Source: a virus (Duplodnaviria > Caudoviricetes). From it: a DNA stretch of 64,000 nt. The notes under the pieces are model-generated. The model ran no database searches and was not told where the DNA came from. It saw nothing but the letters and a program-made list of their open reading frames with translations. Positions within the stretch are counted from its first letter, which is position 1. Every line of letters begins with the position of its first letter. The translations under genes were made by a program, and so were the position numbers. The stretch is taken from IMG/VR virus record IMGVR_UViG_3300022074_005559; one strand, 5' to 3'. This document shows, piece by piece, positions 1 through 64,000 of the stretch.

Positions 1-199
1 CAGTGTAGTCTTGTAGTTTTTGATAGCAAGCATCATATTGTTCTTGTGTGATTTCAATGTGTTGCCCTTGTGCAATCTTGTTTATTGTTATGTTAAGTAT
101 ACTACCATCTTCGGCAAAATACAATCTATACACAGTGCTCGTGCGTGTAGTATCTATAACCTGTGCAACATCAAAAAATGTGCTATAGTCCTTGCTCAT
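1..199 (-). CDS. Hypothetical protein, truncated by window edge (MSKDYSTFFDVAQV...)
   Basis: ATG at 199 overlaps the end of the upstream gene; frame open to position 1; absent from ORF track (no stop in window). Confidence 0.7.
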   Translation of the reverse strand, partial: MSKDYSTFFDVAQVIDTTRTSTVYRLYFAEDGSILNITINKIAQGQHIEITQEQYDACYQKLQDYT

Positions 200-992
200 A
201 TCTTTGTATTAACTCCTGTGTACAAAAATCTTTGTGAAAATAATGAAATGGTATTGTTTGTGCATATCCGTTGACACAAAAAATCATATCATCTGTTAGT
301 GCCCAGTGGCAAGCATCACGCCAGTCATCTGTGCTAAAGTTGTTTATGTGTTGCTTCATATGCGTAAATCTAGGATAATCTAGTGTAGGCACATGATATT
401 GGTCACTGCCAAGTTCTGTAGCTGCGATGCTCATGAAAACATCTGTATCGGCATATTCATGTCTACAGTTTTTAAGCACACTGTTCTTATATACATCAAA
501 GTTGCTGCGTACACGTTCGCATGTTTCAAAAAACTGTTTTGTTTCAACACAATGCCTAAAATACATAAATCCATTGTACGCACTTAGCAGATTGTTTTCC
601 TGCCACATCTTTCTGTGATGTATATCTTCTACTACTTCACCTCTATAGTTGCACACACTTGTTGTAAAGGTGACATTGCGAAGTCTTAGTCCTGCCCACC
701 AATGATCTATGTTACTGGTGATTAACATGTCACTTTCTACTTTTATCGTTTCTTTAAACGGAGTAAGTTCCCATGCTAGGCATTCGTTAGCAAACACAGG
801 CATAGTAGGAATGCTAATGACTTCATCAAATGCAGCTCGCATGTGTTCGGGTACTTCACAGTCTGTGACAACTGCAAATGTATTGATTTTACAGTAAGTC
901 TTGACACTGAGTGCAAGCAAGTATGCGCATTGCAAATACTGCGCACCTTGTGCAAAAGTCAAATAGCCTTGTTCACGAGTTTTTGGTCTCAT
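183..992 (-). CDS. Glycosyltransferase-like protein (GT-A-like)
   Basis: GYLTFAQ N-terminus, PFKETIKVESDMLI (DxD-like position), late HMK motif; start moved to ATG 992, which overlaps the upstream TGA (ATGA). Confidence 0.55.
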   Translation of the reverse strand: MRPKTREQGYLTFAQGAQYLQCAYLLALSVKTYCKINTFAVVTDCEVPEHMRAAFDEVISIPTMPVFANECLAWELTPFKETIKVESDMLITSNIDHWWAGLRLRNVTFTTSVCNYRGEVVEDIHHRKMWQENNLLSAYNGFMYFRHCVETKQFFETCERVRSNFDVYKNSVLKNCRHEYADTDVFMSIAATELGSDQYHVPTLDYPRFTHMKQHINNFSTDDWRDACHWALTDDMIFCVNGYAQTIPFHYFHKDFCTQELIQRYEQGL

Positions 993-1789
993 CCTATACT
1001 GTTCCAAAGTTTTGTATAAACATCTGTGTCTGCATCTAATATACTGCGTTTGTTCATTACATGCAAATCACCTTTGTACCTCAGTACATTATGACTGTCT
1101 TTGTGTTCGTACTTGCACAGCCAACGACCATTTGCGTAATCCAACACACTGTCACTACTGCTAAGTGCAGGCAGTGCATAGTCAAATGTTGCTGTGTTTG
1201 CATATCCGTTACATATTTGATGTGCAATACTCATTGCAAAGTCGTTGCGGAATGGTGCCTTACTAAATCCAAACAGTTCTGCATAGTAAGCATAGTTTTC
1301 ATACACCATCTTCCATGCATCAAATATACGCTTTGCGTGTTGTGACTTTTTAAAATACACAACTGTTGCCCAGCGCATACTAAAGCAGTTTTTTGTCATG
1401 TAAAGATCATGTCTAAATACATCGTTGCCTGATATATCCCAACTGAGGTTATGACAAATAAAATCATGCTTGCTACCAAAATAGTTAGCCAACGTATCAC
1501 ACTGGACAAAATAGTCACTGTCAATAAGTATTGTTTCATCAAACGGAGATATTGCGTAAGCATCAAAGCGTCCTATGTTGTTCCATTCTGTGCCTTCTAG
1601 TTCTCCACCGGGATAACGAAAAGTTCTAAAGTTTTTTTGCTTGGGTTGTATTGCTTCTATGTGAATAGGAACTTTTAAGTACCAGTTTGCAAGCCGACCA
1701 CACAGATGTGCCAAGCGTTCATAGTTAATCTGCGCACTTGGACTGTATAATATCAGTATGCCTCGTTTTTTTGTGCCTCTACGCACCAA
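989..1789 (-). CDS. Glycosyltransferase-like protein, paralogue of neighbour
   Basis: SPFDETILIDSDY (DxD), FRND..SIA, late HVMNK motif; start uncertain. Confidence 0.55.
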   Translation of the reverse strand: MVRRGTKKRGILILYSPSAQINYERLAHLCGRLANWYLKVPIHIEAIQPKQKNFRTFRYPGGELEGTEWNNIGRFDAYAISPFDETILIDSDYFVQCDTLANYFGSKHDFICHNLSWDISGNDVFRHDLYMTKNCFSMRWATVVYFKKSQHAKRIFDAWKMVYENYAYYAELFGFSKAPFRNDFAMSIAHQICNGYANTATFDYALPALSSSDSVLDYANGRWLCKYEHKDSHNVLRYKGDLHVMNKRSILDADTDVYTKLWNSIG

Positions 1790-2123
1790 CGTCTTTTACT
1801 CTGCGTTTTATCTTTAGTTCTTCGTATTCGTTGTACCAGTCGTTGTGTACTTCATTCCAACGTTCCTCGCACAAGCGCACTAGCTCAACAACATCTACTT
1901 TGATCGGAGTATCATAACTGTCAGGAAGTATGCATTCTGTGCTTTGCTGAAACAATCCTGCATTTGCATTTTTCATATACAAATAGTTAAGCAGTGTCAT
2001 ATCCACACGGAATAGACCACCATTGTATGTAACACTAAGACGTTGCTGTTGTTGTTCTTTGAGGGTTTGTTTTTGTCTATTGAGCTCGAATCGCTCTTTA
2101 GCGTAAGTTTCTAGGTTTTCCAT
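1779..2123 (-). CDS. Hypothetical protein, 114 aa (MENLETYAKERF...)
   Basis: ATG 2123 lies 7 nt after a consensus -10 box; the longer ORF-track start (2159) is the TTG of the -35 box. Confidence 0.75.
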   Translation of the reverse strand: MENLETYAKERFELNRQKQTLKEQQQQRLSVTYNGGLFRVDMTLLNYLYMKNANAGLFQQSTECILPDSYDTPIKVDVVELVRLCEERWNEVHNDWYNEYEELKIKRRVKDVGA

Positions 2124-2130
2124 ACTTGAT

Positions 2131-2159
2131 ATTATAACAGGACCCGTAGGTCCTGTCAA
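2131..2159 (-). promoter_or_regulatory. Consensus sigma70 promoter TTGACA-N17-TATAAT superimposed on an 8-bp hairpin
   Basis: Minus strand reads TTGACAGGACCTACGGGTCCTGTTATAAT. Confidence 0.85.
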
Positions 2160-2183
2160 TGTTTTTATTTACTAGGTTAGTTA

Positions 2184-3086
2184 TTAACTACCTGTTGCTG
2201 TGCCTGTTACAGTGATTGTGCCACCGTTGTCCGCAACATAAGTTGTGTCATGCTTTTCATAACCAAATGTCATTCTATGTGTACCTTCAACACGGTCTTG
2301 GTTAGTATAGATTGACTTGTTCCAACTACTATCAGCCGCCGCATCAACCCATATACAACTTGCTTCAACACTTGCACCACTGTCCTGTGTGCGTAGTTGC
2401 CACTGTATATAGTTTGCTGTATACGGACCAGTATCTTCGTACTGCTTTAATACTGTTACATATGAACTTGTTAGGTCATAGTAGCCTTTGTCAGTTTCGT
2501 TTGTACTCGGTGAGCCTGAGCCGCCACTCTTGCCTGATGCTTGTGCAGTTACCTGATATGTGCCTGCTTCTGTAAGCAAGTTTGCCCACTGGTTGCCTTT
2601 ACTGTCCGAACCGTGTCCACTTTGTGTACCACTAATACTTAGACGTCCGCCTGCGTTGAAGAAGTAACGAGCTTGGTTTTCACTACCCCATGCCCACTTG
2701 TGAGTAAATGTAAGTGTGCCTGTAAATGTGTTTGTGTTATCTCTGTTTGTGTTCGCTGCTGCTTGACGTGTTGCCGGTGTAAGTCTATTTGTATCAATAG
2801 TGGCAATGTTCGTGCTCAGTGCAGTGTATGCACTAATAACATCTGCAGCACTTGGATTCGAGATAGCAGTAATAGTTGATCCTTGATGATCTTTCATACT
2901 GTTAATACGAGTTAATAGTGTTGTCCACTGAGTAGCAGTAATAGTAGCACCAGCACTTACACTACTAACCGTTGTTGATTCTCCATAGCCACGATCACTT
3001 GTCCCAGTACCCCATAGTGCATTTACACTAGTAGCAAAATCATTATAGTGATCATCGAGGATAGTATCGCCAGTTGCGTATGCCAT
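2184..3086 (-). CDS. Virion structural protein (Ser/Thr/Gly-rich, fibre/baseplate associated)
   Basis: 300-aa ORF, GGAG SD, composition and position in structural operon. Confidence 0.65.
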   Translation of the reverse strand: MAYATGDTILDDHYNDFATSVNALWGTGTSDRGYGESTTVSSVSAGATITATQWTTLLTRINSMKDHQGSTITAISNPSAADVISAYTALSTNIATIDTNRLTPATRQAAANTNRDNTNTFTGTLTFTHKWAWGSENQARYFFNAGGRLSISGTQSGHGSDSKGNQWANLLTEAGTYQVTAQASGKSGGSGSPSTNETDKGYYDLTSSYVTVLKQYEDTGPYTANYIQWQLRTQDSGASVEASCIWVDAAADSSWNKSIYTNQDRVEGTHRMTFGYEKHDTTYVADNGGTITVTGTATGS

Positions 3087-3101
3087 TTATTATTTCTCCG
3101 A

Positions 3102-4556
3102 TTAGTTAATAGTCACAAAGGCTTCAACTGTGCCTTCTTCTATTGTTGTTTTAGTTTGGATGGCTCTTCCGATAACATTGAATGCGTTGATTGATTCATC
3201 TTCGCTAGCTGCTCTTGCAAGTCCGTTGCCTGCACTAACAAGTCTATCACCTTTATTTACCATTCCAAGAACTCTTACAGGAACACGACCTGCGACCGCT
3301 ACTGGAGCGCCGCCTGTTTGCGCACTGTTCATTAGGTATGCTGGTCTATCACTAATAACACCAAATACTTTGTTTGAAAGTTCATCATTTACTGCTGTAA
3401 TCTCTTCTGCACCACCTAGTGCAACTACTGTGCCCGGTGCATAACTGTTATCTGGACGGAAGTTTTCTGCCAAGTCAGCGTATTGTGCAGCACTTGCTGT
3501 ACCGTTAAATGTTGTTGCAAACACTTCGTTGATTCTGTTGCCACTGCTACCAAAGTCTACTGTACCACTAACAAGAATGTCTCCTGACATTGTACCACCA
3601 GTTACTAGTAAGCCGCCGCTTCCTGACACTGAACTATCAACATATGCCTTTGTTGCAGCATGTAGGTTGTCTGTTGGTGCACCTGCTAGACTTACACGGC
3701 TTGTTGCGCCATCTACTGTTAGTGCAGTAGTTGTTACACCACCGTCATTAACCTTAATAAGAATATCACCATCTGATGTTGTATTTGCAATACTGATATC
3801 ACTGCCACTTACACCAACTGTGAAGTCACTGTCAACACCAACAACTAGACCTGTGTCATTTAGTACACTAAGCACACCACTTGTTGAATCACTAGCGTTA
3901 CTGCGCAAATAGTTTGCAGCCGCTACGCCACCAAGTGCATCTGAATCTGTTGCTGTACCTTGAAACTTGTTACCTGTGATTGCGGTTGAAAGTTGAATAC
4001 CTGGCTTAATAGTAGCAAAACCTGACAATGCACTCTGCGGAGTAAATGTTGCATCTTTGCTTACTGTGCCAACTAGTGTGTTATTTGTAAACAGTTTCAC
4101 AACAACGTGGTCTGTTGCACCACTGTCTGTTACTGTTTCAACAATAGCACCTGAAGTACCTGTACCTGAAGTAAATGATGGACCAATAGTTGTAAAACTT
4201 GATCCGTTGTAAACTTTCAACTGTCCGTTTGTTGTATCCCACCAAAGGTCACCAGTAACACTACTGCTAGGAGTACTTGCACTTGCTGTACTACTACTAA
4301 CAGTTTTAAATGTTGTGCCGTTATAAACTTTAAGTAGGTTGTTTGTTTTATCCCACCACATTTGACCTGCTAGTGGTGAACTAGGTGCTGAAGTGTTAGC
4401 AAAGTTTTCGAGAAGTTTTACTAAGTTCTCGTTGAAAAACTCGCCGTAACCAGCATAGTTCTTACCAATAAGTGTAAGGTCTGTGGTTGTATCAATAGTA
4501 CCGTCTGCTACTGTGCTTAGAATAGTACCGTCGGTTTTATTAACTGTATAAGCCAT
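3102..4556 (-). CDS. Tail-fibre-like protein with C-terminal chaperone/auto-cleavage-like domain
   Basis: MAYTVNKTDG...LTLIGKNYAGYGE N-terminus, HAATKAYVD motif, C-terminal AQYADLAE..PGTVV..GRVPV domain; GGAG SD. Confidence 0.7.
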   Translation of the reverse strand: MAYTVNKTDGTILSTVADGTIDTTTDLTLIGKNYAGYGEFFNENLVKLLENFANTSAPSSPLAGQMWWDKTNNLLKVYNGTTFKTVSSSTASASTPSSSVTGDLWWDTTNGQLKVYNGSSFTTIGPSFTSGTGTSGAIVETVTDSGATDHVVVKLFTNNTLVGTVSKDATFTPQSALSGFATIKPGIQLSTAITGNKFQGTATDSDALGGVAAANYLRSNASDSTSGVLSVLNDTGLVVGVDSDFTVGVSGSDISIANTTSDGDILIKVNDGGVTTTALTVDGATSRVSLAGAPTDNLHAATKAYVDSSVSGSGGLLVTGGTMSGDILVSGTVDFGSSGNRINEVFATTFNGTASAAQYADLAENFRPDNSYAPGTVVALGGAEEITAVNDELSNKVFGVISDRPAYLMNSAQTGGAPVAVAGRVPVRVLGMVNKGDRLVSAGNGLARAASEDESINAFNVIGRAIQTKTTIEEGTVEAFVTIN

Positions 4557-4588
4557 TTCTTATTTGCTCCGCATATATTCGTTAGTAT

Positions 4589-4595
4589 TATTTAT
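4589..4595 (-). promoter_or_regulatory. Late promoter ATAAATA
   Basis: T4 late-box-like motif (TATAAATA) in the intergenic gap upstream of 4556. Confidence 0.65.
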
Positions 4596-4616
4596 CCAAA
4601 TGATTAACTATGTATA

Positions 4617-5279
4617 TTATATACTGCTCAAGTTAGTCAAAGTTTGGATTCTAACTGTATAATCAATCTGTATAAGTCTGTTAAGACTTTTTTGTACCGG
4701 GTGAAATACAACATGTGTTAGTAGTTTGCCCGTGTTAACTGTGCCTGTCCATGAACGTAAGCCCAGTTCGTCGAATGTGTATGTGTCGTTGAAGTTACTA
4801 GTGTTGTCAAACGCCGCTTGGCTGTTTGGCTCACCGTAATCAAGCAAACAACTTACAACAATATCTGTGTAAATCTCACCTGCAGTATGACTTACTGTAA
4901 GTTTGTTTCTAGCAGTGTCTGTGTTCAAACTACTGTTATCATCTACAACTTTATAGTATGTTTGGTTGTAAAGGTTAGCGTTTGCTCCGCTGCTGTTTGC
5001 AGGTAGATATGTAATAACACCTGTTGGGTCAACACTTGTGCCGCCATTACCAAATGCCATTTCATGTATAAACCCGTTTGTTTTATTTGCTACGCTGAGT
5101 GCAAGTGCTTCACTCATGTTTTCGTAGTGAATTGCATTGCGCTTGTTTACATAATCTTCACCTGTCTCTGGATCAAAAATACGAATATGACCTTCCATCA
5201 TAACGCCACTAGTATCTTTAATAGCACTTTCAGGCTGTTGTGGTTGTTCAATATCTTTTTTCATGTCTTTCTTTTCCAT
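4617..5279 (-). CDS. Structural protein (baseplate/fibre attachment-like)
   Basis: 220-aa ORF; GHIRIFD, EMAFGNGG, FDELGL, LLTHVVFHPVQKS..IQIDYTVRI motifs. Confidence 0.6.
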   Translation of the reverse strand: MEKKDMKKDIEQPQQPESAIKDTSGVMMEGHIRIFDPETGEDYVNKRNAIHYENMSEALALSVANKTNGFIHEMAFGNGGTSVDPTGVITYLPANSSGANANLYNQTYYKVVDDNSSLNTDTARNKLTVSHTAGEIYTDIVVSCLLDYGEPNSQAAFDNTSNFNDTYTFDELGLRSWTGTVNTGKLLTHVVFHPVQKSLNRLIQIDYTVRIQTLTNLSSI

Positions 5280-5282
5280 AGT

Positions 5283-7232
5283 TTATACCTTAAGTAAACA
5301 TTCTACACTCTTTTCGTCTAAATCGCTATTTGTTTCTAATGCGATTCCAACGATTGGACCTTGTCCGTTTGCACTTGCTTTGCCGTGGTATGTTGCAAAT
5401 ACTGCCTCACCCTTATTTATGGACCCTACAACACGCACTGGTACACGACCTACTAGGGCAACTGCTTCGCCGTCTACTGCACTGTTCATCAAGTATGCTG
5501 GTGCAGTTGAGATAACACCTGCTAGATATTGTGCATCCGGTCCTGCTGTAGTAATCTCTGCTTCGCCGCCAACTACAACTACTGTACCTGGTACTAGTTC
5601 TTTATCTGCTACATAAATCTCTGCCAAGTCAGCATACTGTGCGCTTGTTGCTATACCTTGAAACTCTGTTGCACTTACGTTGCCTATTACAGCAACTTTA
5701 CCTGTGCCTGCAGGATCTAGTACAATATCATCGTTGGTTCTACTGCTTGTTATGTTATTGTCAACAATAGTCAAACCATCTGTGGTAAATGTGTCAGCGT
5801 CTATAGTGCCACTACTTGTTAAACTTGTAAGCGTACCAACACTGGTAATATTTGCTTGTGCCGCTGTTTGTAGTGTGCCTGCTACACTTGTTGCTTCTAG
5901 TGTGTGCAACTGTAGTGTGCTTGCACTTGCGCCACTGATGTCCATTGTAATGTTGCCAGTGTCTGCGGCTGTGTTTGTTGTAGTACCTACTACAAACTTA
6001 TCAGTACTTTCATCAAAAATGATTGCAGCGTTTGCACCTGTAGTGCCACGCTCCATAATCAAGCCTAGATCGTTTGTGTTAGGATTAGCACCTAAACTGT
6101 TTTGCAATCCAATCAGTGCATCGTCCACTTGTAGTGTCGCAGTGTTTATTGTAGTGGTTGTTCCGCTAACTGTCAAGTTTCCTGTAACAGTAAAATCACC
6201 CCCAGCAGTAAGATCTCCTGCCACATCTACGTTTGTTGGCAAACCAATACTTACTTGGTTGTCGGTTACTGTTGTTTCTACTTCGTTTGCTGTGCCTGCA
6301 AATGTCAATGTGTCTGAACCAACAGTTACGTTGTCAGTTGCACTACCGTCGCTGATTGTTAGCGTTGTACTTAAACTACTTACTTCGCCATCCACATATG
6401 CTTTTGTTGCGGCATCTGTACCAGAGACTGGAGTGCCTAGTCCTGTAACTTTGTTTGTACCCATTGCAAGATTGCCACTCATTGTGCCGCCTGCGTCTGC
6501 AACAAAGTTAGTGTCTACATAGTTTTTAGTGGCTGCATCTTGTGCGCCACTTGGATCACTTACACTAACAATGCGCTGTGTGCCCATGTTAAGAGCGCCG
6601 CTCATAGTACCGCCTGCTAGTGGCAAGAAGTCATCAACATAGTTTTTAGTAGCGGCATCTTGTGCGTTGGTTGGATCTACAACATTAATAATCTTTTGTG
6701 TGTTATTATTAACATCTGCACTTGGAGCAAATGTAAGGGTAATATCATTTGTGTTCTCTGTAGCAACAATAGGTGCTGTGCCAATAATGCGTCTAAACTG
6801 TAGATCCTGTCCAACTTTACTGCTGAACACTTGTGCGCCAGTTGACCCCAGATTGTTACCATTGTTTGCTTCACCGCCGCCTAATCCAGGAGGTGCAGCA
6901 CTAACCCAACTATCCCCATCCCATGTTAACACATGGTTAGTAGTTGGTGTACCGCTGTAGTCAACGTTGCTTAAATCTGTAATATCTGCGGCTGCAATAC
7001 GAGCATCTGCTCTAGTATTTGTGTAGTAAAGGTTGGTGCTGCCCTCGCCAATATCATCGGTATCAAGTGTTACTGCTCCACTACTTGGTGTGTTACTATT
7101 AATGCTCTTGACAACGCTATTGTCCAGTGTGCTTTTATTTGCTGTTACACGAGTGTCTAGATCGGTAAAGTTTCCATCTAGTTCTGCATGTGTAAGCGCC
7201 TGGCTCTTATTGCCTCTAAGTGTTATTGCCAT
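5283..7232 (-). CDS. Tail-fibre-like protein, 649 aa
   Basis: LRGNKSQALTHAELDGNF N-terminal fibre motif, three DAATK[NA]YVD repeats, C-terminal AQYADLAE domain. Confidence 0.75.
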   Translation of the reverse strand: MAITLRGNKSQALTHAELDGNFTDLDTRVTANKSTLDNSVVKSINSNTPSSGAVTLDTDDIGEGSTNLYYTNTRADARIAAADITDLSNVDYSGTPTTNHVLTWDGDSWVSAAPPGLGGGEANNGNNLGSTGAQVFSSKVGQDLQFRRIIGTAPIVATENTNDITLTFAPSADVNNNTQKIINVVDPTNAQDAATKNYVDDFLPLAGGTMSGALNMGTQRIVSVSDPSGAQDAATKNYVDTNFVADAGGTMSGNLAMGTNKVTGLGTPVSGTDAATKAYVDGEVSSLSTTLTISDGSATDNVTVGSDTLTFAGTANEVETTVTDNQVSIGLPTNVDVAGDLTAGGDFTVTGNLTVSGTTTTINTATLQVDDALIGLQNSLGANPNTNDLGLIMERGTTGANAAIIFDESTDKFVVGTTTNTAADTGNITMDISGASASTLQLHTLEATSVAGTLQTAAQANITSVGTLTSLTSSGTIDADTFTTDGLTIVDNNITSSRTNDDIVLDPAGTGKVAVIGNVSATEFQGIATSAQYADLAEIYVADKELVPGTVVVVGGEAEITTAGPDAQYLAGVISTAPAYLMNSAVDGEAVALVGRVPVRVVGSINKGEAVFATYHGKASANGQGPIVGIALETNSDLDEKSVECLLKV

Positions 7233-7253
7233 TCTTTAAACTCCGCGATGTTA

Positions 7254-7260
7254 TATTTAT
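7254..7260 (-). promoter_or_regulatory. Late promoter ATAAATA
   Basis: Motif upstream of GGAG SD and ATG 7232. Confidence 0.65.
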
Positions 7261-7266
7261 CGTTCA

Positions 7267-10200
7267 TTATAAGAGCTCTTCTACATAATCATCTTCTACA
7301 TAGTCTGCTACCATGTAAAGTTTTTCATTAAGTTCAAGTCTATAGTTAGGTACTTGTGCTTCTTTCTCTCTCAAGAAGTTTGCATTTGTAGTTGTGCTTT
7401 GTTGTAGTCCAAGCCCATCTGCGGCTGTGCTTTCACCTAAGTCATACCATGTCTTAGTGTGTGTATTATTGTCAGGCAAGTATTGATCTCTACTACCATC
7501 AACAACTAAAAACCCTGGGGCAATGCTAGTGTAGATTTGTGTACCTGCTGTACCTCGACGCAATCCACTTATATAGTTGTCATCTCTGCTTACCACTGTA
7601 TATGTTACACGTTCGTTGCCAATAAACACAACACCTGGATGTTCACTACTAGCAGTAACAAAAGGCAGTTTACTTACATCGTCTACATAAATCTTAGTGT
7701 CGCCTTTATCCACTGTTTCTGTAGTGAATGTGGTTGCATCTTTTGCAAGTCTTAGATATTCAACTTCGCCATTCATGTCTTGGAAGATTCTAAAGCCTGT
7801 GCTTGGCTGGATTCTATTTTCACTGATGTGTGTAATGACTACAACACTTGTGCCGTCAATGGCATCACGCTGTGCAGTACTCATAATCAAATCTGTACCA
7901 CTTACTTCATAGTCTCCAGGGTGCAGTCTGACGCCATCTACAGTTACCCAGAAGTTATTAACATTAGTAACAGTTCTATCAAGACTATATGTACCTGTAA
8001 TACCTGTAGTTGATTCTCTATCAAATCCTCCACTATCAAACAAAACTTCATCAAAAGCATCTTCAGTAACAATACTTCCTGTGCCTTTACCAACATGTAC
8101 TTTTGTTTGAATACGCACTGGATCATGATTTGCAAATGTTGTCACTCTTAATACACTACTGCTATTGAATGTAACATCACCAGCAATAGTAATCTGGTCG
8201 CCTGCGCCATCAATAAAGTATTCAGCGTCTGTTGTATTATAAACAATCACTGTATCACCATCTGCAGGTGCAGTGTTTAGTGTTACAAAATCATCACCGT
8301 TTACAATAGTATAATCTTGGTCTTTGATCATGTTTGTTGTTTGATTGTCGCTCTTTTTAATAAGTGCAACACCAAAGTTATTAAAGTTACCGATAGTGGT
8401 TTCACCACTAGTAGTACTAATAGCAAACTGGGTAGTACTGCCATCGCCTGTGTGATACTTACTGTTAGCAGGGCGTAGTCTAACACCATCTAAGTCTACA
8501 ACTACATTTGCACTAAACGGTTGTGCATAGTTGACTGTGTTATCAAGGTCATATGTGCTAGTGCCTGCTGTTAGGTTAACAGTTTGTAATGCTACTTTGC
8601 TTGGAGCATCTCTGCCTTCTGCTTGATTATACACAGTAACATGAATGTGTGCACCATTCACCGGTATGTTAGTTGCAGGAAACTTAATAACACTTCTAGC
8701 GTCTTGACTACCAACTGATATTGTAGTTTCTACACCGTCGACATATACTAAAGTTTGCTGAGTAACATCAGGAGTGTTTGCTAACACAAAGTTCGCTGTG
8801 CTGCCATCACCTGTAAATGTATATTCGCCTACAATCTTTTCACCAGTTACTCCATATGCATAAATGTGTAGAACATCTGTACCACTTAGTGGTGTGGCTA
8901 ATATAACATTTTTATTATTAAAGTCTATTGTAAAGTCATATACTCTTGTTGTATTTTTATAAACTAAAATGTATTCAAAATCATCAGCACTTTTTGCAGG
9001 ATCGCCATAACTGAATACTGATCTATCGCCATCTGTGTAACTGATGTAGTTTATTACAGGTGCATTGCCGTCTTTTTCATAGTCCTGACTTGCATGTGTG
9101 TATACTTCCATGTCCAGTGTATCGTAAACTCTGCCTGGAACTAGTTCTTCTGGAGCGTGACTGTTGTAAGTATCTACAAACTTACCGCCGTCTACATTAA
9201 TATCTTCTGGTCGTGTACCTAGTGCTAGATCCGTAAACAAACTACTGATGTTTGTATCAATCAATCCACCAAGCACTTCTAGTCCATCTTCGTCTGTTTC
9301 AAGTGCATCAAACGCTACAGTATCAAAGTTACCGCTATCAAAACCTGGATTTTGATCAAACCCTGCACCAAGAACTTTGTTACCTAAGTAACCTGTGCCT
9401 TTTTGTAGCAGTTCTAGATCATCACCGATCATGCCAGTTGTTGGATAATAATATGCAGCTATCCTGTCTGCTGTATTAGTAAAGTCAGCATCTGCTTTTA
9501 CTGTAAGCACTGTAATACCGCTGGCATTTTCAACACTGAATGTTGTGCCACTTGTAAATGTTTGTGCTACAGTATAAACTTCTTGAGTTTTAGTTTTTGT
9601 ATTTTGATATGCAACAATGTCACCTGCGGTGTATGCAGTGTTTGCTGCCCAGTCTTTGATGCTACTACTGTAGGTAATACGGTCAAACTTAATAGTTGTG
9701 TCAAAACTTCTTGTGGTAGAGTTTGTAAGTCTAGGGCTTACAATACATCCTGTGCCACTGCCTGTAATAGTAATCGTTGGATTTTGTGTATACCCACTGC
9801 CTTTGTTTGTAACAGTAATGCTTACAATAGTGTCTCCATTTGACTTTGCTGTAGCAACTGCTTGTATTCCGCCTGCAAGTTGAGGAGCACTTATTGTCAC
9901 TATTGGATCATCAATATATCCACTACCTGCATTTACAAGTACAATATCGTCTAGTCTATAACCATAGTTTTCGCCCCATGGCTTGTTAAGTCCTTGTGTA
10001 CGAGTAATCTCATCACCTGCATATTCACCACTTGGCTTACGGAAATATCCTAGGTCTTCATCATAGAAAGGATGAATATCAAAGTCTGTTGTATCGCCTT
10101 CAAAAGGATCTATCTTATCATATTTGCTGATATATTCACGGATCTTTGTTTTGTATGGTTTTACTTCTTCAATGAAATCTTCAATAAAGTTTGTGTTGTC

Positions 10201-13200
10201 GTACTTGAATGTATTGTACTGATCCAAACTACGGATTTTATGCGCTACACTTAGGAAACTAGTTTTGAAAATCCAATCCTGTGTAAATGTAGTTTCATTT
10301 AATGCATATTCCATAAGTCTAAAGAACAGTTCGTTCATGTTTGTTGCGAAAGTATCAATAAACAAATCTTCTTTGATTGCTTTGATTATTTGTCTAATCT
10401 CATCTGCAGGAATCTTATCATATGGTGCAAAGTCAAAACCGTCATTGTCAAATCCAGTTGCATGCAATGCAGTGCTCAAAGCAGCAAAACTATACAAACT
10501 TGCATTCAATGCAAGAGTTCCACGCTCAATAATAACTTCATCCCAGCCTGTGTCTTTCTTACAGAACATACTGAAGTTACCTTCGTCATTGCTGGTTACT
10601 TTTGCAATATCCCCCGTTACTGCTTGAGTAAGAGTTAGAAGATCTGCTTCCAGTGTGACTTGGTATTTTGGTACAGTAGTGCTATCGTATCCTGATGAGT
10701 AATAAGTTTTGTAACTCCAATAGTCTTGTGTATTATAACCTTGGATATTAGCAAGTAGCCAAGTCTTGTCACTTTGCAGTTCGTAGATTGTCCAATAATC
10801 ACTATTTGTGCTATCCTCAAGCACTAGTACTTTGTACCCTGTGCTTAATGTAGCAGTGTTTAAGAAATCTCTTTCTTCAATATTATCAACACTTATGTTG
10901 TACTCGCCACTGTTTACAGTTGGAATATTCTCACTGCTTAATAGTTTTGATAGGTCTGCGTTTCTTGCAAATGGTGCTGTAGCAAAAATACTATTACAAT
11001 ATTGTACTAAAACTTTTAATGCACTTGCACGATTTACAAACATGCCTTGACGTGGTTGTGTAAGCACACCGTACTTTTCTACTTCGCTTAGGAACGGATC
11101 AGGTACAATGTTGCCTACACTATCACTGCCTGCTAGACTGTCTACTAGTTTATTGTATATTCTAGTAGGTATACTTTGATCTATGTTGCCTCTGCCATAT
11201 AGTTCAAACTCACTATGTAGTACACCTTCGTTTTTAACTACATCATAGTTAACACTTAGCACAACATCTTTGTCTGCAAAATATTGTTTACAGTTAAACA
11301 ATGCTATAGCATCTGTGTCTAAAAATGCTGCATAAGGAAGACCTTGTGCTTTCGGATCCTCAATAAGTGCTTTTACACTGTCTGCACTCAATGTGCGGAA
11401 CCCTGCTTCTGCAGGTATACTAGTACGTCCACCTACCCAGAAGAACCAATGCTGTCTTGTGTGATTGTGTTTTGGATCATACACAATAGCAGTAGTAAAC
11501 TTGCTTAGATCTTTTACAAAACCTTCACCGTTATACTGATCCGGTGGTACATCACTCATCATCCATTCGTAGATGTCAATGCTGCTACCAGGAAATGATT
11601 GAGCCCAGTAGTTTGTACGGAAATCAATATTTCCCTGCTCAGCATTAAGATAATGCACAGTGCTTGTATCCCACCATAATCTATATTCTTGCTTGTAGTT
11701 CCAAATGTTGTTATCATACAAGCATGGATCATTATGACTAATATAGTCAAGTTCTGCTTTAGCTACACCAGCAATCTTGCCTTTTGCAGGATCAATATAA
11801 TCTAGGAATACACTGATTTCTCCTGACTTTTTATTGTAAAGTGCAACACGATTAATCTGATCTACATCAACTCTGTTGCCCTCACTGCGTAAAACCTGCC
11901 AACTTGCAGTACGCAGGTTGTTGTTAAACTCATAAACGCTGCCGCTATTTTGTAGATTGGTTGTGCCTCTGGTTGTATCATCACCTGGGCTACCAACAAA
12001 TACTCTATTGTCGCTGAATGCTACACTTGCACCAAACTGATCAATAGCATTGACGTTAGTGCTGGTTAACTGCTGTCCAAATACAAGTTTACTAGGATTA
12101 GTTGCGCTTTCATTGTAGGCATTCATTAGCTCGTAAATGTAAGCTGCGCCACTTTGTGTACGTCTATCTGTGAATGTTGTACCATTACCATCATATGTTG
12201 TAGTTGCCGACAAATAGTTCTCACTGTTACTGTTGTCCTCAACGTCAAATCCTACTGCTAGCATAGTACTAGCACGGTCACTGCTGATAACAAGATTGCG
12301 TGTACCAGGGAATGAATCTGTACCTACACCAATGTGCTTGTCAAATGCCAGTGCGTTACCAAAGTTTTCGTTTTCAAATCCTTGTGGATGATTAATCTTT
12401 TGTGTAAATGTGAACGGTGCAATGACTGTGTCTCTAATAAACATTTGACCAGTGCCACTAACAAGACGAAGTTTAGTTTCCAACTCATCGCTAGTGCTGG
12501 AAATCACTAAACTGCCTACACTGTTTACACTGGCTGTAACAAGCGGAATATTTGCATCGTTAATGTCTGCTTTAAGATCATTAGCATCTGAGCTTGTGTC
12601 TCCAACTACGACTTTGTATCCGTTAATATAGAGAATATCACCTGCAGTTTGCGTATGATTACTACTACCAGTTACTGAACCATAGTTTTTACCTGTATCT
12701 TGGAATACAAAAACACTGCCTGTGTTAGGATTAGTTTCATCTTCACCTGGGCTGCCGACAGCAACAATACCGCCTTTACTGTCAATGGCAATGCTGTGTC
12801 CAAAACGCTCGCCTTCTGTAATAGTGTCTCCGGCAGTGGTTTGAGTAAGTCTTTGCTTTTCTGTAAACGTACCGGTGCACACTTTAATACTACTTCCGTT
12901 AGTTGGTGTGAACTTAAATGTAATAGTGTTACCACTGCGTGTGTAGAATCCTTGTGTACTACCTTCGTTGTCTGTGCCGGTGTCTGTGTTATCTGTTTCA
13001 ACTTGCAATACACCATCTACTTCTACAAAAATCTTTGCTTGTAAATCGTTGCCTGTGGTGTATACTTTTGTACTGCCATTGCCTACAAAAGTTTCTACTA
13101 CCTGTGAAAATACATATGCTTCACCTGCTTCACCAAGCACAGTACTAGTTGTGTTCGGTACTGCGGCTTGCGGAGCACCAACTGCAACTGTTTCGCCAGT

Positions 13201-16200
13201 GTAGTCAGCATCTAAACTAAATCCAAAGTTGTCGCCTATTAGGCTATCGTGTCCTGAGAAACTTGAAACCTGTGCAAAATAATCTTGTTGTCTAACAACA
13301 ATATCTAATCCACTAGCAGGTGTGCTTGTGAATGTTATTTCATCGTGACTCAGTGTAAAGTCTTTGTTAGGCAAATATACTTTACCATTTTCGTCAACAA
13401 TGTTCAGTGCTTGTAAACTTTGCGGAACAAAGTCTAAACTGTAAGTTGCAGCACCTGTGGTAGAGATTGTAAAGCTCTTTTCTAAACTTGTTGGAATATC
13501 TACAAATGCATAAGCATATACTTTGTTTGCACCCGGAGCACTTGCAAATAGATATCTGCCATTACCTGTAAGCACTACTCTAGTACCAAACTTATCATTT
13601 ACAGTGATGTCACTTGGACGTATGCTTGGACGTCTGTTGAATGTGCCTGCACTGTCGATGTAATACAAGAATACAGCACCTGCATCACTTTGTGTTTCTG
13701 ATGCACCTACTGCAACATATTCATCGCCAGCAGCAACACTTGCGCCAAATCCATCTACACTATCACCAATAGTGGTTACTGTAACACTGTTGCTTTCTAA
13801 CAGTGTCCCGCCTTCACTGCGTACATAAGGAGTAATCAATCCTGTTCCATAGTTTGGTGCACCTACAACTGCAAGAGTAGAACCTTTGTTAACTGCTACA
13901 CTTGTGCCTAAGTTATCGTTAGCAGTAACACTTGCGTTTGTTTTTGTACCTGTTGTAGTCCATGGTCTGCTGTTTTGTAGTACACTCCAGTCGCCGTTGG
14001 TGTCTTTGTCTACCCAGACAAGTTCTTTGTTGTCCCAACCACTTACTGGTGTATAACTAGCCATGTCACTTGCTTGTGTAAATCTCACATTGCTAAGTTT
14101 GTACATTGGAAGTGAAACGTCTTGTATATCTGCATCAGTTGTAGCATCTGCAATAGTAAACTTATTAGGAGCATCTACACTGTAAATCTTTGCAACTTTT
14201 CCAATAGGCTGTTGTGCTCGAATAATAACATAATCATCTTTCACCAATCCATGATTGATGTCTGTTGTATACACAAGGTACCCGTTACCTGAACTTGCTA
14301 CACTGGTAACACTGCTTAACACTTCGTCTATTCTTCTAACAGCCCAAGTATTTGTTGTGTCTGTAGCAACCCAAATCTTTTTGCCTTTACCAAGTATTCC
14401 GATTTGACCGCTTAGTGATTCTAACTGATCACCACCGAAGGCAGTAAAGTCTACATCATCTAAACGTGCATATCCTGCACTGTCTAAATCCTTAAGTGTT
14501 ACACCGTTTGTACCACGTTTTGCAAATACATGACCTGTGTAGTTTTCTGGTGTCTTGTATAAATCTTTTCTTTGTACATGATAATGAGTAATATTATCAT
14601 CGGCAGGTAAGTCACCATCAGCATGGAAATGCAGTACAAATGGATTATTAGTTGCTTGTTCTTCAGGGATAATAGTTTCAATAACTTGGTTACTGCTGAT
14701 ACTGCCGTACTCGCCAACACGGAATGCCCACTCTTCAAAGAAGTCAATGGTCTGATCTAGGTTAGTAAGTTCTGCATCAATAAGTTTATTAATAGCAGTG
14801 CTTGTACCTTTTTGTTTAATCATGCCTTGATAGAACTTGACCTGACTTACATCATCTAGTCCTAGTCCTGCAAGATAGCTCTTATTGTTAAAGCCAATAA
14901 TACCCTTGCCTAGTTTATCTACACCATCTTCAAGGTTTAGATTATCTAGTTCAAAATAGTTTGTAAACTCGTTAGCCTTGTTGCTGAGATTTTTAACCAT
15001 GCCTGTCTGCATGTTGTCTGCAACTGTCCAGTCATTGTAATCAAATGTTTTACTACCTGCTACACTGTACTTTGCTACATAGGTTTTAGATTGGAAACTA
15101 ACTATATCACCTTTTTTGTAATCAGTGTAAGTTTCCCATATATTGATTTTATCTTCATTAATAAAGAAACCTGGAGCATGCATTGTGCCATTCCAGTCTC
15201 CACTCTTACTTCCAACAAGTTTAAGTCTACTGTGTCTGTTGCCTAGTTCAGGCTGATAAATGATATCATTAAAGATTGTTTTGTTATTGAACACAAGCAC
15301 ATGTTCGTATTGTACAGGATCTAACTGCACTGAATATAGTTGAGTTGCTTCTGGATCAATGTTAATAGTTGTAATATTGTCACTGCGAGTAACATCATAA
15401 TATTTTGGATTTATTGTAGCACTGTTGGCATCTTTAATATTGCCTTTGTTTACAATATCATCCACAGTGGTAAATGCTCTGTTAAGTGTAAGGTTTTCAC
15501 TGTATGGACTTATTACAATAACACTACCTTCTTGCCATTTTTGATCTGTCCAAAATGCAAACTCTTTTCCTGCACTAACAAAGTCATTCTTTTCACCTGT
15601 GCCTGTTGTACCATCGAATACAAATCCTCTACTAAGAAGATATCTCTGATATGCAACTAGGAAATCAAATACTTGCTGTCTTGCAGGAATAACAGTTCCA
15701 TATGGGACACTGATGATTTTGTTTTCGAACTCTGTATATTCAAAGTAAGTTGTCTCTCCAACTTGTATAACTTTAGGATCATTACCTCTTGCACTAGGTA
15801 TAACTTTAAAGAATGGATTTTCTGTATCGTAACCTTGTATTTCATAACCATCTGCTCTGCGAATAATCTGCACACCACTGTATACTACTCGTTCTAGAGG
15901 CAAACTTTTTTTCATATACAAAAACAAATCTTCATCTGGAATAAAGATATTTTCTGTTTCTGCACTTGGCGTAATACTTTCTGCAATGACTTTAAGATAT
16001 TTCTTATCACTAAAGCCTGCTAGTCCATAGCAAAGATTAAGTTCTAGGTTATTGATTTTTGTAATAGCATCGTCAATACTAAATCCAGTGCTTCTCAAAT
16101 ATTCTGCAATAAACTGATTATAACCTTCTACTCTTATAATGTCGCCATCGCCATCACTTTGTCCGTGCATTTTAAAATCAGCAATACCCGGTCTGTAACT

Positions 16201-19200
16201 TTTGCCTTTTTGCAGTATTTGGTCATACGCACTGTTGTACTCATTCAAGTTTGTATCAAACATCAATGTGCCGTACTTGGCTGGCTGTAAGTTAAGTGCC
16301 ATAATCTGTAAAACAAATGGATATTCACTGCTGCGGACCCATGCTGTTTCTGCTGGGCTACCATCGCTGTATGCCCAGCCATCCTTGATGTTGGTCTTGT
16401 TGCTGTCCTCCATCAAAAACTCACCAGGAGCAAGCAAGTTACCTTGTGCATCAACTGGGATAATGCTCATTAGATCTGGGCGTGTACGATTTAGTTTCAC
16501 TGTGTGTGTTGTGCTTGTGGCATCTGTATGGATCTTACCATCACGGATGTCTTCCCACATCACTGTGTTACCACCAGTATAAGGTGCTTCACCATAACGT
16601 GCGTCCCACCAACTTGGTTTAGTGCTAAGTCCAAGCATTTCCCATGGAGTAGTGTGAGGTGTGTCTGTGTCATAGAACCAACGGTATATTGCTCTCCAAT
16701 ATCCTGGTACACGTTGCTTGTTAAGTTTGTTTACTCCGTTGCGATAGTTCCAAGTAAACGGATCGTTACCGTCTGCTATTGCATTAGGCTGTGTGCGTAC
16801 ACGATTTCTTAGTGCCCACTCACCATAGTAACCACGTGTGATATTGTTTGCTTCTGCAAGAAAGTCTAGTGTTGCTCTAAAGTAACCTGGAATGAAATCA
16901 CAGAAATCAAACAAGTCTCTGTTGTACTGTGTTTTAATATTATTGTATACACGCTTTTCGTATTCAAACAGTACATCATCACGTAGATCACCCCACCCTA
17001 CATACTTACTACCATCATGTCCTTGAATAACAGTTTTAGCAGTTTTATATGTTGTGTCAGTGTACTTGCGTGGTTCAAACTTGTAATAGATACCCATCAC
17101 TGATGGAGTTGGTGGAGCAAAACTACCATTTGTATCTGTATATTCTACAATCTTTATAGTGTCGTTTACAGCAATACCAATGCGACTTGTACCCAAGTTG
17201 TTTACTGTTAAATGTATTTTTGCTTCTTCGGTATCAAAAGTATAATCTTTGCCTTCTATCAGCAGTGTAGTGTTATGATAAACTAGCACGCCTTGATTAC
17301 TAATGCTTGTTAAATCAAACTGTGTAGCAAACTCAAAATCTGTTTCTGTAACATCGTCAATGGTATAAACAAGTTGCGACTTTTGTGTGCCCCAAGGCAA
17401 CATATCACTGTAGTAGAATGGGAAACTACTGGTTTTCTTTCCTGCCATAAATGTAATGATATCATCTACACATTTTGCAGGGTCCGTTAAGTCTAGATCT
17501 AGTTTATCAATGTTGTCAATAAACTTATTTTTAAACTTTGAATATTCGTTTTTAACAAACACCATTGCCTTAATAGCATTAGTAGTTTCGTTGCTCATTG
17601 CATACATGGGCAGTTTCATACCTGCACTGTGTTGCATGATGTTGCCTGGATATGCCTTAAAGTTTTTATCTCTGAGGTTGCTCTTACCTGGAGCAACACC
17701 TGTTAAATCTTTAATATGTTGACTTAGTGTAACAGTATGGTTACGCACTTGTCCAAGTGTCAGTGTGTCAAAAGTTGCGTTGCCGGCATTGTTTTCCAAG
17801 TTTTTAGGAACTTCGTAAAAACTATTTGCTGCTTTTTGTGTGCTATAAAACTTAATAGTAATAGTATCATTTACTGTGCGGCTGTTAGTAAACACAATGT
17901 ATTCTCTGCCATACTGCACTAAGTGAGTATACTGTGATTTAGGAATAAACTTACCGTTAGCAAATACTTGCAAAGGCTCAATAGTTCTGTTAGTATCTAC
18001 GCTTGCACCAATCTCAAAACTATAAAGCTCAGTGTCCTTGACATCATGACTTACAATCTGATATTGGAAACTAGGATCTAATACTTTTGTCCAGCCATTG
18101 TACAATGTTCTTGCACCTTGTGCATCAAACTGATGAACGTGACCACTACGCACAATAACATTTACATTTCCTATTGATTTAGTGTATTGGAAAGTATCTT
18201 TGTCAAAGTTATTTTCAAAAACAATATCACCTAGTGTGCTAAAGTTTTGATATGTTAGTCCAAAACTCAACACACTGTCTGGGCTTGCATTGTTGTTACG
18301 CTTGTAACTGAACAGTTTACTTCCTGTAAAGTTACTGCTAGGATATTTTGTAATGTTACTGAAACTTACATGGTCTGGATCAAACACATCAAATAGTGGA
18401 TCTTGATTGATTTTTGTTTTCTGTTGTGCCGCTGTCCAAGTACCATCTTCTAGCCAATATTGGAGACCTTGATTATTACTACCATAAGAACTTAGTACAC
18501 AGTTTCCATCTACAATGTCAGTTATTGCTACAAGGTTAATAATAGGATTTGTACTAATGCTGCTGTCTTGGTCAATGAAATCTACACGATAAACTTTGTT
18601 TCTTACATCAGCGTCTGTATCAGCAGTGAATACAACTGTATTACCTTGTTGCAAATCAATGCCATCTGCAAAGTAACCTGTAGTACCATTTACGTTACTC
18701 AGTGCATCTGTTTCGCTAGTGTCTACCACAGTCACAGGCGCAACTGCACTAGTGCCCATGTTAAACAGTTCTAGTCCAAACGCAAACTCAACAATAGGAC
18801 GCTTTGCTCTAGCATCACCATCAATAGTGACTGTGTAGCCATTATATGCCGCGGTTGCTTCAATAACTTCTCTATGGAACCAACGGTTGCCTCGACTCCA
18901 AGCATTACGATCTGGACTTGCACGATTAATAACAATATAATCCTGTGTAGTAGGCGCATTAAGTGTGCCGTCCCAGCCGCCTGTATCATATGCTACAGTA
19001 TCAAACCCATCACTGCTGCTTGTTGTATAAGTTTCAGCAGTAACCAGTTCATCTACAGGTGTTAAACTAATACCTTGTGGTTGCCCTACGCCTTCAATAT
19101 AATATTCTCTGTCGGCATACATGCTAGGAGTTACATCACTGTTAAACTCCACTTTCAGTCCATTGGTAAATGTTACACCGTTACTACTTGTAAATCTCTG

Positions 19201-20499
19201 CTTGCCTATAATGTCATCATTCACATCAACAGGAGCAATAGTATCAATCTCAACAAGTTTGATTCTTCCAAATCTGTTTGCATCGTTACCGTCTTGATAG
19301 TATAATACATCTACGCCTGCTGTGTAAGGTGCAATCAGTTTTGGCACACCGCTAGCATCTTTAAAGAACTCTCTGTTGCCATAACCGTCACCTTGTTTGA
19401 TTTTTACTTTTTCGCCAACGGGCCAATCTGCACTGCGACGTAGTTGAATAGTGTCAACTCCGCCAATAGTGTTTACTTCGATTGCATATACATCATAACG
19501 TATACTCATGTCCAGCACAGTGGTTTCATCAAACGGATTATTGTCATCATCAAATCCATATGCATCAAACAGTGCGCCTTGATCCCAAGCATCTTCATCT
19601 GTAGTAGTATTAACAAACACCAATGACTTGCCATCTATGATTGTTTGTTTGTCAATACCGCCATGCTCTGTAATAAATGTTGAATAAGGCTGGTTGTGTA
19701 TTTGTCTATATGTTAGTGTTGTAGCAAAGTCAGGATTTGCAGCAAGTGTTGCATTAATCTCATCGTTTTGTGCATCTGCTGTTGGAACAACAAATGTAAT
19801 AGTGCCGTTGTCATCACCGTTATTAGTAACACCTAATACTTCTCTTGTACTAGTGCTTGAGCTATAACTGCTGATACCGCTAGTGCCTTGCTCTGTTTGA
19901 ATCCAAAATGGGTTGCCGTTTTGTTGCACTTCAAATGTATATGTGCCACCTCTTGCAAGGATAAGTGTGGGGTTAGGATCGGCGTCAGCACTATCAAACT
20001 CAAAACTGCTTTGCAAACCGTTTCTAAATACGGTGTAATCTCGTTCTGTGTCTACAATACTGTTGAATACTTGTACGCTGTCAGGTCCTGCAGGCAACCA
20101 AAAGTATTCGCCGTAGTTTACAAGTTTATCTAAATCAACAAAACCACTGTAGTTATAATAATCTTGGTTAAACAGATCACTATGACTGGCTGTATCTACG
20201 TTGTTGTATTTTAACAGGTTGACAAAATCTTGATAGCCTGTTAGACTTTCAATCTGTTTGTTAGGTGTTTTGTATACTACAGCAGGTTCCAACTGATAGT
20301 TTTGTCTGTCAGTTGTTGACTCTTGGATGTAACCATCACCTACTGTAAAGTTTGGTGCAAACTTGCGTCCAATAAAACTACTAACACGTTGTAGATTTGG
20401 TTCACTGATTAACTGATCAAGAGTTGCGTTTAAAAACTTTTTGTTTTTATCAGTTTGAAATAAGGAAGGTAATAGTTTTGAACTTTTACGAATAGCCAT
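7267..20499 (-). CDS. Giant baseplate wedge-like structural protein, 4410 aa
   Basis: Uninterrupted ORF coupled (TAATG) to gp6-like gene; FG-GAP-like propeller repeats, GSGY repeats, GDGST modules. Confidence 0.8.
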   Translation of the reverse strand: MAIRKSSKLLPSLFQTDKNKKFLNATLDQLISEPNLQRVSSFIGRKFAPNFTVGDGYIQESTTDRQNYQLEPAVVYKTPNKQIESLTGYQDFVNLLKYNNVDTASHSDLFNQDYYNYSGFVDLDKLVNYGEYFWLPAGPDSVQVFNSIVDTERDYTVFRNGLQSSFEFDSADADPNPTLILARGGTYTFEVQQNGNPFWIQTEQGTSGISSYSSSTSTREVLGVTNNGDDNGTITFVVPTADAQNDEINATLAANPDFATTLTYRQIHNQPYSTFITEHGGIDKQTIIDGKSLVFVNTTTDEDAWDQGALFDAYGFDDDNNPFDETTVLDMSIRYDVYAIEVNTIGGVDTIQLRRSADWPVGEKVKIKQGDGYGNREFFKDASGVPKLIAPYTAGVDVLYYQDGNDANRFGRIKLVEIDTIAPVDVNDDIIGKQRFTSSNGVTFTNGLKVEFNSDVTPSMYADREYYIEGVGQPQGISLTPVDELVTAETYTTSSSDGFDTVAYDTGGWDGTLNAPTTQDYIVINRASPDRNAWSRGNRWFHREVIEATAAYNGYTVTIDGDARAKRPIVEFAFGLELFNMGTSAVAPVTVVDTSETDALSNVNGTTGYFADGIDLQQGNTVVFTADTDADVRNKVYRVDFIDQDSSISTNPIINLVAITDIVDGNCVLSSYGSNNQGLQYWLEDGTWTAAQQKTKINQDPLFDVFDPDHVSFSNITKYPSSNFTGSKLFSYKRNNNASPDSVLSFGLTYQNFSTLGDIVFENNFDKDTFQYTKSIGNVNVIVRSGHVHQFDAQGARTLYNGWTKVLDPSFQYQIVSHDVKDTELYSFEIGASVDTNRTIEPLQVFANGKFIPKSQYTHLVQYGREYIVFTNSRTVNDTITIKFYSTQKAANSFYEVPKNLENNAGNATFDTLTLGQVRNHTVTLSQHIKDLTGVAPGKSNLRDKNFKAYPGNIMQHSAGMKLPMYAMSNETTNAIKAMVFVKNEYSKFKNKFIDNIDKLDLDLTDPAKCVDDIITFMAGKKTSSFPFYYSDMLPWGTQKSQLVYTIDDVTETDFEFATQFDLTSISNQGVLVYHNTTLLIEGKDYTFDTEEAKIHLTVNNLGTSRIGIAVNDTIKIVEYTDTNGSFAPPTPSVMGIYYKFEPRKYTDTTYKTAKTVIQGHDGSKYVGWGDLRDDVLFEYEKRVYNNIKTQYNRDLFDFCDFIPGYFRATLDFLAEANNITRGYYGEWALRNRVRTQPNAIADGNDPFTWNYRNGVNKLNKQRVPGYWRAIYRWFYDTDTPHTTPWEMLGLSTKPSWWDARYGEAPYTGGNTVMWEDIRDGKIHTDATSTTHTVKLNRTRPDLMSIIPVDAQGNLLAPGEFLMEDSNKTNIKDGWAYSDGSPAETAWVRSSEYPFVLQIMALNLQPAKYGTLMFDTNLNEYNSAYDQILQKGKSYRPGIADFKMHGQSDGDGDIIRVEGYNQFIAEYLRSTGFSIDDAITKINNLELNLCYGLAGFSDKKYLKVIAESITPSAETENIFIPDEDLFLYMKKSLPLERVVYSGVQIIRRADGYEIQGYDTENPFFKVIPSARGNDPKVIQVGETTYFEYTEFENKIISVPYGTVIPARQQVFDFLVAYQRYLLSRGFVFDGTTGTGEKNDFVSAGKEFAFWTDQKWQEGSVIVISPYSENLTLNRAFTTVDDIVNKGNIKDANSATINPKYYDVTRSDNITTINIDPEATQLYSVQLDPVQYEHVLVFNNKTIFNDIIYQPELGNRHSRLKLVGSKSGDWNGTMHAPGFFINEDKINIWETYTDYKKGDIVSFQSKTYVAKYSVAGSKTFDYNDWTVADNMQTGMVKNLSNKANEFTNYFELDNLNLEDGVDKLGKGIIGFNNKSYLAGLGLDDVSQVKFYQGMIKQKGTSTAINKLIDAELTNLDQTIDFFEEWAFRVGEYGSISSNQVIETIIPEEQATNNPFVLHFHADGDLPADDNITHYHVQRKDLYKTPENYTGHVFAKRGTNGVTLKDLDSAGYARLDDVDFTAFGGDQLESLSGQIGILGKGKKIWVATDTTNTWAVRRIDEVLSSVTSVASSGNGYLVYTTDINHGLVKDDYVIIRAQQPIGKVAKIYSVDAPNKFTIADATTDADIQDVSLPMYKLSNVRFTQASDMASYTPVSGWDNKELVWVDKDTNGDWSVLQNSRPWTTTGTKTNASVTANDNLGTSVAVNKGSTLAVVGAPNYGTGLITPYVRSEGGTLLESNSVTVTTIGDSVDGFGASVAAGDEYVAVGASETQSDAGAVFLYYIDSAGTFNRRPSIRPSDITVNDKFGTRVVLTGNGRYLFASAPGANKVYAYAFVDIPTSLEKSFTISTTGAATYSLDFVPQSLQALNIVDENGKVYLPNKDFTLSHDEITFTSTPASGLDIVVRQQDYFAQVSSFSGHDSLIGDNFGFSLDADYTGETVAVGAPQAAVPNTTSTVLGEAGEAYVFSQVVETFVGNGSTKVYTTGNDLQAKIFVEVDGVLQVETDNTDTGTDNEGSTQGFYTRSGNTITFKFTPTNGSSIKVCTGTFTEKQRLTQTTAGDTITEGERFGHSIAIDSKGGIVAVGSPGEDETNPNTGSVFVFQDTGKNYGSVTGSSNHTQTAGDILYINGYKVVVGDTSSDANDLKADINDANIPLVTASVNSVGSLVISSTSDELETKLRLVSGTGQMFIRDTVIAPFTFTQKINHPQGFENENFGNALAFDKHIGVGTDSFPGTRNLVISSDRASTMLAVGFDVEDNSNSENYLSATTTYDGNGTTFTDRRTQSGAAYIYELMNAYNESATNPSKLVFGQQLTSTNVNAIDQFGASVAFSDNRVFVGSPGDDTTRGTTNLQNSGSVYEFNNNLRTASWQVLRSEGNRVDVDQINRVALYNKKSGEISVFLDYIDPAKGKIAGVAKAELDYISHNDPCLYDNNIWNYKQEYRLWWDTSTVHYLNAEQGNIDFRTNYWAQSFPGSSIDIYEWMMSDVPPDQYNGEGFVKDLSKFTTAIVYDPKHNHTRQHWFFWVGGRTSIPAEAGFRTLSADSVKALIEDPKAQGLPYAAFLDTDAIALFNCKQYFADKDVVLSVNYDVVKNEGVLHSEFELYGRGNIDQSIPTRIYNKLVDSLAGSDSVGNIVPDPFLSEVEKYGVLTQPRQGMFVNRASALKVLVQYCNSIFATAPFARNADLSKLLSSENIPTVNSGEYNISVDNIEERDFLNTATLSTGYKVLVLEDSTNSDYWTIYELQSDKTWLLANIQGYNTQDYWSYKTYYSSGYDSTTVPKYQVTLEADLLTLTQAVTGDIAKVTSNDEGNFSMFCKKDTGWDEVIIERGTLALNASLYSFAALSTALHATGFDNDGFDFAPYDKIPADEIRQIIKAIKEDLFIDTFATNMNELFFRLMEYALNETTFTQDWIFKTSFLSVAHKIRSLDQYNTFKYDNTNFIEDFIEEVKPYKTKIREYISKYDKIDPFEGDTTDFDIHPFYDEDLGYFRKPSGEYAGDEITRTQGLNKPWGENYGYRLDDIVLVNAGSGYIDDPIVTISAPQLAGGIQAVATAKSNGDTIVSITVTNKGSGYTQNPTITITGSGTGCIVSPRLTNSTTRSFDTTIKFDRITYSSSIKDWAANTAYTAGDIVAYQNTKTKTQEVYTVAQTFTSGTTFSVENASGITVLTVKADADFTNTADRIAAYYYPTTGMIGDDLELLQKGTGYLGNKVLGAGFDQNPGFDSGNFDTVAFDALETDEDGLEVLGGLIDTNISSLFTDLALGTRPEDINVDGGKFVDTYNSHAPEELVPGRVYDTLDMEVYTHASQDYEKDGNAPVINYISYTDGDRSVFSYGDPAKSADDFEYILVYKNTTRVYDFTIDFNNKNVILATPLSGTDVLHIYAYGVTGEKIVGEYTFTGDGSTANFVLANTPDVTQQTLVYVDGVETTISVGSQDARSVIKFPATNIPVNGAHIHVTVYNQAEGRDAPSKVALQTVNLTAGTSTYDLDNTVNYAQPFSANVVVDLDGVRLRPANSKYHTGDGSTTQFAISTTSGETTIGNFNNFGVALIKKSDNQTTNMIKDQDYTIVNGDDFVTLNTAPADGDTVIVYNTTDAEYFIDGAGDQITIAGDVTFNSSSVLRVTTFANHDPVRIQTKVHVGKGTGSIVTEDAFDEVLFDSGGFDRESTTGITGTYSLDRTVTNVNNFWVTVDGVRLHPGDYEVSGTDLIMSTAQRDAIDGTSVVVITHISENRIQPSTGFRIFQDMNGEVEYLRLAKDATTFTTETVDKGDTKIYVDDVSKLPFVTASSEHPGVVFIGNERVTYTVVSRDDNYISGLRRGTAGTQIYTSIAPGFLVVDGSRDQYLPDNNTHTKTWYDLGESTAADGLGLQQSTTTNANFLREKEAQVPNYRLELNEKLYMVADYVEDDYVEELL

Positions 20500-23400
20500 T
20501 AGTAACCATATCCTCCGCTTGATCCACTGCCGCTTGATCCACTGCCGCTTGATCCACTGCCGCTTGATCCACTACTGCCTGAACTGCTTGTTGTTGTAGT
20601 GCTAATATTATTTGTAACTGTATTTACTGCTGAGCTACTACTGCCTGCTGAGACACTTTCACTTGCTAAACTGGTTGAAGTAGTGTTTGTTACTGTACCG
20701 CTTGCTTGCAAACTATTTGCTGTGATAACATCAATCACTTCAATATCATTAACAGTCGCTGCGCTTACAAGTATTTCATCACGTTGACTTTGTATCTGGA
20801 ACAAACTACCAAAGTTACTGGTTGCTAGTTTTGGTACAATAATAATACTCAATACATCTGGTGCAAGTGCATTGTACAAATATGCAGCAAGTTCACTGAA
20901 GAAAAATGTATCACCAAAGTCCCAGTTTTCAATAGCAAAATAATCATTAATAGCTCTTATTACTCGTTCTTTGATTTCACTGTCACTGACCAATGTGCTG
21001 TTATTCTTAACAACTTTAAATGTTGCTTGCAACTCTTCATCTGCTTTGTCGCCAAACAATGGTCTAAATGTGATACCATTAAAGATTAGTGTGTCACTTA
21101 CACTTTTATACTGCTCAAGTTCTCCAAATGCATCACGCAACTCGTTGGTTGTTGGATTATTTGGTTTAGGCACATTGCTTGTTATGTCTGTTACATAGTT
21201 TCTGTAATCTGTGTTATACTGTCTTGTTAACAAGAACACATCAATAATATTACTTGGACTTGGATCAATGCGTCTATTGTTAGGACTGTTGTGTGTGTAT
21301 TGGAACAACAAATCTGCACGACCTGTACGCTTTACATAGTCTGTGGTTTGTGCAATACTTTTAACATTTGCACCACTTACACTGAGAATATAAAACTTGT
21401 CATCACTGCTTGCATAAAATATTTGTCCACTGGTGAACTGAGCTAGAACTTCTTGTATTGTTGCTTGTGTAGTATAACGCTGTTCAATGACTGTACTGTC
21501 TACAGGAGTATAAGTTAAGTATCCGCCACTGCTGGTTTCTGTTTTATAGAATACAATCTTTGTAGAACTGCCTACAGTAGGAGCAACAACAATATCAAAT
21601 ACTTCCGGATTATCAACAACGCCGTCGCTGTCAATATCTGGGAACGTTACTTTAATTCTATTTGTTAAAATATAACCATCCGTTTCAGTAATCACATCAT
21701 CAACTTGCATTGCATAATCTACAGCAAGACTGCTTGTACTGTCTGGTAGTGCGTTAACTTTTAGAATGTTAATTTTATCTTTGATTGTTTTGCCTGTGCG
21801 TGGATCAAAAATAGTCAAGTCTTTATCAAAGTAAAAACGTGTTTCTAGTTTGCTTTCAAAAATATAACTTGTACTGCGATAGTTCACAGTATATGTAGAT
21901 CCATCATTGGTAAACTTGAACCACCAACTGTTGTCTAGACTTGTGTTACTGGTATTGCCAGCATTTGTCAAACTAAATGTATTTGCTTGGTTAAGATTTA
22001 AACTTTCAATGATTGCCCACGATTGTGTATCTCTATCATAGCGCAACCCAAATGTTTTATAATCGCCTACTGCTTGAATGACTGCGTTTCTAACAGTACT
22101 ACCCAGTGTTGTAACCCATGGAGCAATAACTTCTTTTAGCACTGCATCTGCTGGAATAACTTCACTAAGTGTCACAGGACCGGAACCGTCGTCAAGATTT
22201 CCTTTTCCTTGATTAGTTCCATCTGTTATCACTGTTGTGATACTAGCCCAAATAAAGTCTCTAGTATTAATCGTACCACTAGTGCCATTAATAAGGTTAT
22301 TGTTAATGTCAAAAACTTTGCCACCTGGCGCAATAAACTTTAGTAGACTGCCTACTTTTGCATATTTCAAGTTACTACTGGTAAACTGTCCAATCTTTTG
22401 TGCAGCATCTACGTCATTTTTAAAATAACCAGTACATGTGCCTGTAGTAGTGGTTGTGAGATTCCAATCAATGTTTAGTCCCTCTACATTAATACCACCA
22501 TAGTTTTTAAGGTAGAAATGCAAACTATCGTTTTTAAGAATGTTCTTTTCTACTTGCTGTGCAATAACATTACTGATGTCACTGTCAGTGATAAACGTAA
22601 ACTGAAACTTTTGCAAGTCTTCTGTACGATAGAAAATACCATCTTCAGCAACAATGTTTGTACTACCATATTTTCCAGTTGTATCACGCACATCCAAGTA
22701 ACGACTAATACCACTAGCAGTTCTGTTGATTGCTTTGCTTTTAATAATATTACTGAACTTTGTGTAAGGCAAAACTTGGTAGTCTTCACCAGTAATCATA
22801 CGATCCTGTGTGTAGTACTGTTGCTGTGCTTTTTGCTTTACATCTATTAAACTTTCTCTGCCGCTTGCATTTGCAATAGTGCTTTGCAGTGTTAGATTAA
22901 TAGTTAAGTTTTCAATCTGATTGACATGACTGATATAGGGCATAACAATCTGTATGTTAGCCATGTCATCTGGAATAATCTTATATGTAGTACCTGCGCC
23001 TGTGCGGAAATATACACGGAACGAACCTGTTGGAATATTAGAGAATACGTCATCTCCAAACACCAAACTGATTTGATCATCTGCACGACTGCGCACTGTG
23101 AATAAGTTTTTATTGTTTACACTAAGACTGTTGTAGATAACATTGTTGCCACTGATTGCTGGTACTTTGTCCCAGCGTGTAGTTTCGTTTCCTCTATCAT
23201 CCAGTTGATACAACCATACATCATTATTGTCAACATTGTTTATATCAATATCTACTGTACGGTTAGGTAGTTTTTCAGCAATGCTAAAGTCTGCACTTTG
23301 CAAGTTACCTTGTTTAAAGTAGAAAAAGAAGCCGTTGTTGGCACTGTTGAATCCGCGGTTGTCGTTGCGATAAATGATGTTTGTTGTTGAGCTTGGCTGA

Positions 23401-24089
23401 GGTGATGCTTCATACAAGTAGTCTGTACCGCTGTATGTACCTTTTACAAGTTCAAAGTCCAGTGTTTGCGCACCTACATTGTTTTGAAAATCATATACAG
23501 GCACAGTGCCTTCGCCGATTCTAATATTATATTCTTCAATATTGATACCACCAATGGTTGTCTTCAGTCCAGGATTACCAAACTGTTGTGTGCTAACCAT
23601 TGCAGCATTTAGTATTGTTGTAAACTGTTCTAAGAAGTCACTGTTAGTAGGATCGCCCCAAGTGATTTCTTGGTCACGCAGATTGTTACCATTACTGTCT
23701 GATATATCTTCTGTGGTCTGTACGCTGGTTACTTTAAGTAAGCCTCTAGCAATCTGCTGACGCTTTGGATAATAGTTAAGCATGCGAGCCAAGCGTAGTA
23801 TGCTGTCTCTGCGTTCTGCTGTTTCTAAAAAGTTCTCACGAGCGTTTAAGTCTGCACGGAAACTTAGGCTTTGCCCAAGAAATGCAATAAGGTCAATGAG
23901 TGCAATATACTCACTGCTTTCAATAAAATCGTTGAAATCTTCTGGGTAGTATGTGCGGATATAATCCACCATACTTTTACGAATAGTTTCGTAATCATAA
24001 CTTTGAAAGTCTGCTTCACGAAAGGTTTGGTATACTTTTTTCCAATCTTCAGCAGCGAATAAGTTTGCTTGTCTTGTGCTTGCAGCCAT
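20499..24089 (-). CDS. gp6: Baseplate wedge protein, gp6-like, 1196 aa
   Basis: YDYETIRKSM..DFIESSEYIALIDLIAF..ENFLETA.RRDSILRLA..LNY N-terminus; QDRMITGEDY motif; follows gp25. Confidence 0.85.
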   Translation of the reverse strand: MAASTRQANLFAAEDWKKVYQTFREADFQSYDYETIRKSMVDYIRTYYPEDFNDFIESSEYIALIDLIAFLGQSLSFRADLNARENFLETAERRDSILRLARMLNYYPKRQQIARGLLKVTSVQTTEDISDSNGNNLRDQEITWGDPTNSDFLEQFTTILNAAMVSTQQFGNPGLKTTIGGINIEEYNIRIGEGTVPVYDFQNNVGAQTLDFELVKGTYSGTDYLYEASPQPSSTTNIIYRNDNRGFNSANNGFFFYFKQGNLQSADFSIAEKLPNRTVDIDINNVDNNDVWLYQLDDRGNETTRWDKVPAISGNNVIYNSLSVNNKNLFTVRSRADDQISLVFGDDVFSNIPTGSFRVYFRTGAGTTYKIIPDDMANIQIVMPYISHVNQIENLTINLTLQSTIANASGRESLIDVKQKAQQQYYTQDRMITGEDYQVLPYTKFSNIIKSKAINRTASGISRYLDVRDTTGKYGSTNIVAEDGIFYRTEDLQKFQFTFITDSDISNVIAQQVEKNILKNDSLHFYLKNYGGINVEGLNIDWNLTTTTTGTCTGYFKNDVDAAQKIGQFTSSNLKYAKVGSLLKFIAPGGKVFDINNNLINGTSGTINTRDFIWASITTVITDGTNQGKGNLDDGSGPVTLSEVIPADAVLKEVIAPWVTTLGSTVRNAVIQAVGDYKTFGLRYDRDTQSWAIIESLNLNQANTFSLTNAGNTSNTSLDNSWWFKFTNDGSTYTVNYRSTSYIFESKLETRFYFDKDLTIFDPRTGKTIKDKINILKVNALPDSTSSLAVDYAMQVDDVITETDGYILTNRIKVTFPDIDSDGVVDNPEVFDIVVAPTVGSSTKIVFYKTETSSGGYLTYTPVDSTVIEQRYTTQATIQEVLAQFTSGQIFYASSDDKFYILSVSGANVKSIAQTTDYVKRTGRADLLFQYTHNSPNNRRIDPSPSNIIDVFLLTRQYNTDYRNYVTDITSNVPKPNNPTTNELRDAFGELEQYKSVSDTLIFNGITFRPLFGDKADEELQATFKVVKNNSTLVSDSEIKERVIRAINDYFAIENWDFGDTFFFSELAAYLYNALAPDVLSIIIVPKLATSNFGSLFQIQSQRDEILVSAATVNDIEVIDVITANSLQASGTVTNTTSTSLASESVSAGSSSSAVNTVTNNISTTTTSSSGSSGSSGSGSSGSGSSGSGSSGGYGY
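20515..20574. repeat. 15-bp tandem repeat x4 (CCGCTTGATCCACTG), encodes SGSSG
   Basis: Three identical copies plus one with a single mismatch. Confidence 0.95.
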
Positions 24090-24120
24090 TTTCCTACAAT
24101 CCTAATTCTTTGTATTGCAG

Positions 24121-24127
24121 TATTTAT
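24121..24127 (-). promoter_or_regulatory. Late promoter ATAAATA
   Basis: Motif in gap between gp25 and gp6. Confidence 0.65.
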
Positions 24128-24148
24128 TAACTGTATAATATAGGTATA

Positions 24149-24526
24149 TTATTCAAGTTCTCTATCTGGTCTACTAAAGTTAACAATCATGTTTTCAACT
24201 TGATTATTGTGAACATAACGAACTTGCATTTCGATTTGTAGTCCATTACCAAACTCGTCTAGCACTACACCTTGACTAACAATGCGAGGATCGGCGGCTA
24301 TAACAGCATCTACTTCTTGGACGATTCTGCCTTTTATTTCTTCTGTAAGAGGATCAAACAGTAAATCTTGTATTGAAGTACCAAAGTCGCCATTCATAAG
24401 TTTTTCTCCCTTACGAATCGCAAAATGATTCAATAAATCACGTTTAATCAAATCAGTATCAGTTAACTTTGAACTACCAAAGTTATTACCTACTGTGCTG
24501 AATCCTTTGTATGTTGCAACTGCCAT
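24149..24526 (-). CDS. gp25: Baseplate wedge subunit gp25
   Basis: LIKRDLLNHF.IRKGEKLMN.DFGT.I.DLLFDP, DPRI motif; 125 aa. Confidence 0.9.
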   Translation of the reverse strand: MAVATYKGFSTVGNNFGSSKLTDTDLIKRDLLNHFAIRKGEKLMNGDFGTSIQDLLFDPLTEEIKGRIVQEVDAVIAADPRIVSQGVVLDEFGNGLQIEMQVRYVHNNQVENMIVNFSRPDRELE

Positions 24527-24534
24527 AACTGTAT

Positions 24535-27441
24535 TTAACCTCCTTTTTGTAGTTGATCACGCAAGGCATAAAGTCTTATAAGTTGATCATTGAACTGTTT
24601 GCGTTGTTGAGGACTTAACTTACCCTCAAAATCAAGGTCAAACTTTTGAGCGTCTATTTGTGCAATCTGGTCGTCAATCTGTTTGATCTTGCCGCCATTC
24701 TTACCACTGTACGGATCATAAGGTTTTGCTGTAGTTGTTTCACCTCCTGTTACAGGAGTTGTTGTAGTTGTACTTCCGCCGCCAGTGGTGCTAACAATAC
24801 TTTGCTCATTAATCGTTGTATCTCCAATTACTGTAGTGCTTGTAGTAGTGGTTGTTTTTGCTGGTTCTTTTATCTTTGTAACACGCTCTGCGGCTGCCGC
24901 GCCTGTTGATATAGCATCTTTAACTTTACTTGAAACATCAATACCATTCGGAATATTAGTAGTATTTCGTATTACACCTTGGAAATCTTGTCTACCTTGC
25001 CTTACTGCGCTAGCAACTTCTGTACTAGATATATTTGCCGCTGTTAACATACCCATAACTTCTTTTGGACCATCTGTAACTTGAATAGCACCATCGTTAA
25101 GCATTTTTTGGTAGTCACTAGCAACTACTTGTTGCATTACTTGTTCTTGTAATCCACCATTGCCTAAAAACTTGCCAAGACTGTTTGCTCCGCCTTTGCC
25201 TGTCCATACACTTGGATCTGCAAGTTGGTCATTAAATATTGCTTCAGGTCTGACAAGCCCTTGTGATTTAAGTTGATCAACGTTAAATCCATATTTGCCA
25301 ACACTTTTAGTTGCAGCGTCCACAAAAGCATTATTGTTGAGACTGCCTACTTGTTGTACAACAGCAGCATTTAATCCTTGCATGTCTAGGCTGTCAAGGA
25401 CACCTATACTAAATCCTGTGTCAAGCTGCTGAACAATGTCTGTGACAGGAAACTGTTTAAGTACAGGACTGTCTAATAAAGCAGGCAATGAATCATTAAG
25501 TTGAGGTACAACTTTGCCTAATGCAGGACCAAACTCTTGTGCTAGTCCTGGAAGTTGTGCGTCTAATGCGCCAGTAATATTCGTAATCTTACCAGTTGCA
25601 TCTGTAACTAGTTTTCCAAAATCAGCTCCTTGAAGTTGACTTGTGGCACTACCAATAGCACCTTGAATATCTTCTATAGGCAAGTTGCTGGTTATTTGTG
25701 ACAAGTCACTAGAGATTGCACCAAAGTCTAGCCCGCCAAGAGCGTCGCCTAAACCTGCCTCACCGAGAACGTTTGTAAAATCTCCTGTTAAGAAGTCTCC
25801 ACCCAAGTTACCTGCAATATCACCAAAGCCGCCGCCGAATGAAGTACCAAAAAAGTCCCCTGCACTACCTCCTAGTGTTCCACCTAAGCCAGTTGCTAAA
25901 CCACCGCTAGAACCTAACGCACCAGCGACTGCACCTAAGCCGCCAGCAGCGCCTGCTCCAGCAGCAATCGGGCCGGCAATAGGACCAATCACACCAAATG
26001 CTCCGCCTGCTAATCCACCGCCGCCGCCTGCTAATCCACCTGTATAAGGACTAGGCGTATTGTTCTTACCGTGATCTACAAATGGCTCATGTGTTGTAGG
26101 TCTGTCTACTGTTGTTTGCAAAGGTGCAGGTGCTGTGGTAAACTGTCCTGCTCCTCGGTCAAAGTCAACTTCTTCTTTGCTTAATACATTTACACTCTTA
26201 GCACTTTTAGCAGGTGTTTTAGGACCTTGTAGCAACACAAGACTGCCTGCAATACTCATAACACCGCCACAGTTAATAAAGGCTTGACTTTTTGCTGTTG
26301 CATTTAAACTACCGCCACTGTCTAAGTGTAGTCCCGATTTACCTGTAATACCTGCTTCACCTTCAGTGGTCATTACAAGTTGTTCTTTGCCTTCTACATG
26401 CATTTGTTTTTCACTAACAAACTGCGTGTAGCCTTTGCTGTGAAACTTGATATTTTGATCGGCATGAAAGTTTAAGTTTTTACTGCGGAAGTTTATACTA
26501 TCATTGGCATACACATCCATAGTGCCTGTGTTGTTGAGTTCAATCCAAACACTGCCTTCTGCATTGCCTACATAAATCAACCCTTCAGTGTCATTCATTA
26601 ATATTTGATGACCTGTGCTGGTTCTTAATCTTATTTGATTGCTGTTGCCATCAACATCGCCATCATCAAGTGCAATACTGTGACCTTTGCGTCTACCATA
26701 TGGACCAAGCAATCCATCTAACACATGTTTGTTTGTTGTATTCTTATCTTTGAGTTGGCTGTTATATTTTACAGTAAAGTCTAATCCATCAGTATCAACA
26801 CGTCGCCCTTTACTACTGATGCCTATTATTTCACTAGGACTTTCACGCATGTAACCGCTGCTGTTCAATCCACGTGTCTTGTCTTGATCCAATCCTTGTG
26901 TTACACTGGCTTGTTGTGTAAAGAAATCTTCTGGTCTGTTTTGTGATTTCCAGTTTGTGACTGCCTTGGTGTCTTTGTCGCCTTGTGGAATATCATTAAA
27001 CTCACCTGATGCTACATCGTTGAATAATGTTGGCTCAGGCAGTGTTTGCATCATAAATGTGTCTGGAACACACGCAAAATAATAACCTTCAGCATTGCGT
27101 CCTTCTGGGAAGAAGCACAGCACCTTAGTGCCTAGGTCTGGCGGAGGAGTAACAATGCCTGCAGGAACTTTTGTGCCAGCATAAGTGTCGCCAACGCCTT
27201 GATTGTCTACACGACTGTAAAAAGGACTACAGTAACGCACTGTGCGCCACTGTGCTTTGTCTTTTGGATCATTACTAAATGTTGGAATCCATACTTGAAT
27301 CACACCCATGTGTGCACCATGTACATTGGCTTTTACAATGCCAGTAACAATGCCACGTTCTTCTCTTACACCCCTTAACTGGGAGGTATCATATTGCTGG
27401 TCGCCACCTTTAGCGCCTTGTTTCGATATATCTACTGCCAT
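24535..27441 (-). CDS. Baseplate hub/spike protein (gp5/VgrG-like) with Gly-rich linker and lysozyme-like remnant
   Basis: OB-fold-like start (GVIQVWIP..WRTVRYCSPF..PPDLGTKVL), IRLRTSTGHQILMNDT beta-helix start. Confidence 0.75.
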   Translation of the reverse strand: MAVDISKQGAKGGDQQYDTSQLRGVREERGIVTGIVKANVHGAHMGVIQVWIPTFSNDPKDKAQWRTVRYCSPFYSRVDNQGVGDTYAGTKVPAGIVTPPPDLGTKVLCFFPEGRNAEGYYFACVPDTFMMQTLPEPTLFNDVASGEFNDIPQGDKDTKAVTNWKSQNRPEDFFTQQASVTQGLDQDKTRGLNSSGYMRESPSEIIGISSKGRRVDTDGLDFTVKYNSQLKDKNTTNKHVLDGLLGPYGRRKGHSIALDDGDVDGNSNQIRLRTSTGHQILMNDTEGLIYVGNAEGSVWIELNNTGTMDVYANDSINFRSKNLNFHADQNIKFHSKGYTQFVSEKQMHVEGKEQLVMTTEGEAGITGKSGLHLDSGGSLNATAKSQAFINCGGVMSIAGSLVLLQGPKTPAKSAKSVNVLSKEEVDFDRGAGQFTTAPAPLQTTVDRPTTHEPFVDHGKNNTPSPYTGGLAGGGGGLAGGAFGVIGPIAGPIAAGAGAAGGLGAVAGALGSSGGLATGLGGTLGGSAGDFFGTSFGGGFGDIAGNLGGDFLTGDFTNVLGEAGLGDALGGLDFGAISSDLSQITSNLPIEDIQGAIGSATSQLQGADFGKLVTDATGKITNITGALDAQLPGLAQEFGPALGKVVPQLNDSLPALLDSPVLKQFPVTDIVQQLDTGFSIGVLDSLDMQGLNAAVVQQVGSLNNNAFVDAATKSVGKYGFNVDQLKSQGLVRPEAIFNDQLADPSVWTGKGGANSLGKFLGNGGLQEQVMQQVVASDYQKMLNDGAIQVTDGPKEVMGMLTAANISSTEVASAVRQGRQDFQGVIRNTTNIPNGIDVSSKVKDAISTGAAAAERVTKIKEPAKTTTTTSTTVIGDTTINEQSIVSTTGGGSTTTTTPVTGGETTTAKPYDPYSGKNGGKIKQIDDQIAQIDAQKFDLDFEGKLSPQQRKQFNDQLIRLYALRDQLQKGG

Positions 27442-30363
27442 TTATTCGCCATCCAACTCGCCATCTCGGAATATTTCTACGATTACACCCGGAGGATCAA
27501 CTTCCGGTAATGTGCGTTGTATCCTTGAACTTCTTAGTATTGCATCATCATATTGTGGTTTAGCAGGTTTTCCAAATGCTTCGTATTCGTAGTCATTTAC
27601 ATTTGCTCCTGTTGAAAACTCTCCTGCACTGCCAATGTTATAAGCATCGTCCGTATTGCTTGCAACACTAGCATTACCAAAAGTTCTAGGACCTGCTCGT
27701 TGATCTCTAAGTATTTGATCTTGATAAGTGTTGCGTTCAGTGTTAGTTTGATTTGCTTGTCGTTGCACACCGCCGCCTGCTTGAGGTTGCAGTGGCTCTC
27801 TGATACCATTTAGCCGTTGTTGAAACACACCACCACTAAATGTATTGTCAATACTAGTTAGTCTGTATATACCACTAAAGGCACTGTTTCCATGTTTAAA
27901 AGGAAAAGCAAGTCCTGTATTTTCATCATAGTCAGTGGGTGTGCGCAGATTAACTTGTACATATGGTGGACTAATATTGTAGTTAATCGTTCCATCAGGC
28001 ATAAATGCCTCTGTATAACTTTGTCCACGTCTAACTTTATCTTGCCAGTATGCGTCACTGGTAGGAATAAATGCAGGATCTCCTAGTATTTGCATGTCTA
28101 GTTCAACCATGTCAACACCGTCACTCATTACACTGCTGAACAAATCTTTTGCACGATTGCGTGTTAAAGTATTTGGACCATTAACTGTATTTCCTTCTAC
28201 ACTTTGCGGCACTTCTTTTACAACTGGAGCAAAATGACTATTGCTGCTTTTATTTGCAAAAGGACTACCTGTACCTGCCGTCATCACCTGCATGAATGCA
28301 GCTCTAAACTTCATGTTGAAATCTAACACTTCAGTGTTATTACCTTCAAACATATAGTTGTATATCTTATGCACTCCTTCGCCTACTGGTTTGGATTTTT
28401 TAGCCCAAGGAAAATCACTGTAATAGATATTGTTTTTTTCTACAGCATATGCAATGTTGTATTTCATTCTTCCATCTTTTTGATCATATCCTTTGCCAGG
28501 GCCTTCTGAGCTCATAAACACAGGTCGTATTTTAAACCATTTAATAGGATCACCACTACTTGCATATTGATCAGGATTGTCTACAACATTTTGATCCATG
28601 TAATCACTGTGCATGATCACAAGGTTGATCAGTTTTGTTATATCAGTACCAGCATTGATTTTAAACGTAGAAGTTCCTTTATCTAACGTAACTCCAGTTG
28701 CAAGACCTTGGACATATGCTTCGAACTGACTTTTGTCTCCTGCATCTTTAGTTTTCTTCTCACCTTCTGTAGGAGACGGTGTGTTTAGTGCATCATACAG
28801 ACTGTCCATGTTCAGTTTTGCATTGGCTATTTCTGCCGCAATCAAAAACTCGTAAGTATCATAACCCTCTGCTGCTGGCGGCACAACGGTTTCAGATACT
28901 GCAAAATCTGCTTCTCTTAACACTGTGCGTGGTTTGGTACGGTCTTTTTGCACTCCTGTCAGTATTTCTGCTAGGTTTTTAGACTTTTCTTTTACAGTGG
29001 TTTTTTTAATATGTTCTACTTCACTGTCATCGCCTTCGTCAATGATTAGTTCTCTTTCTTCGATTACTCTTTCTTTAATGACTCCTGCACTGAAGATATC
29101 GCCCACTGTTTTTGCTTTTACTTCTACGTTAAATGGAATAGTACTCATTATACTACCCATAATAGTGTTAGCAAAAGGAATAGCAGTTACACGATATTGT
29201 GTACCTGCTGTGGTAACATCAAACTGCATGTCTGTGATTCTAATAGGAATGTACTTTGGTAAACTTGGTGCAACTACAGGCGTACCATTTTCATCATAGC
29301 CTTTGAAACTTATTTCCAACAAATAAGGAGCATGAATATAACGCTCTCTAGTACTGGCTAACACTGAGCCTGCTAGTCTTTGCAGTCTTTCCAACAGTGT
29401 AACACCACGTGGCTCTGTGATTGTAAATCTTACATCTGTAGCATTTGTATTTTGTTTAAACTTGTTTGGTCCTACTGCAATGTTTGTTACTTCTAAATCG
29501 TCGATAAAAAACTCATCAAACCATTCAGATCCTTGATTGTCTAATCCAACACCACCACTGCGCATAAGCAAAAATGCGTTAGGAGGACTAAGTGCTTCCT
29601 GCGGTGTGCGAGGTTGATTTGTAATATCAATATAACTTCTACTGTTCATCATATACAGTGCAATGTTATAAGTGTAACTTGCAATGTTGTTCAGTTCATT
29701 TAATCGAGGATTGATCTGTAGTTTTGTAATATCCTCCATGAAAGGACCTGTGTTAAGAGCAGTAGGATCTTTTACATTGCTGATTTTTGTTTTTGTTCGA
29801 GCACTTTCGTTAAGTCCTATAGGAGGTCCTGTTTCTCCATCGCTGCGTGTCACTTGTCCATTATGCTGTGCATCCAAGTCGTCATCGTACTCATCTTCCA
29901 TGCCATAGATAACTTGTTCTGGTGCATCACTGCTTACAGTTTTACCTGAACTTCCTCGGTCTAGTTTTTTATTATTCCAAATGCCTTCACCATATGCACC
30001 TGTGCTAGCACCTTGATAATCCTGTCTGCCACGTCTATCTCCATCATCTATGCCAGGCACAGTTGTACTTTGATTTTGCGTTACTCTAATAGGATCTGGT
30101 TCTACATTAAAAAGACTGGTGTCTTGAGGTGCTGGATTGCTAGTCTGTGTTCTTTGTCCATACCCTTGTCTGTAAAACTTATTATAGTTTGGATTATAAA
30201 CAGGAGAGTTGGGATCTGAGTCGCCTACTCTGTCAATAGCATATCCCGCGGAGCGAAGTTGTTGTAATGTTTCTGGTGGTAAGCCGTCTGTAGAACTTGC
30301 ATCTTTACCTTGGAACGAGTCTATATATTCTTGTTGAAATGGATTTTTAGTGTTGCCAGCCAT
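27442..30363 (-). CDS. Baseplate hub protein (gp27/late control D-like)
   Basis: ITEP.G.TLLE motif; C-terminal M.ILGDP..FSGIY.LTSI...F..G.F.Q.L; position next to gp5-like gene. Confidence 0.6.
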   Translation of the reverse strand: MAGNTKNPFQQEYIDSFQGKDASSTDGLPPETLQQLRSAGYAIDRVGDSDPNSPVYNPNYNKFYRQGYGQRTQTSNPAPQDTSLFNVEPDPIRVTQNQSTTVPGIDDGDRRGRQDYQGASTGAYGEGIWNNKKLDRGSSGKTVSSDAPEQVIYGMEDEYDDDLDAQHNGQVTRSDGETGPPIGLNESARTKTKISNVKDPTALNTGPFMEDITKLQINPRLNELNNIASYTYNIALYMMNSRSYIDITNQPRTPQEALSPPNAFLLMRSGGVGLDNQGSEWFDEFFIDDLEVTNIAVGPNKFKQNTNATDVRFTITEPRGVTLLERLQRLAGSVLASTRERYIHAPYLLEISFKGYDENGTPVVAPSLPKYIPIRITDMQFDVTTAGTQYRVTAIPFANTIMGSIMSTIPFNVEVKAKTVGDIFSAGVIKERVIEERELIIDEGDDSEVEHIKKTTVKEKSKNLAEILTGVQKDRTKPRTVLREADFAVSETVVPPAAEGYDTYEFLIAAEIANAKLNMDSLYDALNTPSPTEGEKKTKDAGDKSQFEAYVQGLATGVTLDKGTSTFKINAGTDITKLINLVIMHSDYMDQNVVDNPDQYASSGDPIKWFKIRPVFMSSEGPGKGYDQKDGRMKYNIAYAVEKNNIYYSDFPWAKKSKPVGEGVHKIYNYMFEGNNTEVLDFNMKFRAAFMQVMTAGTGSPFANKSSNSHFAPVVKEVPQSVEGNTVNGPNTLTRNRAKDLFSSVMSDGVDMVELDMQILGDPAFIPTSDAYWQDKVRRGQSYTEAFMPDGTINYNISPPYVQVNLRTPTDYDENTGLAFPFKHGNSAFSGIYRLTSIDNTFSGGVFQQRLNGIREPLQPQAGGGVQRQANQTNTERNTYQDQILRDQRAGPRTFGNASVASNTDDAYNIGSAGEFSTGANVNDYEYEAFGKPAKPQYDDAILRSSRIQRTLPEVDPPGVIVEIFRDGELDGE

Positions 30364-30364
30364 A

Positions 30365-30664
30365 TTAGATTCCTAACGCTGAGTCGATTACATCCTTTTT
30401 TGGAATATAAAACTTCTGACCTACACGGAAATCCCAAATAGGATCTTCAAATGCATTTGGATTTCTTGCAATAAAAACCCACCACAGGTTACTGTTACCA
30501 TACAAGTCATAGGCTAGCAGATCAGGTCTGTATTCATGAACTTGTGTTATGGTATGCAAAATATCATCTAGACGTGGAGGGATGCGTCTAGGCACTAGTA
30601 CATCTAAATAACTGCTGTATGTATTTGTGTTAGCGTATGGACTATCACTGCGATAAGTTGCCAT
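30365..30664 (-). CDS. gp53: Baseplate wedge protein gp53-like (LysM-like)
   Basis: YRPDLLAYDLYGNSNLWWVF..N....DP..DF..G..YIP. Confidence 0.85.
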   Translation of the reverse strand: MATYRSDSPYANTNTYSSYLDVLVPRRIPPRLDDILHTITQVHEYRPDLLAYDLYGNSNLWWVFIARNPNAFEDPIWDFRVGQKFYIPKKDVIDSALGI

Positions 30665-31503
30665 TACAAGTGTCCTCCACCTCTGCCAGGCTTGCCAATC
30701 AACTGCCCGCTTGCAAACTTCTGTAAACTAAAGTTACCGATTTGATTTTTGGTATAGATAGGTGATAGGCTCAGTGTAACAGCCATGTAACTAGGTATCA
30801 TAGTTTTTGTTGCTACATCAGGTGATGCCGCTAAAGGAACTTCAATATAATCTCTGTCTGATGGCATAATTTCTGTAAAGTTTGTCAGCACACACGGCAC
30901 ACTGTTGTAGTTGAATGGACCATAGCCGCTAAGTCTTAGAACCGGCGGCGGTGTGCCTCTGAGACTGTCTGAACCATAAAACATTTTGTAAGCACTACGA
31001 AGAAAATGCAGAACTGCAAAAACATAACGTGCTTCATCACCTGTGTTTGCTGTAAAATATCCATCAAGGCTGATAACATCAACACTGCTGGCATTATAGC
31101 TGTGCTGAATGTAGTTACTGTGTGTAGGATGTGTGCCTGTGTAACTTGCACTGTGACTCACACTGATTGTCGGTGTGTAAGGAAATAGTATGCCGTCTGT
31201 GTCCTGCAAAGGTTCAAGTAGTTTACTGCTTGATCTATACAAGATGTTAGCAGCTCCAGGACTAAGACTGAGTCTAACACGAGTGTCGTTGTCTCTAAAA
31301 GTAGTTGTTGCAATATCCTGCAAAAATGGAAAACGTTCTGTTGCGGCGTTAAGCCCAGCACCAAGCAACCTGTTAGCACTTGCACCTAGTATGTTACGTC
31401 CAATCTTACTGAGAGGATCGTTACCAGGAAGTGCTTTGCCGATTTTACCATCTACAAAACTGTTTGCTTTTCTAAGAAACTTACTACCTAAGTTAAAGGG
31501 CAT
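30664..31503 (-). CDS. Tail tube initiator/baseplate-tube junction protein (gp48/gp54-like)
   Basis: GILFPYTPTI, FTA....EA.Y..A..HFLRS..KMFYG, PPPVLRLSGYG, VPCVLT. Confidence 0.7.
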   Translation of the reverse strand: MPFNLGSKFLRKANSFVDGKIGKALPGNDPLSKIGRNILGASANRLLGAGLNAATERFPFLQDIATTTFRDNDTRVRLSLSPGAANILYRSSSKLLEPLQDTDGILFPYTPTISVSHSASYTGTHPTHSNYIQHSYNASSVDVISLDGYFTANTGDEARYVFAVLHFLRSAYKMFYGSDSLRGTPPPVLRLSGYGPFNYNSVPCVLTNFTEIMPSDRDYIEVPLAASPDVATKTMIPSYMAVTLSLSPIYTKNQIGNFSLQKFASGQLIGKPGRGGGHL

Positions 31504-31526
31504 TTTAAAAATCCTATATTTTTTTC

Positions 31527-31555
31527 TTGCTAAGTATATTTATAGGTTGTATAAT
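31527..31555 (+). promoter_or_regulatory. sigma70-type promoter TTGCTA-N17-TATAAT for late sigma gene
   Basis: Read from sequence; AAGGA SD and ATG 31583 downstream. Confidence 0.75.
31537..31544 (-). promoter_or_regulatory. Perfect T4-type late promoter TATAAATA for the baseplate operon
   Basis: Exact match, 33 nt upstream of ATG 31503. Confidence 0.8.
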
Positions 31556-31582
31556 ATACGCATATAAAAGGAATCTCATTAC

Positions 31583-32410
31583 ATGATCAAAAGGAAAAAC
31601 TACCTCAACAATCGCGATTTGTTGAAAGAAATACACTTATCTAAGAACAGTTACTCTAGTTATGTGAACGAAGGTGACAATGTCTACGATATTATCCTTC
31701 CAAATGTTGACAAAATCAATATTAGAACTATCGCACAAGCAAAACGCAATCAAGCCGATCGCATACAAAAACAAAACTATGAAGCAGCTAGAATGCGCGG
31801 CGAAAAGGTCAAACAAGCAGATTTTGCAGTCGACTGGAAAAAAATCAACAAAACTGAAGTTGTATTTCGCATTATGACACATGACCATATCCCACTACAC
31901 CCTGGTCGTAAGAAAAATCCAAAAACTGTCGCCGATCATCATGTGCAGTGCAACTTCCCTCCATATCAACACTTTAGATTCAATCAAGAAGATGAACTAG
32001 TTTGTGTTGGTAAAAGTCACTGGGAAGGCGGGCTTGAGAATGGTGCGTTCTGTAAAACACATGGCAACACCACAAACAAACTTGCCCGTATGTACATGAA
32101 GTTATGCGAGCGTTATGGCACACGTTCAAACTGGCGTGGATACACTTACAATGATGAAATGCGTAGCCAAGCACTGCTACAACTTACACAGATTGGTCTA
32201 CAGTTTGATGAAAGTAAAAGTGAAAATCCATTTGCTTACTACACTGCTGCTATCACAAACAGTTTTACTCGTGTGCTGAACTTGGAAAAGAAAAACCAAG
32301 CAATCCGTGATGACATTTTGGAAAGTGCTGGTCTAAACCCAAGTTATACAAGACAAGTAGAGAATGAAATAGCGACTAAAAAAGCATATTCAGATGCAAA
32401 TTCTTCCTGA
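31583..32410 (+). CDS. gp55: Sigma factor for late transcription, gp55-like
   Basis: NYLNN.DLL.EI, NWRGYTYNDEM, FD..KS.NPFAYYT....NSF.R....EKK.Q motifs. Confidence 0.85.
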   Translation: MIKRKNYLNNRDLLKEIHLSKNSYSSYVNEGDNVYDIILPNVDKINIRTIAQAKRNQADRIQKQNYEAARMRGEKVKQADFAVDWKKINKTEVVFRIMTHDHIPLHPGRKKNPKTVADHHVQCNFPPYQHFRFNQEDELVCVGKSHWEGGLENGAFCKTHGNTTNKLARMYMKLCERYGTRSNWRGYTYNDEMRSQALLQLTQIGLQFDESKSENPFAYYTAAITNSFTRVLNLEKKNQAIRDDILESAGLNPSYTRQVENEIATKKAYSDANSS

Positions 32411-33023
32411 AACACTGGATAAACACTACGACATACTACTAGACAACGAAAGCGAACTCAATACACTTAACCCTAGAGACTATCTAAGTTATAGGATTGG
32501 GTTTGCTGACGTTTACGAATGTCTAAACCTTTTACTCGAAAAAAATCCTGTTAGTATTGCCGATATTGGATGCGGCACTAACTATTACAAAAAGTTTATC
32601 CCGCACTTAACAGGTGTAGATCCAGAGTTCGAACAAGCAGACATACAAGCAGGGTTTGATGCAGAGTTTAGTAAACAATACACTCATAGTTTTGATGCGG
32701 CTTTTAGCATATGCGCATTACACTTCATACCTTTAGACTATATGAGAACACGCATACTTGAGTTTGCTAACATAATCAAACCAGGAGGCAGAGGCTATAT
32801 TGCTCTAAACTTGGCTAGAATGGTAGAAGATGCTCCGTACAAAAAGAACACACGCTATCTAGTAGAGATGTTTGGTACAGAAACTCCTAGCATAACACAA
32901 TGCAAAGATTATGTTACAAAAGAGCTTGACATGCTGGATTTAGACGTGTTACAATGCAATATAGATTTAGAATCTTATGATGCATACTACAATGGAAACA
33001 TTAGGTTATTTTTTAATACATGA
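32394..33023 (+). CDS. Class I SAM-dependent methyltransferase
   Basis: IADIGCG motif I, FDAAFSICALHF, IKPGGRGY. Confidence 0.8.
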   Translation: MQILPETLDKHYDILLDNESELNTLNPRDYLSYRIGFADVYECLNLLLEKNPVSIADIGCGTNYYKKFIPHLTGVDPEFEQADIQAGFDAEFSKQYTHSFDAAFSICALHFIPLDYMRTRILEFANIIKPGGRGYIALNLARMVEDAPYKKNTRYLVEMFGTETPSITQCKDYVTKELDMLDLDVLQCNIDLESYDAYYNGNIRLFFNT

Positions 33024-34030
33024 GTTTGTTCAAACGGGCCGCCGTATTCACGGATATTCACTTTGGTAACAAGAGCAATAGCCAGACTTTCAACAAGGAT
33101 TGTCTAGACTTTGTTACTTGGTTTTGCAAAGAGGCTAAAGCACAAGGTGCAGATACCTGTATCTTTATGGGCGATTGGCATCATCAACGTGCAAGTATCA
33201 ACGTTGCTACGCTAAACTACAGTATTGCTGCGCTAGACTTGCTCAACGACTCGTTTGATACAATCCACTTTATCCCTGGCAATCATGATGAGTACTACAG
33301 AGACAAGCGCGACTACAACAGCGTTGCTTTTATTAAGAAGTTTGAGAACATACAGTTTTACAATGACATTACTAAAGTAGACGGTGTTGCGTTTATTCCA
33401 TGGTTAGTAGGCGATGAACACAAGCAGATGCGCAAAGTAAATGCTGACTATGTGATTGGTCACTTTGAACTTCCTCATTTTTATATGAACGCTATGGTAC
33501 AGATGCCTGATCACGGTGAACTAAGTGCAGATGACTTTGGTCGTTGTGGTACTGTGTTTACAGGACATTTTCACAAGCGACAGGAAAAAGGCAATGTTGT
33601 GTACACAGGCAATGCATTTCCTCACAACTACAGCGATGCCGGCGATGATGACAGAGGCATGATGTTATTGGATTGGGACGGGACAAAACAGTATATTGCA
33701 TGGCCCGATCAGCCAAAGTATCGCACACTGAAAATAAGTCAACTACTGGAAGGTCCTGAAAAGTATCTGGGTCCAAAGACCTATGCCCGTGTTAACTTGG
33801 ATGTAGATATTAGTTACGAAGAAGCAAACTTTATCAAAGAAACTTTTATACAAGAATACAATCTGCGTGAACTAAGTTTAATCCCTATGAAGGTTGAAGA
33901 CATGGACATGCAAATCTCAGGTGAGATTAACTTTGAAAGTGTAGATACTATTGTAACTAGTCAACTACAACAGATTGACAGCGAGCAATATGACACTAAC
34001 CTAATGTTAGACATTTACAGAAATCTATAG
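33020..34030 (+). CDS. gp47: Recombination endonuclease subunit (Mre11/SbcD-like)
   Basis: TDIHFG, GDWHH, GNHD, GHFE, GHFH metallophosphoesterase motifs. Confidence 0.95.
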   Translation: MSLFKRAAVFTDIHFGNKSNSQTFNKDCLDFVTWFCKEAKAQGADTCIFMGDWHHQRASINVATLNYSIAALDLLNDSFDTIHFIPGNHDEYYRDKRDYNSVAFIKKFENIQFYNDITKVDGVAFIPWLVGDEHKQMRKVNADYVIGHFELPHFYMNAMVQMPDHGELSADDFGRCGTVFTGHFHKRQEKGNVVYTGNAFPHNYSDAGDDDRGMMLLDWDGTKQYIAWPDQPKYRTLKISQLLEGPEKYLGPKTYARVNLDVDISYEEANFIKETFIQEYNLRELSLIPMKVEDMDMQISGEINFESVDTIVTSQLQQIDSEQYDTNLMLDIYRNL

Positions 34031-34036
34031 TATAAT
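34008..34036 (+). promoter_or_regulatory. sigma70-type promoter TAGACA-N17-TATAAT for gp46
   Basis: Embedded in gp47 3' end; ATG 34043 is 6 nt after the -10 box. Confidence 0.7.
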
Positions 34037-34042
34037 AAACAC

Positions 34043-35806
34043 ATGTTCAAACTAGATACACTTACAGTAAAAAACTTTATGAGTGTGGGTAACACCACAC
34101 AAGCCATTGACTTTAACCGCAATGACCTTACACTTGTGTTGGGTGAAAACCTGGACACAGGTGGAGGCGATGCTGGCAGTAGAAATGGAACTGGTAAAAC
34201 CACTATCATCAATGCGCTAAGTTATGCATTATATGGCAATGCACTTACAAACATTCGCAAGGACAACTTGATCAACAAGACCAATGGTAAGAACATGCTT
34301 ACTACTGTGGAGTTTGAAAAAGATGGGCTGGCGTATCGTATTGAACGTGGACGTAAGCCTAATGTGTTAAAGTTCTACATTAACAACAACGAACAAGAAA
34401 CAGAGGATAACGCACAGGGAGATAGCAGAGAAACACAAAAGGCTATCGAAGAACTGTTAGGTATGAGCCATGACATGTTTAAACATGTGCTTGCACTAAA
34501 CACATACAGCGAACCGTTTCTAAGTATGCGCACTAACGATCAACGTGCTATTATTGAGCAGTTGTTGGGTATTACTATTCTCAGTGAGAAAGCAGAGAAT
34601 CTTAAAGAAATGGTGCGTGTAACTAAGAATAAGATCCAAGAAGAAGAGTTCCGTATCAAAGCAGTTGAAGATGCTAACGGCAAGATTACAGAACAAGTCG
34701 ATGCACTCAAACGCAGACAGCGTATGTGGCAAGAGAAAAAAGATCAGGACATTGCGAACTTTAAAACAGCAATCAATGATCTCAGTCATGTTGACATTGA
34801 TGAGGAACTGCGTTTACACACAGAACTTGCTGACTGGCGTGCCTTAGACAATGAACAAACTCAACTACAAAAAGACATTGCCAGTTTGCAAGCACAACAA
34901 AGTCGTGCTGAAAAAGATGTTGCAAAAACACTGAAAGCTCTAGAAGGATGGCAAGACGGAGTATGTCATAGTTGCAATCAAAGCATTGAACATCTAGACA
35001 GTCATAAAAAAGAGATTGAAAAAGCGGAGAAAGAACATGAAGAGTCAAGTAGTTTCCTTATCGAGTTACAAACAGGCATTGGAGAACTCAAAGTTAGAAA
35101 ATCAGAAGTACCAGCAAAACCTAGAACTTTCTACGATGATGTATCAGATGCCCATAACCATAGAACAACCTTATCAACTCTTGAGTCCCAACTACAAAAT
35201 AAGTTCGATGAAAGTGACCCTTACTCCGATCAAATCGTAGATATGGAACAAACTGCGGTGCAAGAAATAACGTGGGATACAATCAACGAACTTACTCGTG
35301 TACAGAATCACCAGGAGTTTTTGCTTAAACTACTTACTAACAAAGACAGTTTTATCCGCAAACGTATCATTGATCAAAATCTTGCATACTTGAATACAAG
35401 ACTAGAAGGATACCTAGGCGCAGTTGGACTACCGCACACAGTGGTGTTCCAAAATGATCTAACAGTAGAAATACAAGAACTAGGCAGAGACTTGGACTTT
35501 GATAACTTGAGCAGAGGCGAGCGTAACAGACTTATACTAAGTTTAAGTTGGGCGTTCCGTGATGTTTGGGAAAGCCTATATCAGCCAATCAACTTGTTGT
35601 TTATCGACGAACTAGTAGACAGTGGAATGGACAGTGCAGGTGTTGAAAATGCTATGGGCGTACTCAAACGCATGAGCAGAGAGCGCAACAAAAGTGTATG
35701 GCTAGTAAGCCACAAAGATGAACTTATTGGTCGTGTAAACAATGTGCTAAAAGTTATCAAAGAAAATGGCTTTACTAGTTACGACACCGATGTAGAGATG
35801 GTATGA
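34043..35806 (+). CDS. gp46: Recombination ATPase subunit (Rad50/SbcC-like)
   Basis: Walker A NGTGKT, coiled coil with CHSC hook, LSRGE signature, LLFIDE Walker B. Confidence 0.95.
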   Translation: MFKLDTLTVKNFMSVGNTTQAIDFNRNDLTLVLGENLDTGGGDAGSRNGTGKTTIINALSYALYGNALTNIRKDNLINKTNGKNMLTTVEFEKDGLAYRIERGRKPNVLKFYINNNEQETEDNAQGDSRETQKAIEELLGMSHDMFKHVLALNTYSEPFLSMRTNDQRAIIEQLLGITILSEKAENLKEMVRVTKNKIQEEEFRIKAVEDANGKITEQVDALKRRQRMWQEKKDQDIANFKTAINDLSHVDIDEELRLHTELADWRALDNEQTQLQKDIASLQAQQSRAEKDVAKTLKALEGWQDGVCHSCNQSIEHLDSHKKEIEKAEKEHEESSSFLIELQTGIGELKVRKSEVPAKPRTFYDDVSDAHNHRTTLSTLESQLQNKFDESDPYSDQIVDMEQTAVQEITWDTINELTRVQNHQEFLLKLLTNKDSFIRKRIIDQNLAYLNTRLEGYLGAVGLPHTVVFQNDLTVEIQELGRDLDFDNLSRGERNRLILSLSWAFRDVWESLYQPINLLFIDELVDSGMDSAGVENAMGVLKRMSRERNKSVWLVSHKDELIGRVNNVLKVIKENGFTSYDTDVEMV

Positions 35807-36834
35807 CCCTAGCACTGGATCATTGGCACATAGAAGTAAGCAGTATTTGCACACTGAAATGTCCACGATGTACACGCATGGAAGTTCCAGAAACACTGCT
35901 TAATCGTCAACTTACATTGGAGTTTTTCCGTACACAGATAGGAGAAACTGCAATAAAAAATATGCGTAAAATAAGTTTTTGCGGTGACGACGGTGATCCA
36001 ATATATGCTAAAGAGTTTTTGGAAATCGTTGATTGGATCAAGCAAATCAACCCAACTATACAGTTGTTGATTATTACTAACGGCAGTTACAAGACTGAAG
36101 ATTGGTGGCGCACACTTGCACACGCTCTTAACGCACACGATGAAATACATTGGAGTTTGGACGGGTGGAATCAAGATTCGAACAGTAAATACAGAGTTAA
36201 CTGTGACTGGGCAAGTATCATGCAAGGCATGAATACATTTGTAGCACACAACACAACAAGTTACACAGTGGTTGCTACTATTGCTTTTCGCTTCAATGAA
36301 AGTAAACTAGACTATATAAAGCAACTAGCGGAAGACATTGGTGTTGACTGCTGGCAACTTACACTGAGTACTAAGTTTGGAAGCAAGTATCCAGATGCAT
36401 ATGGCAAAGATGATTTGCTAGAACCTGTTAGCAAAGACTTAGTTGCAAACGGACACAGGTTTCAAAGAAGGCAACAGTATCTAAGTAACAAAACAAGACC
36501 AGGTGCAGACTTAAAGTCTGTGTTTTGGCAAAGAGCACAAGAGTTGGATGCAAGCGATGAATACCCAGCACTGTGCTACATTGGAAACAAAGGCGTGTTT
36601 CTAAAAGCAACCGGCGAGTTTTATCCTTGTTGCTGGACTGCACTGCGCTATCCGCACAATGCAGATATTATAGAACTTGCACAAACAAGATTTAACTTGC
36701 ATAATACAACAATAGAAGATATAATGCAAGACCCGTATTGGACTACAGAGTTCAAGAAGTTTGACAATCAAGAATGTCGAACAAAATGCGTAAAAGCAAA
36801 ACTACATGATAAACATCATGTAACTGAATGGTAA
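35803..36834 (+). CDS. Radical SAM enzyme with SPASM/twitch-like C-terminus
   Basis: CTLKCPRC, GDDGDP, G.FYPCC, terminal CRTKC. Confidence 0.85.
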   Translation: MTLALDHWHIEVSSICTLKCPRCTRMEVPETLLNRQLTLEFFRTQIGETAIKNMRKISFCGDDGDPIYAKEFLEIVDWIKQINPTIQLLIITNGSYKTEDWWRTLAHALNAHDEIHWSLDGWNQDSNSKYRVNCDWASIMQGMNTFVAHNTTSYTVVATIAFRFNESKLDYIKQLAEDIGVDCWQLTLSTKFGSKYPDAYGKDDLLEPVSKDLVANGHRFQRRQQYLSNKTRPGADLKSVFWQRAQELDASDEYPALCYIGNKGVFLKATGEFYPCCWTALRYPHNADIIELAQTRFNLHNTTIEDIMQDPYWTTEFKKFDNQECRTKCVKAKLHDKHHVTEW

Positions 36835-36844
36835 GGAGTAAACC

Positions 36845-37018
36845 ATGACACACGATCAAATCGTTGAAAACTATGAAGCATATCTCAAAGAGCATGCAGC
36901 ATTTGAAGAAAAAGGCGTAAAAGCAGCGGCAACAAGAGCTCGTAAAGCACTAGGTGAACTTGGCAAACTTGCTAAGACTCGTCGTGCAGAGATCCAAGAT
37001 AAAAAGAACGCAATGTAA
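36845..37018 (+). CDS. Small basic protein, 57 aa (Hc1-like putative DNA-binding)
   Basis: AAGGAG SD, TAATG coupling to next gene, KAAATRARKAL.EL.KLAK.RR.EIQ; below ORF-track cutoff. Confidence 0.75.
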   Translation: MTHDQIVENYEAYLKEHAAFEEKGVKAAATRARKALGELGKLAKTRRAEIQDKKNAM

Positions 37019-37662
37019 TGCATAAAACACTTGACATTCCAGAGTTTATCCCGCATAATGAGTTAAATGAAACGGAACGTCGAGTGCTTTCTGCTACCAA
37101 TGAAACAACAGAGTTTGTTGACCATTGGGGAGTGTGGAAAGGTAAGCACGTTACTAGTCAACACTGGGTACCTAGAGAAAAACTAGACACAGTGTTTGAG
37201 CTAGTAAAGAATCGTTTAGAATGGATTCTCGATCCATTTGTAATCGAAAAGGGACAGATACTAGAAAGTCATCTTGCTTATGATTTGCACACTGACTATT
37301 ATGTCAAAGTAGATCATGTAGCAGAAGAACTTGAAGGTGTTCCTTACTATACACTTATTGTGCCTCTTGCAGACTATAACAGTCACACAGTTGTATTTGA
37401 GCAAAACGCTAACTACAACGACTTTTATCTCTACAAGGAACGCAATGAGCCGCTTGAACAACATATCAGTGATGAGGATTGGCAAAAATATGCCAGTCAT
37501 TGTTGGGCAGATGATCAACAGTATGTTACACTTGAAGCGGCTTGCAAGTGGACAATGGGCAAACTGATAGGGTTTGACCGTGGCAAGTTTCATTGTAGTG
37601 ATAACTTTACAGAATCTCTGCAAATGAAACGTGCATTTATACTATGGCTAAGAGAGCAATAA
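37018..37662 (+). CDS. 2OG-Fe(II) oxygenase-like protein
   Basis: HTD ... TLIVPL ... FHC ... KR spacing typical of the HxD..H facial triad fold. Confidence 0.5.
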   Translation: MHKTLDIPEFIPHNELNETERRVLSATNETTEFVDHWGVWKGKHVTSQHWVPREKLDTVFELVKNRLEWILDPFVIEKGQILESHLAYDLHTDYYVKVDHVAEELEGVPYYTLIVPLADYNSHTVVFEQNANYNDFYLYKERNEPLEQHISDEDWQKYASHCWADDQQYVTLEAACKWTMGKLIGFDRGKFHCSDNFTESLQMKRAFILWLREQ

Positions 37663-38288
37663 TGTACCAAGAATACAGTCACATAGTTCCAAAGGATTGG
37701 TTCTGGACTACCTGGGAGCAGTTTAGCACACCTATTGTGCAACCAGGAGAAGACTACTTTGTTGCCCTCGGCGATAGTTTCACATGCGGCTATCAAATGG
37801 AAAGTTACAGTCAAACTTGGGTATCACTGCTTAGTGATGCAACAGGTCTAGGACATGTTAACTTGGCATGGAACGGTGCAAGCATTGAAGCAACTTGCAG
37901 ATTTTTGGATCGCAGTTTAAGTGTTGATCCTGCAAAGTTGCACATTGTTATGCTACCGTATCCATGGCGCAGTGAAAGTTGCTTGTGGTTTAAAGGTGAA
38001 CGCAACCGCAGGATCAAAGACACAGGAGATCATGCAGGTAGATGTGGATTCAAACTAGGATCTGCACTGGAACGATACAAACATGATAGAGTTGTGTTTA
38101 CTAATACTTGGGGACTGACCAACGAAGTGTTTGACGCAATCAGAGACTTTGCTGTTCAGTACCCAAACTTTATGTTGAATCAAGGTGAATGGCTTGACCG
38201 TGCGCTGGATGGTGAGCATGGACATGCAGGTCCACTTACTCACGGTATAGTGGCTAAGGAACTTCACGATTTCATAAAGAATAAGTGA
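37644..38288 (+). CDS. SGNH/GDSL hydrolase-like protein
   Basis: ALGDSFT block I, NLAWNGAS block II, D..HGH near C-terminus. Confidence 0.65.
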   Translation: MAKRAIMYQEYSHIVPKDWFWTTWEQFSTPIVQPGEDYFVALGDSFTCGYQMESYSQTWVSLLSDATGLGHVNLAWNGASIEATCRFLDRSLSVDPAKLHIVMLPYPWRSESCLWFKGERNRRIKDTGDHAGRCGFKLGSALERYKHDRVVFTNTWGLTNEVFDAIRDFAVQYPNFMLNQGEWLDRALDGEHGHAGPLTHGIVAKELHDFIKNK

Positions 38289-38308
38289 TATGAGATATAT
38301 AGTACTAC

Positions 38309-38731
38309 ATGGAACCTTGGTATTACAATGACAAAATAGTTGATGAACTACCCGAGGGCACTGTAGGTTTTGTATATCTCATTACTAATCTTACAAACAA
38401 TAGAAAATACATTGGCAAAAAACTGGCATCATTTAAAAAAACAAAACCTCCTCTCAAAGGCAGAAAAAACAAACGCCGTAGCACTGTTGAATCAGACTGG
38501 CGTACATATTATGGCTCATCAGACGAACTGAACGCAGACGTCGACAAACTAGGCACAGACAACTTCAAGCGTGAAATATTGTTTTATTGCATCAGCAAAT
38601 CGCAACTAAGTTATGTTGAAGCAAGAGAACAGTTTAATCACAAAGTACTTGAATCAGACGAATATTACAATGGGCACATCCGTGTACGAGTACACGGCAA
38701 AGGCATACTCAATAAAATTATCACAGAATAA
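38309..38731 (+). CDS. GIY-YIG endonuclease (DenA/Seg-like), 140 aa
   Basis: GFVYLITN..RKYIGK, YYGS, EAREQ, YYNGHI. Confidence 0.85.
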   Translation: MEPWYYNDKIVDELPEGTVGFVYLITNLTNNRKYIGKKLASFKKTKPPLKGRKNKRRSTVESDWRTYYGSSDELNADVDKLGTDNFKREILFYCISKSQLSYVEAREQFNHKVLESDEYYNGHIRVRVHGKGILNKIITE

Positions 38732-38764
38732 TTAGGCTATATAGCATCTCAACAAAAAGCGCAC

Positions 38765-39067
38765 TACTCTGTAACAACAGCGGCGAATCGCATGATGCAA
38801 GAATAAACCAACTTAAGGCTAAAAAGATAACGGCTCTGTGAAACAGATACAACCGTTGCTGGACATGCATTGCTGTTATGATGTATGAAAGGTTCCGAGA
38901 TCACTCGTGAAGGCTGAAGTAGGGGGTATGCGGGTTTCCGCCTCCGTGCAGCAATGCAATCTTCTTATAACAGATGACGTACGATGCGAATAGTATCCAA
39001 ATCATTGCTTCACCCGGAGACGGGTGAAGTATGACTCCAACTTCTGCGAATAGAACTTTCGCTTCGC
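38765..39067 (+). ncRNA. Candidate large structured non-coding RNA (family unidentified)
   Basis: ORF-free gap with multiple perfect helices incl. 10-bp long-range stem and 9-bp GAGA-capped hairpin; boundaries and strand inferred. Confidence 0.6.
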
Positions 39068-39125
39068 TCATTAAAAAAATATGAATGAAACGAAGTGAAA
39101 TGAATGAACGAACTTTAGTTCGTTC
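39057..39125. terminator. Twin hairpins at convergence of two operons (putative terminator region)
   Basis: TTTCGCTTCG/CGAAGTGAAA stem and GAACGAAC-TTTA-GTTCGTTC hairpin abutting stop at 39126. Confidence 0.5.
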
Positions 39126-39362
39126 CTAAAGTATAACTGTTTTAGCTGATTTACTAAGTTCTACGTTATCATCAACTACTTTGTTGAAGTAAGCATAATC
39201 ATTACTTGGCATATCAAGTAGTTCTGACATAGAAACTCCTCCTCTCATATACCATGCGATCTTTGCCATTGTCTGTTTGATTTCAGCAACGGTCTTATCA
39301 AATCCTTTTAAGTACCCCTCAATCTCAGGATTGGTTAATGCTAAGAGGCGAAGGCGAAAAAA
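39126..39362 (-). CDS. gp51-like baseplate hub assembly domain, probably expressed by -1 frameshift from upstream gene
   Basis: 78 open codons FFRLRLLALTNPEIEGYL...AWYMRGGVSMSELLDM...TVIL*; first ATG only at 39269; missing from ORF track. Confidence 0.7.
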   Translation of the reverse strand, partial: FFRLRLLALTNPEIEGYLKGFDKTVAEIKQTMAKIAWYMRGGVSMSELLDMPSNDYAYFNKVVDDNVELSKSAKTVIL

Positions 39363-40246
39363 TGCGCTTGGTCAAATGTAAATGGCGTTGAGTATTCGTG
39401 TTTACATTCATCACATGTAGTTGTAACAGTTTTTTCCGGAATGCCTTTGTTTACACTTTCTAGGTGTTTGGTCAGTGTATCATAGAACTGGCGTTCACTG
39501 TTTTTTACAAAGTCATTGATGTGATCTGGATTATCTACTGTAGTGCCGTCTGGTGTAACGATTTGTCTTATACATCCTGAAATGTTTGCTACAGTGTAGT
39601 TAGTCATTGCTGTAAAGATTTCTGCGAATCTATGTTGTTTTTCTTCTGCACTCAAAGTACTGTCATTGACCATCATAACCAATCTGTTTTGTTCAAACTG
39701 TTCTAGATTAGAATGATTAAGTGTTTGGTAGTTCATAGGTTGTAAGTAAACCTGCATGCCTTTGTAATCAAATGGCGTGTTATACAAGTCCATGTTTACC
39801 TTAAGATCCATAAACTGTCTAAGGTCAATCTCATAGTTGTCTGTGTTTTCACACTTAGGACATGTACTGGTGTATTCCATGCCTTCACCATAACTTGCAA
39901 TGCGTATAGCAATCAATACAGTGTCTAAATCTACAATAGGCATATCCCATGCATTTTTTATGTTAGGTACACAACTGTGAATGACGTCAACTACACCTTG
40001 CCCGTTCATAAGTGCATCTGGTGTATTCACTGTTATTTCATCTCTGGTGCTCATAGGCAGAATTGGCAGTTCGCCACTTATAGGCATTTCTACTGACCCT
40101 AGTGAATAGTATCTTCCTTGGCTAGGTAGTTGCACATACACAGCAGGTTGCCGCATGTATTGCTGTAAAGGATTAGACTGATGCTGATTTTGCATAGCTG
40201 AAAGTTGTTCAGGATTCATTGAAAAGTTCTCGGGTACATCGACCAT
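39341..40246 (-). CDS. Baseplate hub assembly protein, gp26-like
   Basis: RQPAVYVQLPSQG.YY, PMSTRDEI, D.D.VLIAIRIASYG, CPKC and CDEC zinc pairs; GGAG SD. Confidence 0.75.
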   Translation of the reverse strand: MVDVPENFSMNPEQLSAMQNQHQSNPLQQYMRQPAVYVQLPSQGRYYSLGSVEMPISGELPILPMSTRDEITVNTPDALMNGQGVVDVIHSCVPNIKNAWDMPIVDLDTVLIAIRIASYGEGMEYTSTCPKCENTDNYEIDLRQFMDLKVNMDLYNTPFDYKGMQVYLQPMNYQTLNHSNLEQFEQNRLVMMVNDSTLSAEEKQHRFAEIFTAMTNYTVANISGCIRQIVTPDGTTVDNPDHINDFVKNSERQFYDTLTKHLESVNKGIPEKTVTTTCDECKHEYSTPFTFDQAHFFAFAS

Positions 40247-40268
40247 GTTTTTCTCCAGGTAAATACAG

Positions 40269-40276
40269 TATAAATA
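40269..40276 (+). promoter_or_regulatory. Late promoter TATAAATA (tape measure/head direction)
   Basis: Exact match. Confidence 0.75.
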
Positions 40277-40291
40277 TGTAAACTGCGCTTG

Positions 40292-40299
40292 TATTTATA
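40292..40299 (-). promoter_or_regulatory. Late promoter TATAAATA (gp26-like direction)
   Basis: Exact match on minus strand. Confidence 0.75.
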
Positions 40300-40325
40300 T
40301 GCGCATATAACTGGAGGTTTTTTCT

Positions 40326-42218
40326 TTGCCACAGATTAATGTTCCTGGAATAGGAGAGGTTTTTGCAGATGGGTTTGCTGAAGAAGCAACCATGCAGAGA
40401 ATCCTGCAGGTCCTTGCTTCAAGTGATAATGCAAATAGCCCTGAAGCACAGCAACGATTAGCAACAGCTGCTAAATCTGCTAGCGGATCCTTGACCTTAT
40501 TTGGAAGAAGTACTAGTAAAGCAGGGCAAGATGTAGGCATTGCTGGCAAAACTGCCAGTGACGGTATGAACATGGCTGGCAACACTGGACGTAGATTTAG
40601 TTCAGAAATGTCTATGGCAAGCAGAAGCCTAAGCAGAAGTTTTGCAAACATGAATACCGCGCCACTAAGCATGGTGTCAGGTATTACAGATATGATCAAA
40701 GGAATGGATGGTAAACTAGTAGGCGCTGCTTTAGGTGCTGCTGGCGGTACATTAGTTGCTGATTTATTTGGTGCAGATGGTCCTTTGGGATTGGCGTTAG
40801 GTGCAACAGGTGGTGGTATAGCAGGTTTGGTAGCTGGCGGTGTTATTGGACCTGCCGCAGCAGGTTTAATAGGTTTTATTAGTGAAAAACTTAATGCTAC
40901 TACAGACGCATTTTTTAAAGTACAACAAAGTGGTGCTATACTAGGCGGAAGTTTGATAGAAACTAGAGTTAATGCACATGCCGCAAACTTAACAATGTCT
41001 GAGTTTGGCAATGTTATGAGTAAGAACAGTGAAGCAATGGCTAGTTTTGGTGGTCAGACACGCAGAGGTGCTAGAGAGTTTGCTAGAGCTAACCAAGCAG
41101 TGACTACAACATTTGGACAAGAACTACTAGGTTTAGGCATTGGTTTTGAAGACATGGGCATGGCTACAGCAGAAATGATGCAAAACTTTCAGTTGAGTGG
41201 CATGTCTGCACAAGACGTAGCAGTGCGCACAGATGAGTTTGCGGCTGCTGTGCGTAATAATGTTGTTCAACAAAAAGCCATGGCAGCGATTATGGGTAGA
41301 AGTGTAGAACAACAAAAAGAAGCAGAACGTCAACAGCGCAAAGACGCAGTTGTGCAAGCAAGTCTTGCAAGAATGCAACCAGAACAACGTGCTGAAATGG
41401 AAAGACTTATCAGTGCATTTCCTCATTTGCGTGAAGCAATCCTTGACCAAGCAGTGTTTGGTTCGGCAACCAGTGCAGAAGCATTGCGACAGTTTTCGGC
41501 ATTCCCAACTGCCATGGCAGGTATTACTCAAGCAGTTGATAATGTGAAAAGTGGCGCCGGTGGTGCAGCAGATGCATTTATTCTTGCAGCAAAAAACAGT
41601 GATGCAATCCGAGAAGAAAATCTGCAAGCTGCAGACATGATTGCTACACTTGGTAGATTTACCAGCAATAGTATGATTAAGACCATGCAAGAAAGTTTCT
41701 TGCCAATGCAAGACTTGATGACTAGAAGCATTAATAAAACTGTAGTTGATGTAACAACAGATCTAGTAAAAGCAAGCACTGCACAAGATGAAGCAACTAA
41801 AAACATGATGAAACTTATAGCAGCCAATCGTGAACTCGGTATGAGTTTTAGTAACGCAACCACTAGTATGCTTGAAAATGCTGAAGCAAGTATTTTGCTT
41901 ATAGGCAAAGCAACAACATTTATTGCTGACAATGTTAATGCCTTTGCTAAAACAGTTGGTTTAACAACACAAACAGGTGTTGGAAAATACAACAGAGAAG
42001 TGACAATACCTGGACAAACACCTGATACCGTCGATACTGCAGCTAGCGAAGATGCAACCCTGGGAACTACAACTGGCAGTACAAATGCCAATACCGCAGG
42101 TGCTGGAATGAGCGGTCCTGCTACAGTAACAAATCCAGATTCCGATGTTATCTTGCAGAAAATACTTGATAACAACAAGAGACAAACAGATTTACTTGCT
42201 AATATAGCCGCACAATAA
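40326..42218 (+). CDS. Tape-measure-like protein, 630 aa
   Basis: Ala/Gly-rich helical sequence, FAEEAT...L N-terminus, TTG start with GGAGG SD. Confidence 0.65.
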   Translation: MPQINVPGIGEVFADGFAEEATMQRILQVLASSDNANSPEAQQRLATAAKSASGSLTLFGRSTSKAGQDVGIAGKTASDGMNMAGNTGRRFSSEMSMASRSLSRSFANMNTAPLSMVSGITDMIKGMDGKLVGAALGAAGGTLVADLFGADGPLGLALGATGGGIAGLVAGGVIGPAAAGLIGFISEKLNATTDAFFKVQQSGAILGGSLIETRVNAHAANLTMSEFGNVMSKNSEAMASFGGQTRRGAREFARANQAVTTTFGQELLGLGIGFEDMGMATAEMMQNFQLSGMSAQDVAVRTDEFAAAVRNNVVQQKAMAAIMGRSVEQQKEAERQQRKDAVVQASLARMQPEQRAEMERLISAFPHLREAILDQAVFGSATSAEALRQFSAFPTAMAGITQAVDNVKSGAGGAADAFILAAKNSDAIREENLQAADMIATLGRFTSNSMIKTMQESFLPMQDLMTRSINKTVVDVTTDLVKASTAQDEATKNMMKLIAANRELGMSFSNATTSMLENAEASILLIGKATTFIADNVNAFAKTVGLTTQTGVGKYNREVTIPGQTPDTVDTAASEDATLGTTTGSTNANTAGAGMSGPATVTNPDSDVILQKILDNNKRQTDLLANIAAQ

Positions 42219-42254
42219 TTAGGTAAATACACAATAAGGTAGTATAATAAAGAC

Positions 42255-43994
42255 ATGAGCTGGAAAAAACATTTCACATTAGTAAAAACAGATAGTCCAC
42301 TAACAAACGTGGGCGGATCTAGAACAGACAACGGCACACGTTACAGTCATTATGCCTCGCATCTACCTGAAGTATATGTGGGACATCCTAACCGTACAGA
42401 ACGTTATGGTCAGTATGAAACCATGGACATTGACAGTGAGATCAATGCGGCATTGGATATTCTTGCAGAGTTTTGTACACAAACTAACACAGAAAACGGT
42501 ACAGGCTTTGACATTCACTTTGTTGAAAATCCTACAGAAAGTGAAGTAGAGATTATCAAACAGCAGCTTAGTAACTGGAATAACTTGAACGACTTTAACA
42601 AACGCTTGTTCAAAATGTTTCGTAATACACTAAAGTACGGAGATCAAGTATTCATTCGTGATCCAGAAACATTTGAACTGTACTGGGTTGAAATGGGCAA
42701 AGTTACAAAGATTATTGTAAACGAAAGTGAAGGCAAAAAGCCAGAACAGTATGTTGTTAAAGACATTAATCCAAACTTTGAAAATCTAACTGTTACAGCA
42801 AACACATACAGTGACCACACCAAGCAAGGCGATTTGTACAAGAACAGAGGCTACATTCAGCCTAGTAACTTGTATGATGGCAGTGGCGGCAGTGCTAGTC
42901 AAGGACGTTTTGACCGTGCGCTGAATGAAAAAGCAATCGAATCAGAACACGTTGTACATGCTAGTTTAACAGAAGGACTTGATCCTAACTGGCCCTTTGG
43001 TAACAGTATCCTAGAACAAGTGTTTAAAGTATACAAGCAAAAAGAACTGCTTGAAGATGCTATTATTATCTACCGTATCCAACGTGCTCCGGAGCGTAGA
43101 GTATTCTATATTGATGTAGGAAACATGCCAAGTCATATGGCTATGAGCTTTGTTGAGCGTGTTAAGAACGAAATCCATCAGCGACGCATTCCTAGTAAAA
43201 CAGGCGGCGGCGTTAACATTATGGATACAACATATAACCCACTCTCAACTAACGAAGACTACTTCTTCCCACAAACAGCAGAAGGACGTGGTAGTAAAGT
43301 TGATACATTGCCAGGCGGTACTAACCTAGGTGAGATTGATGATCTCAAATACTTTACAAACAAACTGTTCCGCGGTTTGCGTATTCCTAGTTCGTATTTG
43401 CCAACAGGTCCAGACGAAGGTGTAGCAAGTTACAATGACGGTCGTGTAGGTACTGCACTTATTCAAGAAAAACGTTTCAACGAATACTGCATGAGACTAC
43501 AGCGTCTAATAGCGGCAACGTTTGACAGAGAGTTTAAAATGTTTCTCAAGTTCCGCGGCGTTGAGATTGATAACGGCACATTTGAACTGCGCTTTAATGA
43601 ACCACAAAACTTCAGTAGTTACCGCGAAACAGAAGTAGATGCGGCTAAAATCAATACATTCCAAGCACTAGAAGGTTACCCATACATGAGTAAGCGTTTC
43701 CTTATGCAACGCTACCTGGGAATGACTGAAGAAGAAATGTTTGAAAATGACAAACTATGGCGTGAAGAGAACGCTGACATCAGTGTTGATAGTGAACTGC
43801 CTAGCATGCGCAGTGTTGGTGTTACTACAGGCGGTATTCAAGCAGATATGGATAACTTTGAAATGCCTGATATTGATGCTGAAGCACCAGAAGGTGCACC
43901 TGCAGGCGGCGGCGAAGAAGGCGGTACAGGTGAAGCAGGCGCAACTGGTGACGCAAGTCCAGTAGGATCAGCACCACCAAGAACAGAAGCCTAA
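42255..43994 (+). CDS. gp20: Portal protein
   Basis: MD.DSEINAALDI, LLEDAIIIYRI.RAPERRVFYIDVGNMP, EDYFFP, LPGG.NLGEIDD.KYF. Confidence 0.95.
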   Translation: MSWKKHFTLVKTDSPLTNVGGSRTDNGTRYSHYASHLPEVYVGHPNRTERYGQYETMDIDSEINAALDILAEFCTQTNTENGTGFDIHFVENPTESEVEIIKQQLSNWNNLNDFNKRLFKMFRNTLKYGDQVFIRDPETFELYWVEMGKVTKIIVNESEGKKPEQYVVKDINPNFENLTVTANTYSDHTKQGDLYKNRGYIQPSNLYDGSGGSASQGRFDRALNEKAIESEHVVHASLTEGLDPNWPFGNSILEQVFKVYKQKELLEDAIIIYRIQRAPERRVFYIDVGNMPSHMAMSFVERVKNEIHQRRIPSKTGGGVNIMDTTYNPLSTNEDYFFPQTAEGRGSKVDTLPGGTNLGEIDDLKYFTNKLFRGLRIPSSYLPTGPDEGVASYNDGRVGTALIQEKRFNEYCMRLQRLIAATFDREFKMFLKFRGVEIDNGTFELRFNEPQNFSSYRETEVDAAKINTFQALEGYPYMSKRFLMQRYLGMTEEEMFENDKLWREENADISVDSELPSMRSVGVTTGGIQADMDNFEMPDIDAEAPEGAPAGGGEEGGTGEAGATGDASPVGSAPPRTEA

Positions 43995-44000
43995 TAAATA
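43994..44000 (+). promoter_or_regulatory. Late promoter ATAAATA
   Basis: Overlaps portal stop; AGGAG SD follows. Confidence 0.65.
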
Positions 44001-44016
44001 CGCTATAGGAGAAACT

Positions 44017-45129
44017 ATGGCGTTCCGTAAACTATTTTTCAAAAGAGTACAAGGTATTCGCGACACATATTTGTTGCAAGAAGGTGATATTGCGCTCGAC
44101 GAAAGTGATTTTAAACTATATCGTGGCGATGGAAGCACACTAGGCGGTATTGTAATTAGCGGTGCAGGCGGCGGCAGTGGCATAGCACTCACAGATATCA
44201 GTGTTACACAAGCCAGTGCTAGTGGCGCAGGCACACTAGCATACAATAGTTCAACAGGTGTATTAACATACACTCCTCCCACAGCAAGTGGACTTGGTGC
44301 AAAAACCAGTGTAAGTCAAGCAGATGTTACACAACACCAAGCAGCATTGAGTATTACTGAAAGTCAAATCAGTGATTTAGGAACTTACCTAACCAGTGTT
44401 CCGGCACAAACATTTGCAAGTTTAACAAGTAAACCAACTACTATAGCAGGTTATGGCATAACAGATGCATTGGAATTGGGTACAACTAGTACAACTGCTC
44501 TTGCAGGGGATACAGCATTGTTTGATGGAGTATTTGCTTCACTTACAAGCAAACCAACTACAATAGCAGGTTATGGAATCACAGATGCACTAGCATTAGG
44601 TACAACTAGTACAACTGCTCTTGCAGGCAATACCAGTATTCCTAGTGTACTTACAGATTTAAGTATCAGTGATGGTACTAACGGACAAGTGCTTACTACA
44701 GATGGTTCAGGTAGTTTTACATTTGAAGACGCAGGTGGTGGTAGTAGCCTTCAAAGCAGAATCATAAGAACAAACCAAACTACAAGTTTAGCAGATGGCG
44801 CTGAAGCAGACTTAGACATCACAGGATTCAAAGCATACGCACTACTGTCTATCACAACAGACAAAGCCGCAAGAGTTAGATTATATGTTAAAGCCGCATC
44901 AAGAACAGCAGATGCTTCAAGAGCAGAAGGCACAGATCCCACATCAGATGCAGGACTTATTGCAGAAGTTATCACAACAGGAGCAGAAACAGTTATCATA
45001 AGCCCAGGTGCTTATGGATTTAACCTAGAAAATTTTACAACAACAAATATACCGTGTAGGGTTACAAACAAAAGCGGTAGCACTGACACAGTGCAGGTAT
45101 CTCTACTCGTACTACAACTGGAATCATAA
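44017..45129 (+). CDS. Fibre-like structural protein with internal 40-aa duplication
   Basis: EGDI......KLY.GDGST.GG N-terminal fibre motif; KPTTIAGYGITDA repeats. Confidence 0.65.
   Translation: MAFRKLFFKRVQGIRDTYLLQEGDIALDESDFKLYRGDGSTLGGIVISGAGGGSGIALTDISVTQASASGAGTLAYNSSTGVLTYTPPTASGLGAKTSVSQADVTQHQAALSITESQISDLGTYLTSVPAQTFASLTSKPTTIAGYGITDALELGTTSTTALAGDTALFDGVFASLTSKPTTIAGYGITDALALGTTSTTALAGNTSIPSVLTDLSISDGTNGQVLTTDGSGSFTFEDAGGGSSLQSRIIRTNQTTSLADGAEADLDITGFKAYALLSITTDKAARVRLYVKAASRTADASRAEGTDPTSDAGLIAEVITTGAETVIISPGAYGFNLENFTTTNIPCRVTNKSGSTDTVQVSLLVLQLES
44413..44634 (+). repeat. Imperfect tandem duplication, 120-bp period
   Basis: Copies start 44413 and 44533; share identical GGTACAACTAGTACAACTGCTCTTGCAGG. 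Confidence 0.9.
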
Positions 45130-46895
45130 TGGAACTGTTCCAAGTTACACTAAAACGTGGTGTAGACATTGATGCTTTCTATGATGATATGGAAACACCA
45201 GGCGGTGCTATAACTATTCCAGATAGAAAAGTAGATTGCGGAGAACGCAGACCAACTTCAAGAACTACAGGCTACATGCTTACCTTGGAAGAAGCAAAAG
45301 AAGTAAGTTATGATGACAGAGTAGAAGTTGTTGTTCCACAGAGTGTATTGGACAGACAGACCGTAGTTAACAATGCTACATACACAGGTAGATTTACCAA
45401 AAGCACAAGTCCAACTGGATCATTATTTACAAAAGCCAACGGTAGTAGCGGAGTTACATACACCAATAATGATCACCACGCTTGGGGAATACTAAGACAC
45501 ATTGAAACAGCCAACAGATCAGGTTGGGGCGGCGATGCCGCAAGTTCATCTGATAGGCGTGTTGATACCACTGTAACATATTCAGCAAGTGGCAAGAATG
45601 TAGATATCATTATTGTAGAAAACCACACAGGTAGTGATCATGCAGAATATTCAAGCAGATTAGTAGATTATAATTGGGGACAACACTACAACACAATAAC
45701 AGGTGGCACAAACTATACATACAGCAACGCAGATGCTCGTGACAACTATAATCAAGAAAATAACCATCCAACAGCAAGTGCCTCCTATGCGGCAGGTGAA
45801 AGATTTGGACTTGCTAAAGATGCTAATGTATATATGTTTGATGGGACCTACGAGCAAAGCAAATCAGGTGGTGGTAGCACTAACAGAACCTTTGCCTACA
45901 TCAGAGAATTCCACAGAACCAAATCAATCAACCCAGCAACAGGTAGAAAGAATCCTACCATTGTAAATGCAAGTTTGGGATCAATCAACATCTATTCAGG
46001 TGCCAGTATAGCACACTTCCAAGGTGTGACATTAGACAAGGGCGACGGCAGTACATTCCTCAGTGATGCTGAACTGTTGGCTCGTGGAGTGTACAAGAAC
46101 GCTGGTAAATCGTGGACTAATTTTACCAGCAACACCAACTTTCAAGTAAACAGTTCTGCACCTAACAGTGATTTGGTAGATGCCATAGCAGAAGGTATCA
46201 TTGTGGTCTCTGCGGCTGGCAACGATAACGCTTACACTGATGTATCAGGCGGCAACAACTACGACAACTACTTGGTTGCTGGCGCCGCATATGCGAATAG
46301 GAACTACTTCTTCAATGGCTACTATCCATTCAGAGATTATTACCATCGTGGCGACAACTTCTCATTCAACGGAGCAATAAACGTAGGCGCTCTAAGCAAC
46401 CGCATAGATCAAGGTAAATCAGACTTCAGCAACTGGGGTCCTGGCATAGATATATATGCCGCTGGAGAGCATGTGATGGGTGCTATGATGAAAGATGAAA
46501 TTGCCTACGGTAATCCCTATTACGGACAGGAAAACAATACACCAAAATGGGATACAATGGGCTCGCAAAACGGCACAAGTTACGCCTCACCTTTTATAGC
46601 AGGTTTGCTGGCTTGTTTAGCAGAAGTATATCCTACACTGACACAGGCACAAGCAAGAACATATTTACAAAACAATGCTGTTACAGGATTGATGGCGGAC
46701 ACTGCAAACGCAATAGACGTAGATGTAAGCACAAGAGTGAGCATAGACGGTTCAAACATTGATAGAATAGCACTGTGGAAGAATCACAGAGCAACGTCAG
46801 GTAACATGGCGTTCAACACATACAACAAAGACGTAAACACTCGTCCTACAAGTGGATTAATGTATCCTAGAGTTAGGATTAGACGAAGAGGATAA
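45129..46895 (+). CDS. Subtilisin-like (S8) serine protease with N-terminal prodomain-like segment
   Basis: SAAGND oxyanion motif, GTSYASP catalytic Ser, HPT..S..AG His motif, S.FSNWG.GIDIYAAG. Confidence 0.85.
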   Translation: MELFQVTLKRGVDIDAFYDDMETPGGAITIPDRKVDCGERRPTSRTTGYMLTLEEAKEVSYDDRVEVVVPQSVLDRQTVVNNATYTGRFTKSTSPTGSLFTKANGSSGVTYTNNDHHAWGILRHIETANRSGWGGDAASSSDRRVDTTVTYSASGKNVDIIIVENHTGSDHAEYSSRLVDYNWGQHYNTITGGTNYTYSNADARDNYNQENNHPTASASYAAGERFGLAKDANVYMFDGTYEQSKSGGGSTNRTFAYIREFHRTKSINPATGRKNPTIVNASLGSINIYSGASIAHFQGVTLDKGDGSTFLSDAELLARGVYKNAGKSWTNFTSNTNFQVNSSAPNSDLVDAIAEGIIVVSAAGNDNAYTDVSGGNNYDNYLVAGAAYANRNYFFNGYYPFRDYYHRGDNFSFNGAINVGALSNRIDQGKSDFSNWGPGIDIYAAGEHVMGAMMKDEIAYGNPYYGQENNTPKWDTMGSQNGTSYASPFIAGLLACLAEVYPTLTQAQARTYLQNNAVTGLMADTANAIDVDVSTRVSIDGSNIDRIALWKNHRATSGNMAFNTYNKDVNTRPTSGLMYPRVRIRRRG

Positions 46896-46908
46896 GATAA
46901 ATAATTGC

Positions 46909-47220
46909 ATGTTATTATTTGAATTAGAAGCACCAGCATTTACACAAGTATCAGCAAAAGTTGATATGTTTAGTAAAAATCCTGACGTTCCTACACGAGA
47001 AGTAGGCAATGCGTCACCTGTTGAAGCACACGCTGAGGATAAAGACGAGCCGAAATATCAGGATAGCAGTGCTGCTATGAAAACTGACACTCGTAAAACA
47101 CGTCTTACACTAGAACAGTTAAGCAAACTGCGTAAACTTGCTGACTTAAAAGCAGCAGAATACCAAGAGTCTATCAAAGAGATTAGACGCCAGTATGCAT
47201 CTGCACCTGCTGCAGAATAA
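46909..47220 (+). CDS. Small head-module protein
   Basis: RKTRLTLEQL.KLRK motif; ATAAATA 5 nt upstream of ATG. Confidence 0.7.
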   Translation: MLLFELEAPAFTQVSAKVDMFSKNPDVPTREVGNASPVEAHAEDKDEPKYQDSSAAMKTDTRKTRLTLEQLSKLRKLADLKAAEYQESIKEIRRQYASAPAAE

Positions 47221-47339
47221 CTGCATTTCCCCTTAGTCTACTTTTTGGCTCAAAAAGTACGCATTTATCCAGTAAAAACTCCTTATTACTAAATAAAACT
47301 ACAAAATGCCTTATGAACAAAGTATTATAGGAGTTAATA

Positions 47340-48047
47340 ATGTCAGAAAACAAGTTTGAACAACTAATCGAACTGTTTATCGCAGAAGATGAGCAGGGCG
47401 CAAAAGACTTGTTCCATGAGATTGTAGTAGAAAAGTCACGTGACATCTACGAATCACTAGTGGACGAGGATCAAGTTGAAGAAACTGCTGAAATCGAAGA
47501 AGATGAAGAAGCAGTAGAAGAGTCAGAAGAAGAGATTGAAGAATCAGATTTTGATGAAGCAGAACTAGGCGGCGACGCTGCAGACGATATGATTGATGAT
47601 ATCGAAGCAGACGAAGAAGGTCTTTCAATGGAAGACGACGAAGGCGACGAAGAAATCGAAGACCGCGTTGTAGAACTAGAAGATGCACTAGAAGAGCTTA
47701 AAGCAGAGTTTGAACAGCTAATGGCTGGTGACGACGAAGCTGAAGACGGCGACATGGATATGGACATGGACATGGACATGGGCGACGAAGAAGGTGAAGA
47801 AGAAGGTGAAGAAGAAATGGAATCAGTTGAAGAAACTGAGGAAGTTGTTCGTGAATACACCGAAAAAGCTCCGGCACCTGTAACTAGCGAACAAGGCGAC
47901 GGATCAGCAGGTCCAGTTGCTGGTAAAAACGATATGGGCGGCAAAGCAGTAGATCCAACTGGTGAAGAAAAAGGTGGAGCAACACCTAAATCAACAGTAC
48001 AAACTGATGCAGCTGATCCACGTGACGCTACAATGAGTAAAGCGTAG
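47340..48047 (+). CDS. Acidic prohead core/scaffold-like protein
   Basis: Extremely D/E-rich, AGGAG SD, upstream of prohead protease; (DM)5 hexamer repeat at 47751-47780. Confidence 0.7.
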   Translation: MSENKFEQLIELFIAEDEQGAKDLFHEIVVEKSRDIYESLVDEDQVEETAEIEEDEEAVEESEEEIEESDFDEAELGGDAADDMIDDIEADEEGLSMEDDEGDEEIEDRVVELEDALEELKAEFEQLMAGDDEAEDGDMDMDMDMDMGDEEGEEEGEEEMESVEETEEVVREYTEKAPAPVTSEQGDGSAGPVAGKNDMGGKAVDPTGEEKGGATPKSTVQTDAADPRDATMSKA

Positions 48048-48057
48048 AGACAAACCT

Positions 48058-48690
48058 ATGTTATACTTGAGAGAGAACTTAACCGCACTAGAAGCTGGTA
48101 TTGTTGTGGAAGCAACAGAAAAAGCTGATGGCTCAAAGGATCTCTTTATGAAGGGCATTTGTATCCAGGGCGGGGTTAAAAACGCAAACCAGCGTGTTTA
48201 CCCCGTTTCTGAGATTACTACTGCCGTTCAAAGTGTCAATGAACAACTTAAAGAAGGAAAAAGTGTTCTTGGCGAAGTTGACCATCCCGATGATCTCAAA
48301 ATTAATCTTGATCGAGTATCGCATCTGATACAAGAAATGTGGATGGACGGACCTAACGGTTACGGAAAACTTAAGATTCTTGAAACACCTATGGGAAAAC
48401 TTGTGGAAACAATGATCAAAGGTGGAGTAAACTTAGGAGTTAGTAGCAGAGGCAGTGGAGAAGTAAATGAATCCAGTGGCAATGTTAGTAACTTTGAAAT
48501 TGTAACGGTTGACATCGTTGCACAGCCGAGTGCTCCTAATGCATATCCAGTAGCAATTTACGAAGGACTATTGAATATGAATGGTGGGCACAGAGTACTT
48601 GACATTGCTCGTGAAGCAAACGGCGATGTTAAAGTACAAAAATACTTGAAGGACGAAGTAGTTCGTCTTATCAAGGACTTAAAGATCTAG
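48058..48690 (+). CDS. gp21: Prohead protease
   Basis: KNANQRVYP, LGEVDHP, GVSSRGSG, DIVAQPSAPNA. Confidence 0.95.
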   Translation: MLYLRENLTALEAGIVVEATEKADGSKDLFMKGICIQGGVKNANQRVYPVSEITTAVQSVNEQLKEGKSVLGEVDHPDDLKINLDRVSHLIQEMWMDGPNGYGKLKILETPMGKLVETMIKGGVNLGVSSRGSGEVNESSGNVSNFEIVTVDIVAQPSAPNAYPVAIYEGLLNMNGGHRVLDIAREANGDVKVQKYLKDEVVRLIKDLKI

Positions 48691-48699
48691 GAGATCAAA

Positions 48700-49803
48700 A
48701 TGCTAGATGCTATCAAACCACTACTAGATAGCGACCTTGTTAACGAGGACACACGTTCCGCAATCCAAGAAGAATGGGATGCGAAAATGGGTGAAGTCCG
48801 CAATGAGGTAACTGCAGAACTTCGTGAGGAGTTTGCACAACGCTATGAGCATGATAAATCTACTATGGTTGAAGCCTTGGATCGTATGGTTACTGAAGGT
48901 CTAACTACAGAGCTAGAGCAGATCGCTGAAGAGCGTAAAGCAATCTCTGAAGACCGTGCTAAGTTTGTTGCTAAGATGCAGGAAGCATCAGGCACATTCG
49001 ACAGTTTCCTAGTTAAGACACTTTCTGAAGAGATTAAAGAACTTCACGCTGAAAGAGCTACTCAACAAGAGCTAATGGGCAAACTAGAACAGTTTGTTAC
49101 TTCGCAACTTGGTGAAGAGATCAGTGAGTTCCAAAAAGACCGACAGGATGTTGTTGAAACTAAGGTACGTTTGGTTAAAGAAGCTCGTAATAAGTTTGCT
49201 ACATTAAAAGCAGACTTTGTCAAGCATACAAGTCAAGCAGTAAACGAAGCAGTAACTGGCTATCTAAAAGGTGAAATGACTCAACTTAAAGAAGATATTC
49301 AGATTGCAAAAGAAAACACTTTCGGACGTAAAATATTCGAAACTTTTGCTACAGAGTTTTCTTCAAGTCATCTCAATGAGAATCAAAAGATTAAGGAACT
49401 AGAATCAGCATTGCAAATGCAATCTGAAGAAGTTGCACAAATCAACGAATCACTTGAAGAGAAGTCAAAACTAGTTGAGAGGAAAGAGCAAGAGATTGCT
49501 ATTATTCAAGAGAATGTTGAGCGTAAAGATACACTTAACACTCTAATGAAACCACTCAACAAAGATAAGGCAGCGATTATGACTGACCTACTTGAAAGTG
49601 TACAAACTTCAAAGCTGAAGAACGCTTTCGACCGTTACCTACCAGCAGTGCTAGACGGCAAATCAAAAATCAAGGAAAGCAAAAAAGAAGTTATCCAGGA
49701 AAGCCGCACTGAAGTAACAGGTAATAAAGAAACTAAAACAGTCCAGGTGGAAGATGACAGCAACATCGTTGACATCCGCAAACTTGCAGGCTTAGCAAAA
49801 TAA
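48700..49803 (+). CDS. gp22: Prohead core scaffold protein
   Basis: Coiled coil between gp21 and gp23; GRKIFE.FA.E motif; GGAG SD. Confidence 0.85.
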   Translation: MLDAIKPLLDSDLVNEDTRSAIQEEWDAKMGEVRNEVTAELREEFAQRYEHDKSTMVEALDRMVTEGLTTELEQIAEERKAISEDRAKFVAKMQEASGTFDSFLVKTLSEEIKELHAERATQQELMGKLEQFVTSQLGEEISEFQKDRQDVVETKVRLVKEARNKFATLKADFVKHTSQAVNEAVTGYLKGEMTQLKEDIQIAKENTFGRKIFETFATEFSSSHLNENQKIKELESALQMQSEEVAQINESLEEKSKLVERKEQEIAIIQENVERKDTLNTLMKPLNKDKAAIMTDLLESVQTSKLKNAFDRYLPAVLDGKSKIKESKKEVIQESRTEVTGNKETKTVQVEDDSNIVDIRKLAGLAK

Positions 49804-49824
49804 AGTACAAAAGAGGAGACTATA

Positions 49825-51009
49825 ATGTCAGACGTACTATTAGAAAGCCGTTGGGATGATACCAAAGACGCCCTTCTTGAAGGTCTAGAAGGTAATCGCC
49901 GCAACAGCATGGGTGTAGTTCTTGAGAACACACGCAGATACTTGCAAGAAGCAGCAACAACAGGTGCTTCAGCTGCAGGTAACGTAGCAACACTTAACCG
50001 TGTGATCCTACCAGTGATCAGACGTGTTATGCCAACTGTTATCGCTAACGAAATCGTTGGTGTTCAGCCAATGCAAGGCCCAGTTGGACAGATTCACACT
50101 CTACGTGTTCGTTATGCAGACACAGTATCTTCATCAGCAAGTGCACCGTTTGATACAAGCACAACAGCAGGTGACGAAGCACTATCGCCATTCAAGATTG
50201 CAACAGCGTATTCAGGTTCAACCACAACAGGTAAAGCTGATACAACAGCAGCAAAAGAAGGCACAGGTGGTTCACAACTATCAATCCAAATCTTGAAGCA
50301 GCCGGTCGAAGCAAAGACTCGTAAGCTACAAGCACGTTGGACTTTTGAAGCAGCACAAGATGCACAGTCAATGCACGGCATCGATGTAGAAGCAGAAGTA
50401 ATGGCAGCTCTTGCACAAGAGATCACTGCTGAAATCGACCAGGAAATCCTAGGTTCACTTCGTTCACTAGCAGCTACAGAAGAAACATACAACCAGGCAG
50501 CAGTGTCAGGTACAGCAACTTACGTTGGTGACGAGCATGCAGCACTTGCAGTTCTAATCAACCGCACAGCAAACAAGATTGCACAGCGCACACGTCGCGG
50601 TGCAGGCAACTTTGCAGTATGTTCACCAGAAGCACTAACAGTACTTCAGTCAGCATCAACAAGTGCATTTGCTCGTACAACAGAAGGTGCTTTCGAAGCT
50701 CCAACTAACACTAAGTTTGTAGGTACACTAAACGGCGCAATGCGTGTTTACGTTGACTCATATGCAGCAGACGGTACAGCAGTACTTGTTGGCTACAAAG
50801 GCTCAAGTGAAACAGATGCGGCAGCATTCTATTGCCCATACGTTCCGCTAATGTCAAGTGGCACAGTGCTTGATCCATCAACTTTCGAGCCAGTCGTATC
50901 ATTCATGACACGTTATGGCTACGTTGAGCTTTCAAACACAGCAAGTTCACTAGGTAACGCAGGTGACTACGTTGGTGAAGTTGCAATGTCAAACATCTCA
51001 TTCTCATAA
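49825..51009 (+). CDS. gp23: Major capsid protein
   Basis: GVQPM.GP.GQI..LR, VEAKTRKL.ARWT.E.AQD, E..AEID.EI, FYCPYVPL, F.P......TRYG. Confidence 0.97.
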   Translation: MSDVLLESRWDDTKDALLEGLEGNRRNSMGVVLENTRRYLQEAATTGASAAGNVATLNRVILPVIRRVMPTVIANEIVGVQPMQGPVGQIHTLRVRYADTVSSSASAPFDTSTTAGDEALSPFKIATAYSGSTTTGKADTTAAKEGTGGSQLSIQILKQPVEAKTRKLQARWTFEAAQDAQSMHGIDVEAEVMAALAQEITAEIDQEILGSLRSLAATEETYNQAAVSGTATYVGDEHAALAVLINRTANKIAQRTRRGAGNFAVCSPEALTVLQSASTSAFARTTEGAFEAPTNTKFVGTLNGAMRVYVDSYAADGTAVLVGYKGSSETDAAAFYCPYVPLMSSGTVLDPSTFEPVVSFMTRYGYVELSNTASSLGNAGDYVGEVAMSNISFS

Positions 51010-51035
51010 GTCTAACTTATAGAATAGGAATACAG

Positions 51036-51062
51036 AAACAGGGACTTAGGTCCCTGTTTTTT
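51036..51062 (+). terminator. Intrinsic terminator after gp23
   Basis: AAACAGGGAC-TTAG-GTCCCTGTTT followed by T run. Confidence 0.9.
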
Positions 51063-51138
51063 GTTAAATACAGTATCAGCAAAGACTGATTTATGGGGCA
51101 CCAACCCCGTAGGCTTAGAACGTCAAAGGAGAAAACAA

Positions 51139-51573
51139 ATGGGAAGACCAATTAAAAGCGCCGAAACAGTAGGCGGAACATCAAAACTTGCTAGTGTAAA
51201 CACAGTATTGCCAATCGGTAACAGTGGACTAAGCGGCAATCAAATTATTATGAGAGCCTTTGTTACTGGAGGCAGTGCGCAGGTTACAACAAACGTTATC
51301 CAAAAAGGTACAAAACGTTTTCGTTGTACAACTGCAACTGGTACAGAAACACTAACTCTTGTGCCAGTAGTACACACTTCAATTAGTGCAGGGCAGTGCC
51401 AGATTACTGGTACAGACAGTGCAGGCGGAACTTACTTTGCTAGTAAGATCACAGGACGTCATTTTGTAGTAGGCGCACTAGGAACAGGCTCGCAGTTTGC
51501 AGTAGGCGATAAAGCAAATATTGTAGCATCAAGCCCAGTTTTAAACGTAAGTGTAAGTATTCCTAACGGCTAA
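51139..51573 (+). CDS. Structural protein, 144 aa (MGRPIK..., possibly capsid-associated)
   Basis: AAGGAG SD at 51126-51131; TTAAATA at 51064-51070; ORF-track start 51061 is too long. Confidence 0.75.
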   Translation: MGRPIKSAETVGGTSKLASVNTVLPIGNSGLSGNQIIMRAFVTGGSAQVTTNVIQKGTKRFRCTTATGTETLTLVPVVHTSISAGQCQITGTDSAGGTYFASKITGRHFVVGALGTGSQFAVGDKANIVASSPVLNVSVSIPNG

Positions 51574-51580
51574 TAGTTAC

Positions 51581-51627
51581 TTGACTAAAATAAAGGGTTA
51601 CAGTATAATACACTGTAACCTTTTTTT
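51581..51627 (+). promoter_or_regulatory. sigma70 promoter TTGACT-N17-TATAAT overlapped by an intrinsic terminator
   Basis: Stem GGTTACAGT/ACTGTAACC, loop ATAATAC, T7 tail. Confidence 0.8.
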
Positions 51628-51632
51628 AAGAC

Positions 51633-52220
51633 ATGAATAAAGATTTCGCATTTATATTAGGCAATGGTATTACTAGACTACAAGTAGACTGTGAAGGTCT
51701 TCTTGACTATGGATATGTGTACGGTTGTAATAGAATATACCAAGAGTTTGCTTCTACTGTGTTAGTTAGTACTGATGCAGGTATGGCAAGAGAAATACAA
51801 GGAAGTGGATATAGTTCGAGATACACGCACTATACAAGAAAAAAACACATAATAAAAAATCGTGGATCTCGTGTACTGCCAGCTCATTTACATGATTATA
51901 GCAGTGGTCCTGCGGCTTTGGGTATAGCTGCATCTAGTGATAGCAACTATCTTTTTATGATAGGCATGGATCTCAAAGGAAAAAACAATATGATTAACAA
52001 CATATACGCAGGCACACCTAACTATCTAGACAATAATGCAGATCCAACTTTTTTTGGTAACTGGGTAGATCAAGTAAACACGCTAATGAAACTATACAGT
52101 AACAAAAGATTCTTTCATGTCAATCCTTTAGATAACTTTACAGATGAAAGTTTTAGAAAAAATCCTAACTTCACTGTGATGACTTTAGAGGAGTTTAAGA
52201 GGATGATAAATAAAGTATAA
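51633..52220 (+). CDS. Hypothetical enzyme (DUF115/sialyltransferase-fold-like)
   Basis: AFILGNG.TR, YGCNRIY, SSGPAAL, IGMD pattern. Confidence 0.45.
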   Translation: MNKDFAFILGNGITRLQVDCEGLLDYGYVYGCNRIYQEFASTVLVSTDAGMAREIQGSGYSSRYTHYTRKKHIIKNRGSRVLPAHLHDYSSGPAALGIAASSDSNYLFMIGMDLKGKNNMINNIYAGTPNYLDNNADPTFFGNWVDQVNTLMKLYSNKRFFHVNPLDNFTDESFRKNPNFTVMTLEEFKRMINKV

Positions 52221-52238
52221 CGCAGGATTGTTAAAAGA

Positions 52239-52877
52239 ATGGCACAAACCAAAAGAGTATCTGGTACCTATACTATTAGCGCAAGCAGTTTTACGCTTGA
52301 CAATGATGTAACTGTCACTGGTAACCTTACAGTTACTGGTACTACTAATAGTGTTGAAACTACAAACACAAGGATCACTGATAATATTGTGACTTACAAC
52401 CAAGGCGCATCGGGCGCAGGTGTTGGAGGTACTGGATTTAGTGGTATTGAGATTGAACGTGGTAGTTTAGACAATGCGTTGCTAGTGTTTGATGAATCAG
52501 ATGATACATTTAAAATCAGTACTGATGGAGGTAGCAGTTATGTCAGTCTAACAACCGGCAGCGGCGGCATAAACAATGTTGTAGAAGATACAACTCCGCA
52601 GCTCGGCGGTGACTTAGATATTAATGGCAAAAATATTGTTAGTGCTACAAGTAACATGGATATTCAACTTATTCCTAACGGTACAGGTCGTGTTACAGTA
52701 ACAAGTGCCCTAAAACTTAACGATCAAGTAAGTGCTCCTAGTAGTGCTACAGGTGCTACACTGCTTTACGCTGACACAGCGGCAGGCGGAGGCACTGGTG
52801 TGTTTTTTGTAGATGGCAGTGCTAGTGATGAACTAGTAAGCAAAAGTAAAGCCATCGTATATGGTTTGATTTTTTAA
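52239..52877 (+). CDS. Structural protein with fibre module
   Basis: ERG.LDNA...FDES module, DTTPQLGGDLD motif; ATAAATA at 52206-52212. Confidence 0.65.
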   Translation: MAQTKRVSGTYTISASSFTLDNDVTVTGNLTVTGTTNSVETTNTRITDNIVTYNQGASGAGVGGTGFSGIEIERGSLDNALLVFDESDDTFKISTDGGSSYVSLTTGSGGINNVVEDTTPQLGGDLDINGKNIVSATSNMDIQLIPNGTGRVTVTSALKLNDQVSAPSSATGATLLYADTAAGGGTGVFFVDGSASDELVSKSKAIVYGLIF

Positions 52878-52888
52878 AGGACAGGTAA

Positions 52889-53197
52889 ATGGCAATCAGT
52901 CAACAAGCAGTAGGAACAAGTGCAACAACAGTTTATACTAGCACAAACACAACAGCAATCACTTGTATGTTCTTTATGAACGACAATGCCGCTGCAAGAA
53001 CACTAGATGTTCATGTTGTAAAAAGTGGTGAGTCACCAGGCACAGCAAACAAGATTGTAAAAACTATTACTATTGATCCTGCTGATACATATGTTATTAA
53101 TATTGAAAAACTTGTGTTGGACAATGGTGACACAGTCCAATGTGTTGCTAGTGCAGCAACAAGTGTCTATGCAACAGTCAGTTCAGTGAGTATCTAA
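52889..53197 (+). CDS. Small structural protein
   Basis: AAGGA SD, beta-rich 102 aa, coupled to next gene. Confidence 0.65.
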   Translation: MAISQQAVGTSATTVYTSTNTTAITCMFFMNDNAAARTLDVHVVKSGESPGTANKIVKTITIDPADTYVINIEKLVLDNGDTVQCVASAATSVYATVSSVSI

Positions 53198-53637
53198 TGG
53201 CAGGTTTTGTAAAAAACAAAGGTAGTTTTGATGGTGGTAACACAATCAAAGCAGATGAAATCGGTGCAACAGGAACACCTTCAGGCGGATCTGCAGATAG
53301 ACCAAATGATCCAGAAACAGGTGATCTTCGCTTTAACACAGATGATGGTGCGTTAGAAGTTTATGATGGCACTCAGTTCAAAACACTTGCGACTAGTGGT
53401 ACTGCAACCATTACACAGGATAGCTTCACAGGCGATGGATCAACTACTGCATTCACAATGAGTACTAGTGTAACTAGTGACCAAGAACAACGCATTATTG
53501 TAGCAGTAGGAAACGTTTATCAAAATCCAGCAAGTGCTTACACAGTAAGCGGTACAACTATTACATTCACAAGTCCGCCGGGCGCCGCAGAAACAATCAC
53601 TGTTGTACACGGTTTCGATAGCACTACCGCAGCCTGA
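53197..53637 (+). CDS. Small structural protein with GDGST module
   Basis: GDLRFNT....LEVYDG plus DSFTGDGSTTAF module. Confidence 0.65.
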   Translation: MAGFVKNKGSFDGGNTIKADEIGATGTPSGGSADRPNDPETGDLRFNTDDGALEVYDGTQFKTLATSGTATITQDSFTGDGSTTAFTMSTSVTSDQEQRIIVAVGNVYQNPASAYTVSGTTITFTSPPGAAETITVVHGFDSTTAA

Positions 53638-53709
53638 TAAATACATGCAACAAACCCTGGCACCTCGGATGTTAGCATGGTGTTCGCAGGATAGCGGAGT
53701 GTATTAAGT

Positions 53710-56700
53710 ATGGCTATTAGTCGTATTGGCGGTAAAGCCTTAAAAGCAAATCTAGAACGTGATAGCAATCTTACTTTCAATACTGACACTCTAACGGTTG
53801 ACTATACCAATGATCGTATTGGTATTGGCACAACTAACCCTTCAGAAAAACTCAGTGTAACGGGATCAGCAACTATTAGTGACACGCTAACAGTTGATAC
53901 TAGTGCTGACATTGATGGCATCCGCATCATTGATAACAACATTCAAGCAACCAGAACTAACGATGATGTTACTATTGTACCAAGTGGTACAGGCAGTGTT
54001 AACGTTAGTTCAAGTGTTATTAGCAATGTAGTTGATCCAGTATCAGCACAAGATGCTGCAACTAAATCATATGTAGATGCACAGATAAGCGGTAATGCAA
54101 TCGGCACAGGCATGCAGATTACATTAGGTACTCCTACAGATAGTAGTCTAGTAACAGATTCTATGTACAAAAGTTTTGTAACAGGGACAAAAGTTACAGA
54201 TGCTATTGACGATCTTAACGAAGCAATACAAAACGTACTTAATAGTACCGCAGTTAGTAATGTAGACTTTGTTGCTGATACAACAAGTGGCGGTGCAGGT
54301 ACAACAGTAACACTTACTATCACAGCAGATGGTAATCCAAACAGATATGATATTACTTGGGGCGATGGTGATACCACAACAGGTACAACAGACAGCACCC
54401 CAAGTCACACTTATGCCACCAACACAGGCAGTCCATTTAGTGTAACAGTTAGAGCATACAATAATGGTGGTAGTGGCTCTGGAAGCGAAGAAAGTAAAAC
54501 TCGTACAGATTATATAACAATCTTCACCGCTGACCCAGTTGTGAGTTTCGCGGCATACGCGGCAAGTTCTGGAGGTTCGCCCATCACAGTGTGGAACGAC
54601 GGTGACACGATTTATTTTCAAAACAATACTACTAATATCGGTAGCGCAACAATCCAGTTTACTTGGGATTGGGGCGACAGTGAATCAGATGATGTTATCA
54701 CTGACGATACAGCAAATGGTGGCACAGCGGGCGGACGACTTGCTCACACATTTACTGCCAGTACTGAGACAGAAGTACAACGCACTGTTAGACTAACACT
54801 GGATAGCCATAGCACAGCATTGCCTGCTAGTATACCAACCAACACTACAAACACATACAAGATTTATGACACACATACACCTACTGTAACACTTGATGAC
54901 AACAGTGGTGTAAACGAAGAAAGCACCAGTGGTCACGTTGTAAGTCTTACAAATACAACAGAAGCAGGTGTAGGAAGTTATGCTACATACGGCATACAAT
55001 ATCAATACCAGTTTGGTGATGGCACAAGCAATGTCACTGTTAACGCTGGCAGCGGATCAGTAGGTGATAGAAACGTTGCACTAAGTCATACATATGCACT
55101 AAGTTCAAGTGACCAAGCAAATGGCACTGCACGAGACTATACAGGTAACCTGCGTGTAATCAGTAACCACACAAGTTCACCATTTATAAGCAGTACATTT
55201 ACAGTACACGTTGAGCCAGATGTTAGAGCAAACATTGCTGGTACGGCAATTAGTGTTAGTGATGGTAGTGGTGATGATCAGTATGACATTTATAATTTTA
55301 CAGATTACAATGGTGTAAACAGAGCAAGAGTGCGCATGACAAACACCAGTCAAAATGCAGATGATTATGTTTATGTATGGGGTGATGGCGACACAGACAA
55401 CGTAACAGAAGATGGTACTAGTGCAGGTAGTATAGGAGCAGTGATTAATCACAACTATCTAGGTGAAAGCACAGGTAGTTACAATGTGTCATTCACAGCA
55501 AACGGCACACCAGATTTGACTGCCCAAACAGATGTAGACACAAGCATTACATTCAACATAAAAGCAACACCAAGTGCTCCAACAAGTTTAAGTGGCAAAA
55601 GTCTTACATTAAGTGACAGTGCGCAAGGCACAAGTCCGTTGCTTGCAGCAAACTTTGATGACAACACTAGTTCAGCAACAACACTCAGTGCTGGTTCTAA
55701 CCTAAACACTACAACAGCAAGACGATATACCAGTGGCACTATTGACACCAGCACAGTCAACGACGCATACAATGGTGTAAGTGGTACACTAGCCGCAGAG
55801 ATCAATGCCAGTGATGATGGAACAAAAACATTTAGTACAAGCACGGGCGAAACAGGCACATTTACAAGTCTTGTGGTTAGTCAAAACGTTGATTATCATG
55901 ATATTGATGCAAGTTATCCAAGTGATTTTTATCAAACGTTTGACGCAAAAATCACAAAAGCACTTACAGGATATACTGTAGGACTAAACGCACAGCGACT
56001 AACACACACTACAACAGGCAACACAAACTATGTGTATGTGCTAAAAGATGATATGACAGGCAGTCCTAGTTTCGGAGCAACAGGCACACTTAGTGAAGGT
56101 ACTGGTGGTACAAAGAGATTTATCTCTGGTATTCCCTATTACAACACTGGCAGTCCAACTTTAACACTAAGCGGAGTAACTGTAAACAACCTTGTAGGTC
56201 AGGCATACACAAATCAAAATGACATTGTTGAAGTAGATCCTGGTACAAACTATGAAAGTACTAGTAATAGTGCTATTCAAAATGAAAACTACACTTATGC
56301 GAATATTTTAGAATCTGGACAACTCAGCAGTGGCATTCCTGTAAAAGACATTGGTACAAGCAGTGCTTACAGTATCAAAGATCTCACAGTGGACATTACA
56401 ACTTCAAGTGTGCGCACTGTTGAAGCACCGCGTATCCGTGCAAGAAATGTTAATGGATCCAGCAGTTATACACAACTTAGCACAAAAGTACAGGTGCATA
56501 GAAGCGCACAAAGTGGCATCAGTGAGATTGCTATTGCGGTAAGTGACAGTTTAGGTGCTACATATGATGACGATGCTGTGCGTGTATTTGATTTCAGTGC
56601 AGACACTACTAACACACCAAGTTACACAAGTAGCACAAACTTTTACACAAACAGTGTGTACGGTGAAAGTGCAGATCCGGGTGTGAGTGGTACACAAGAA

Positions 56701-57186
56701 GCAACTATTAGACTGGGTATACTAGAACACAATGTAATAGACTATAGCACAGGGTTCCTACCAGTGGGTCCTGACAGAAGCGGTGATACTGGCACACAGT
56801 ATTTTACATTTGCATTCCGCAGAACTACAGTTAGTAACTTTGATATCAACATCACAAGTTCAAGTGGTGTAAGTGGTGTGTTTATTGCGGCACCAGGTAC
56901 AGGCATTGATGACAGTAGTGGACTCAACGGTTGGCTAGATTGTAGTACAACATATGGTGGTAGTGGACAACCCGGCAGTGACACAGGCAATGGTGGTAAT
57001 GGTTCAAACGGTTGTGCATTTACATCAGGTGATAGAATAGTAACAGGCACTGCACTCAGCGGTGGCTATACAATGACACTGGGCAGTGAGAACATGTCAA
57101 ACGCTCAGGATAATGTAGTGTTGGTGCGTATTGCACTAGCAAGTGGCGAAAGCGTAACTGCATTAAGTATAGGAGTTGCTAGTTAA
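53710..57186 (+). CDS. Large PKD-domain structural protein, 1158 aa
   Basis: Repeated W.WGDG / FGDG..HTY PKD motifs; ATAAATA at 53637-53643. Confidence 0.75.
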   Translation: MAISRIGGKALKANLERDSNLTFNTDTLTVDYTNDRIGIGTTNPSEKLSVTGSATISDTLTVDTSADIDGIRIIDNNIQATRTNDDVTIVPSGTGSVNVSSSVISNVVDPVSAQDAATKSYVDAQISGNAIGTGMQITLGTPTDSSLVTDSMYKSFVTGTKVTDAIDDLNEAIQNVLNSTAVSNVDFVADTTSGGAGTTVTLTITADGNPNRYDITWGDGDTTTGTTDSTPSHTYATNTGSPFSVTVRAYNNGGSGSGSEESKTRTDYITIFTADPVVSFAAYAASSGGSPITVWNDGDTIYFQNNTTNIGSATIQFTWDWGDSESDDVITDDTANGGTAGGRLAHTFTASTETEVQRTVRLTLDSHSTALPASIPTNTTNTYKIYDTHTPTVTLDDNSGVNEESTSGHVVSLTNTTEAGVGSYATYGIQYQYQFGDGTSNVTVNAGSGSVGDRNVALSHTYALSSSDQANGTARDYTGNLRVISNHTSSPFISSTFTVHVEPDVRANIAGTAISVSDGSGDDQYDIYNFTDYNGVNRARVRMTNTSQNADDYVYVWGDGDTDNVTEDGTSAGSIGAVINHNYLGESTGSYNVSFTANGTPDLTAQTDVDTSITFNIKATPSAPTSLSGKSLTLSDSAQGTSPLLAANFDDNTSSATTLSAGSNLNTTTARRYTSGTIDTSTVNDAYNGVSGTLAAEINASDDGTKTFSTSTGETGTFTSLVVSQNVDYHDIDASYPSDFYQTFDAKITKALTGYTVGLNAQRLTHTTTGNTNYVYVLKDDMTGSPSFGATGTLSEGTGGTKRFISGIPYYNTGSPTLTLSGVTVNNLVGQAYTNQNDIVEVDPGTNYESTSNSAIQNENYTYANILESGQLSSGIPVKDIGTSSAYSIKDLTVDITTSSVRTVEAPRIRARNVNGSSSYTQLSTKVQVHRSAQSGISEIAIAVSDSLGATYDDDAVRVFDFSADTTNTPSYTSSTNFYTNSVYGESADPGVSGTQEATIRLGILEHNVIDYSTGFLPVGPDRSGDTGTQYFTFAFRRTTVSNFDINITSSSGVSGVFIAAPGTGIDDSSGLNGWLDCSTTYGGSGQPGSDTGNGGNGSNGCAFTSGDRIVTGTALSGGYTMTLGSENMSNAQDNVVLVRIALASGESVTALSIGVAS

Positions 57187-58316
57187 TGGCTATTACAGAT
57201 ACCCAAAAAGTTGACTACCTTTGGAAAAAACTAGGTTACGCTGCAACTAAATCTGATACCAATGCTAACAAAAAAGCACCTAACGAAGCGATTGCATCGC
57301 CTCTTATACTTCGTGCAGACAAAGTACTAAAAGACTCGTCTAGTATTCCAAGCACACAGCCTGCAAGTAGCACAGGTGTTGTTACTGTGTATCCAACAAG
57401 CAGTCCTATTGAAACAACACTGGATAATACTGCAACTGCAAACAGAACTTGGAAAACAGGACAAACAGATTGGATCTCTCCAGAGTTTGGTAGTACATAT
57501 CAAGTAAAAGTTTACATTCACACCAGCAGTGATGCCGCTGGCGCTAGTGGCGGAGATCAAGTGTTTGCCACAGGTAGTGGCAATGATGATGAATGGTTCT
57601 TTGACTATCAGAGTGGTGTGCTACACTTTATTGGTACTAATCTGCCTAATGGTATTAATTTTACTGGTAAGAGTGTTTACATTGCAGGTGCAAGATACAG
57701 CGGTGAGTTTGGTGTAGGTGGTGACTTAGGTGCATTTACTTTTACAGACAACAGACTGCAAACCACTGTAACTAACGAAGAGATTATTATTGAACCTGCT
57801 GGCACAGGGTATGTTAAAGTAGACGCAAGCAGTGGACTTATTGTTCCTGTTGGAAGTACTTTAGAACGTCCTAGTGGACAAACTGGTATGATGCGTTTTA
57901 ACACCACTACAAGTTTGATGGAAGTATACAATGGTAGTGCATGGGTCAACGTAGGTGGTAGCACAGTTACACTTGATGAGTTTGATGGAGATGGCACTGA
58001 TACTGCATTTACACTTTCACAAAGTGCTACAACTGCAACTGTTATTGTTAGTATGAATGGTACTGTACAAGAAGCAACAAACACATATACAGTAAGTGGA
58101 ACTACACTGACTTTTAATGAAGCACCTGTTACGGGAGATAAAATACAAGTAAGAAACTTTTTCAGCGGAAATGAGTTACAACCTGCAAGCAAGTTTCAAA
58201 GTTATACTACAACTCAGCGTAACTCATTAAGTCCTAGTAATGGTGATGTGATATATAACACTACTACACATAAGTTTCAAGGTTATGCAAATAGCGGTTG
58301 GGTAGACTTCCACTAA
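57186..58316 (+). CDS. Structural protein
   Basis: KVDYLWKKLGY N-terminus, GMMRFNT, GDGT module, GDVIYNTTT.KFQGY. Confidence 0.65.
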   Translation: MAITDTQKVDYLWKKLGYAATKSDTNANKKAPNEAIASPLILRADKVLKDSSSIPSTQPASSTGVVTVYPTSSPIETTLDNTATANRTWKTGQTDWISPEFGSTYQVKVYIHTSSDAAGASGGDQVFATGSGNDDEWFFDYQSGVLHFIGTNLPNGINFTGKSVYIAGARYSGEFGVGGDLGAFTFTDNRLQTTVTNEEIIIEPAGTGYVKVDASSGLIVPVGSTLERPSGQTGMMRFNTTTSLMEVYNGSAWVNVGGSTVTLDEFDGDGTDTAFTLSQSATTATVIVSMNGTVQEATNTYTVSGTTLTFNEAPVTGDKIQVRNFFSGNELQPASKFQSYTTTQRNSLSPSNGDVIYNTTTHKFQGYANSGWVDFH

Positions 58317-58463
58317 TAGATAAATAAGTTTGTAAGAACTTCCTTTTTACAACATTCCCCCTCTTTATAACGTCTGTAATGCTTTTTTTTTCAGGCGCTG
58401 ATTCATCACGGCTATTGATAAATATGCTTATAGATAAGACCGTGATTGGAGTAGAGACACAAA

Positions 58464-60926
58464 ATGGCTATTACACGAATTAAAACTAACCAGATTACTG
58501 ATCTGGCGGTAACTACGGCTAAACTTGCTGCAAACGCAGTTACAGCAGCAAAGTTGGAGAACAATCTTACCTACGGCAGTGACCTTACTGTCTCAGGTAA
58601 CTTAACAGTTTCAGGTACAACAACAAGTGTTAGTACCACAAATACAAGAGTTGAAGACGCTATCATTGCACTTGCCGCTGAAACCAGTGGCACGCCAAGC
58701 AATGACGCAGGTCTCCTTATCAACCGTGGGTCAAGCGACAACCAAGCATTCCTTTGGGACGAAAGTGCAGATGAGTTTGTCATGGCTAACGTTACATCAG
58801 AGGATGGTGATACAGCAGGTAACGTAACAATCGGCAGTTACGCAACTTTACAAATAGGCAACCTAACAGCCGTAGCACCAACATTTAGTGGTGCAGTAAA
58901 CATTGATAATACAACAGCATCAACAAGTGTATCAACAGGTTCACTTATTGTTGACGGTGGTGCAGGTGTTGCAGGTGCGCTGTTTGTTGGTGGAACATTT
59001 GATGTTGCATCAGGTCAAACAGTTGACTTTAACACAAACGCACTAACAAATGTTGCAGATCCAAGTGGTGCACAAGATGCAGCAACTAAAGCATATGTTG
59101 ACAGTGAAGTATCAAGTGGTTCAACACTGGCTATTGCTGGTGATAGTGGCACAGACAACGTTATTGTTGGTACTAACACATTTACTTTTAGTGGTACTGC
59201 TAATGAGATTGTTACAGCGGTAACAGACAACACAGTAACTATTAGTTTGCCGGATGATGTAACAATCGGCGGTGATGCAGTGGTTACAGGTAACTTGACA
59301 GTTAACGGTACTACAACTACTATCTCTACAACAAACAGTGTGGTTAGTGATAACTTGATCGAACTTAACAACGGTGCAAGTTCAAATGCTAATGACAGTG
59401 GTATTGTTATTGAGCGTGGTTCAACAGGTGACAATGCAATCTTTGCGTGGGACGAAAGCGCAGATACATTTATTGTTGGTACAACAACAGCAACAGGTGC
59501 TAGCACAGGCGATCTTACAATCACAGCAGGTGCTTTCCAAGCAGGCGCAGCTACACTTGACAGTGCATCAATTGGCGGCGGCTATGGTTCAACAGGTGCT
59601 ACAATCAGTAGTGCAGGTGTTGGTCAATTCAACGGCGCAGTTACAGTTGACGGACTAACAAGTGCAGATGGCGGTATAGATGTAAACGGTGCAAACTTTG
59701 CAGTTTCAACAGCAGGTATTGTAACAACTGTAGAAGATATCCGTATTACAGCAGACAGCAAGCAACTTGAGATTGGTGCAGGTACAGACTTTACTATTGG
59801 GCACGATGGTACAGATACAACTATAACTAACAGTACAGGTATTCTTAAGATTGATGGTGCAGCTTCAAGTTCAATCCGTGTTAACGAAGCAGGCGCAGAC
59901 GTAGACTTTATCATTGAAGGCGACAGTGCTACATCATTGTTTGTAGTAGATGCAGGCAACGACAACGTTGGTATTGGTGGAGCAGCAAACGCAAACGCAA
60001 TCTTCCATGTTAACGACACAGGTGCAATGATTCTTGCTGCAGGTACAACTGCACAGCGTCCAGGTACAGCAGTTACTGGTATGTTCCGTTATAACACAAC
60101 CACTAACCAGTTAGAGTATTATGATAACGATAGTTGGGAATCACTAAGTACAGCGTTTACACTAGCAACATCACAAACATTTAACGGTGACGACAGTACA
60201 ACAGACTTTAGTTTGTCATCACTTAGTGGATCTGATAGCTACACTGTTGCTGGTATACTTGTTATGCTAAACGGTGTGGTACAAGAACCAACAACTGTAT
60301 ATGGCTTGAGTGGTAACACACTACAGTTTACAACAGCACCTGCAACAGGTGATTTGATTGAAGTTCGTAAGTTTACAACAACAACTACAGTTACAGCAGT
60401 AAGTGATGCAGACGGTGACACACTAGTACAAGTTGAAGAGTCAAGTGATGAAGATATTATCCGCTTTGATGTAGGCGGCTCGCAGATTGCAAGAATTGAA
60501 AGTACAGGCATTATCCTAGATAGTGGTAAAACTTTCCAAGGTACAGCAACAGCAGCACAATACGCTGACTTGGCTGAAATGTATGCCACTGACACAGATA
60601 TTGAAGCAGGCACAGTTGTACACTTTGTTGGTGAAGGTAAACTTGCAGCATGTGATACAGAAAACTGTCGTGCAGTAGCAGGTATTGTATCAACAGATCC
60701 AGCATACTTAATGAACAGTATGCAAGAAGGTGCAGCACTTGCACTAGCAGGTCGTGTACCATGTAAAGTAACTGGTGCAGTGGCGGCAGGTGACTTGATG
60801 GTCTCAGCAGGCAACGGTATGGCAATGGCTAATAACGAAGCAGCAATGGGTACTGTGATTGGTAAAGCGATTGAAGCAAACGCAGATGGCGAAGGCGTCA
60901 TAGAAGTTCTAGCACTAATGATGTAA
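58464..60926 (+). CDS. Tail-fibre-like protein with two ERG/DES modules and C-terminal chaperone-like domain
   Basis: MAITRIKTNQI start, DAATKAYVD, AQYADLAE domain; GGAG SD. Confidence 0.75.
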   Translation: MAITRIKTNQITDLAVTTAKLAANAVTAAKLENNLTYGSDLTVSGNLTVSGTTTSVSTTNTRVEDAIIALAAETSGTPSNDAGLLINRGSSDNQAFLWDESADEFVMANVTSEDGDTAGNVTIGSYATLQIGNLTAVAPTFSGAVNIDNTTASTSVSTGSLIVDGGAGVAGALFVGGTFDVASGQTVDFNTNALTNVADPSGAQDAATKAYVDSEVSSGSTLAIAGDSGTDNVIVGTNTFTFSGTANEIVTAVTDNTVTISLPDDVTIGGDAVVTGNLTVNGTTTTISTTNSVVSDNLIELNNGASSNANDSGIVIERGSTGDNAIFAWDESADTFIVGTTTATGASTGDLTITAGAFQAGAATLDSASIGGGYGSTGATISSAGVGQFNGAVTVDGLTSADGGIDVNGANFAVSTAGIVTTVEDIRITADSKQLEIGAGTDFTIGHDGTDTTITNSTGILKIDGAASSSIRVNEAGADVDFIIEGDSATSLFVVDAGNDNVGIGGAANANAIFHVNDTGAMILAAGTTAQRPGTAVTGMFRYNTTTNQLEYYDNDSWESLSTAFTLATSQTFNGDDSTTDFSLSSLSGSDSYTVAGILVMLNGVVQEPTTVYGLSGNTLQFTTAPATGDLIEVRKFTTTTTVTAVSDADGDTLVQVEESSDEDIIRFDVGGSQIARIESTGIILDSGKTFQGTATAAQYADLAEMYATDTDIEAGTVVHFVGEGKLAACDTENCRAVAGIVSTDPAYLMNSMQEGAALALAGRVPCKVTGAVAAGDLMVSAGNGMAMANNEAAMGTVIGKAIEANADGEGVIEVLALMM

Positions 60927-60945
60927 TCAACAACGCATATAAAAG

Positions 60946-60971
60946 ATAGCACCTTAGGGTGCTATTTTTTT
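60946..60971 (+). terminator. Intrinsic terminator
   Basis: ATAGCACC-TTAG-GGTGCTAT followed by T run. Confidence 0.9.
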
Positions 60972-61016
60972 GAGTGATGTGGTAGATAAATACACATACT
61001 ATAAAGGATTACACGA

Positions 61017-62660
61017 ATGGCATTTACAAGACCAAAAGCCTCCCAGATTAACTTTGATGTAACCAATATTTCTGATACACTTATACGCTTAAATAGTGGT
61101 CAGACAGGAAGTGCAGACAAAGACGTTGGACTGGTTATTGAACGTGGCAGTGATACAAATGCTGCTTTTTTGTATGACGAAAGTGCAGACCAGTTTGTAT
61201 TAGTAAATACCACAGAAGATGGAACCACAAGCGGTAATGTAACTATAGCAAGTTATGCTGGGCTACGGACAAATGCTATTGTATATGGCAGTCTTAATGA
61301 TGGGACTACAACACTAACATCAACAGTTGCAGAACTAAATAACCTAGATGGTGTCACAGGCATTTCACTGGGCAGTGCTAATGAACTGGTTATTGTTGAT
61401 AGCGATGGTACAGGCTTCACAAGTAGTAGCACACTAAGCATTGATACCGGCAACAACTATATTGGTATAAATCAAAGTTCACCCGAAGTAACACTGCATA
61501 TGACAGGCGATGGTGCACAGACTGCACAGATTCGCATGGAGCAACACAACGATACAGCAGATGCTCCAGATGTAAGAACACGCAGAAGTAGAGGCACAGC
61601 CGCAAGTCCAAGTAACCTCAATGCAGGCGATTATCTGTTTCGAATCAATGCAGAAGCATACGAAAGTGGAACTTATAACACAAAAGGCAGTATTCAACTT
61701 GACACAAGTTCAGCTGATGTCAGCAAAGGTGTAATACAGTTTCAAACACACGACGGAACAAGCCTAGCAACTAGATTACAAATACTAGACAGTGGTGCTG
61801 TTAGATTTAACAGTGCTTATACATTCCCAACAGCAGATGGCAGTGCAAACCAAATATTAACCACTAATGGTAGTGGAGTATTGAGTTTTGCAAGTCCTGC
61901 TAGTAGTAGTTTTACACTTGCTGCTGATAGCGGTACAAGTGATTCATTCAGTACTGGCGGAACATTAACTTTTGATGGCGGCACAGGTATTGATACAACT
62001 GTAAGCAATGATCAAATAAGCATTGCTATCGACAGCACAGTCGCTACACTTACCGGCAGTCAGACACTAACAAACAAAACACTAACAAGTCCAAATATAA
62101 ACGAGGCGGTTGCATTAACTAGTACTGCAACTGAACTAAATCTACTGGATGGCGCAAGTGCTGGTACAGTAACAGCAAGCAAGGCTGTTATCTATGACAG
62201 CGATGGCGGCATTGTTGCAGGCGGCGATATTAATCTTAACGATGCAGATGATCAAATAATTCACGGTGATGCAAGTTATAAACAAAAGCAATATGTGCTA
62301 TACGGCACAACTACAAATGGATCAGAAACAGAAATCTTTATTGGCGGCACTAGTAACAGTCGCATACCAGTAGCAACAGACACAACAGTATTTTACGAGT
62401 GTGACATTGCAGCAAGACGCACAGATGCAACAGGTGAAAGTGGTGGCTGGCACTTAAAAGCAGTTGTTGATAACTTCAGCGGCACTGTTGCTGACGTAGG
62501 CAACGTGTATGAAGTTCAAGTTGCATCTGATGATGAAAACTTTGAAGTGGATGTAGCGGCTGACAATTCAAACAATGCAATAGCAGTAAAAGTTACAGGT
62601 GCAGGCGGTAAGACAATTCGTTGGGTAGCAATAGTGAGAACATTTGAGGTAACAGAATAA
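61017..62660 (+). CDS. Tail-fibre-like protein, 547 aa
   Basis: ERG/DES module, IGIN..SP...LH fibre motif, DGSANQILTT.GSG.LSF; ATAAATA at 60986-60992. Confidence 0.7.
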   Translation: MAFTRPKASQINFDVTNISDTLIRLNSGQTGSADKDVGLVIERGSDTNAAFLYDESADQFVLVNTTEDGTTSGNVTIASYAGLRTNAIVYGSLNDGTTTLTSTVAELNNLDGVTGISLGSANELVIVDSDGTGFTSSSTLSIDTGNNYIGINQSSPEVTLHMTGDGAQTAQIRMEQHNDTADAPDVRTRRSRGTAASPSNLNAGDYLFRINAEAYESGTYNTKGSIQLDTSSADVSKGVIQFQTHDGTSLATRLQILDSGAVRFNSAYTFPTADGSANQILTTNGSGVLSFASPASSSFTLAADSGTSDSFSTGGTLTFDGGTGIDTTVSNDQISIAIDSTVATLTGSQTLTNKTLTSPNINEAVALTSTATELNLLDGASAGTVTASKAVIYDSDGGIVAGGDINLNDADDQIIHGDASYKQKQYVLYGTTTNGSETEIFIGGTSNSRIPVATDTTVFYECDIAARRTDATGESGGWHLKAVVDNFSGTVADVGNVYEVQVASDDENFEVDVAADNSNNAIAVKVTGAGGKTIRWVAIVRTFEVTE

Positions 62661-64000
62661 TGGCAAGACGCGAACGAAGTTTCTTTTTTAACAACAAAAC
62701 TGGTGCACTAAAATCCAAAGGTAAAACCATTATCGCTGCCACAGCAGATAATGTGCTTGAACTACGTGGCGGCAATAGTGGGCAACAAGTTGGTCTTATT
62801 GCTGTAGGAGATGATAACAATATTGATATTGCGATCACGCCCAAGGGCAACGGTGAAGTTAATATTGCAGCAGGAAACCTAAACTACGCCGGAACTGCAA
62901 TAACTGCTACAGGTGCAGAACTTAACTTTGTAGATGGTGTAACTAGTAATATTCAAACACAGTTAGATGCTAAAACAAATAACACTGGCACAGTGACCAG
63001 TGTTGCTGGCACTGGCACAGTAAACGGACTTACACTTAGTGGCACAGTAACTAGCAGTGGAAGTTTAACTCTTGGTGGTACATTAAGTATAACTGAAAGT
63101 CAAATCAGCGATTTAGGTACTTACTTAACTGCAAGTGATATTACTGGGAAACTAAATCTAAGCGGTGGAACCATGTCTGGTGCTATTGCGATGGGCACTA
63201 ATAAGATTACTGGAATGGGCGATCCTACTTCAGCACAAGATGCCGCAACTAAGGCATATGTAGACAGTAATGTTAGTAGTGCTGCAAACGATGCTACTAT
63301 TACAATCACTGCAAGCACTGGTCTTAGCGGTAGTGCATCCTTTACTACAGACCAAAGTTCAGACGAGACTATTACACTAGCTATAGACAGTACAGTCGCA
63401 ACACTTACTGGTGCACAAACACTTACAAATAAAACACTGACAAGTCCAACTATTGAAACAATAAACAGTGATCTTACTGTAACAGGTAACTTAACAGTAA
63501 GTGGAACAACAACTACAATATCAACAACAAATAGTACAGTAGCAGACAGTCTTATTGAACTAAACACTGGCGCAAGCAGTAACGCAAATGACTTGGGTAT
63601 TGTTATGGAACGTGGTAGCACTGGTGACAATGCTATCTTTATATGGGATGAAAGTGCTGATAAGTTTGTAGTAGGCACTACAACTGCAACTGGAGCAAGT
63701 ACAGGCAACTTATCTGTTACCACAGGCACTCTTGTTGCAAATATTGAAGGTAATGTAACAGGTAACGTAACAGGCGATGTAACTGGTAATGCTGACACTG
63801 CAACTGCTCTTGCAACAGCAAGAAACATTGCTGGTCAAAGTTTTGACGGCTCCTCGGCTATTACTATTGCAAGCACAGATTTAAGCGATACAAGTTCTAT
63901 CACACTTAATGCTGCAACGCAAACTTTAACAAATAAAACTTTGGGTGCTACTACTATTGCAGGGCATATTGTTCCTGATACTGATGATGCATACGATTTA
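62660..64000 (+). CDS. Fibre-like structural protein, truncated at window end (MARRERSFFFNNK...)
   Basis: TAATG coupling; frame reads through to ...GHIVPDTDDAYDL at 64000; DAATKAYVD and ERG/DES module. Confidence 0.8.
   Translation, partial: MARRERSFFFNNKTGALKSKGKTIIAATADNVLELRGGNSGQQVGLIAVGDDNNIDIAITPKGNGEVNIAAGNLNYAGTAITATGAELNFVDGVTSNIQTQLDAKTNNTGTVTSVAGTGTVNGLTLSGTVTSSGSLTLGGTLSITESQISDLGTYLTASDITGKLNLSGGTMSGAIAMGTNKITGMGDPTSAQDAATKAYVDSNVSSAANDATITITASTGLSGSASFTTDQSSDETITLAIDSTVATLTGAQTLTNKTLTSPTIETINSDLTVTGNLTVSGTTTTISTTNSTVADSLIELNTGASSNANDLGIVMERGSTGDNAIFIWDESADKFVVGTTTATGASTGNLSVTTGTLVANIEGNVTGNVTGDVTGNADTATALATARNIAGQSFDGSSAITIASTDLSDTSSITLNAATQTLTNKTLGATTIAGHIVPDTDDAYDL

Follow-up and report, generated by a model that had tools for sequence, protein, structure and literature searches.

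The 64,000-nucleotide phage sequence analysed here (the window, by which we mean that whole stretch) has, directly after a small nuclease gene, a gap of some 390 nt with no evident protein-coding gene. The question is whether this gap encodes a structured RNA and, if so, whether the RNA and the nuclease work together. A first-pass annotation, made from the letters alone, had proposed both: a large folded RNA, and its service to the nuclease as a guide, a scaffold or an inhibitor. Annotation of the window genes gave a T4-related myophage gene set around the gap, arranged as follows.

34043-35806: gp46/SbcC-like gene.
Between the gp46-like and GIY-YIG genes: a radical-SAM protein, an Hc1-like protein and two unknown proteins of 214 aa.
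38309-38731, plus strand: GIY-YIG nuclease of 140 aa, the catalytic domain alone (PF19835, phrog_447), in a 'resolvase slot' downstream of gp46.
38733-39125, plus strand: the non-coding gap, giving an RNA length of ~390 nt.
39126-39269, minus strand: gp51-like ORF, convergent to the RNA and a synteny anchor.
39341-40246, minus strand: gp26-like baseplate hub (PF12322), convergent to the RNA, with the same layout in phages 121Q and PA5oct.
Beyond the baseplate hub: a 630-aa protein, then the gp20 portal.

The gp20 portal of the window has its nearest relatives in the jumbo phages Phosso, PA5oct, Atu_ph07, 121Q and XaC1, at ~50% identity. The window sequence is present in numerous marine viral and seawater metagenome runs. 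A scan for tRNA and tmRNA genes returned none.

The identity of the nuclease was borne out. The 140-aa ORF directly 5' of the gap matches PF19835 over positions 1-123 of 123 (E 5e-37), and it carries the catalytic residues of the GIY-YIG superfamily (G20-Y23, Y34-G36, R88, E104 and N121), which are invariant among its homologues. The protein has a basic insert and no DNA-binding domain; at 140 aa it does not have the C-terminal DNA-binding domain of Seg enzymes. A PDB sequence search with this protein, both as a single sequence and as a profile, gave no match.

The gap had been described as the only long one in the window free of ORFs, which does not hold, since 62661-63120 is likewise without ORFs of at least 60 aa. 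The lack of a conserved ORF after the nuclease gene was confirmed: among 67 non-redundant homologues, no reading frame is consistently open through the most conserved motif, median lengths are 23-41 aa and the best frame differs. The gap is also GC-richer as claimed, though only somewhat (0.445 at 38800-38999 versus 0.404 in the whole window). Folding of the single sequence gave modest z-scores, -3.25 for the plus strand and -3.96 for the minus strand, so that the lone sequence proves little and the case rests on comparative data.

In order to obtain such data, homologues were collected with an nhmmer profile, which found the RNA in 170 of 200 fetched IMG/VR loci, and a pattern derived from the most conserved block matched at least 120 IMG/VR contigs. 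In a pattern scan of genome contigs, 117 of the 120 matches were chance matches in GC-rich genomes and three were true; the latter are probably phage contigs inside MAGs. Among hub-anchored loci, those with a hub protein 61-64% identical have a gap of 78-89% nucleotide identity, and even at a hub identity of ~40% the RNA is still detectable, with 67-80% of its nucleotides identical. The RNA is more strongly conserved than the neighbouring proteins. Complete uncultured aquatic genomes of 337-347 kb have one copy each. The elements that comparison of the homologues assigns to the window copy are given below.

38733-38807, plus strand: lineage-specific 5' domain, with UAGGC and AUAGCA motifs right 3' of the stop codon (27 homologues compared upstream).
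38808-38818, plus strand: P1 hairpin with the conserved loop AACUUAA; 2 bp here, 4-5 covarying bp in the main type.
38830-33 with 38853-56, plus strand: helix P2, 99.6% paired, with double changes in three of four pairs.
38837-39 with 38849-51, plus strand: helix P2b inside P2, enclosing a conserved A-rich loop; covariation judged by eye.
38859-38892, plus strand: P3 hairpin, made of P3a (38859-60 with 38891-92) and P3b (38864-70 with 38881-87).
38873-79 with 38967-73, plus strand: pseudoknot PK2 of the P3 loop, from mutual information; 69-81% paired, double changes present.
38897-901 with 38934-38, plus strand: pseudoknot S1, 99.0% paired, with double changes in four of five pairs.
38916-19 with 38961-64, plus strand: helix P4, 99.6% paired and covarying, enclosing S2 and P6.
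38922-26 with 38941-45, plus strand: helix S2, invariant in the aquatic set, covarying in 121Q and XaC1.
38947-50 with 38955-58, plus strand: P6, a GNRA hairpin with loop GCAA.
38974-38993, plus strand: Unit 1, AUGAC at 38974-78 followed by the direct repeat X1, UGCGAAUAG, at 38985-93.
39008-39029, plus strand: P7 hairpin of 9 bp with a GAGA loop and covariation.
39030-39053, plus strand: Unit 2, UAUGAC at 39030-35 followed by the direct repeat X2, UGCGAAUAG, at 39045-53.
39057-39100, plus strand: 3' domain, 39057-66 with 39091-100 around a conserved GARCGNNAGYGAA motif, from the MFE fold, the alignment and mutual-information pairs.
39106-39125, no strand assigned: terminal hairpin of 8 bp, from a terminator scan, with the strongest covariation.

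The core is laid out in the order S1, P4, S2, S1', S2', the GNRA hairpin and P4', and the P3 loop pairs immediately downstream. S1 crosses P4 as well as S2, which makes the core a double pseudoknot. Over 58 non-redundant core sequences, the derived structure is 89.4% paired and its covariation score is 0.466 versus 0.144 for shuffles; none of 500 shuffles reaches the observed value and slid partners give at most 0.113. Mutual information recovers S1, PK2 and the identity of X1 with X2. The expectation of covariation across homologues was thus upheld. G-U or U-G pairs dominate four positions (in 42-56 of the 58 sequences), and because these become A-C mismatches on the opposite strand, it is the plus strand that is constrained as RNA. 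The G-U pairs that P7 shows in two of the loci (L001 and L002) are likewise permitted on the plus strand only.

These results bear directly on whether either strand of the gap could instead carry a small or decayed protein-coding gene. There are few stops on the minus strand in this region and a minus-strand ORF of 56 aa (38901-39071) lies inside the gap, but the ORF is not conserved, neither strand keeps a frame open across the 67 homologues, and the compensatory changes and G-U asymmetry indicate RNA. A coding gene is almost certainly not the explanation.

Comparison with homologues also changed several of the helices that had been drawn from the window sequence. The AACGG/CCGTT helix was kept in the form of P2, and the hairpin predicted inside it (TCTG/CAGA) gives way to the UGU/ACA helix P2b, which covaries in its place. 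A perfect 10-bp stem between 38866-75 and 38949-58 exists in the window sequence alone, and the homologues form the P3b and P6 hairpins. Similarly, the bases assigned to CGAG-ATCA-CTCG and GCGG-GTTT-CCGC hairpins form S1. The GGGGG/CCUCC arm stands as S2, covarying to GGAAG/CUUCC and GAGAG/CUUUC in cultured phages, and so does the hairpin with the GAGA loop, now P7. The suggested pseudoknot between 38876-81 and 38965-70 was right in that a pairing exists there and wrong in its register, which is that of PK2.

Outside the core, the RNA reaches 5' as far as the nuclease stop codon, and in almost every copy the stop is followed by a (U)AGGC(A) motif. In this region, two covarying hairpins plus CCCAUUGAGG are present in the main type of 5' domain; the small 5'-domain hairpins of the window copy are predicted ones. 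The P1 stem occurs in the alignment as UUGC/GCAA, AUUAC/GUAAU and GCUGC/GCAGC. In the 3' domain, a different stem encloses the same GARCGNNAGYGAA motif in other clades. The terminal hairpin scores as a terminator for the baseplate operon that converges on it from the minus strand, and the RNA itself probably ends there too.

A further feature of the RNA is the pair of sequences X1 and X2, which flank P7 as direct, not inverted, repeats of 7-9 nt placed 60 nt apart. X1 equals X2 at both variable columns in 67 of 67 sequences, although the X sequence itself differs by clade, being UGCGAAUAG in the window and GGAUGAU, GUAAGAUA, ACAUGAUG, AGAUCAAG, GACGAA or CGUCAA elsewhere. The list of mutual-information pairs contains no complementary partner in cis for X1 or X2, and the repeats are not enriched elsewhere within the window. 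The simplest reading of the identity of X1 and X2 within each RNA would be recognition of both by one lineage-specific factor, and the co-varying direct repeats around a hairpin suggest that they may be twin binding sites for it.

In order to establish whether the RNA belongs to a described family, we compared it with Rfam 15. No match at gathering level was found in the whole window, the E-value mode gave noise only for 38500-39500 (E above 2), and there was no match for a main-type copy or for the 121Q, XaC1 and PA5oct loci described below; the first-pass view that the RNA lies outside known Rfam families is therefore upheld. The literature searched held no description of the RNA. A 2023 IMG/VR survey predicted ~10,000 unnamed candidate RNAs, and the family may be among them (PMC10690425). 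Neither Rfam 15 nor the literature searched describes the RNA family.

It nevertheless has likenesses to known systems. Like GOLLD, ROOL, OLE and raiA, the window RNA is several hundred nucleotides long, with many covarying helices and pseudoknots and with conserved unpaired nucleotides; phage association, the lack of a known function and discovery by comparative genomics are common to them as well. Unlike these classes, it is without an Rfam match, has twin co-varying direct repeats and occurs in T4-related jumbo phages of aquatic bacteria, enterobacteria and Xanthomonas. With the HEARO/OMEGA systems (IscB, TnpB) it shares a structured RNA adjoining a same-strand nuclease gene, but we found neither an IscB or TnpB protein (RuvC/HNH) nor transposon ends, a guide segment or an Rfam HEARO match, and, unlike in those systems, the nuclease fold beside the RNA varies and paralogues occur without a nuclease. 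Group I introns such as T4 td/I-TevI likewise place a GIY-YIG ORF beside a pseudoknotted, GNRA-looped RNA in a T4-type phage. A group I intron was rejected: there is no RF00028 (Intron_gpI) match at E of 10 or below, there are no flanking exons, the spacer before the ORF is only 20 nt, and downstream lie convergent genes and no plus-strand ORF. A type III toxin-antitoxin RNA was rejected as well, there being merely two short repeats, downstream of a DNA-nuclease-type gene.

The aquatic RNA gave no BLAST match among 50,697 phage records. A query of the 121Q type matches 71 phage records, mostly at four or five unannotated places each; cultured phages with such copies infect E. coli, Salmonella, Erwinia or Xanthomonas. 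There are four RNA paralogues in 121Q, at 90.3, 192.8, 247.5 and 326.7 kb, and five in XaC1, all in one orientation within each genome and spread fairly evenly over the 349-kb genomes. P4, the GNRA hairpin P6, the X-hairpin-X module and the pseudoknots left out of the covariance model are kept in these copies; S1, which was outside the model, is nonetheless kept and covarying in both phages. A descriptor of the core has exactly one match in the window and one in each scanned 121Q and XaC1 locus. The homology to 121Q is based on modest model scores (25 bits, E ~1e-4 to 5e-3) together with architecture and synteny, and, judged on sequence and predicted fold, we find it convincing that the 121Q and XaC1 RNAs would be distant homologues of the window RNA. 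The covariance model had no match in S-SRM01, phiM12, P-HM2, C48C1 and AG-345-F15, nor in Melnitz, where the negative is a weak one. From the aquatic and cultured copies together it is clear that the RNA is real and represents a widespread family of large RNAs, ~330-500 nt, of T4-related jumbo phages.

The synteny mentioned above concerns the 121Q copy at 326683-327149, where a gp46-like gene, a nuclease gene and the RNA are followed by a small ORF and the hub gene on the opposite strand, then by a structural protein and the portal. The order gp46, nuclease, RNA, opposite-strand gp51 and hub, portal is common to the window, 121Q and PA5oct. The nuclease in this slot is of a different kind in each: in 121Q it is a T4-type endonuclease VII (phrog_423, E 1e-35) and in PA5oct a PF24608 protein, both on the strand opposite to the RNA. 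The other three 121Q copies are found behind a sigma-factor gene, a structural gene and gene 415, and of the four 121Q copies, three are followed by genes on their own strand and are not at operon ends. An extended -10 element lies upstream of nine of nine cultured copies, as TGnTATAAT in 121Q and as a TGGTAYAAT-like sequence in XaC1. No clear sigma-70 promoter was found upstream of the aquatic copies.

With these copies at hand, the relation to the nuclease can be assessed. In the aquatic set the association first noticed in the window proved general. Where upstream room allowed the comparison, a GIY-YIG ORF is directly upstream on the same strand in 110 of 145 copies and within 2 kb, behind one inserted ORF, in 15 more; a PF24608 PD-(D/E)XK protein takes its place directly upstream in about 15 of the other 20. 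A small same-strand nuclease gene thus precedes about 97% of aquatic copies. PF24608/phrog_244 occurs in ~17 aquatic loci, never together with GIY-YIG in one locus, and the two swap in the identical context 'c1 c8 nuclease RNA'. Overall, the slot contains GIY-YIG, PF24608/phrog_244 or endonuclease VII/phrog_423, three unrelated folds. By position alone it has the properties of a Holliday-junction resolvase slot, namely a small nuclease beside gp46/gp47 with one family per genome. The occurrence of three unrelated folds at this single position next to gp46 has the appearance of non-orthologous replacement of a junction-resolving endonuclease.

One reading of this association is that the RNA serves the small nuclease beside it as guide, scaffold or inhibitor. 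The regular adjacency just described speaks for such a partnership, as do the reduced GIY-YIG protein, which is a catalytic domain with a basic insert and no DNA-binding domain, and contigs from RNA libraries that cross the junction between the ORF and the RNA. However, one RNA would have to be shared by three unrelated folds, and 121Q and PA5oct encode the nuclease on the strand opposite to the RNA. Neither the other 121Q copies nor the single XaC1 copy inspected directly follow a nuclease gene, and close GIY-YIG homologues occur without the RNA in seven hub-anchored loci and in Melnitz (69.5% identity; the RNA negative there is weak). Moreover, the X types do not follow nuclease type, and apart from the short X repeats there is no variable, guide-like segment in the conserved scaffold of the kind that the first-pass annotation had anticipated. 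The varied and opposite-strand nucleases, the nuclease-free paralogues, the RNA-less GIY-YIG genes and the cultured homologues of the RNA all argue for gene order and against partnership. The adjacency accordingly looks like conserved gene order, as far as genome comparison can indicate, and the role in nuclease function originally assigned to the RNA is not sustained. The notion of a nuclease plus its guide RNA is attractive but probably wrong, and we give partnership in any of its forms only a small chance. The ~97% same-strand adjacency in aquatic copies exceeds what synteny alone demands.

Adjacency and turnover of nuclease type would also be accounted for if the nucleases were free-standing homing endonucleases and the RNA gene their target or landing site. 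In T4-like phages, Seg- and Hef-type enzymes are known to be replaced at a single site. The interchange of GIY-YIG and PD-(D/E)XK in identical context is in line with homing, and so are the other contexts in which the GIY-YIG gene occurs in cultured phages, beside RNR genes in Melnitz and C48C1 and beside the endolysin in phiM12. Within the aquatic clade, the position of the GIY-YIG gene is stable. Homing is very improbable in our estimation, given that the protein has no DNA-binding domain like that of Seg enzymes, that its family is found in hundreds of cyanophage records in a core-like rather than patchy manner, that bona fide resolvase families fill the slot in cultured relatives, and that even very divergent phages, with hub identities as low as ~40%, preserve the association.

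Evidence on expression comes from four RNA-library runs of four studies, which have low-depth contigs on the window stretch. Three of the runs (X16-X18) reach the gap, with contigs at 38582-38819, 38703-38912, 38632-38782 and 38869-38970, and the contigs bridge the end of the nuclease ORF into the RNA. Transcription together with the nuclease gene would account for this, and so would carry-over of DNA. Of the metatranscriptome coverage that the first-pass annotation had looked to, the contigs provide detection in RNA libraries and a connection to the end of the ORF; they are too sparse to delimit a discrete transcript.

Such bridging contigs would also be expected of a cis-acting 3' UTR or terminator of the recombination operon, serving as a stabiliser or exonuclease block with no function in trans. 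The RNA does come last in a transcription unit, the genes that follow being convergent in 88 of 108 cases, and ends in a hairpin. A terminator nevertheless needs far less than a conserved double pseudoknot of 330-500 nt, the 121Q and XaC1 copies have promoter-like sequences of their own, and most of the 121Q copies are followed by genes on the same strand. These points leave a purely cis-acting element with a very low probability. Partnership with the nuclease, homing and a 3' UTR are thus all less likely readings.

The main rival to the reading that we favour is a replication-origin or primer RNA, the origin version being the alternative already named in the first-pass annotation. Here a promoter-driven transcript would form an R-loop and prime DNA synthesis, with X1 and X2 as iteron-like sites for a lineage-specific initiator. 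ColE1 RNA II and T4 oriF/oriG are promoter-driven structured RNAs of similar size, and origins of the oriF/oriG type are, like the copies in cultured phages, dispersed and near recombination and baseplate genes. The evenly dispersed, co-oriented copies in 121Q and XaC1, each with its extended -10 element, are compatible with such a role, and so is the iteron-like covariation of direct repeats that have no complementary partner. The ancestral copy is situated between recombination genes and baseplate hub genes, and T4 oriF(uvsY) is placed in a similar way near genes 25, 26 and 51. However, aquatic genomes are single-copy, and tertiary structure is conserved far more than in origin transcripts, a T4-type origin having no need of elaborate covarying pseudoknots. 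Furthermore, the GC-skew of the window has no inflection other than at the switch of transcription direction, and the window copy terminates in a hairpin that faces convergent genes. On balance we regard an origin RNA as unlikely.

We consider it probable that the RNA is an uncatalogued large RNA with a gene of its own that acts in trans as a scaffold, whose twin X sites are bound by one factor and whose nearness to the nuclease reflects gene order. The promoter-like extended -10 sequence before every cultured copy is in keeping with an independent gene which, in the cultured relatives at least, may be expressed early in infection. It would then work as a folded scaffold, probably of an RNP, with the factor at the X sites most likely being a dimeric or two-site protein. 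We infer that the RNA adjoins GIY-YIG because both are at the end of the recombination module, where the nuclease would fill a junction-resolvase slot that holds different folds in different lineages. RNAs of the same phage lineage are on record in PA5oct, for which RNA-seq revealed ncRNA001-004, of 236-619 nt, unexplained and two of them abundant (PMC7318152). They map at 8.3, 22.0, 103.1 and 246.1 kb, not to the RNA locus, and were rejected as relatives, as neither the 121Q-type profile nor the core descriptor matches them.

Strongly covarying classes of large, ornate RNA are rare, and all of them have led to new biology, examples being ribozymes, the OMEGA guides and the RNA-only assemblies reported for GOLLD and ROOL. 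The compact double-pseudoknot core of the present family can be found by a simple descriptor, and with four or five unannotated copies in cultured, tractable phages its function is directly testable. As to the phages themselves, the contents of the slot point to non-orthologous replacement of the junction resolvase within the lineage, by endonuclease VII, PD-(D/E)XK or GIY-YIG. Finally, there is a more far-reaching possibility, tentative and doubtful as it is, that the family is a new class of large RNA in jumbo-phage replication or recombination, either a ribozyme or RNP core with the adjacent junction nuclease or a structured primer or origin RNA read through the X repeats. If this were true, the RNA would be a dedicated large RNA cofactor of phage DNA metabolism, for which there is no known counterpart.

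Searches in cultured jumbo phages recovered four to five unannotated paralogues of the RNA per genome in 121Q and XaC1, each approximately 470-500 nt in length, on the + strand in every case and preceded by an extended -10 promoter-like sequence. The copies are located as follows.

Paralogues of the RNA in cultured jumbo phages
121Q (NC_025447.1), 90332-90783, +, RNA paralogue
121Q (NC_025447.1), 192839-193339, +, RNA paralogue
121Q (NC_025447.1), 247513-248041, +, RNA paralogue
121Q (NC_025447.1), 326683-327149, +, RNA paralogue
XaC1 (OR258281.1), at approximately 14.9, 48.7, 117.4, 209.1 and 303.3 kb, +, five RNA paralogues

Every XaC1 copy (loci L340, L342, L344, L346 and L347) is also preceded by a conserved module of approximately 60 nt, CCUGAYUGG..ACCCGUUUAGU..AGUACUUAAGAG.., which lies 5' of the -10 box and approximately 110 nt upstream of the RNA. 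In BLAST, 71 phage records match the paralogues, among them phages of Escherichia, Salmonella, Erwinia, Yersinia, Serratia, Cronobacter, Pectobacterium and Xanthomonas; for Klebsiella phage records the match is limited to a short stretch of approximately 40 nt. Full-length copies are also carried by contigs of 148 and 183 kb from Haliscomenobacter MAG EUL_031 (L247, L271) and by a contig of Legionellales MAG SP228 (L255); these three contigs probably derive from jumbo phages and ended up in bacterial MAGs during binning.

The positional counterpart in PA5oct (NC_071039.1, 76336-76497), across which two tiny CDSs, gp338 and gp339, are annotated, keeps the 5' half alone: P2 with GAAAAAGAU, P3 and GGUUCCG are retained, and the double-pseudoknot core is absent. 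Within the window, a second gap (62661-63120; 460 nt, GC 0.415, no ORF of at least 60 aa) matched neither the covariance model of the RNA nor the core descriptor. Elsewhere in the window, two proteins unusual in a phage recombination module are encoded, namely a 57-aa ORF (36845-37018) matching the chlamydial histone-H1-like protein Hc1 (PF07432, E 5e-12) and an adjoining radical-SAM/SPASM protein (35803-36834).

Between gp46 and the RNA lies a slot that is filled, depending on lineage, by one of three unrelated small nucleases: GIY-YIG, PF24608 PD-(D/E)XK (phrog_244, labelled 'RusA-like resolvase') or T4-type endonuclease VII (phrog_423).

Nucleases of the slot
window, 38309-38731, GIY-YIG nuclease
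121Q locus L354, 718-1209, gene 594, T4-type endonuclease VII (phrog_423)
PA5oct locus L338, 1170-1667, gp342, PF24608 PD-(D/E)XK
locus L105, 6045-6587, slot nuclease

Outside the aquatic jumbo clade the position of the GIY-YIG gene, widely mis-annotated as 'NAD synthetase', is not fixed, since it directly follows the ribonucleotide reductase genes in Melnitz (L201) and C48C1 (L206) and an endolysin gene in phiM12 (L204). Among the slot loci compared, GIY-YIG and PF24608 were never seen together. This mutual exclusion, together with the occurrence of three unrelated nucleases in one slot, suggests that the GIY-YIG family of the window serves as the junction-resolving enzyme of the phage rather than as a homing endonuclease.

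Follow-up and report, generated by a model that had tools for sequence, protein, structure and literature searches.

Organization of the gp26-like locus

The window, a 64,000-nucleotide stretch of DNA analysed as a whole, comes from a marine giant phage, and the gene described here is of the tail-baseplate assembly type. This gp26-like hub-assembly gene lies on the minus strand (40246..39341) and encodes a zero-frame product of 301 residues (P0001), referred to below as the short form. A Shine–Dalgarno GGAG (40253..40256, minus strand), read from the sequence, is found 6 nt upstream of the ATG at 40246. Also on the minus strand, 46 nt 5′ of the ATG, is a TATAAATA box (40292..40299), one of only three in the window, which, judged from the T4 late-promoter consensus, would act as a T4-type late promoter. 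A second TATAAATA (40269..40276, plus strand) stands back to back with the first and faces a divergent gene for a 630-residue protein (P0219; 40326..42218, plus strand), which has a TTG start 8 nt past GGAGG and contains a Gly/Ala-rich hydrophobic stretch.

The zero frame of the gp26-like gene ends CAT TTT TTC GCC TTC GCC TCT TAG. This 3′ end contains the slippery heptamer T_TTT_TTC (39356..39362, minus strand), which is in X_XXY_YYZ register with the zero frame and includes the codons for Phe296 and Phe297. The zero-frame stop TAG (39341..39343, minus strand) follows four codons downstream, within the 5′ arm of a candidate stimulatory stem–loop (39314..39349, minus strand; arms GCCUCUUAG at 39349..39341 and UUGAGGGGU at 39322..39314). 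In the −1 frame, an extension of 76 codons (39129..39356, minus strand; translation P0002) reads RLRLLALTNPEIEG...WYMRGG...TVIL and ends at a TAG (39126..39128, minus strand; read from the sequence). A −1 slip at the heptamer, with C39356 read twice, would produce a long form of 297 + 76 = 373 residues, 72 more than the short form. The junction in the −1 frame of the translated window reads ..AHFFRLRLLALTNPEIEGYLK.., with WYMRGG further on. The first ATG, GTG or TTG in this frame is ATG 39269, the 31st codon of the open frame and the 30th counted from the slip. Gene callers place a 47-residue ORF in the downstream frame, for which precomputed tables record no family match. The peptide HEYSTPFTFDQAHFFR is predicted to be diagnostic of the trans-frame form in a tryptic digest, and HEYSTPFTFDQAHFFAFAS is the predicted C terminus of the short form. 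The initial annotation had proposed −1 frameshifting at this site, and the sequence bears out its description of the heptamer and its register at the gp26-like 3′ end, of an open −1 frame containing WYMRGG with a first ATG at codon 31, and of products of 301 and 373 residues.

Two independent DNA runs (2023 and 2025) cover the T run and contain no indel, which excludes an assembly error. The window contains 18 copies of TTTTTTC, where 14.7 ± 3.8 are expected. A single heptamer is by itself not above chance; the weight of this one comes from its conservation, frame and context and not from a single occurrence.

Family and fold of the encoded proteins

The short form matches the PF12322 (T4_baseplate) profile with 62.9 bits (cut-off 24.5; residues 82–297 on profile positions 42–218) and phrog_150 with an E value of 1.7e-18 over positions 5–234 of 282, where T4 gp26 ends at 235. 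In the family alignment (A2), conservation is at least 90% at four cysteines (C129, C132, C278 and C281), and F296 and F297 do not vary. These two Cys pairs and the C-terminal FF are common to T4 gp26 and gp51, the C-terminal region of T4 gp26 reading ..CPECGK..EFFELL*. We accordingly assign the hub-assembly gene to the T4 gp26/gp51 family, PF12322.

T4 gp26 (208 residues) and gp51 (249 residues) are paralogues within this family, each spanning the whole PF12322 profile; precomputed tables list the gp51-type tail as Pfam PF28602. On the profile, the window short form and T4 gp26 stop at one and the same position, just past the conserved FF, and the predicted long form is colinear with T4 gp51, C-terminal tail included. 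T4 has two paralogous genes and no slippery site (GAG TTC TTT GAG at the corresponding position), whereas the window has one gene and two frames, and the window proteins carry about 80 more N-terminal residues than either T4 protein. T4 gene 26 is divergent from the 51-27-28-29 (tape measure) operon, and the window gene is likewise divergent from its neighbour. Both gp26 and gp51 of T4 are listed as hub assembly chaperones, the requirement for baseplate hub assembly being known for T4 only, and gp51, on which assembly depends, is missing from the virion (PMC3004832). The homologue in phage CBB is annotated as a 'structural protein', which may argue against absence from virions.

An AF2 model of the 301-residue short form has a pLDDT of 84. 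A sequence search of the PDB returned only designed helical proteins, Foldseek against the PDB placed the HK97 chaperone 2ob9 no better than E = 0.79 (probability 0.21), and a wide VIA-align comparison found a generic helical hairpin only (Z < 8); neither fold comparison was informative. In Pfam and PHROG scans the matches were PF12322 and phrog_150 alone, with no tail-assembly-chaperone family.

The 630-residue neighbour is possibly a tape-measure or virion protein. It has no Pfam or PHROG match, and its BLASTP match to RaK2 ORF088 is weak (E = 0.002, 23% identity over 203 residues). RaK2 ORF088 is a virion protein annotated as tape-measure-like. The divergent neighbour is also present in RaK2, 121Q, PA5oct and CBB. 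The adjacent gene that had been described as tape-measure-like is thus present and divergent, but its likeness to tape measures is weak. In KVP40 the gene order is tube paralogue, gp26, extension and a gene for a 656-residue protein, and KVP40.0326 is not recognized as a tape measure by Pfam or PHROG; in S-PM2 the next gene matches a tape-measure PHROG and tail lysozyme.

Conservation of the slippery heptamer

NNT TTT TTC is present exactly in 86 of 89 Rak2-like loci, whose proteins range from 19% to 100% identity; the other three have TTTTTTT (two loci) or AAATTTT (one locus). The codon 5′ of the heptamer encodes H, S, N, A, D, R or V, yet its third base is always T. T_TTT_TTC is kept in all 82 cyanophage-clade loci and is also found in KVP40, Aeh1, S-PM2 and P-SSM2. 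Among 23 representatives sharing less than 55% identity, 20 have NNT TTT TTC, with a joint probability at synonymous sites of about 10^-17.6 given codon usage. A zero-frame stop follows the heptamer after one codon in 40 Rak2-like loci and after four codons in 44 (84/89 in total). These comparisons indicate that the heptamer is conserved, in zero-frame register, beyond what the protein requires. Searches for related loci with T4 gp26 or KVP40 gp26 as the query gave too few loci for statistics, and blastn of the locus against phage records gave no useful match.

The Rak2-like and cyanophage-clade counts bear directly on the suggestion that the T run and frame offset should recur in homologues, and agree with it. 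The proposed fusion of the gp26-like frame to a frame lacking a start codon is strongly supported; its extent was underestimated, with the site kept across much of the T4 superfamily.

Coding constraint in the −1 frame

The first −1 codon is CGN, encoding Arg, in 68 of 69 sequences, and its third base is free. Entropy by codon position in the extension (1.33/0.95/1.70) resembles that of the upstream zero frame, and the extension is 76 residues long in nearly all relatives. There is no conserved start codon, the first ATG, GTG or TTG falling anywhere from codon 1 to codon 47. This pattern indicates that the −1 frame is under coding constraint beginning at the slip site.

AF2 models the extension as a four-helix domain (pLDDT 85.5), for which Foldseek against BFVD gave no informative match; scanned singly against PHROG, 43 extensions did not point consistently to any family. 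Because an HMM of the fused proteins gave only trivial scores against single T4 sequences, profile–profile comparison was used. The fused-protein alignment matches the gp51 family with E = 9e-5, colinear across the slip site. The extension of the window's clade alone gives marginal matches, to gp51 over residues 222–248 only (E = 0.012) and, in the same register, to the cyanophage extension (E = 0.0077); the cyanophage extension matches the gp51 tail with E = 2.8e-9. The label 'gp51-like' given to the downstream frame therefore holds in outline, with a gp51 tail of about 48 residues colinear with the extension, but the match is marginal for this clade.

RNA structure downstream of the heptamer

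The window stem has 9 bp, begins 6 nt past the heptamer and, when compared with control positions elsewhere in this gene, ranks within the top 4.6%; the 51-nt stretch has a minimum free energy of −11.9 kcal/mol. With four of its nine pairs G-U and a z score of −1.55, this stem is weak by itself. Its pairing is also kept in the relatives' loci L004, L006, L008 and L209. More widely, 56 of 73 sequences have a helix beginning 3–7 nt past the heptamer that falls within the top 5% of control positions, and for 39 it falls within the top 1%. The stem arms vary by clade, and the stems of other clades are stronger and compensated and lie at the same offset. One clade has a 16-bp stem that is 95% paired, with compensatory changes in seven pairs and no equal among 500 shuffles. 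For the family, the sequences thus point to a stimulatory RNA structure a few nucleotides downstream of the heptamer.

Copy number and natural long forms

Copy number and heptamer were assessed together in cultured relatives. A single PF12322 gene with a slippery run is found in RaK2, 121Q, PA5oct, Atu_ph07, S-PM2, P-SSM2, HTVC008M, KVP40, Aeh1 and phiM12, the run being T_TTT_TTT rather than T_TTT_TTC in HTVC008M and phiM12. T4, RB49, RB43 and Acj133 have two PF12322 genes, one short and one long with an in-frame tail, and the heptamer is in neither copy. In this set, PF12322 copy number tracks the presence of the slippery site.

Natural long forms also occur: among the best 150 profile matches to the extension, 20 are proteins of 319–351 residues with the extension at their C-terminal end. 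The two in-frame long forms that were checked follow a second, short PF12322 gene. In-frame junctions (SFRSRIL and NFRNQIL) match the predicted trans-frame FFRxRLL and have no slippery run. The short copies in two tandem-gene relatives keep T_TTT_TTC or T_TTT_TTT with no homologous extension behind it, so that the run alone is no proof of slipping; in these copies it appears to be a relic.

Probable decoding of the gene and alternative explanations

We consider it very probable that programmed −1 frameshifting at T_TTT_TTC yields gp26-type and gp51-type forms from the one gene. Most ribosomes would terminate at the zero-frame TAG and make the 301-residue short form, equivalent to T4 gp26. Some would slip back by one base, the two tRNA-Phe on UUU-UUC of U_UUU_UUC re-pairing with UUU-UUU, probably aided by the stem that begins about 6 nt past the heptamer and by the closeness of the zero-frame stop. 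These ribosomes would translate 76 more codons to give the 373-residue form, whose helical tail would be the counterpart of the gp51 C-terminal tail in T4. Assembly of the baseplate hub and tape-measure core probably requires the two forms in a fixed proportion, just as gp26 and gp51 are both required in T4. What the sequences show directly is the anatomy of the site and its conservation, the coding signature of the −1 frame from the slip onwards, the covariation in the stem and the association of copy number with the heptamer. The ribosomal nature of the slip, its efficiency and the function of both forms are what we infer from the sequence comparisons.

The same 373-residue protein would be made if RNA polymerase added one U within the U6 run of some transcripts, and such transcriptional slippage would be expected to conserve the T run and the −1 frame in just the same way. 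The longer T runs at the site in RsoM2USA (T9) and XacN1 (T7) have lengths at which polymerases slip, and an RNA contig that ends in the run at 39358 is a very weak hint in the same direction, the RNA assemblies being of low cover and none spanning the heptamer; they contain no insertion, although with such cover none could have come to light. However, exactly six T followed by C are kept, in exact X_XXY_YYZ register, and a compensated stem 3–7 nt downstream is a hallmark of ribosomal −1 frameshifting. Six T are also short for slippage by a bacterial or T4-type polymerase, and we regard this explanation as improbable. An arrangement of two separate genes, in which the downstream frame is translated by coupling, by re-initiation or from ATG 39269 to give a free gp51-like peptide, is how databases annotate the relatives: the downstream frame is a separate gene in S-PM2 and P-SSM2 ('gp51'), KVP40 (KVP40.0327), 121Q (gp595) and Phosso (319). 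In some phages an ATG overlaps or follows the stop, and the 47-residue ORF called in the window would fit such a gene. An ATG lies 1–3 codons past the slip in Atu_ph07, Phosso, 121Q, KVP40 and 37 of the 82 cyanophage loci, and coupled re-initiation could therefore add a free short peptide in those phages. The window, by contrast, has no ATG, GTG or TTG for 29 codons after the slip, and these codons are conserved with coding periodicity from the first; start positions scatter across relatives, and 45 of the 82 cyanophage loci have Leu in place of the near-stop Met. Two genes would also leave the synonymous-site conservation of the heptamer unexplained, and natural long forms have the extension fused at exactly this junction. 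We consider a two-gene arrangement highly unlikely.

That the heptamer and open −1 frame are functionless, through chance, decay or a homopolymer sequencing error, would fit the near-expected number of TTTTTTC in the window and a window stem that is not significant alone. This is scarcely credible given that the T6 is agreed by independent DNA runs and that more than 170 loci of several phage families share the arrangement, the frame offset and the length of the extension staying constant; at the level of sequence, the comparative data refute it.

Programmed frameshifting would also recast the annotated ORFs. S-PM2p208, PSSM2_015 and KVP40.0327 (phrog_634) have the same position and −1 offset as the window extension, with T_TTT_TTC 1–3 codons upstream, and are annotated as independent ATG-start genes, none as ribosomal slippage. 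The cyanophage and KVP40 extensions are shorter (57–66 residues) than the 76 residues of the window. The KVP40 record notes similarity to the C-terminal 40 residues of T4 gp51. We found no report of the slip in literature on gp26/gp51, the baseplate hub, RaK2, KVP40 and cyanophages, nor an annotation of it in the records; a 'frameshift' mentioned in a Prochlorococcus phage paper concerns a different gene.

Comparison with known frameshifting genes and implications

That long-tailed phages make pairs of tail assembly chaperones by frameshifting is textbook knowledge, and we know of no counterpart so far in T4-type phages, where the roles of gp26 and gp51 have been obscure for decades. In lambda gpG/gpGT and P2 E/E+E′, as predicted for the window gene, a tail-assembly gene carries close to its 3′ end a slippery heptamer and yields a short form and a C-terminally extended one that share their N terminus; the P2 heptamer, TTTTTTG, is also T-rich. 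Lambda G/GT and the window gene are both near a tape-measure gene (a putative one in the window). The lambda pair, however, lies between the tube and tape-measure genes, whereas the window gene is not so placed and is divergent from its neighbour, and the window proteins are twice as long as G/GT-type chaperones and have two CxxC pairs. The earlier description of a G/GT-type chaperone pair is apt for the expression logic, which is analogous; the position differs and there is no chaperone family match. We therefore read the likeness to G/GT as analogy, homology being unsupported by the family searches. A conserved −1 frameshift in tail assembly chaperone genes is described by Xu, Hendrix and Duda (2004), as cited in PMC9024508.

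We see about an even chance that a −1 frameshift at U_UUU_UUC in a single gp26/gp51-family gene is ancestral and still prevails in the T4 superfamily (including Rak2-like jumbo phages, cyanophages, pelagiphages, phiM12-like phages and KVP40/Aeh1-like phages), with T-even phages and a few other lineages having independently swapped it for gene duplication. If so, the short and long forms would be the functional counterpart of lambda G/GT, and T4 would cease to stand apart from the tail-chaperone frameshift rule. What is annotated as the 'gp51' core gene in marine cyanophages would then be a trans-frame extension mistaken for a gene, and this 'core gene' annotation would be corrected in hundreds of genomes of marine cyanophages and jumbo phages. 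The slip site in a single-copy homologue would link T4 genes 26 and 51 as short and long forms of one ancestral product, and this link offers a testable hypothesis on the function of gp26 and gp51 and on the ratio in which they are required.

The heptamer and its clade-specific compensated stems would provide a clean natural series for studying stimulators of bacterial −1 frameshifting. In Escherichia coli dnaX, the ratio of the gamma and tau forms is set by a −1 slip on a homopolymeric heptamer that lies close to a stop and upstream of a stem–loop. An upstream Shine–Dalgarno-like element assists the slip in dnaX, whereas none is seen at the window site, and the shifted product of dnaX is the shorter form, whereas that predicted for the window is the longer one.

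A probable slip-site heptamer near the end of the gp26-like gene

The zero-frame ORF of P0001, the 301-residue short form of a gp26-like hub-assembly protein, runs on the minus strand from ATG 40246 to TAG 39343..39341 and ends CAT TTT TTC GCC TTC GCC TCT TAG. A T_TTT_TTC heptamer at 39362..39356 (−) lies in the X_XXY_YYZ register, and from it the −1 frame is open to TAG 39128..39126, so that a slip would yield a product of 373 residues (297 + 76) with the junction ..AHFFRLRLLALTNPEIEGYLK... The initial annotation had described this gene end, heptamer, register, open −1 frame and pair of products, all correctly on re-reading of the DNA. The T run carries no indel in contigs of two independent DNA runs (2023 and 2025). 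The window holds 18 copies of TTTTTTC against 14.7 expected, and the heptamer is therefore unremarkable by itself. A contig from an oligo-dT RNA library (run X19; one run, low depth) covers 39358-39587 and ends within the T run.

P0001 is a member of PF12322 (T4_baseplate; 62.9 bits) and of phrog_150 'baseplate hub'. Among cultured phages it is closest to the Rak2-like jumbo group (Atu_ph07, Phosso, PA5oct, RaK2, 121Q, CBB, XacN1 and others), and the window DNA is found in seawater and marine viral metagenomes. T4 gp26 (208 aa) and gp51 (249 aa) each span the entire PF12322 profile, indicating that they are paralogues, with gp51 having ~48 additional residues at its C terminus. On the 282 positions of phrog_150, P0001 ends at 234, T4 gp26 at 235 and T4 gp51 at 280. 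Both T4 proteins are listed as hub assembly chaperones, and gp51 is essential and not in the virion (PMC3004832). A second Pfam family on gp51-type proteins, PF28602 (P0005-P0096, the T4 gp51 family; precomputed tables), probably models the gp51 C-terminal tail. In phage CBB the hub-gene homologue (L088, gp250) is annotated as 'structural protein'; should virion mass spectrometry underlie this annotation, the CBB particle may contain the short or the long form, unlike lambda G/GT.

Conservation of the heptamer and the −1 frame

The comparison took in the window, 80 viral contigs and 8 cultured phages, 89 loci in all, which encode 73 distinct proteins of 19-100% pairwise identity (median 40%). 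The initial annotation had proposed looking in homologues for a conserved Phe-Phe T run and frame offset, and both are present: the in-frame heptamer is TTTTTTC in 86/89 loci, TTTTTTT in two and AAATTTT in one, and the −1 frame is 76 codons long in nearly all. The codon before the heptamer encodes H, S, N, A, D, R or V and ends in T in every case, and the Phe-Phe codons are always TTT TTC, even though the share of TTT among the Phe codons of these genes is just 65%. Among 23 representatives (<55% identity), 20 fit this pattern, at a joint probability of ~10^-17.6, a figure that assumes independent lineages, which is reasonable at such divergence but not exact. The 0-frame stop lies one or four codons past the heptamer in 84/89 loci.

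The extension read in the −1 frame can be aligned from its first residue, with the consensus FFRxRLL..EI....WYMRGG and invariant positions F1, F2, R3, L7, W37 and R40. Of 69 sequences, 68 have a CGN (Arg) codon immediately past the slip, and its third base takes all four values among them. Entropy by codon position over the first 30 extension codons (1.33/0.95/1.70) follows the same pattern as in the upstream 0 frame (1.43/1.19/1.62), which indicates that translation of the −1 frame very probably begins at the slip site.

Downstream of the heptamer, a helix with its 5' arm 3-7 nt away ranks in the top 5% of same-gene positions in 56/73 sequences and in the top 1% in 39/73. Stem arms vary by clade (GCCUCCU/AGGAGGC, UAAGGCUUUUGAGUCU/AGAUUCAAAAGCCUUA, AGGAUCUUGCCU/GGGUGAGAUCCU, CCAUCAAGUCC/GGACUUGAUGG), as does the distance to the 3' arm. 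One clade has a 16-bp stem with 95% of cells paired and both-side changes at seven pairs; none of 500 shuffles reaches it, and slid controls pair in at most 60% of cells. In the window the 5' arm GCCUCUUAG (39349..39341, −), which contains the 0-frame stop, pairs with UUGAGGGGU (39322..39314, −). This 9-bp stem, including four G-U pairs, is weak alone (−11.9 kcal/mol, z −1.55) and is kept in four relatives (L004, L006, L008 and L209).

Probable origin of the predicted long form

Taken as a whole, a recoding event at the window heptamer that yields the long form is very probable. Ribosomal −1 frameshifting at the heptamer would make this product, and fits the exact register, the C at position Z, the compensated downstream stem and the adjoining stop. 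Addition of one U by RNA polymerase would give the same long form by transcriptional slippage, but a six-T run is generally short for polymerase slippage, and we consider this route improbable. Independent initiation cannot explain the extension, because the first possible start codon varies in position between codons 1 and 47 in relatives and in the window is ATG 39269, codon 30 after the slip (ATG, GTG and TTG considered). Where an ATG sits beside the stop, as in some phages, coupled re-initiation may yield an additional free peptide, but it cannot be the explanation in the window. Slippage is annotated in none of the database records inspected for this gene family, and a full-text literature search returned no report of a slip in a gp26/gp51-type gene.

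Probable slip sites and gene pairs in other phages

RaK2, 121Q, PA5oct and Atu_ph07 each have a single PF12322 gene and T4 has two. PF12322 is also single-copy in S-PM2, P-SSM2, KVP40, Aeh1, HTVC008M and phiM12, the gene ending TCT TTT TTC GCA TAA (S-PM2), AGT TTT TTC GTA TAA (P-SSM2), GAT TTT TTC GTA TAA (KVP40) or GAT TTT TTC GAC TGA (Aeh1), or carrying T_TTT_TTT (HTVC008M and phiM12). In the records of these six phages the −1 frame is a separate short 'gp51', noted for KVP40 as 'similar to a 40 amino acid stretch at the C-terminus of T4 ... gp51'. All 82 contigs of the cyanophage clade have TTTTTTC preceded by a T-ending codon; the annotated start is Met in 37 and Leu in the remainder. A top-5% helix lies 3-11 nt past the heptamer in 30 of 48 distinct sequences, and the extension found in cyanophages aligns with the tail of T4 gp51 at E 2.8e-9. 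Rhodothermus phage RM378 (L099, record 25929-26459 + downstream) has one PF12322 gene, with the 3' end TCC TTT TTT TGG AAT AAG TTA TGA, whose gp51-like continuation (..GISYDSEEELEKI..) is in the +1 frame, not −1; this offset reflects either a homopolymer error of one base in an old record or another type of shift.

T4, RB49, RB43 and Acj133 have one short copy, ending ..EFFELL*, ..SFLKIL*, ..AFLKVVG* and ..ECIEVLL*, respectively, and one long copy with an in-frame tail; the slippery run is absent from both. A profile of the Rak2-like extension matches 499 proteins. Of the best 150, 20 measure 319-351 aa and carry the extension in frame as their C-terminal part, the others being ORF calls of 44-102 aa and one 167-aa protein. 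Two long proteins examined are each preceded in tandem by a second, short PF12322 gene (copies 23-27% identical), and their junctions, SFRSRIL and NFRNQIL, are the predicted trans-frame junction without the slippery run. Because the two-gene lineages keep a short and a long copy, both forms are retained whenever frameshifting is given up. Short copies of tandem relatives have T_TTT_TTC or T_TTT_TTT near the end (L213:1260-1295, L214:2904-2939) with no homologous extension behind it in the −1 frame, and this run is probably a relic of an ancestral slip site. The PF12322 copies are divergent in T4, RB49 and Acj133 and same-strand tandem in RB43 (long + short; L205/L208, record 64622-65903) and in metagenomic L213 and L214.

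Relation to gp51 and to G/GT

The fused alignment is colinear with the gp51 family across the slip site (E 9e-5). The extension profile alone matches only the gp51 tail (222-248, E 0.012), and the Rak2-like and cyanophage extensions match in the same register (E 0.0077). Judged from these alignments, the putative correspondence with the gp51 tail is marginal by score and consistent in position and context. Confident AF2 models of the hub part (pLDDT 84) and the extension (pLDDT 85.5, four helices) gave no informative match in PDB/BFVD, and P0001 has no tail-chaperone family match.

The divergent neighbour (630 aa, 40326-42218) starts at TTG 40326, 8 nt past GGAGG (40313-40317). It has tape-measure-like composition, with a long Gly/Ala-rich hydrophobic stretch at residues ~130-185, and a weak match to RaK2 virion protein ORF088 (E 0.002); it matches no Pfam or PHROG family and may be a tape measure. 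The proposal that the locus encodes a G/GT-type chaperone pair thus holds as a likeness in how it is expressed and a possible function; given no chaperone family match, uninformative fold searches and a neighbour without a family match, it does not establish family membership. Of three TATAAATA boxes in the window, two are arranged back to back (40269-40276, +; 40292-40299, −) within the 79 nt that separate the hub-assembly and 630-aa genes, which suggests divergent T4-type late promoters and late co-expression of both genes.

Directly downstream of gp26/'gp51' in S-PM2, the 1,167-aa S-PM2p209 (L104) matches PF01129 + PF03496 ADP-ribosyltransferase, PF18013 phage tail lysozyme and a tape-measure PHROG, and may be a tape measure that carries enzymatic domains. 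In KVP40 (L100, record 184642-188385) a duplicated tail-tube gene, gp26, the gp51-like extension and a 656-aa unknown follow the tube, G, T, tape measure order of lambda-like phages.
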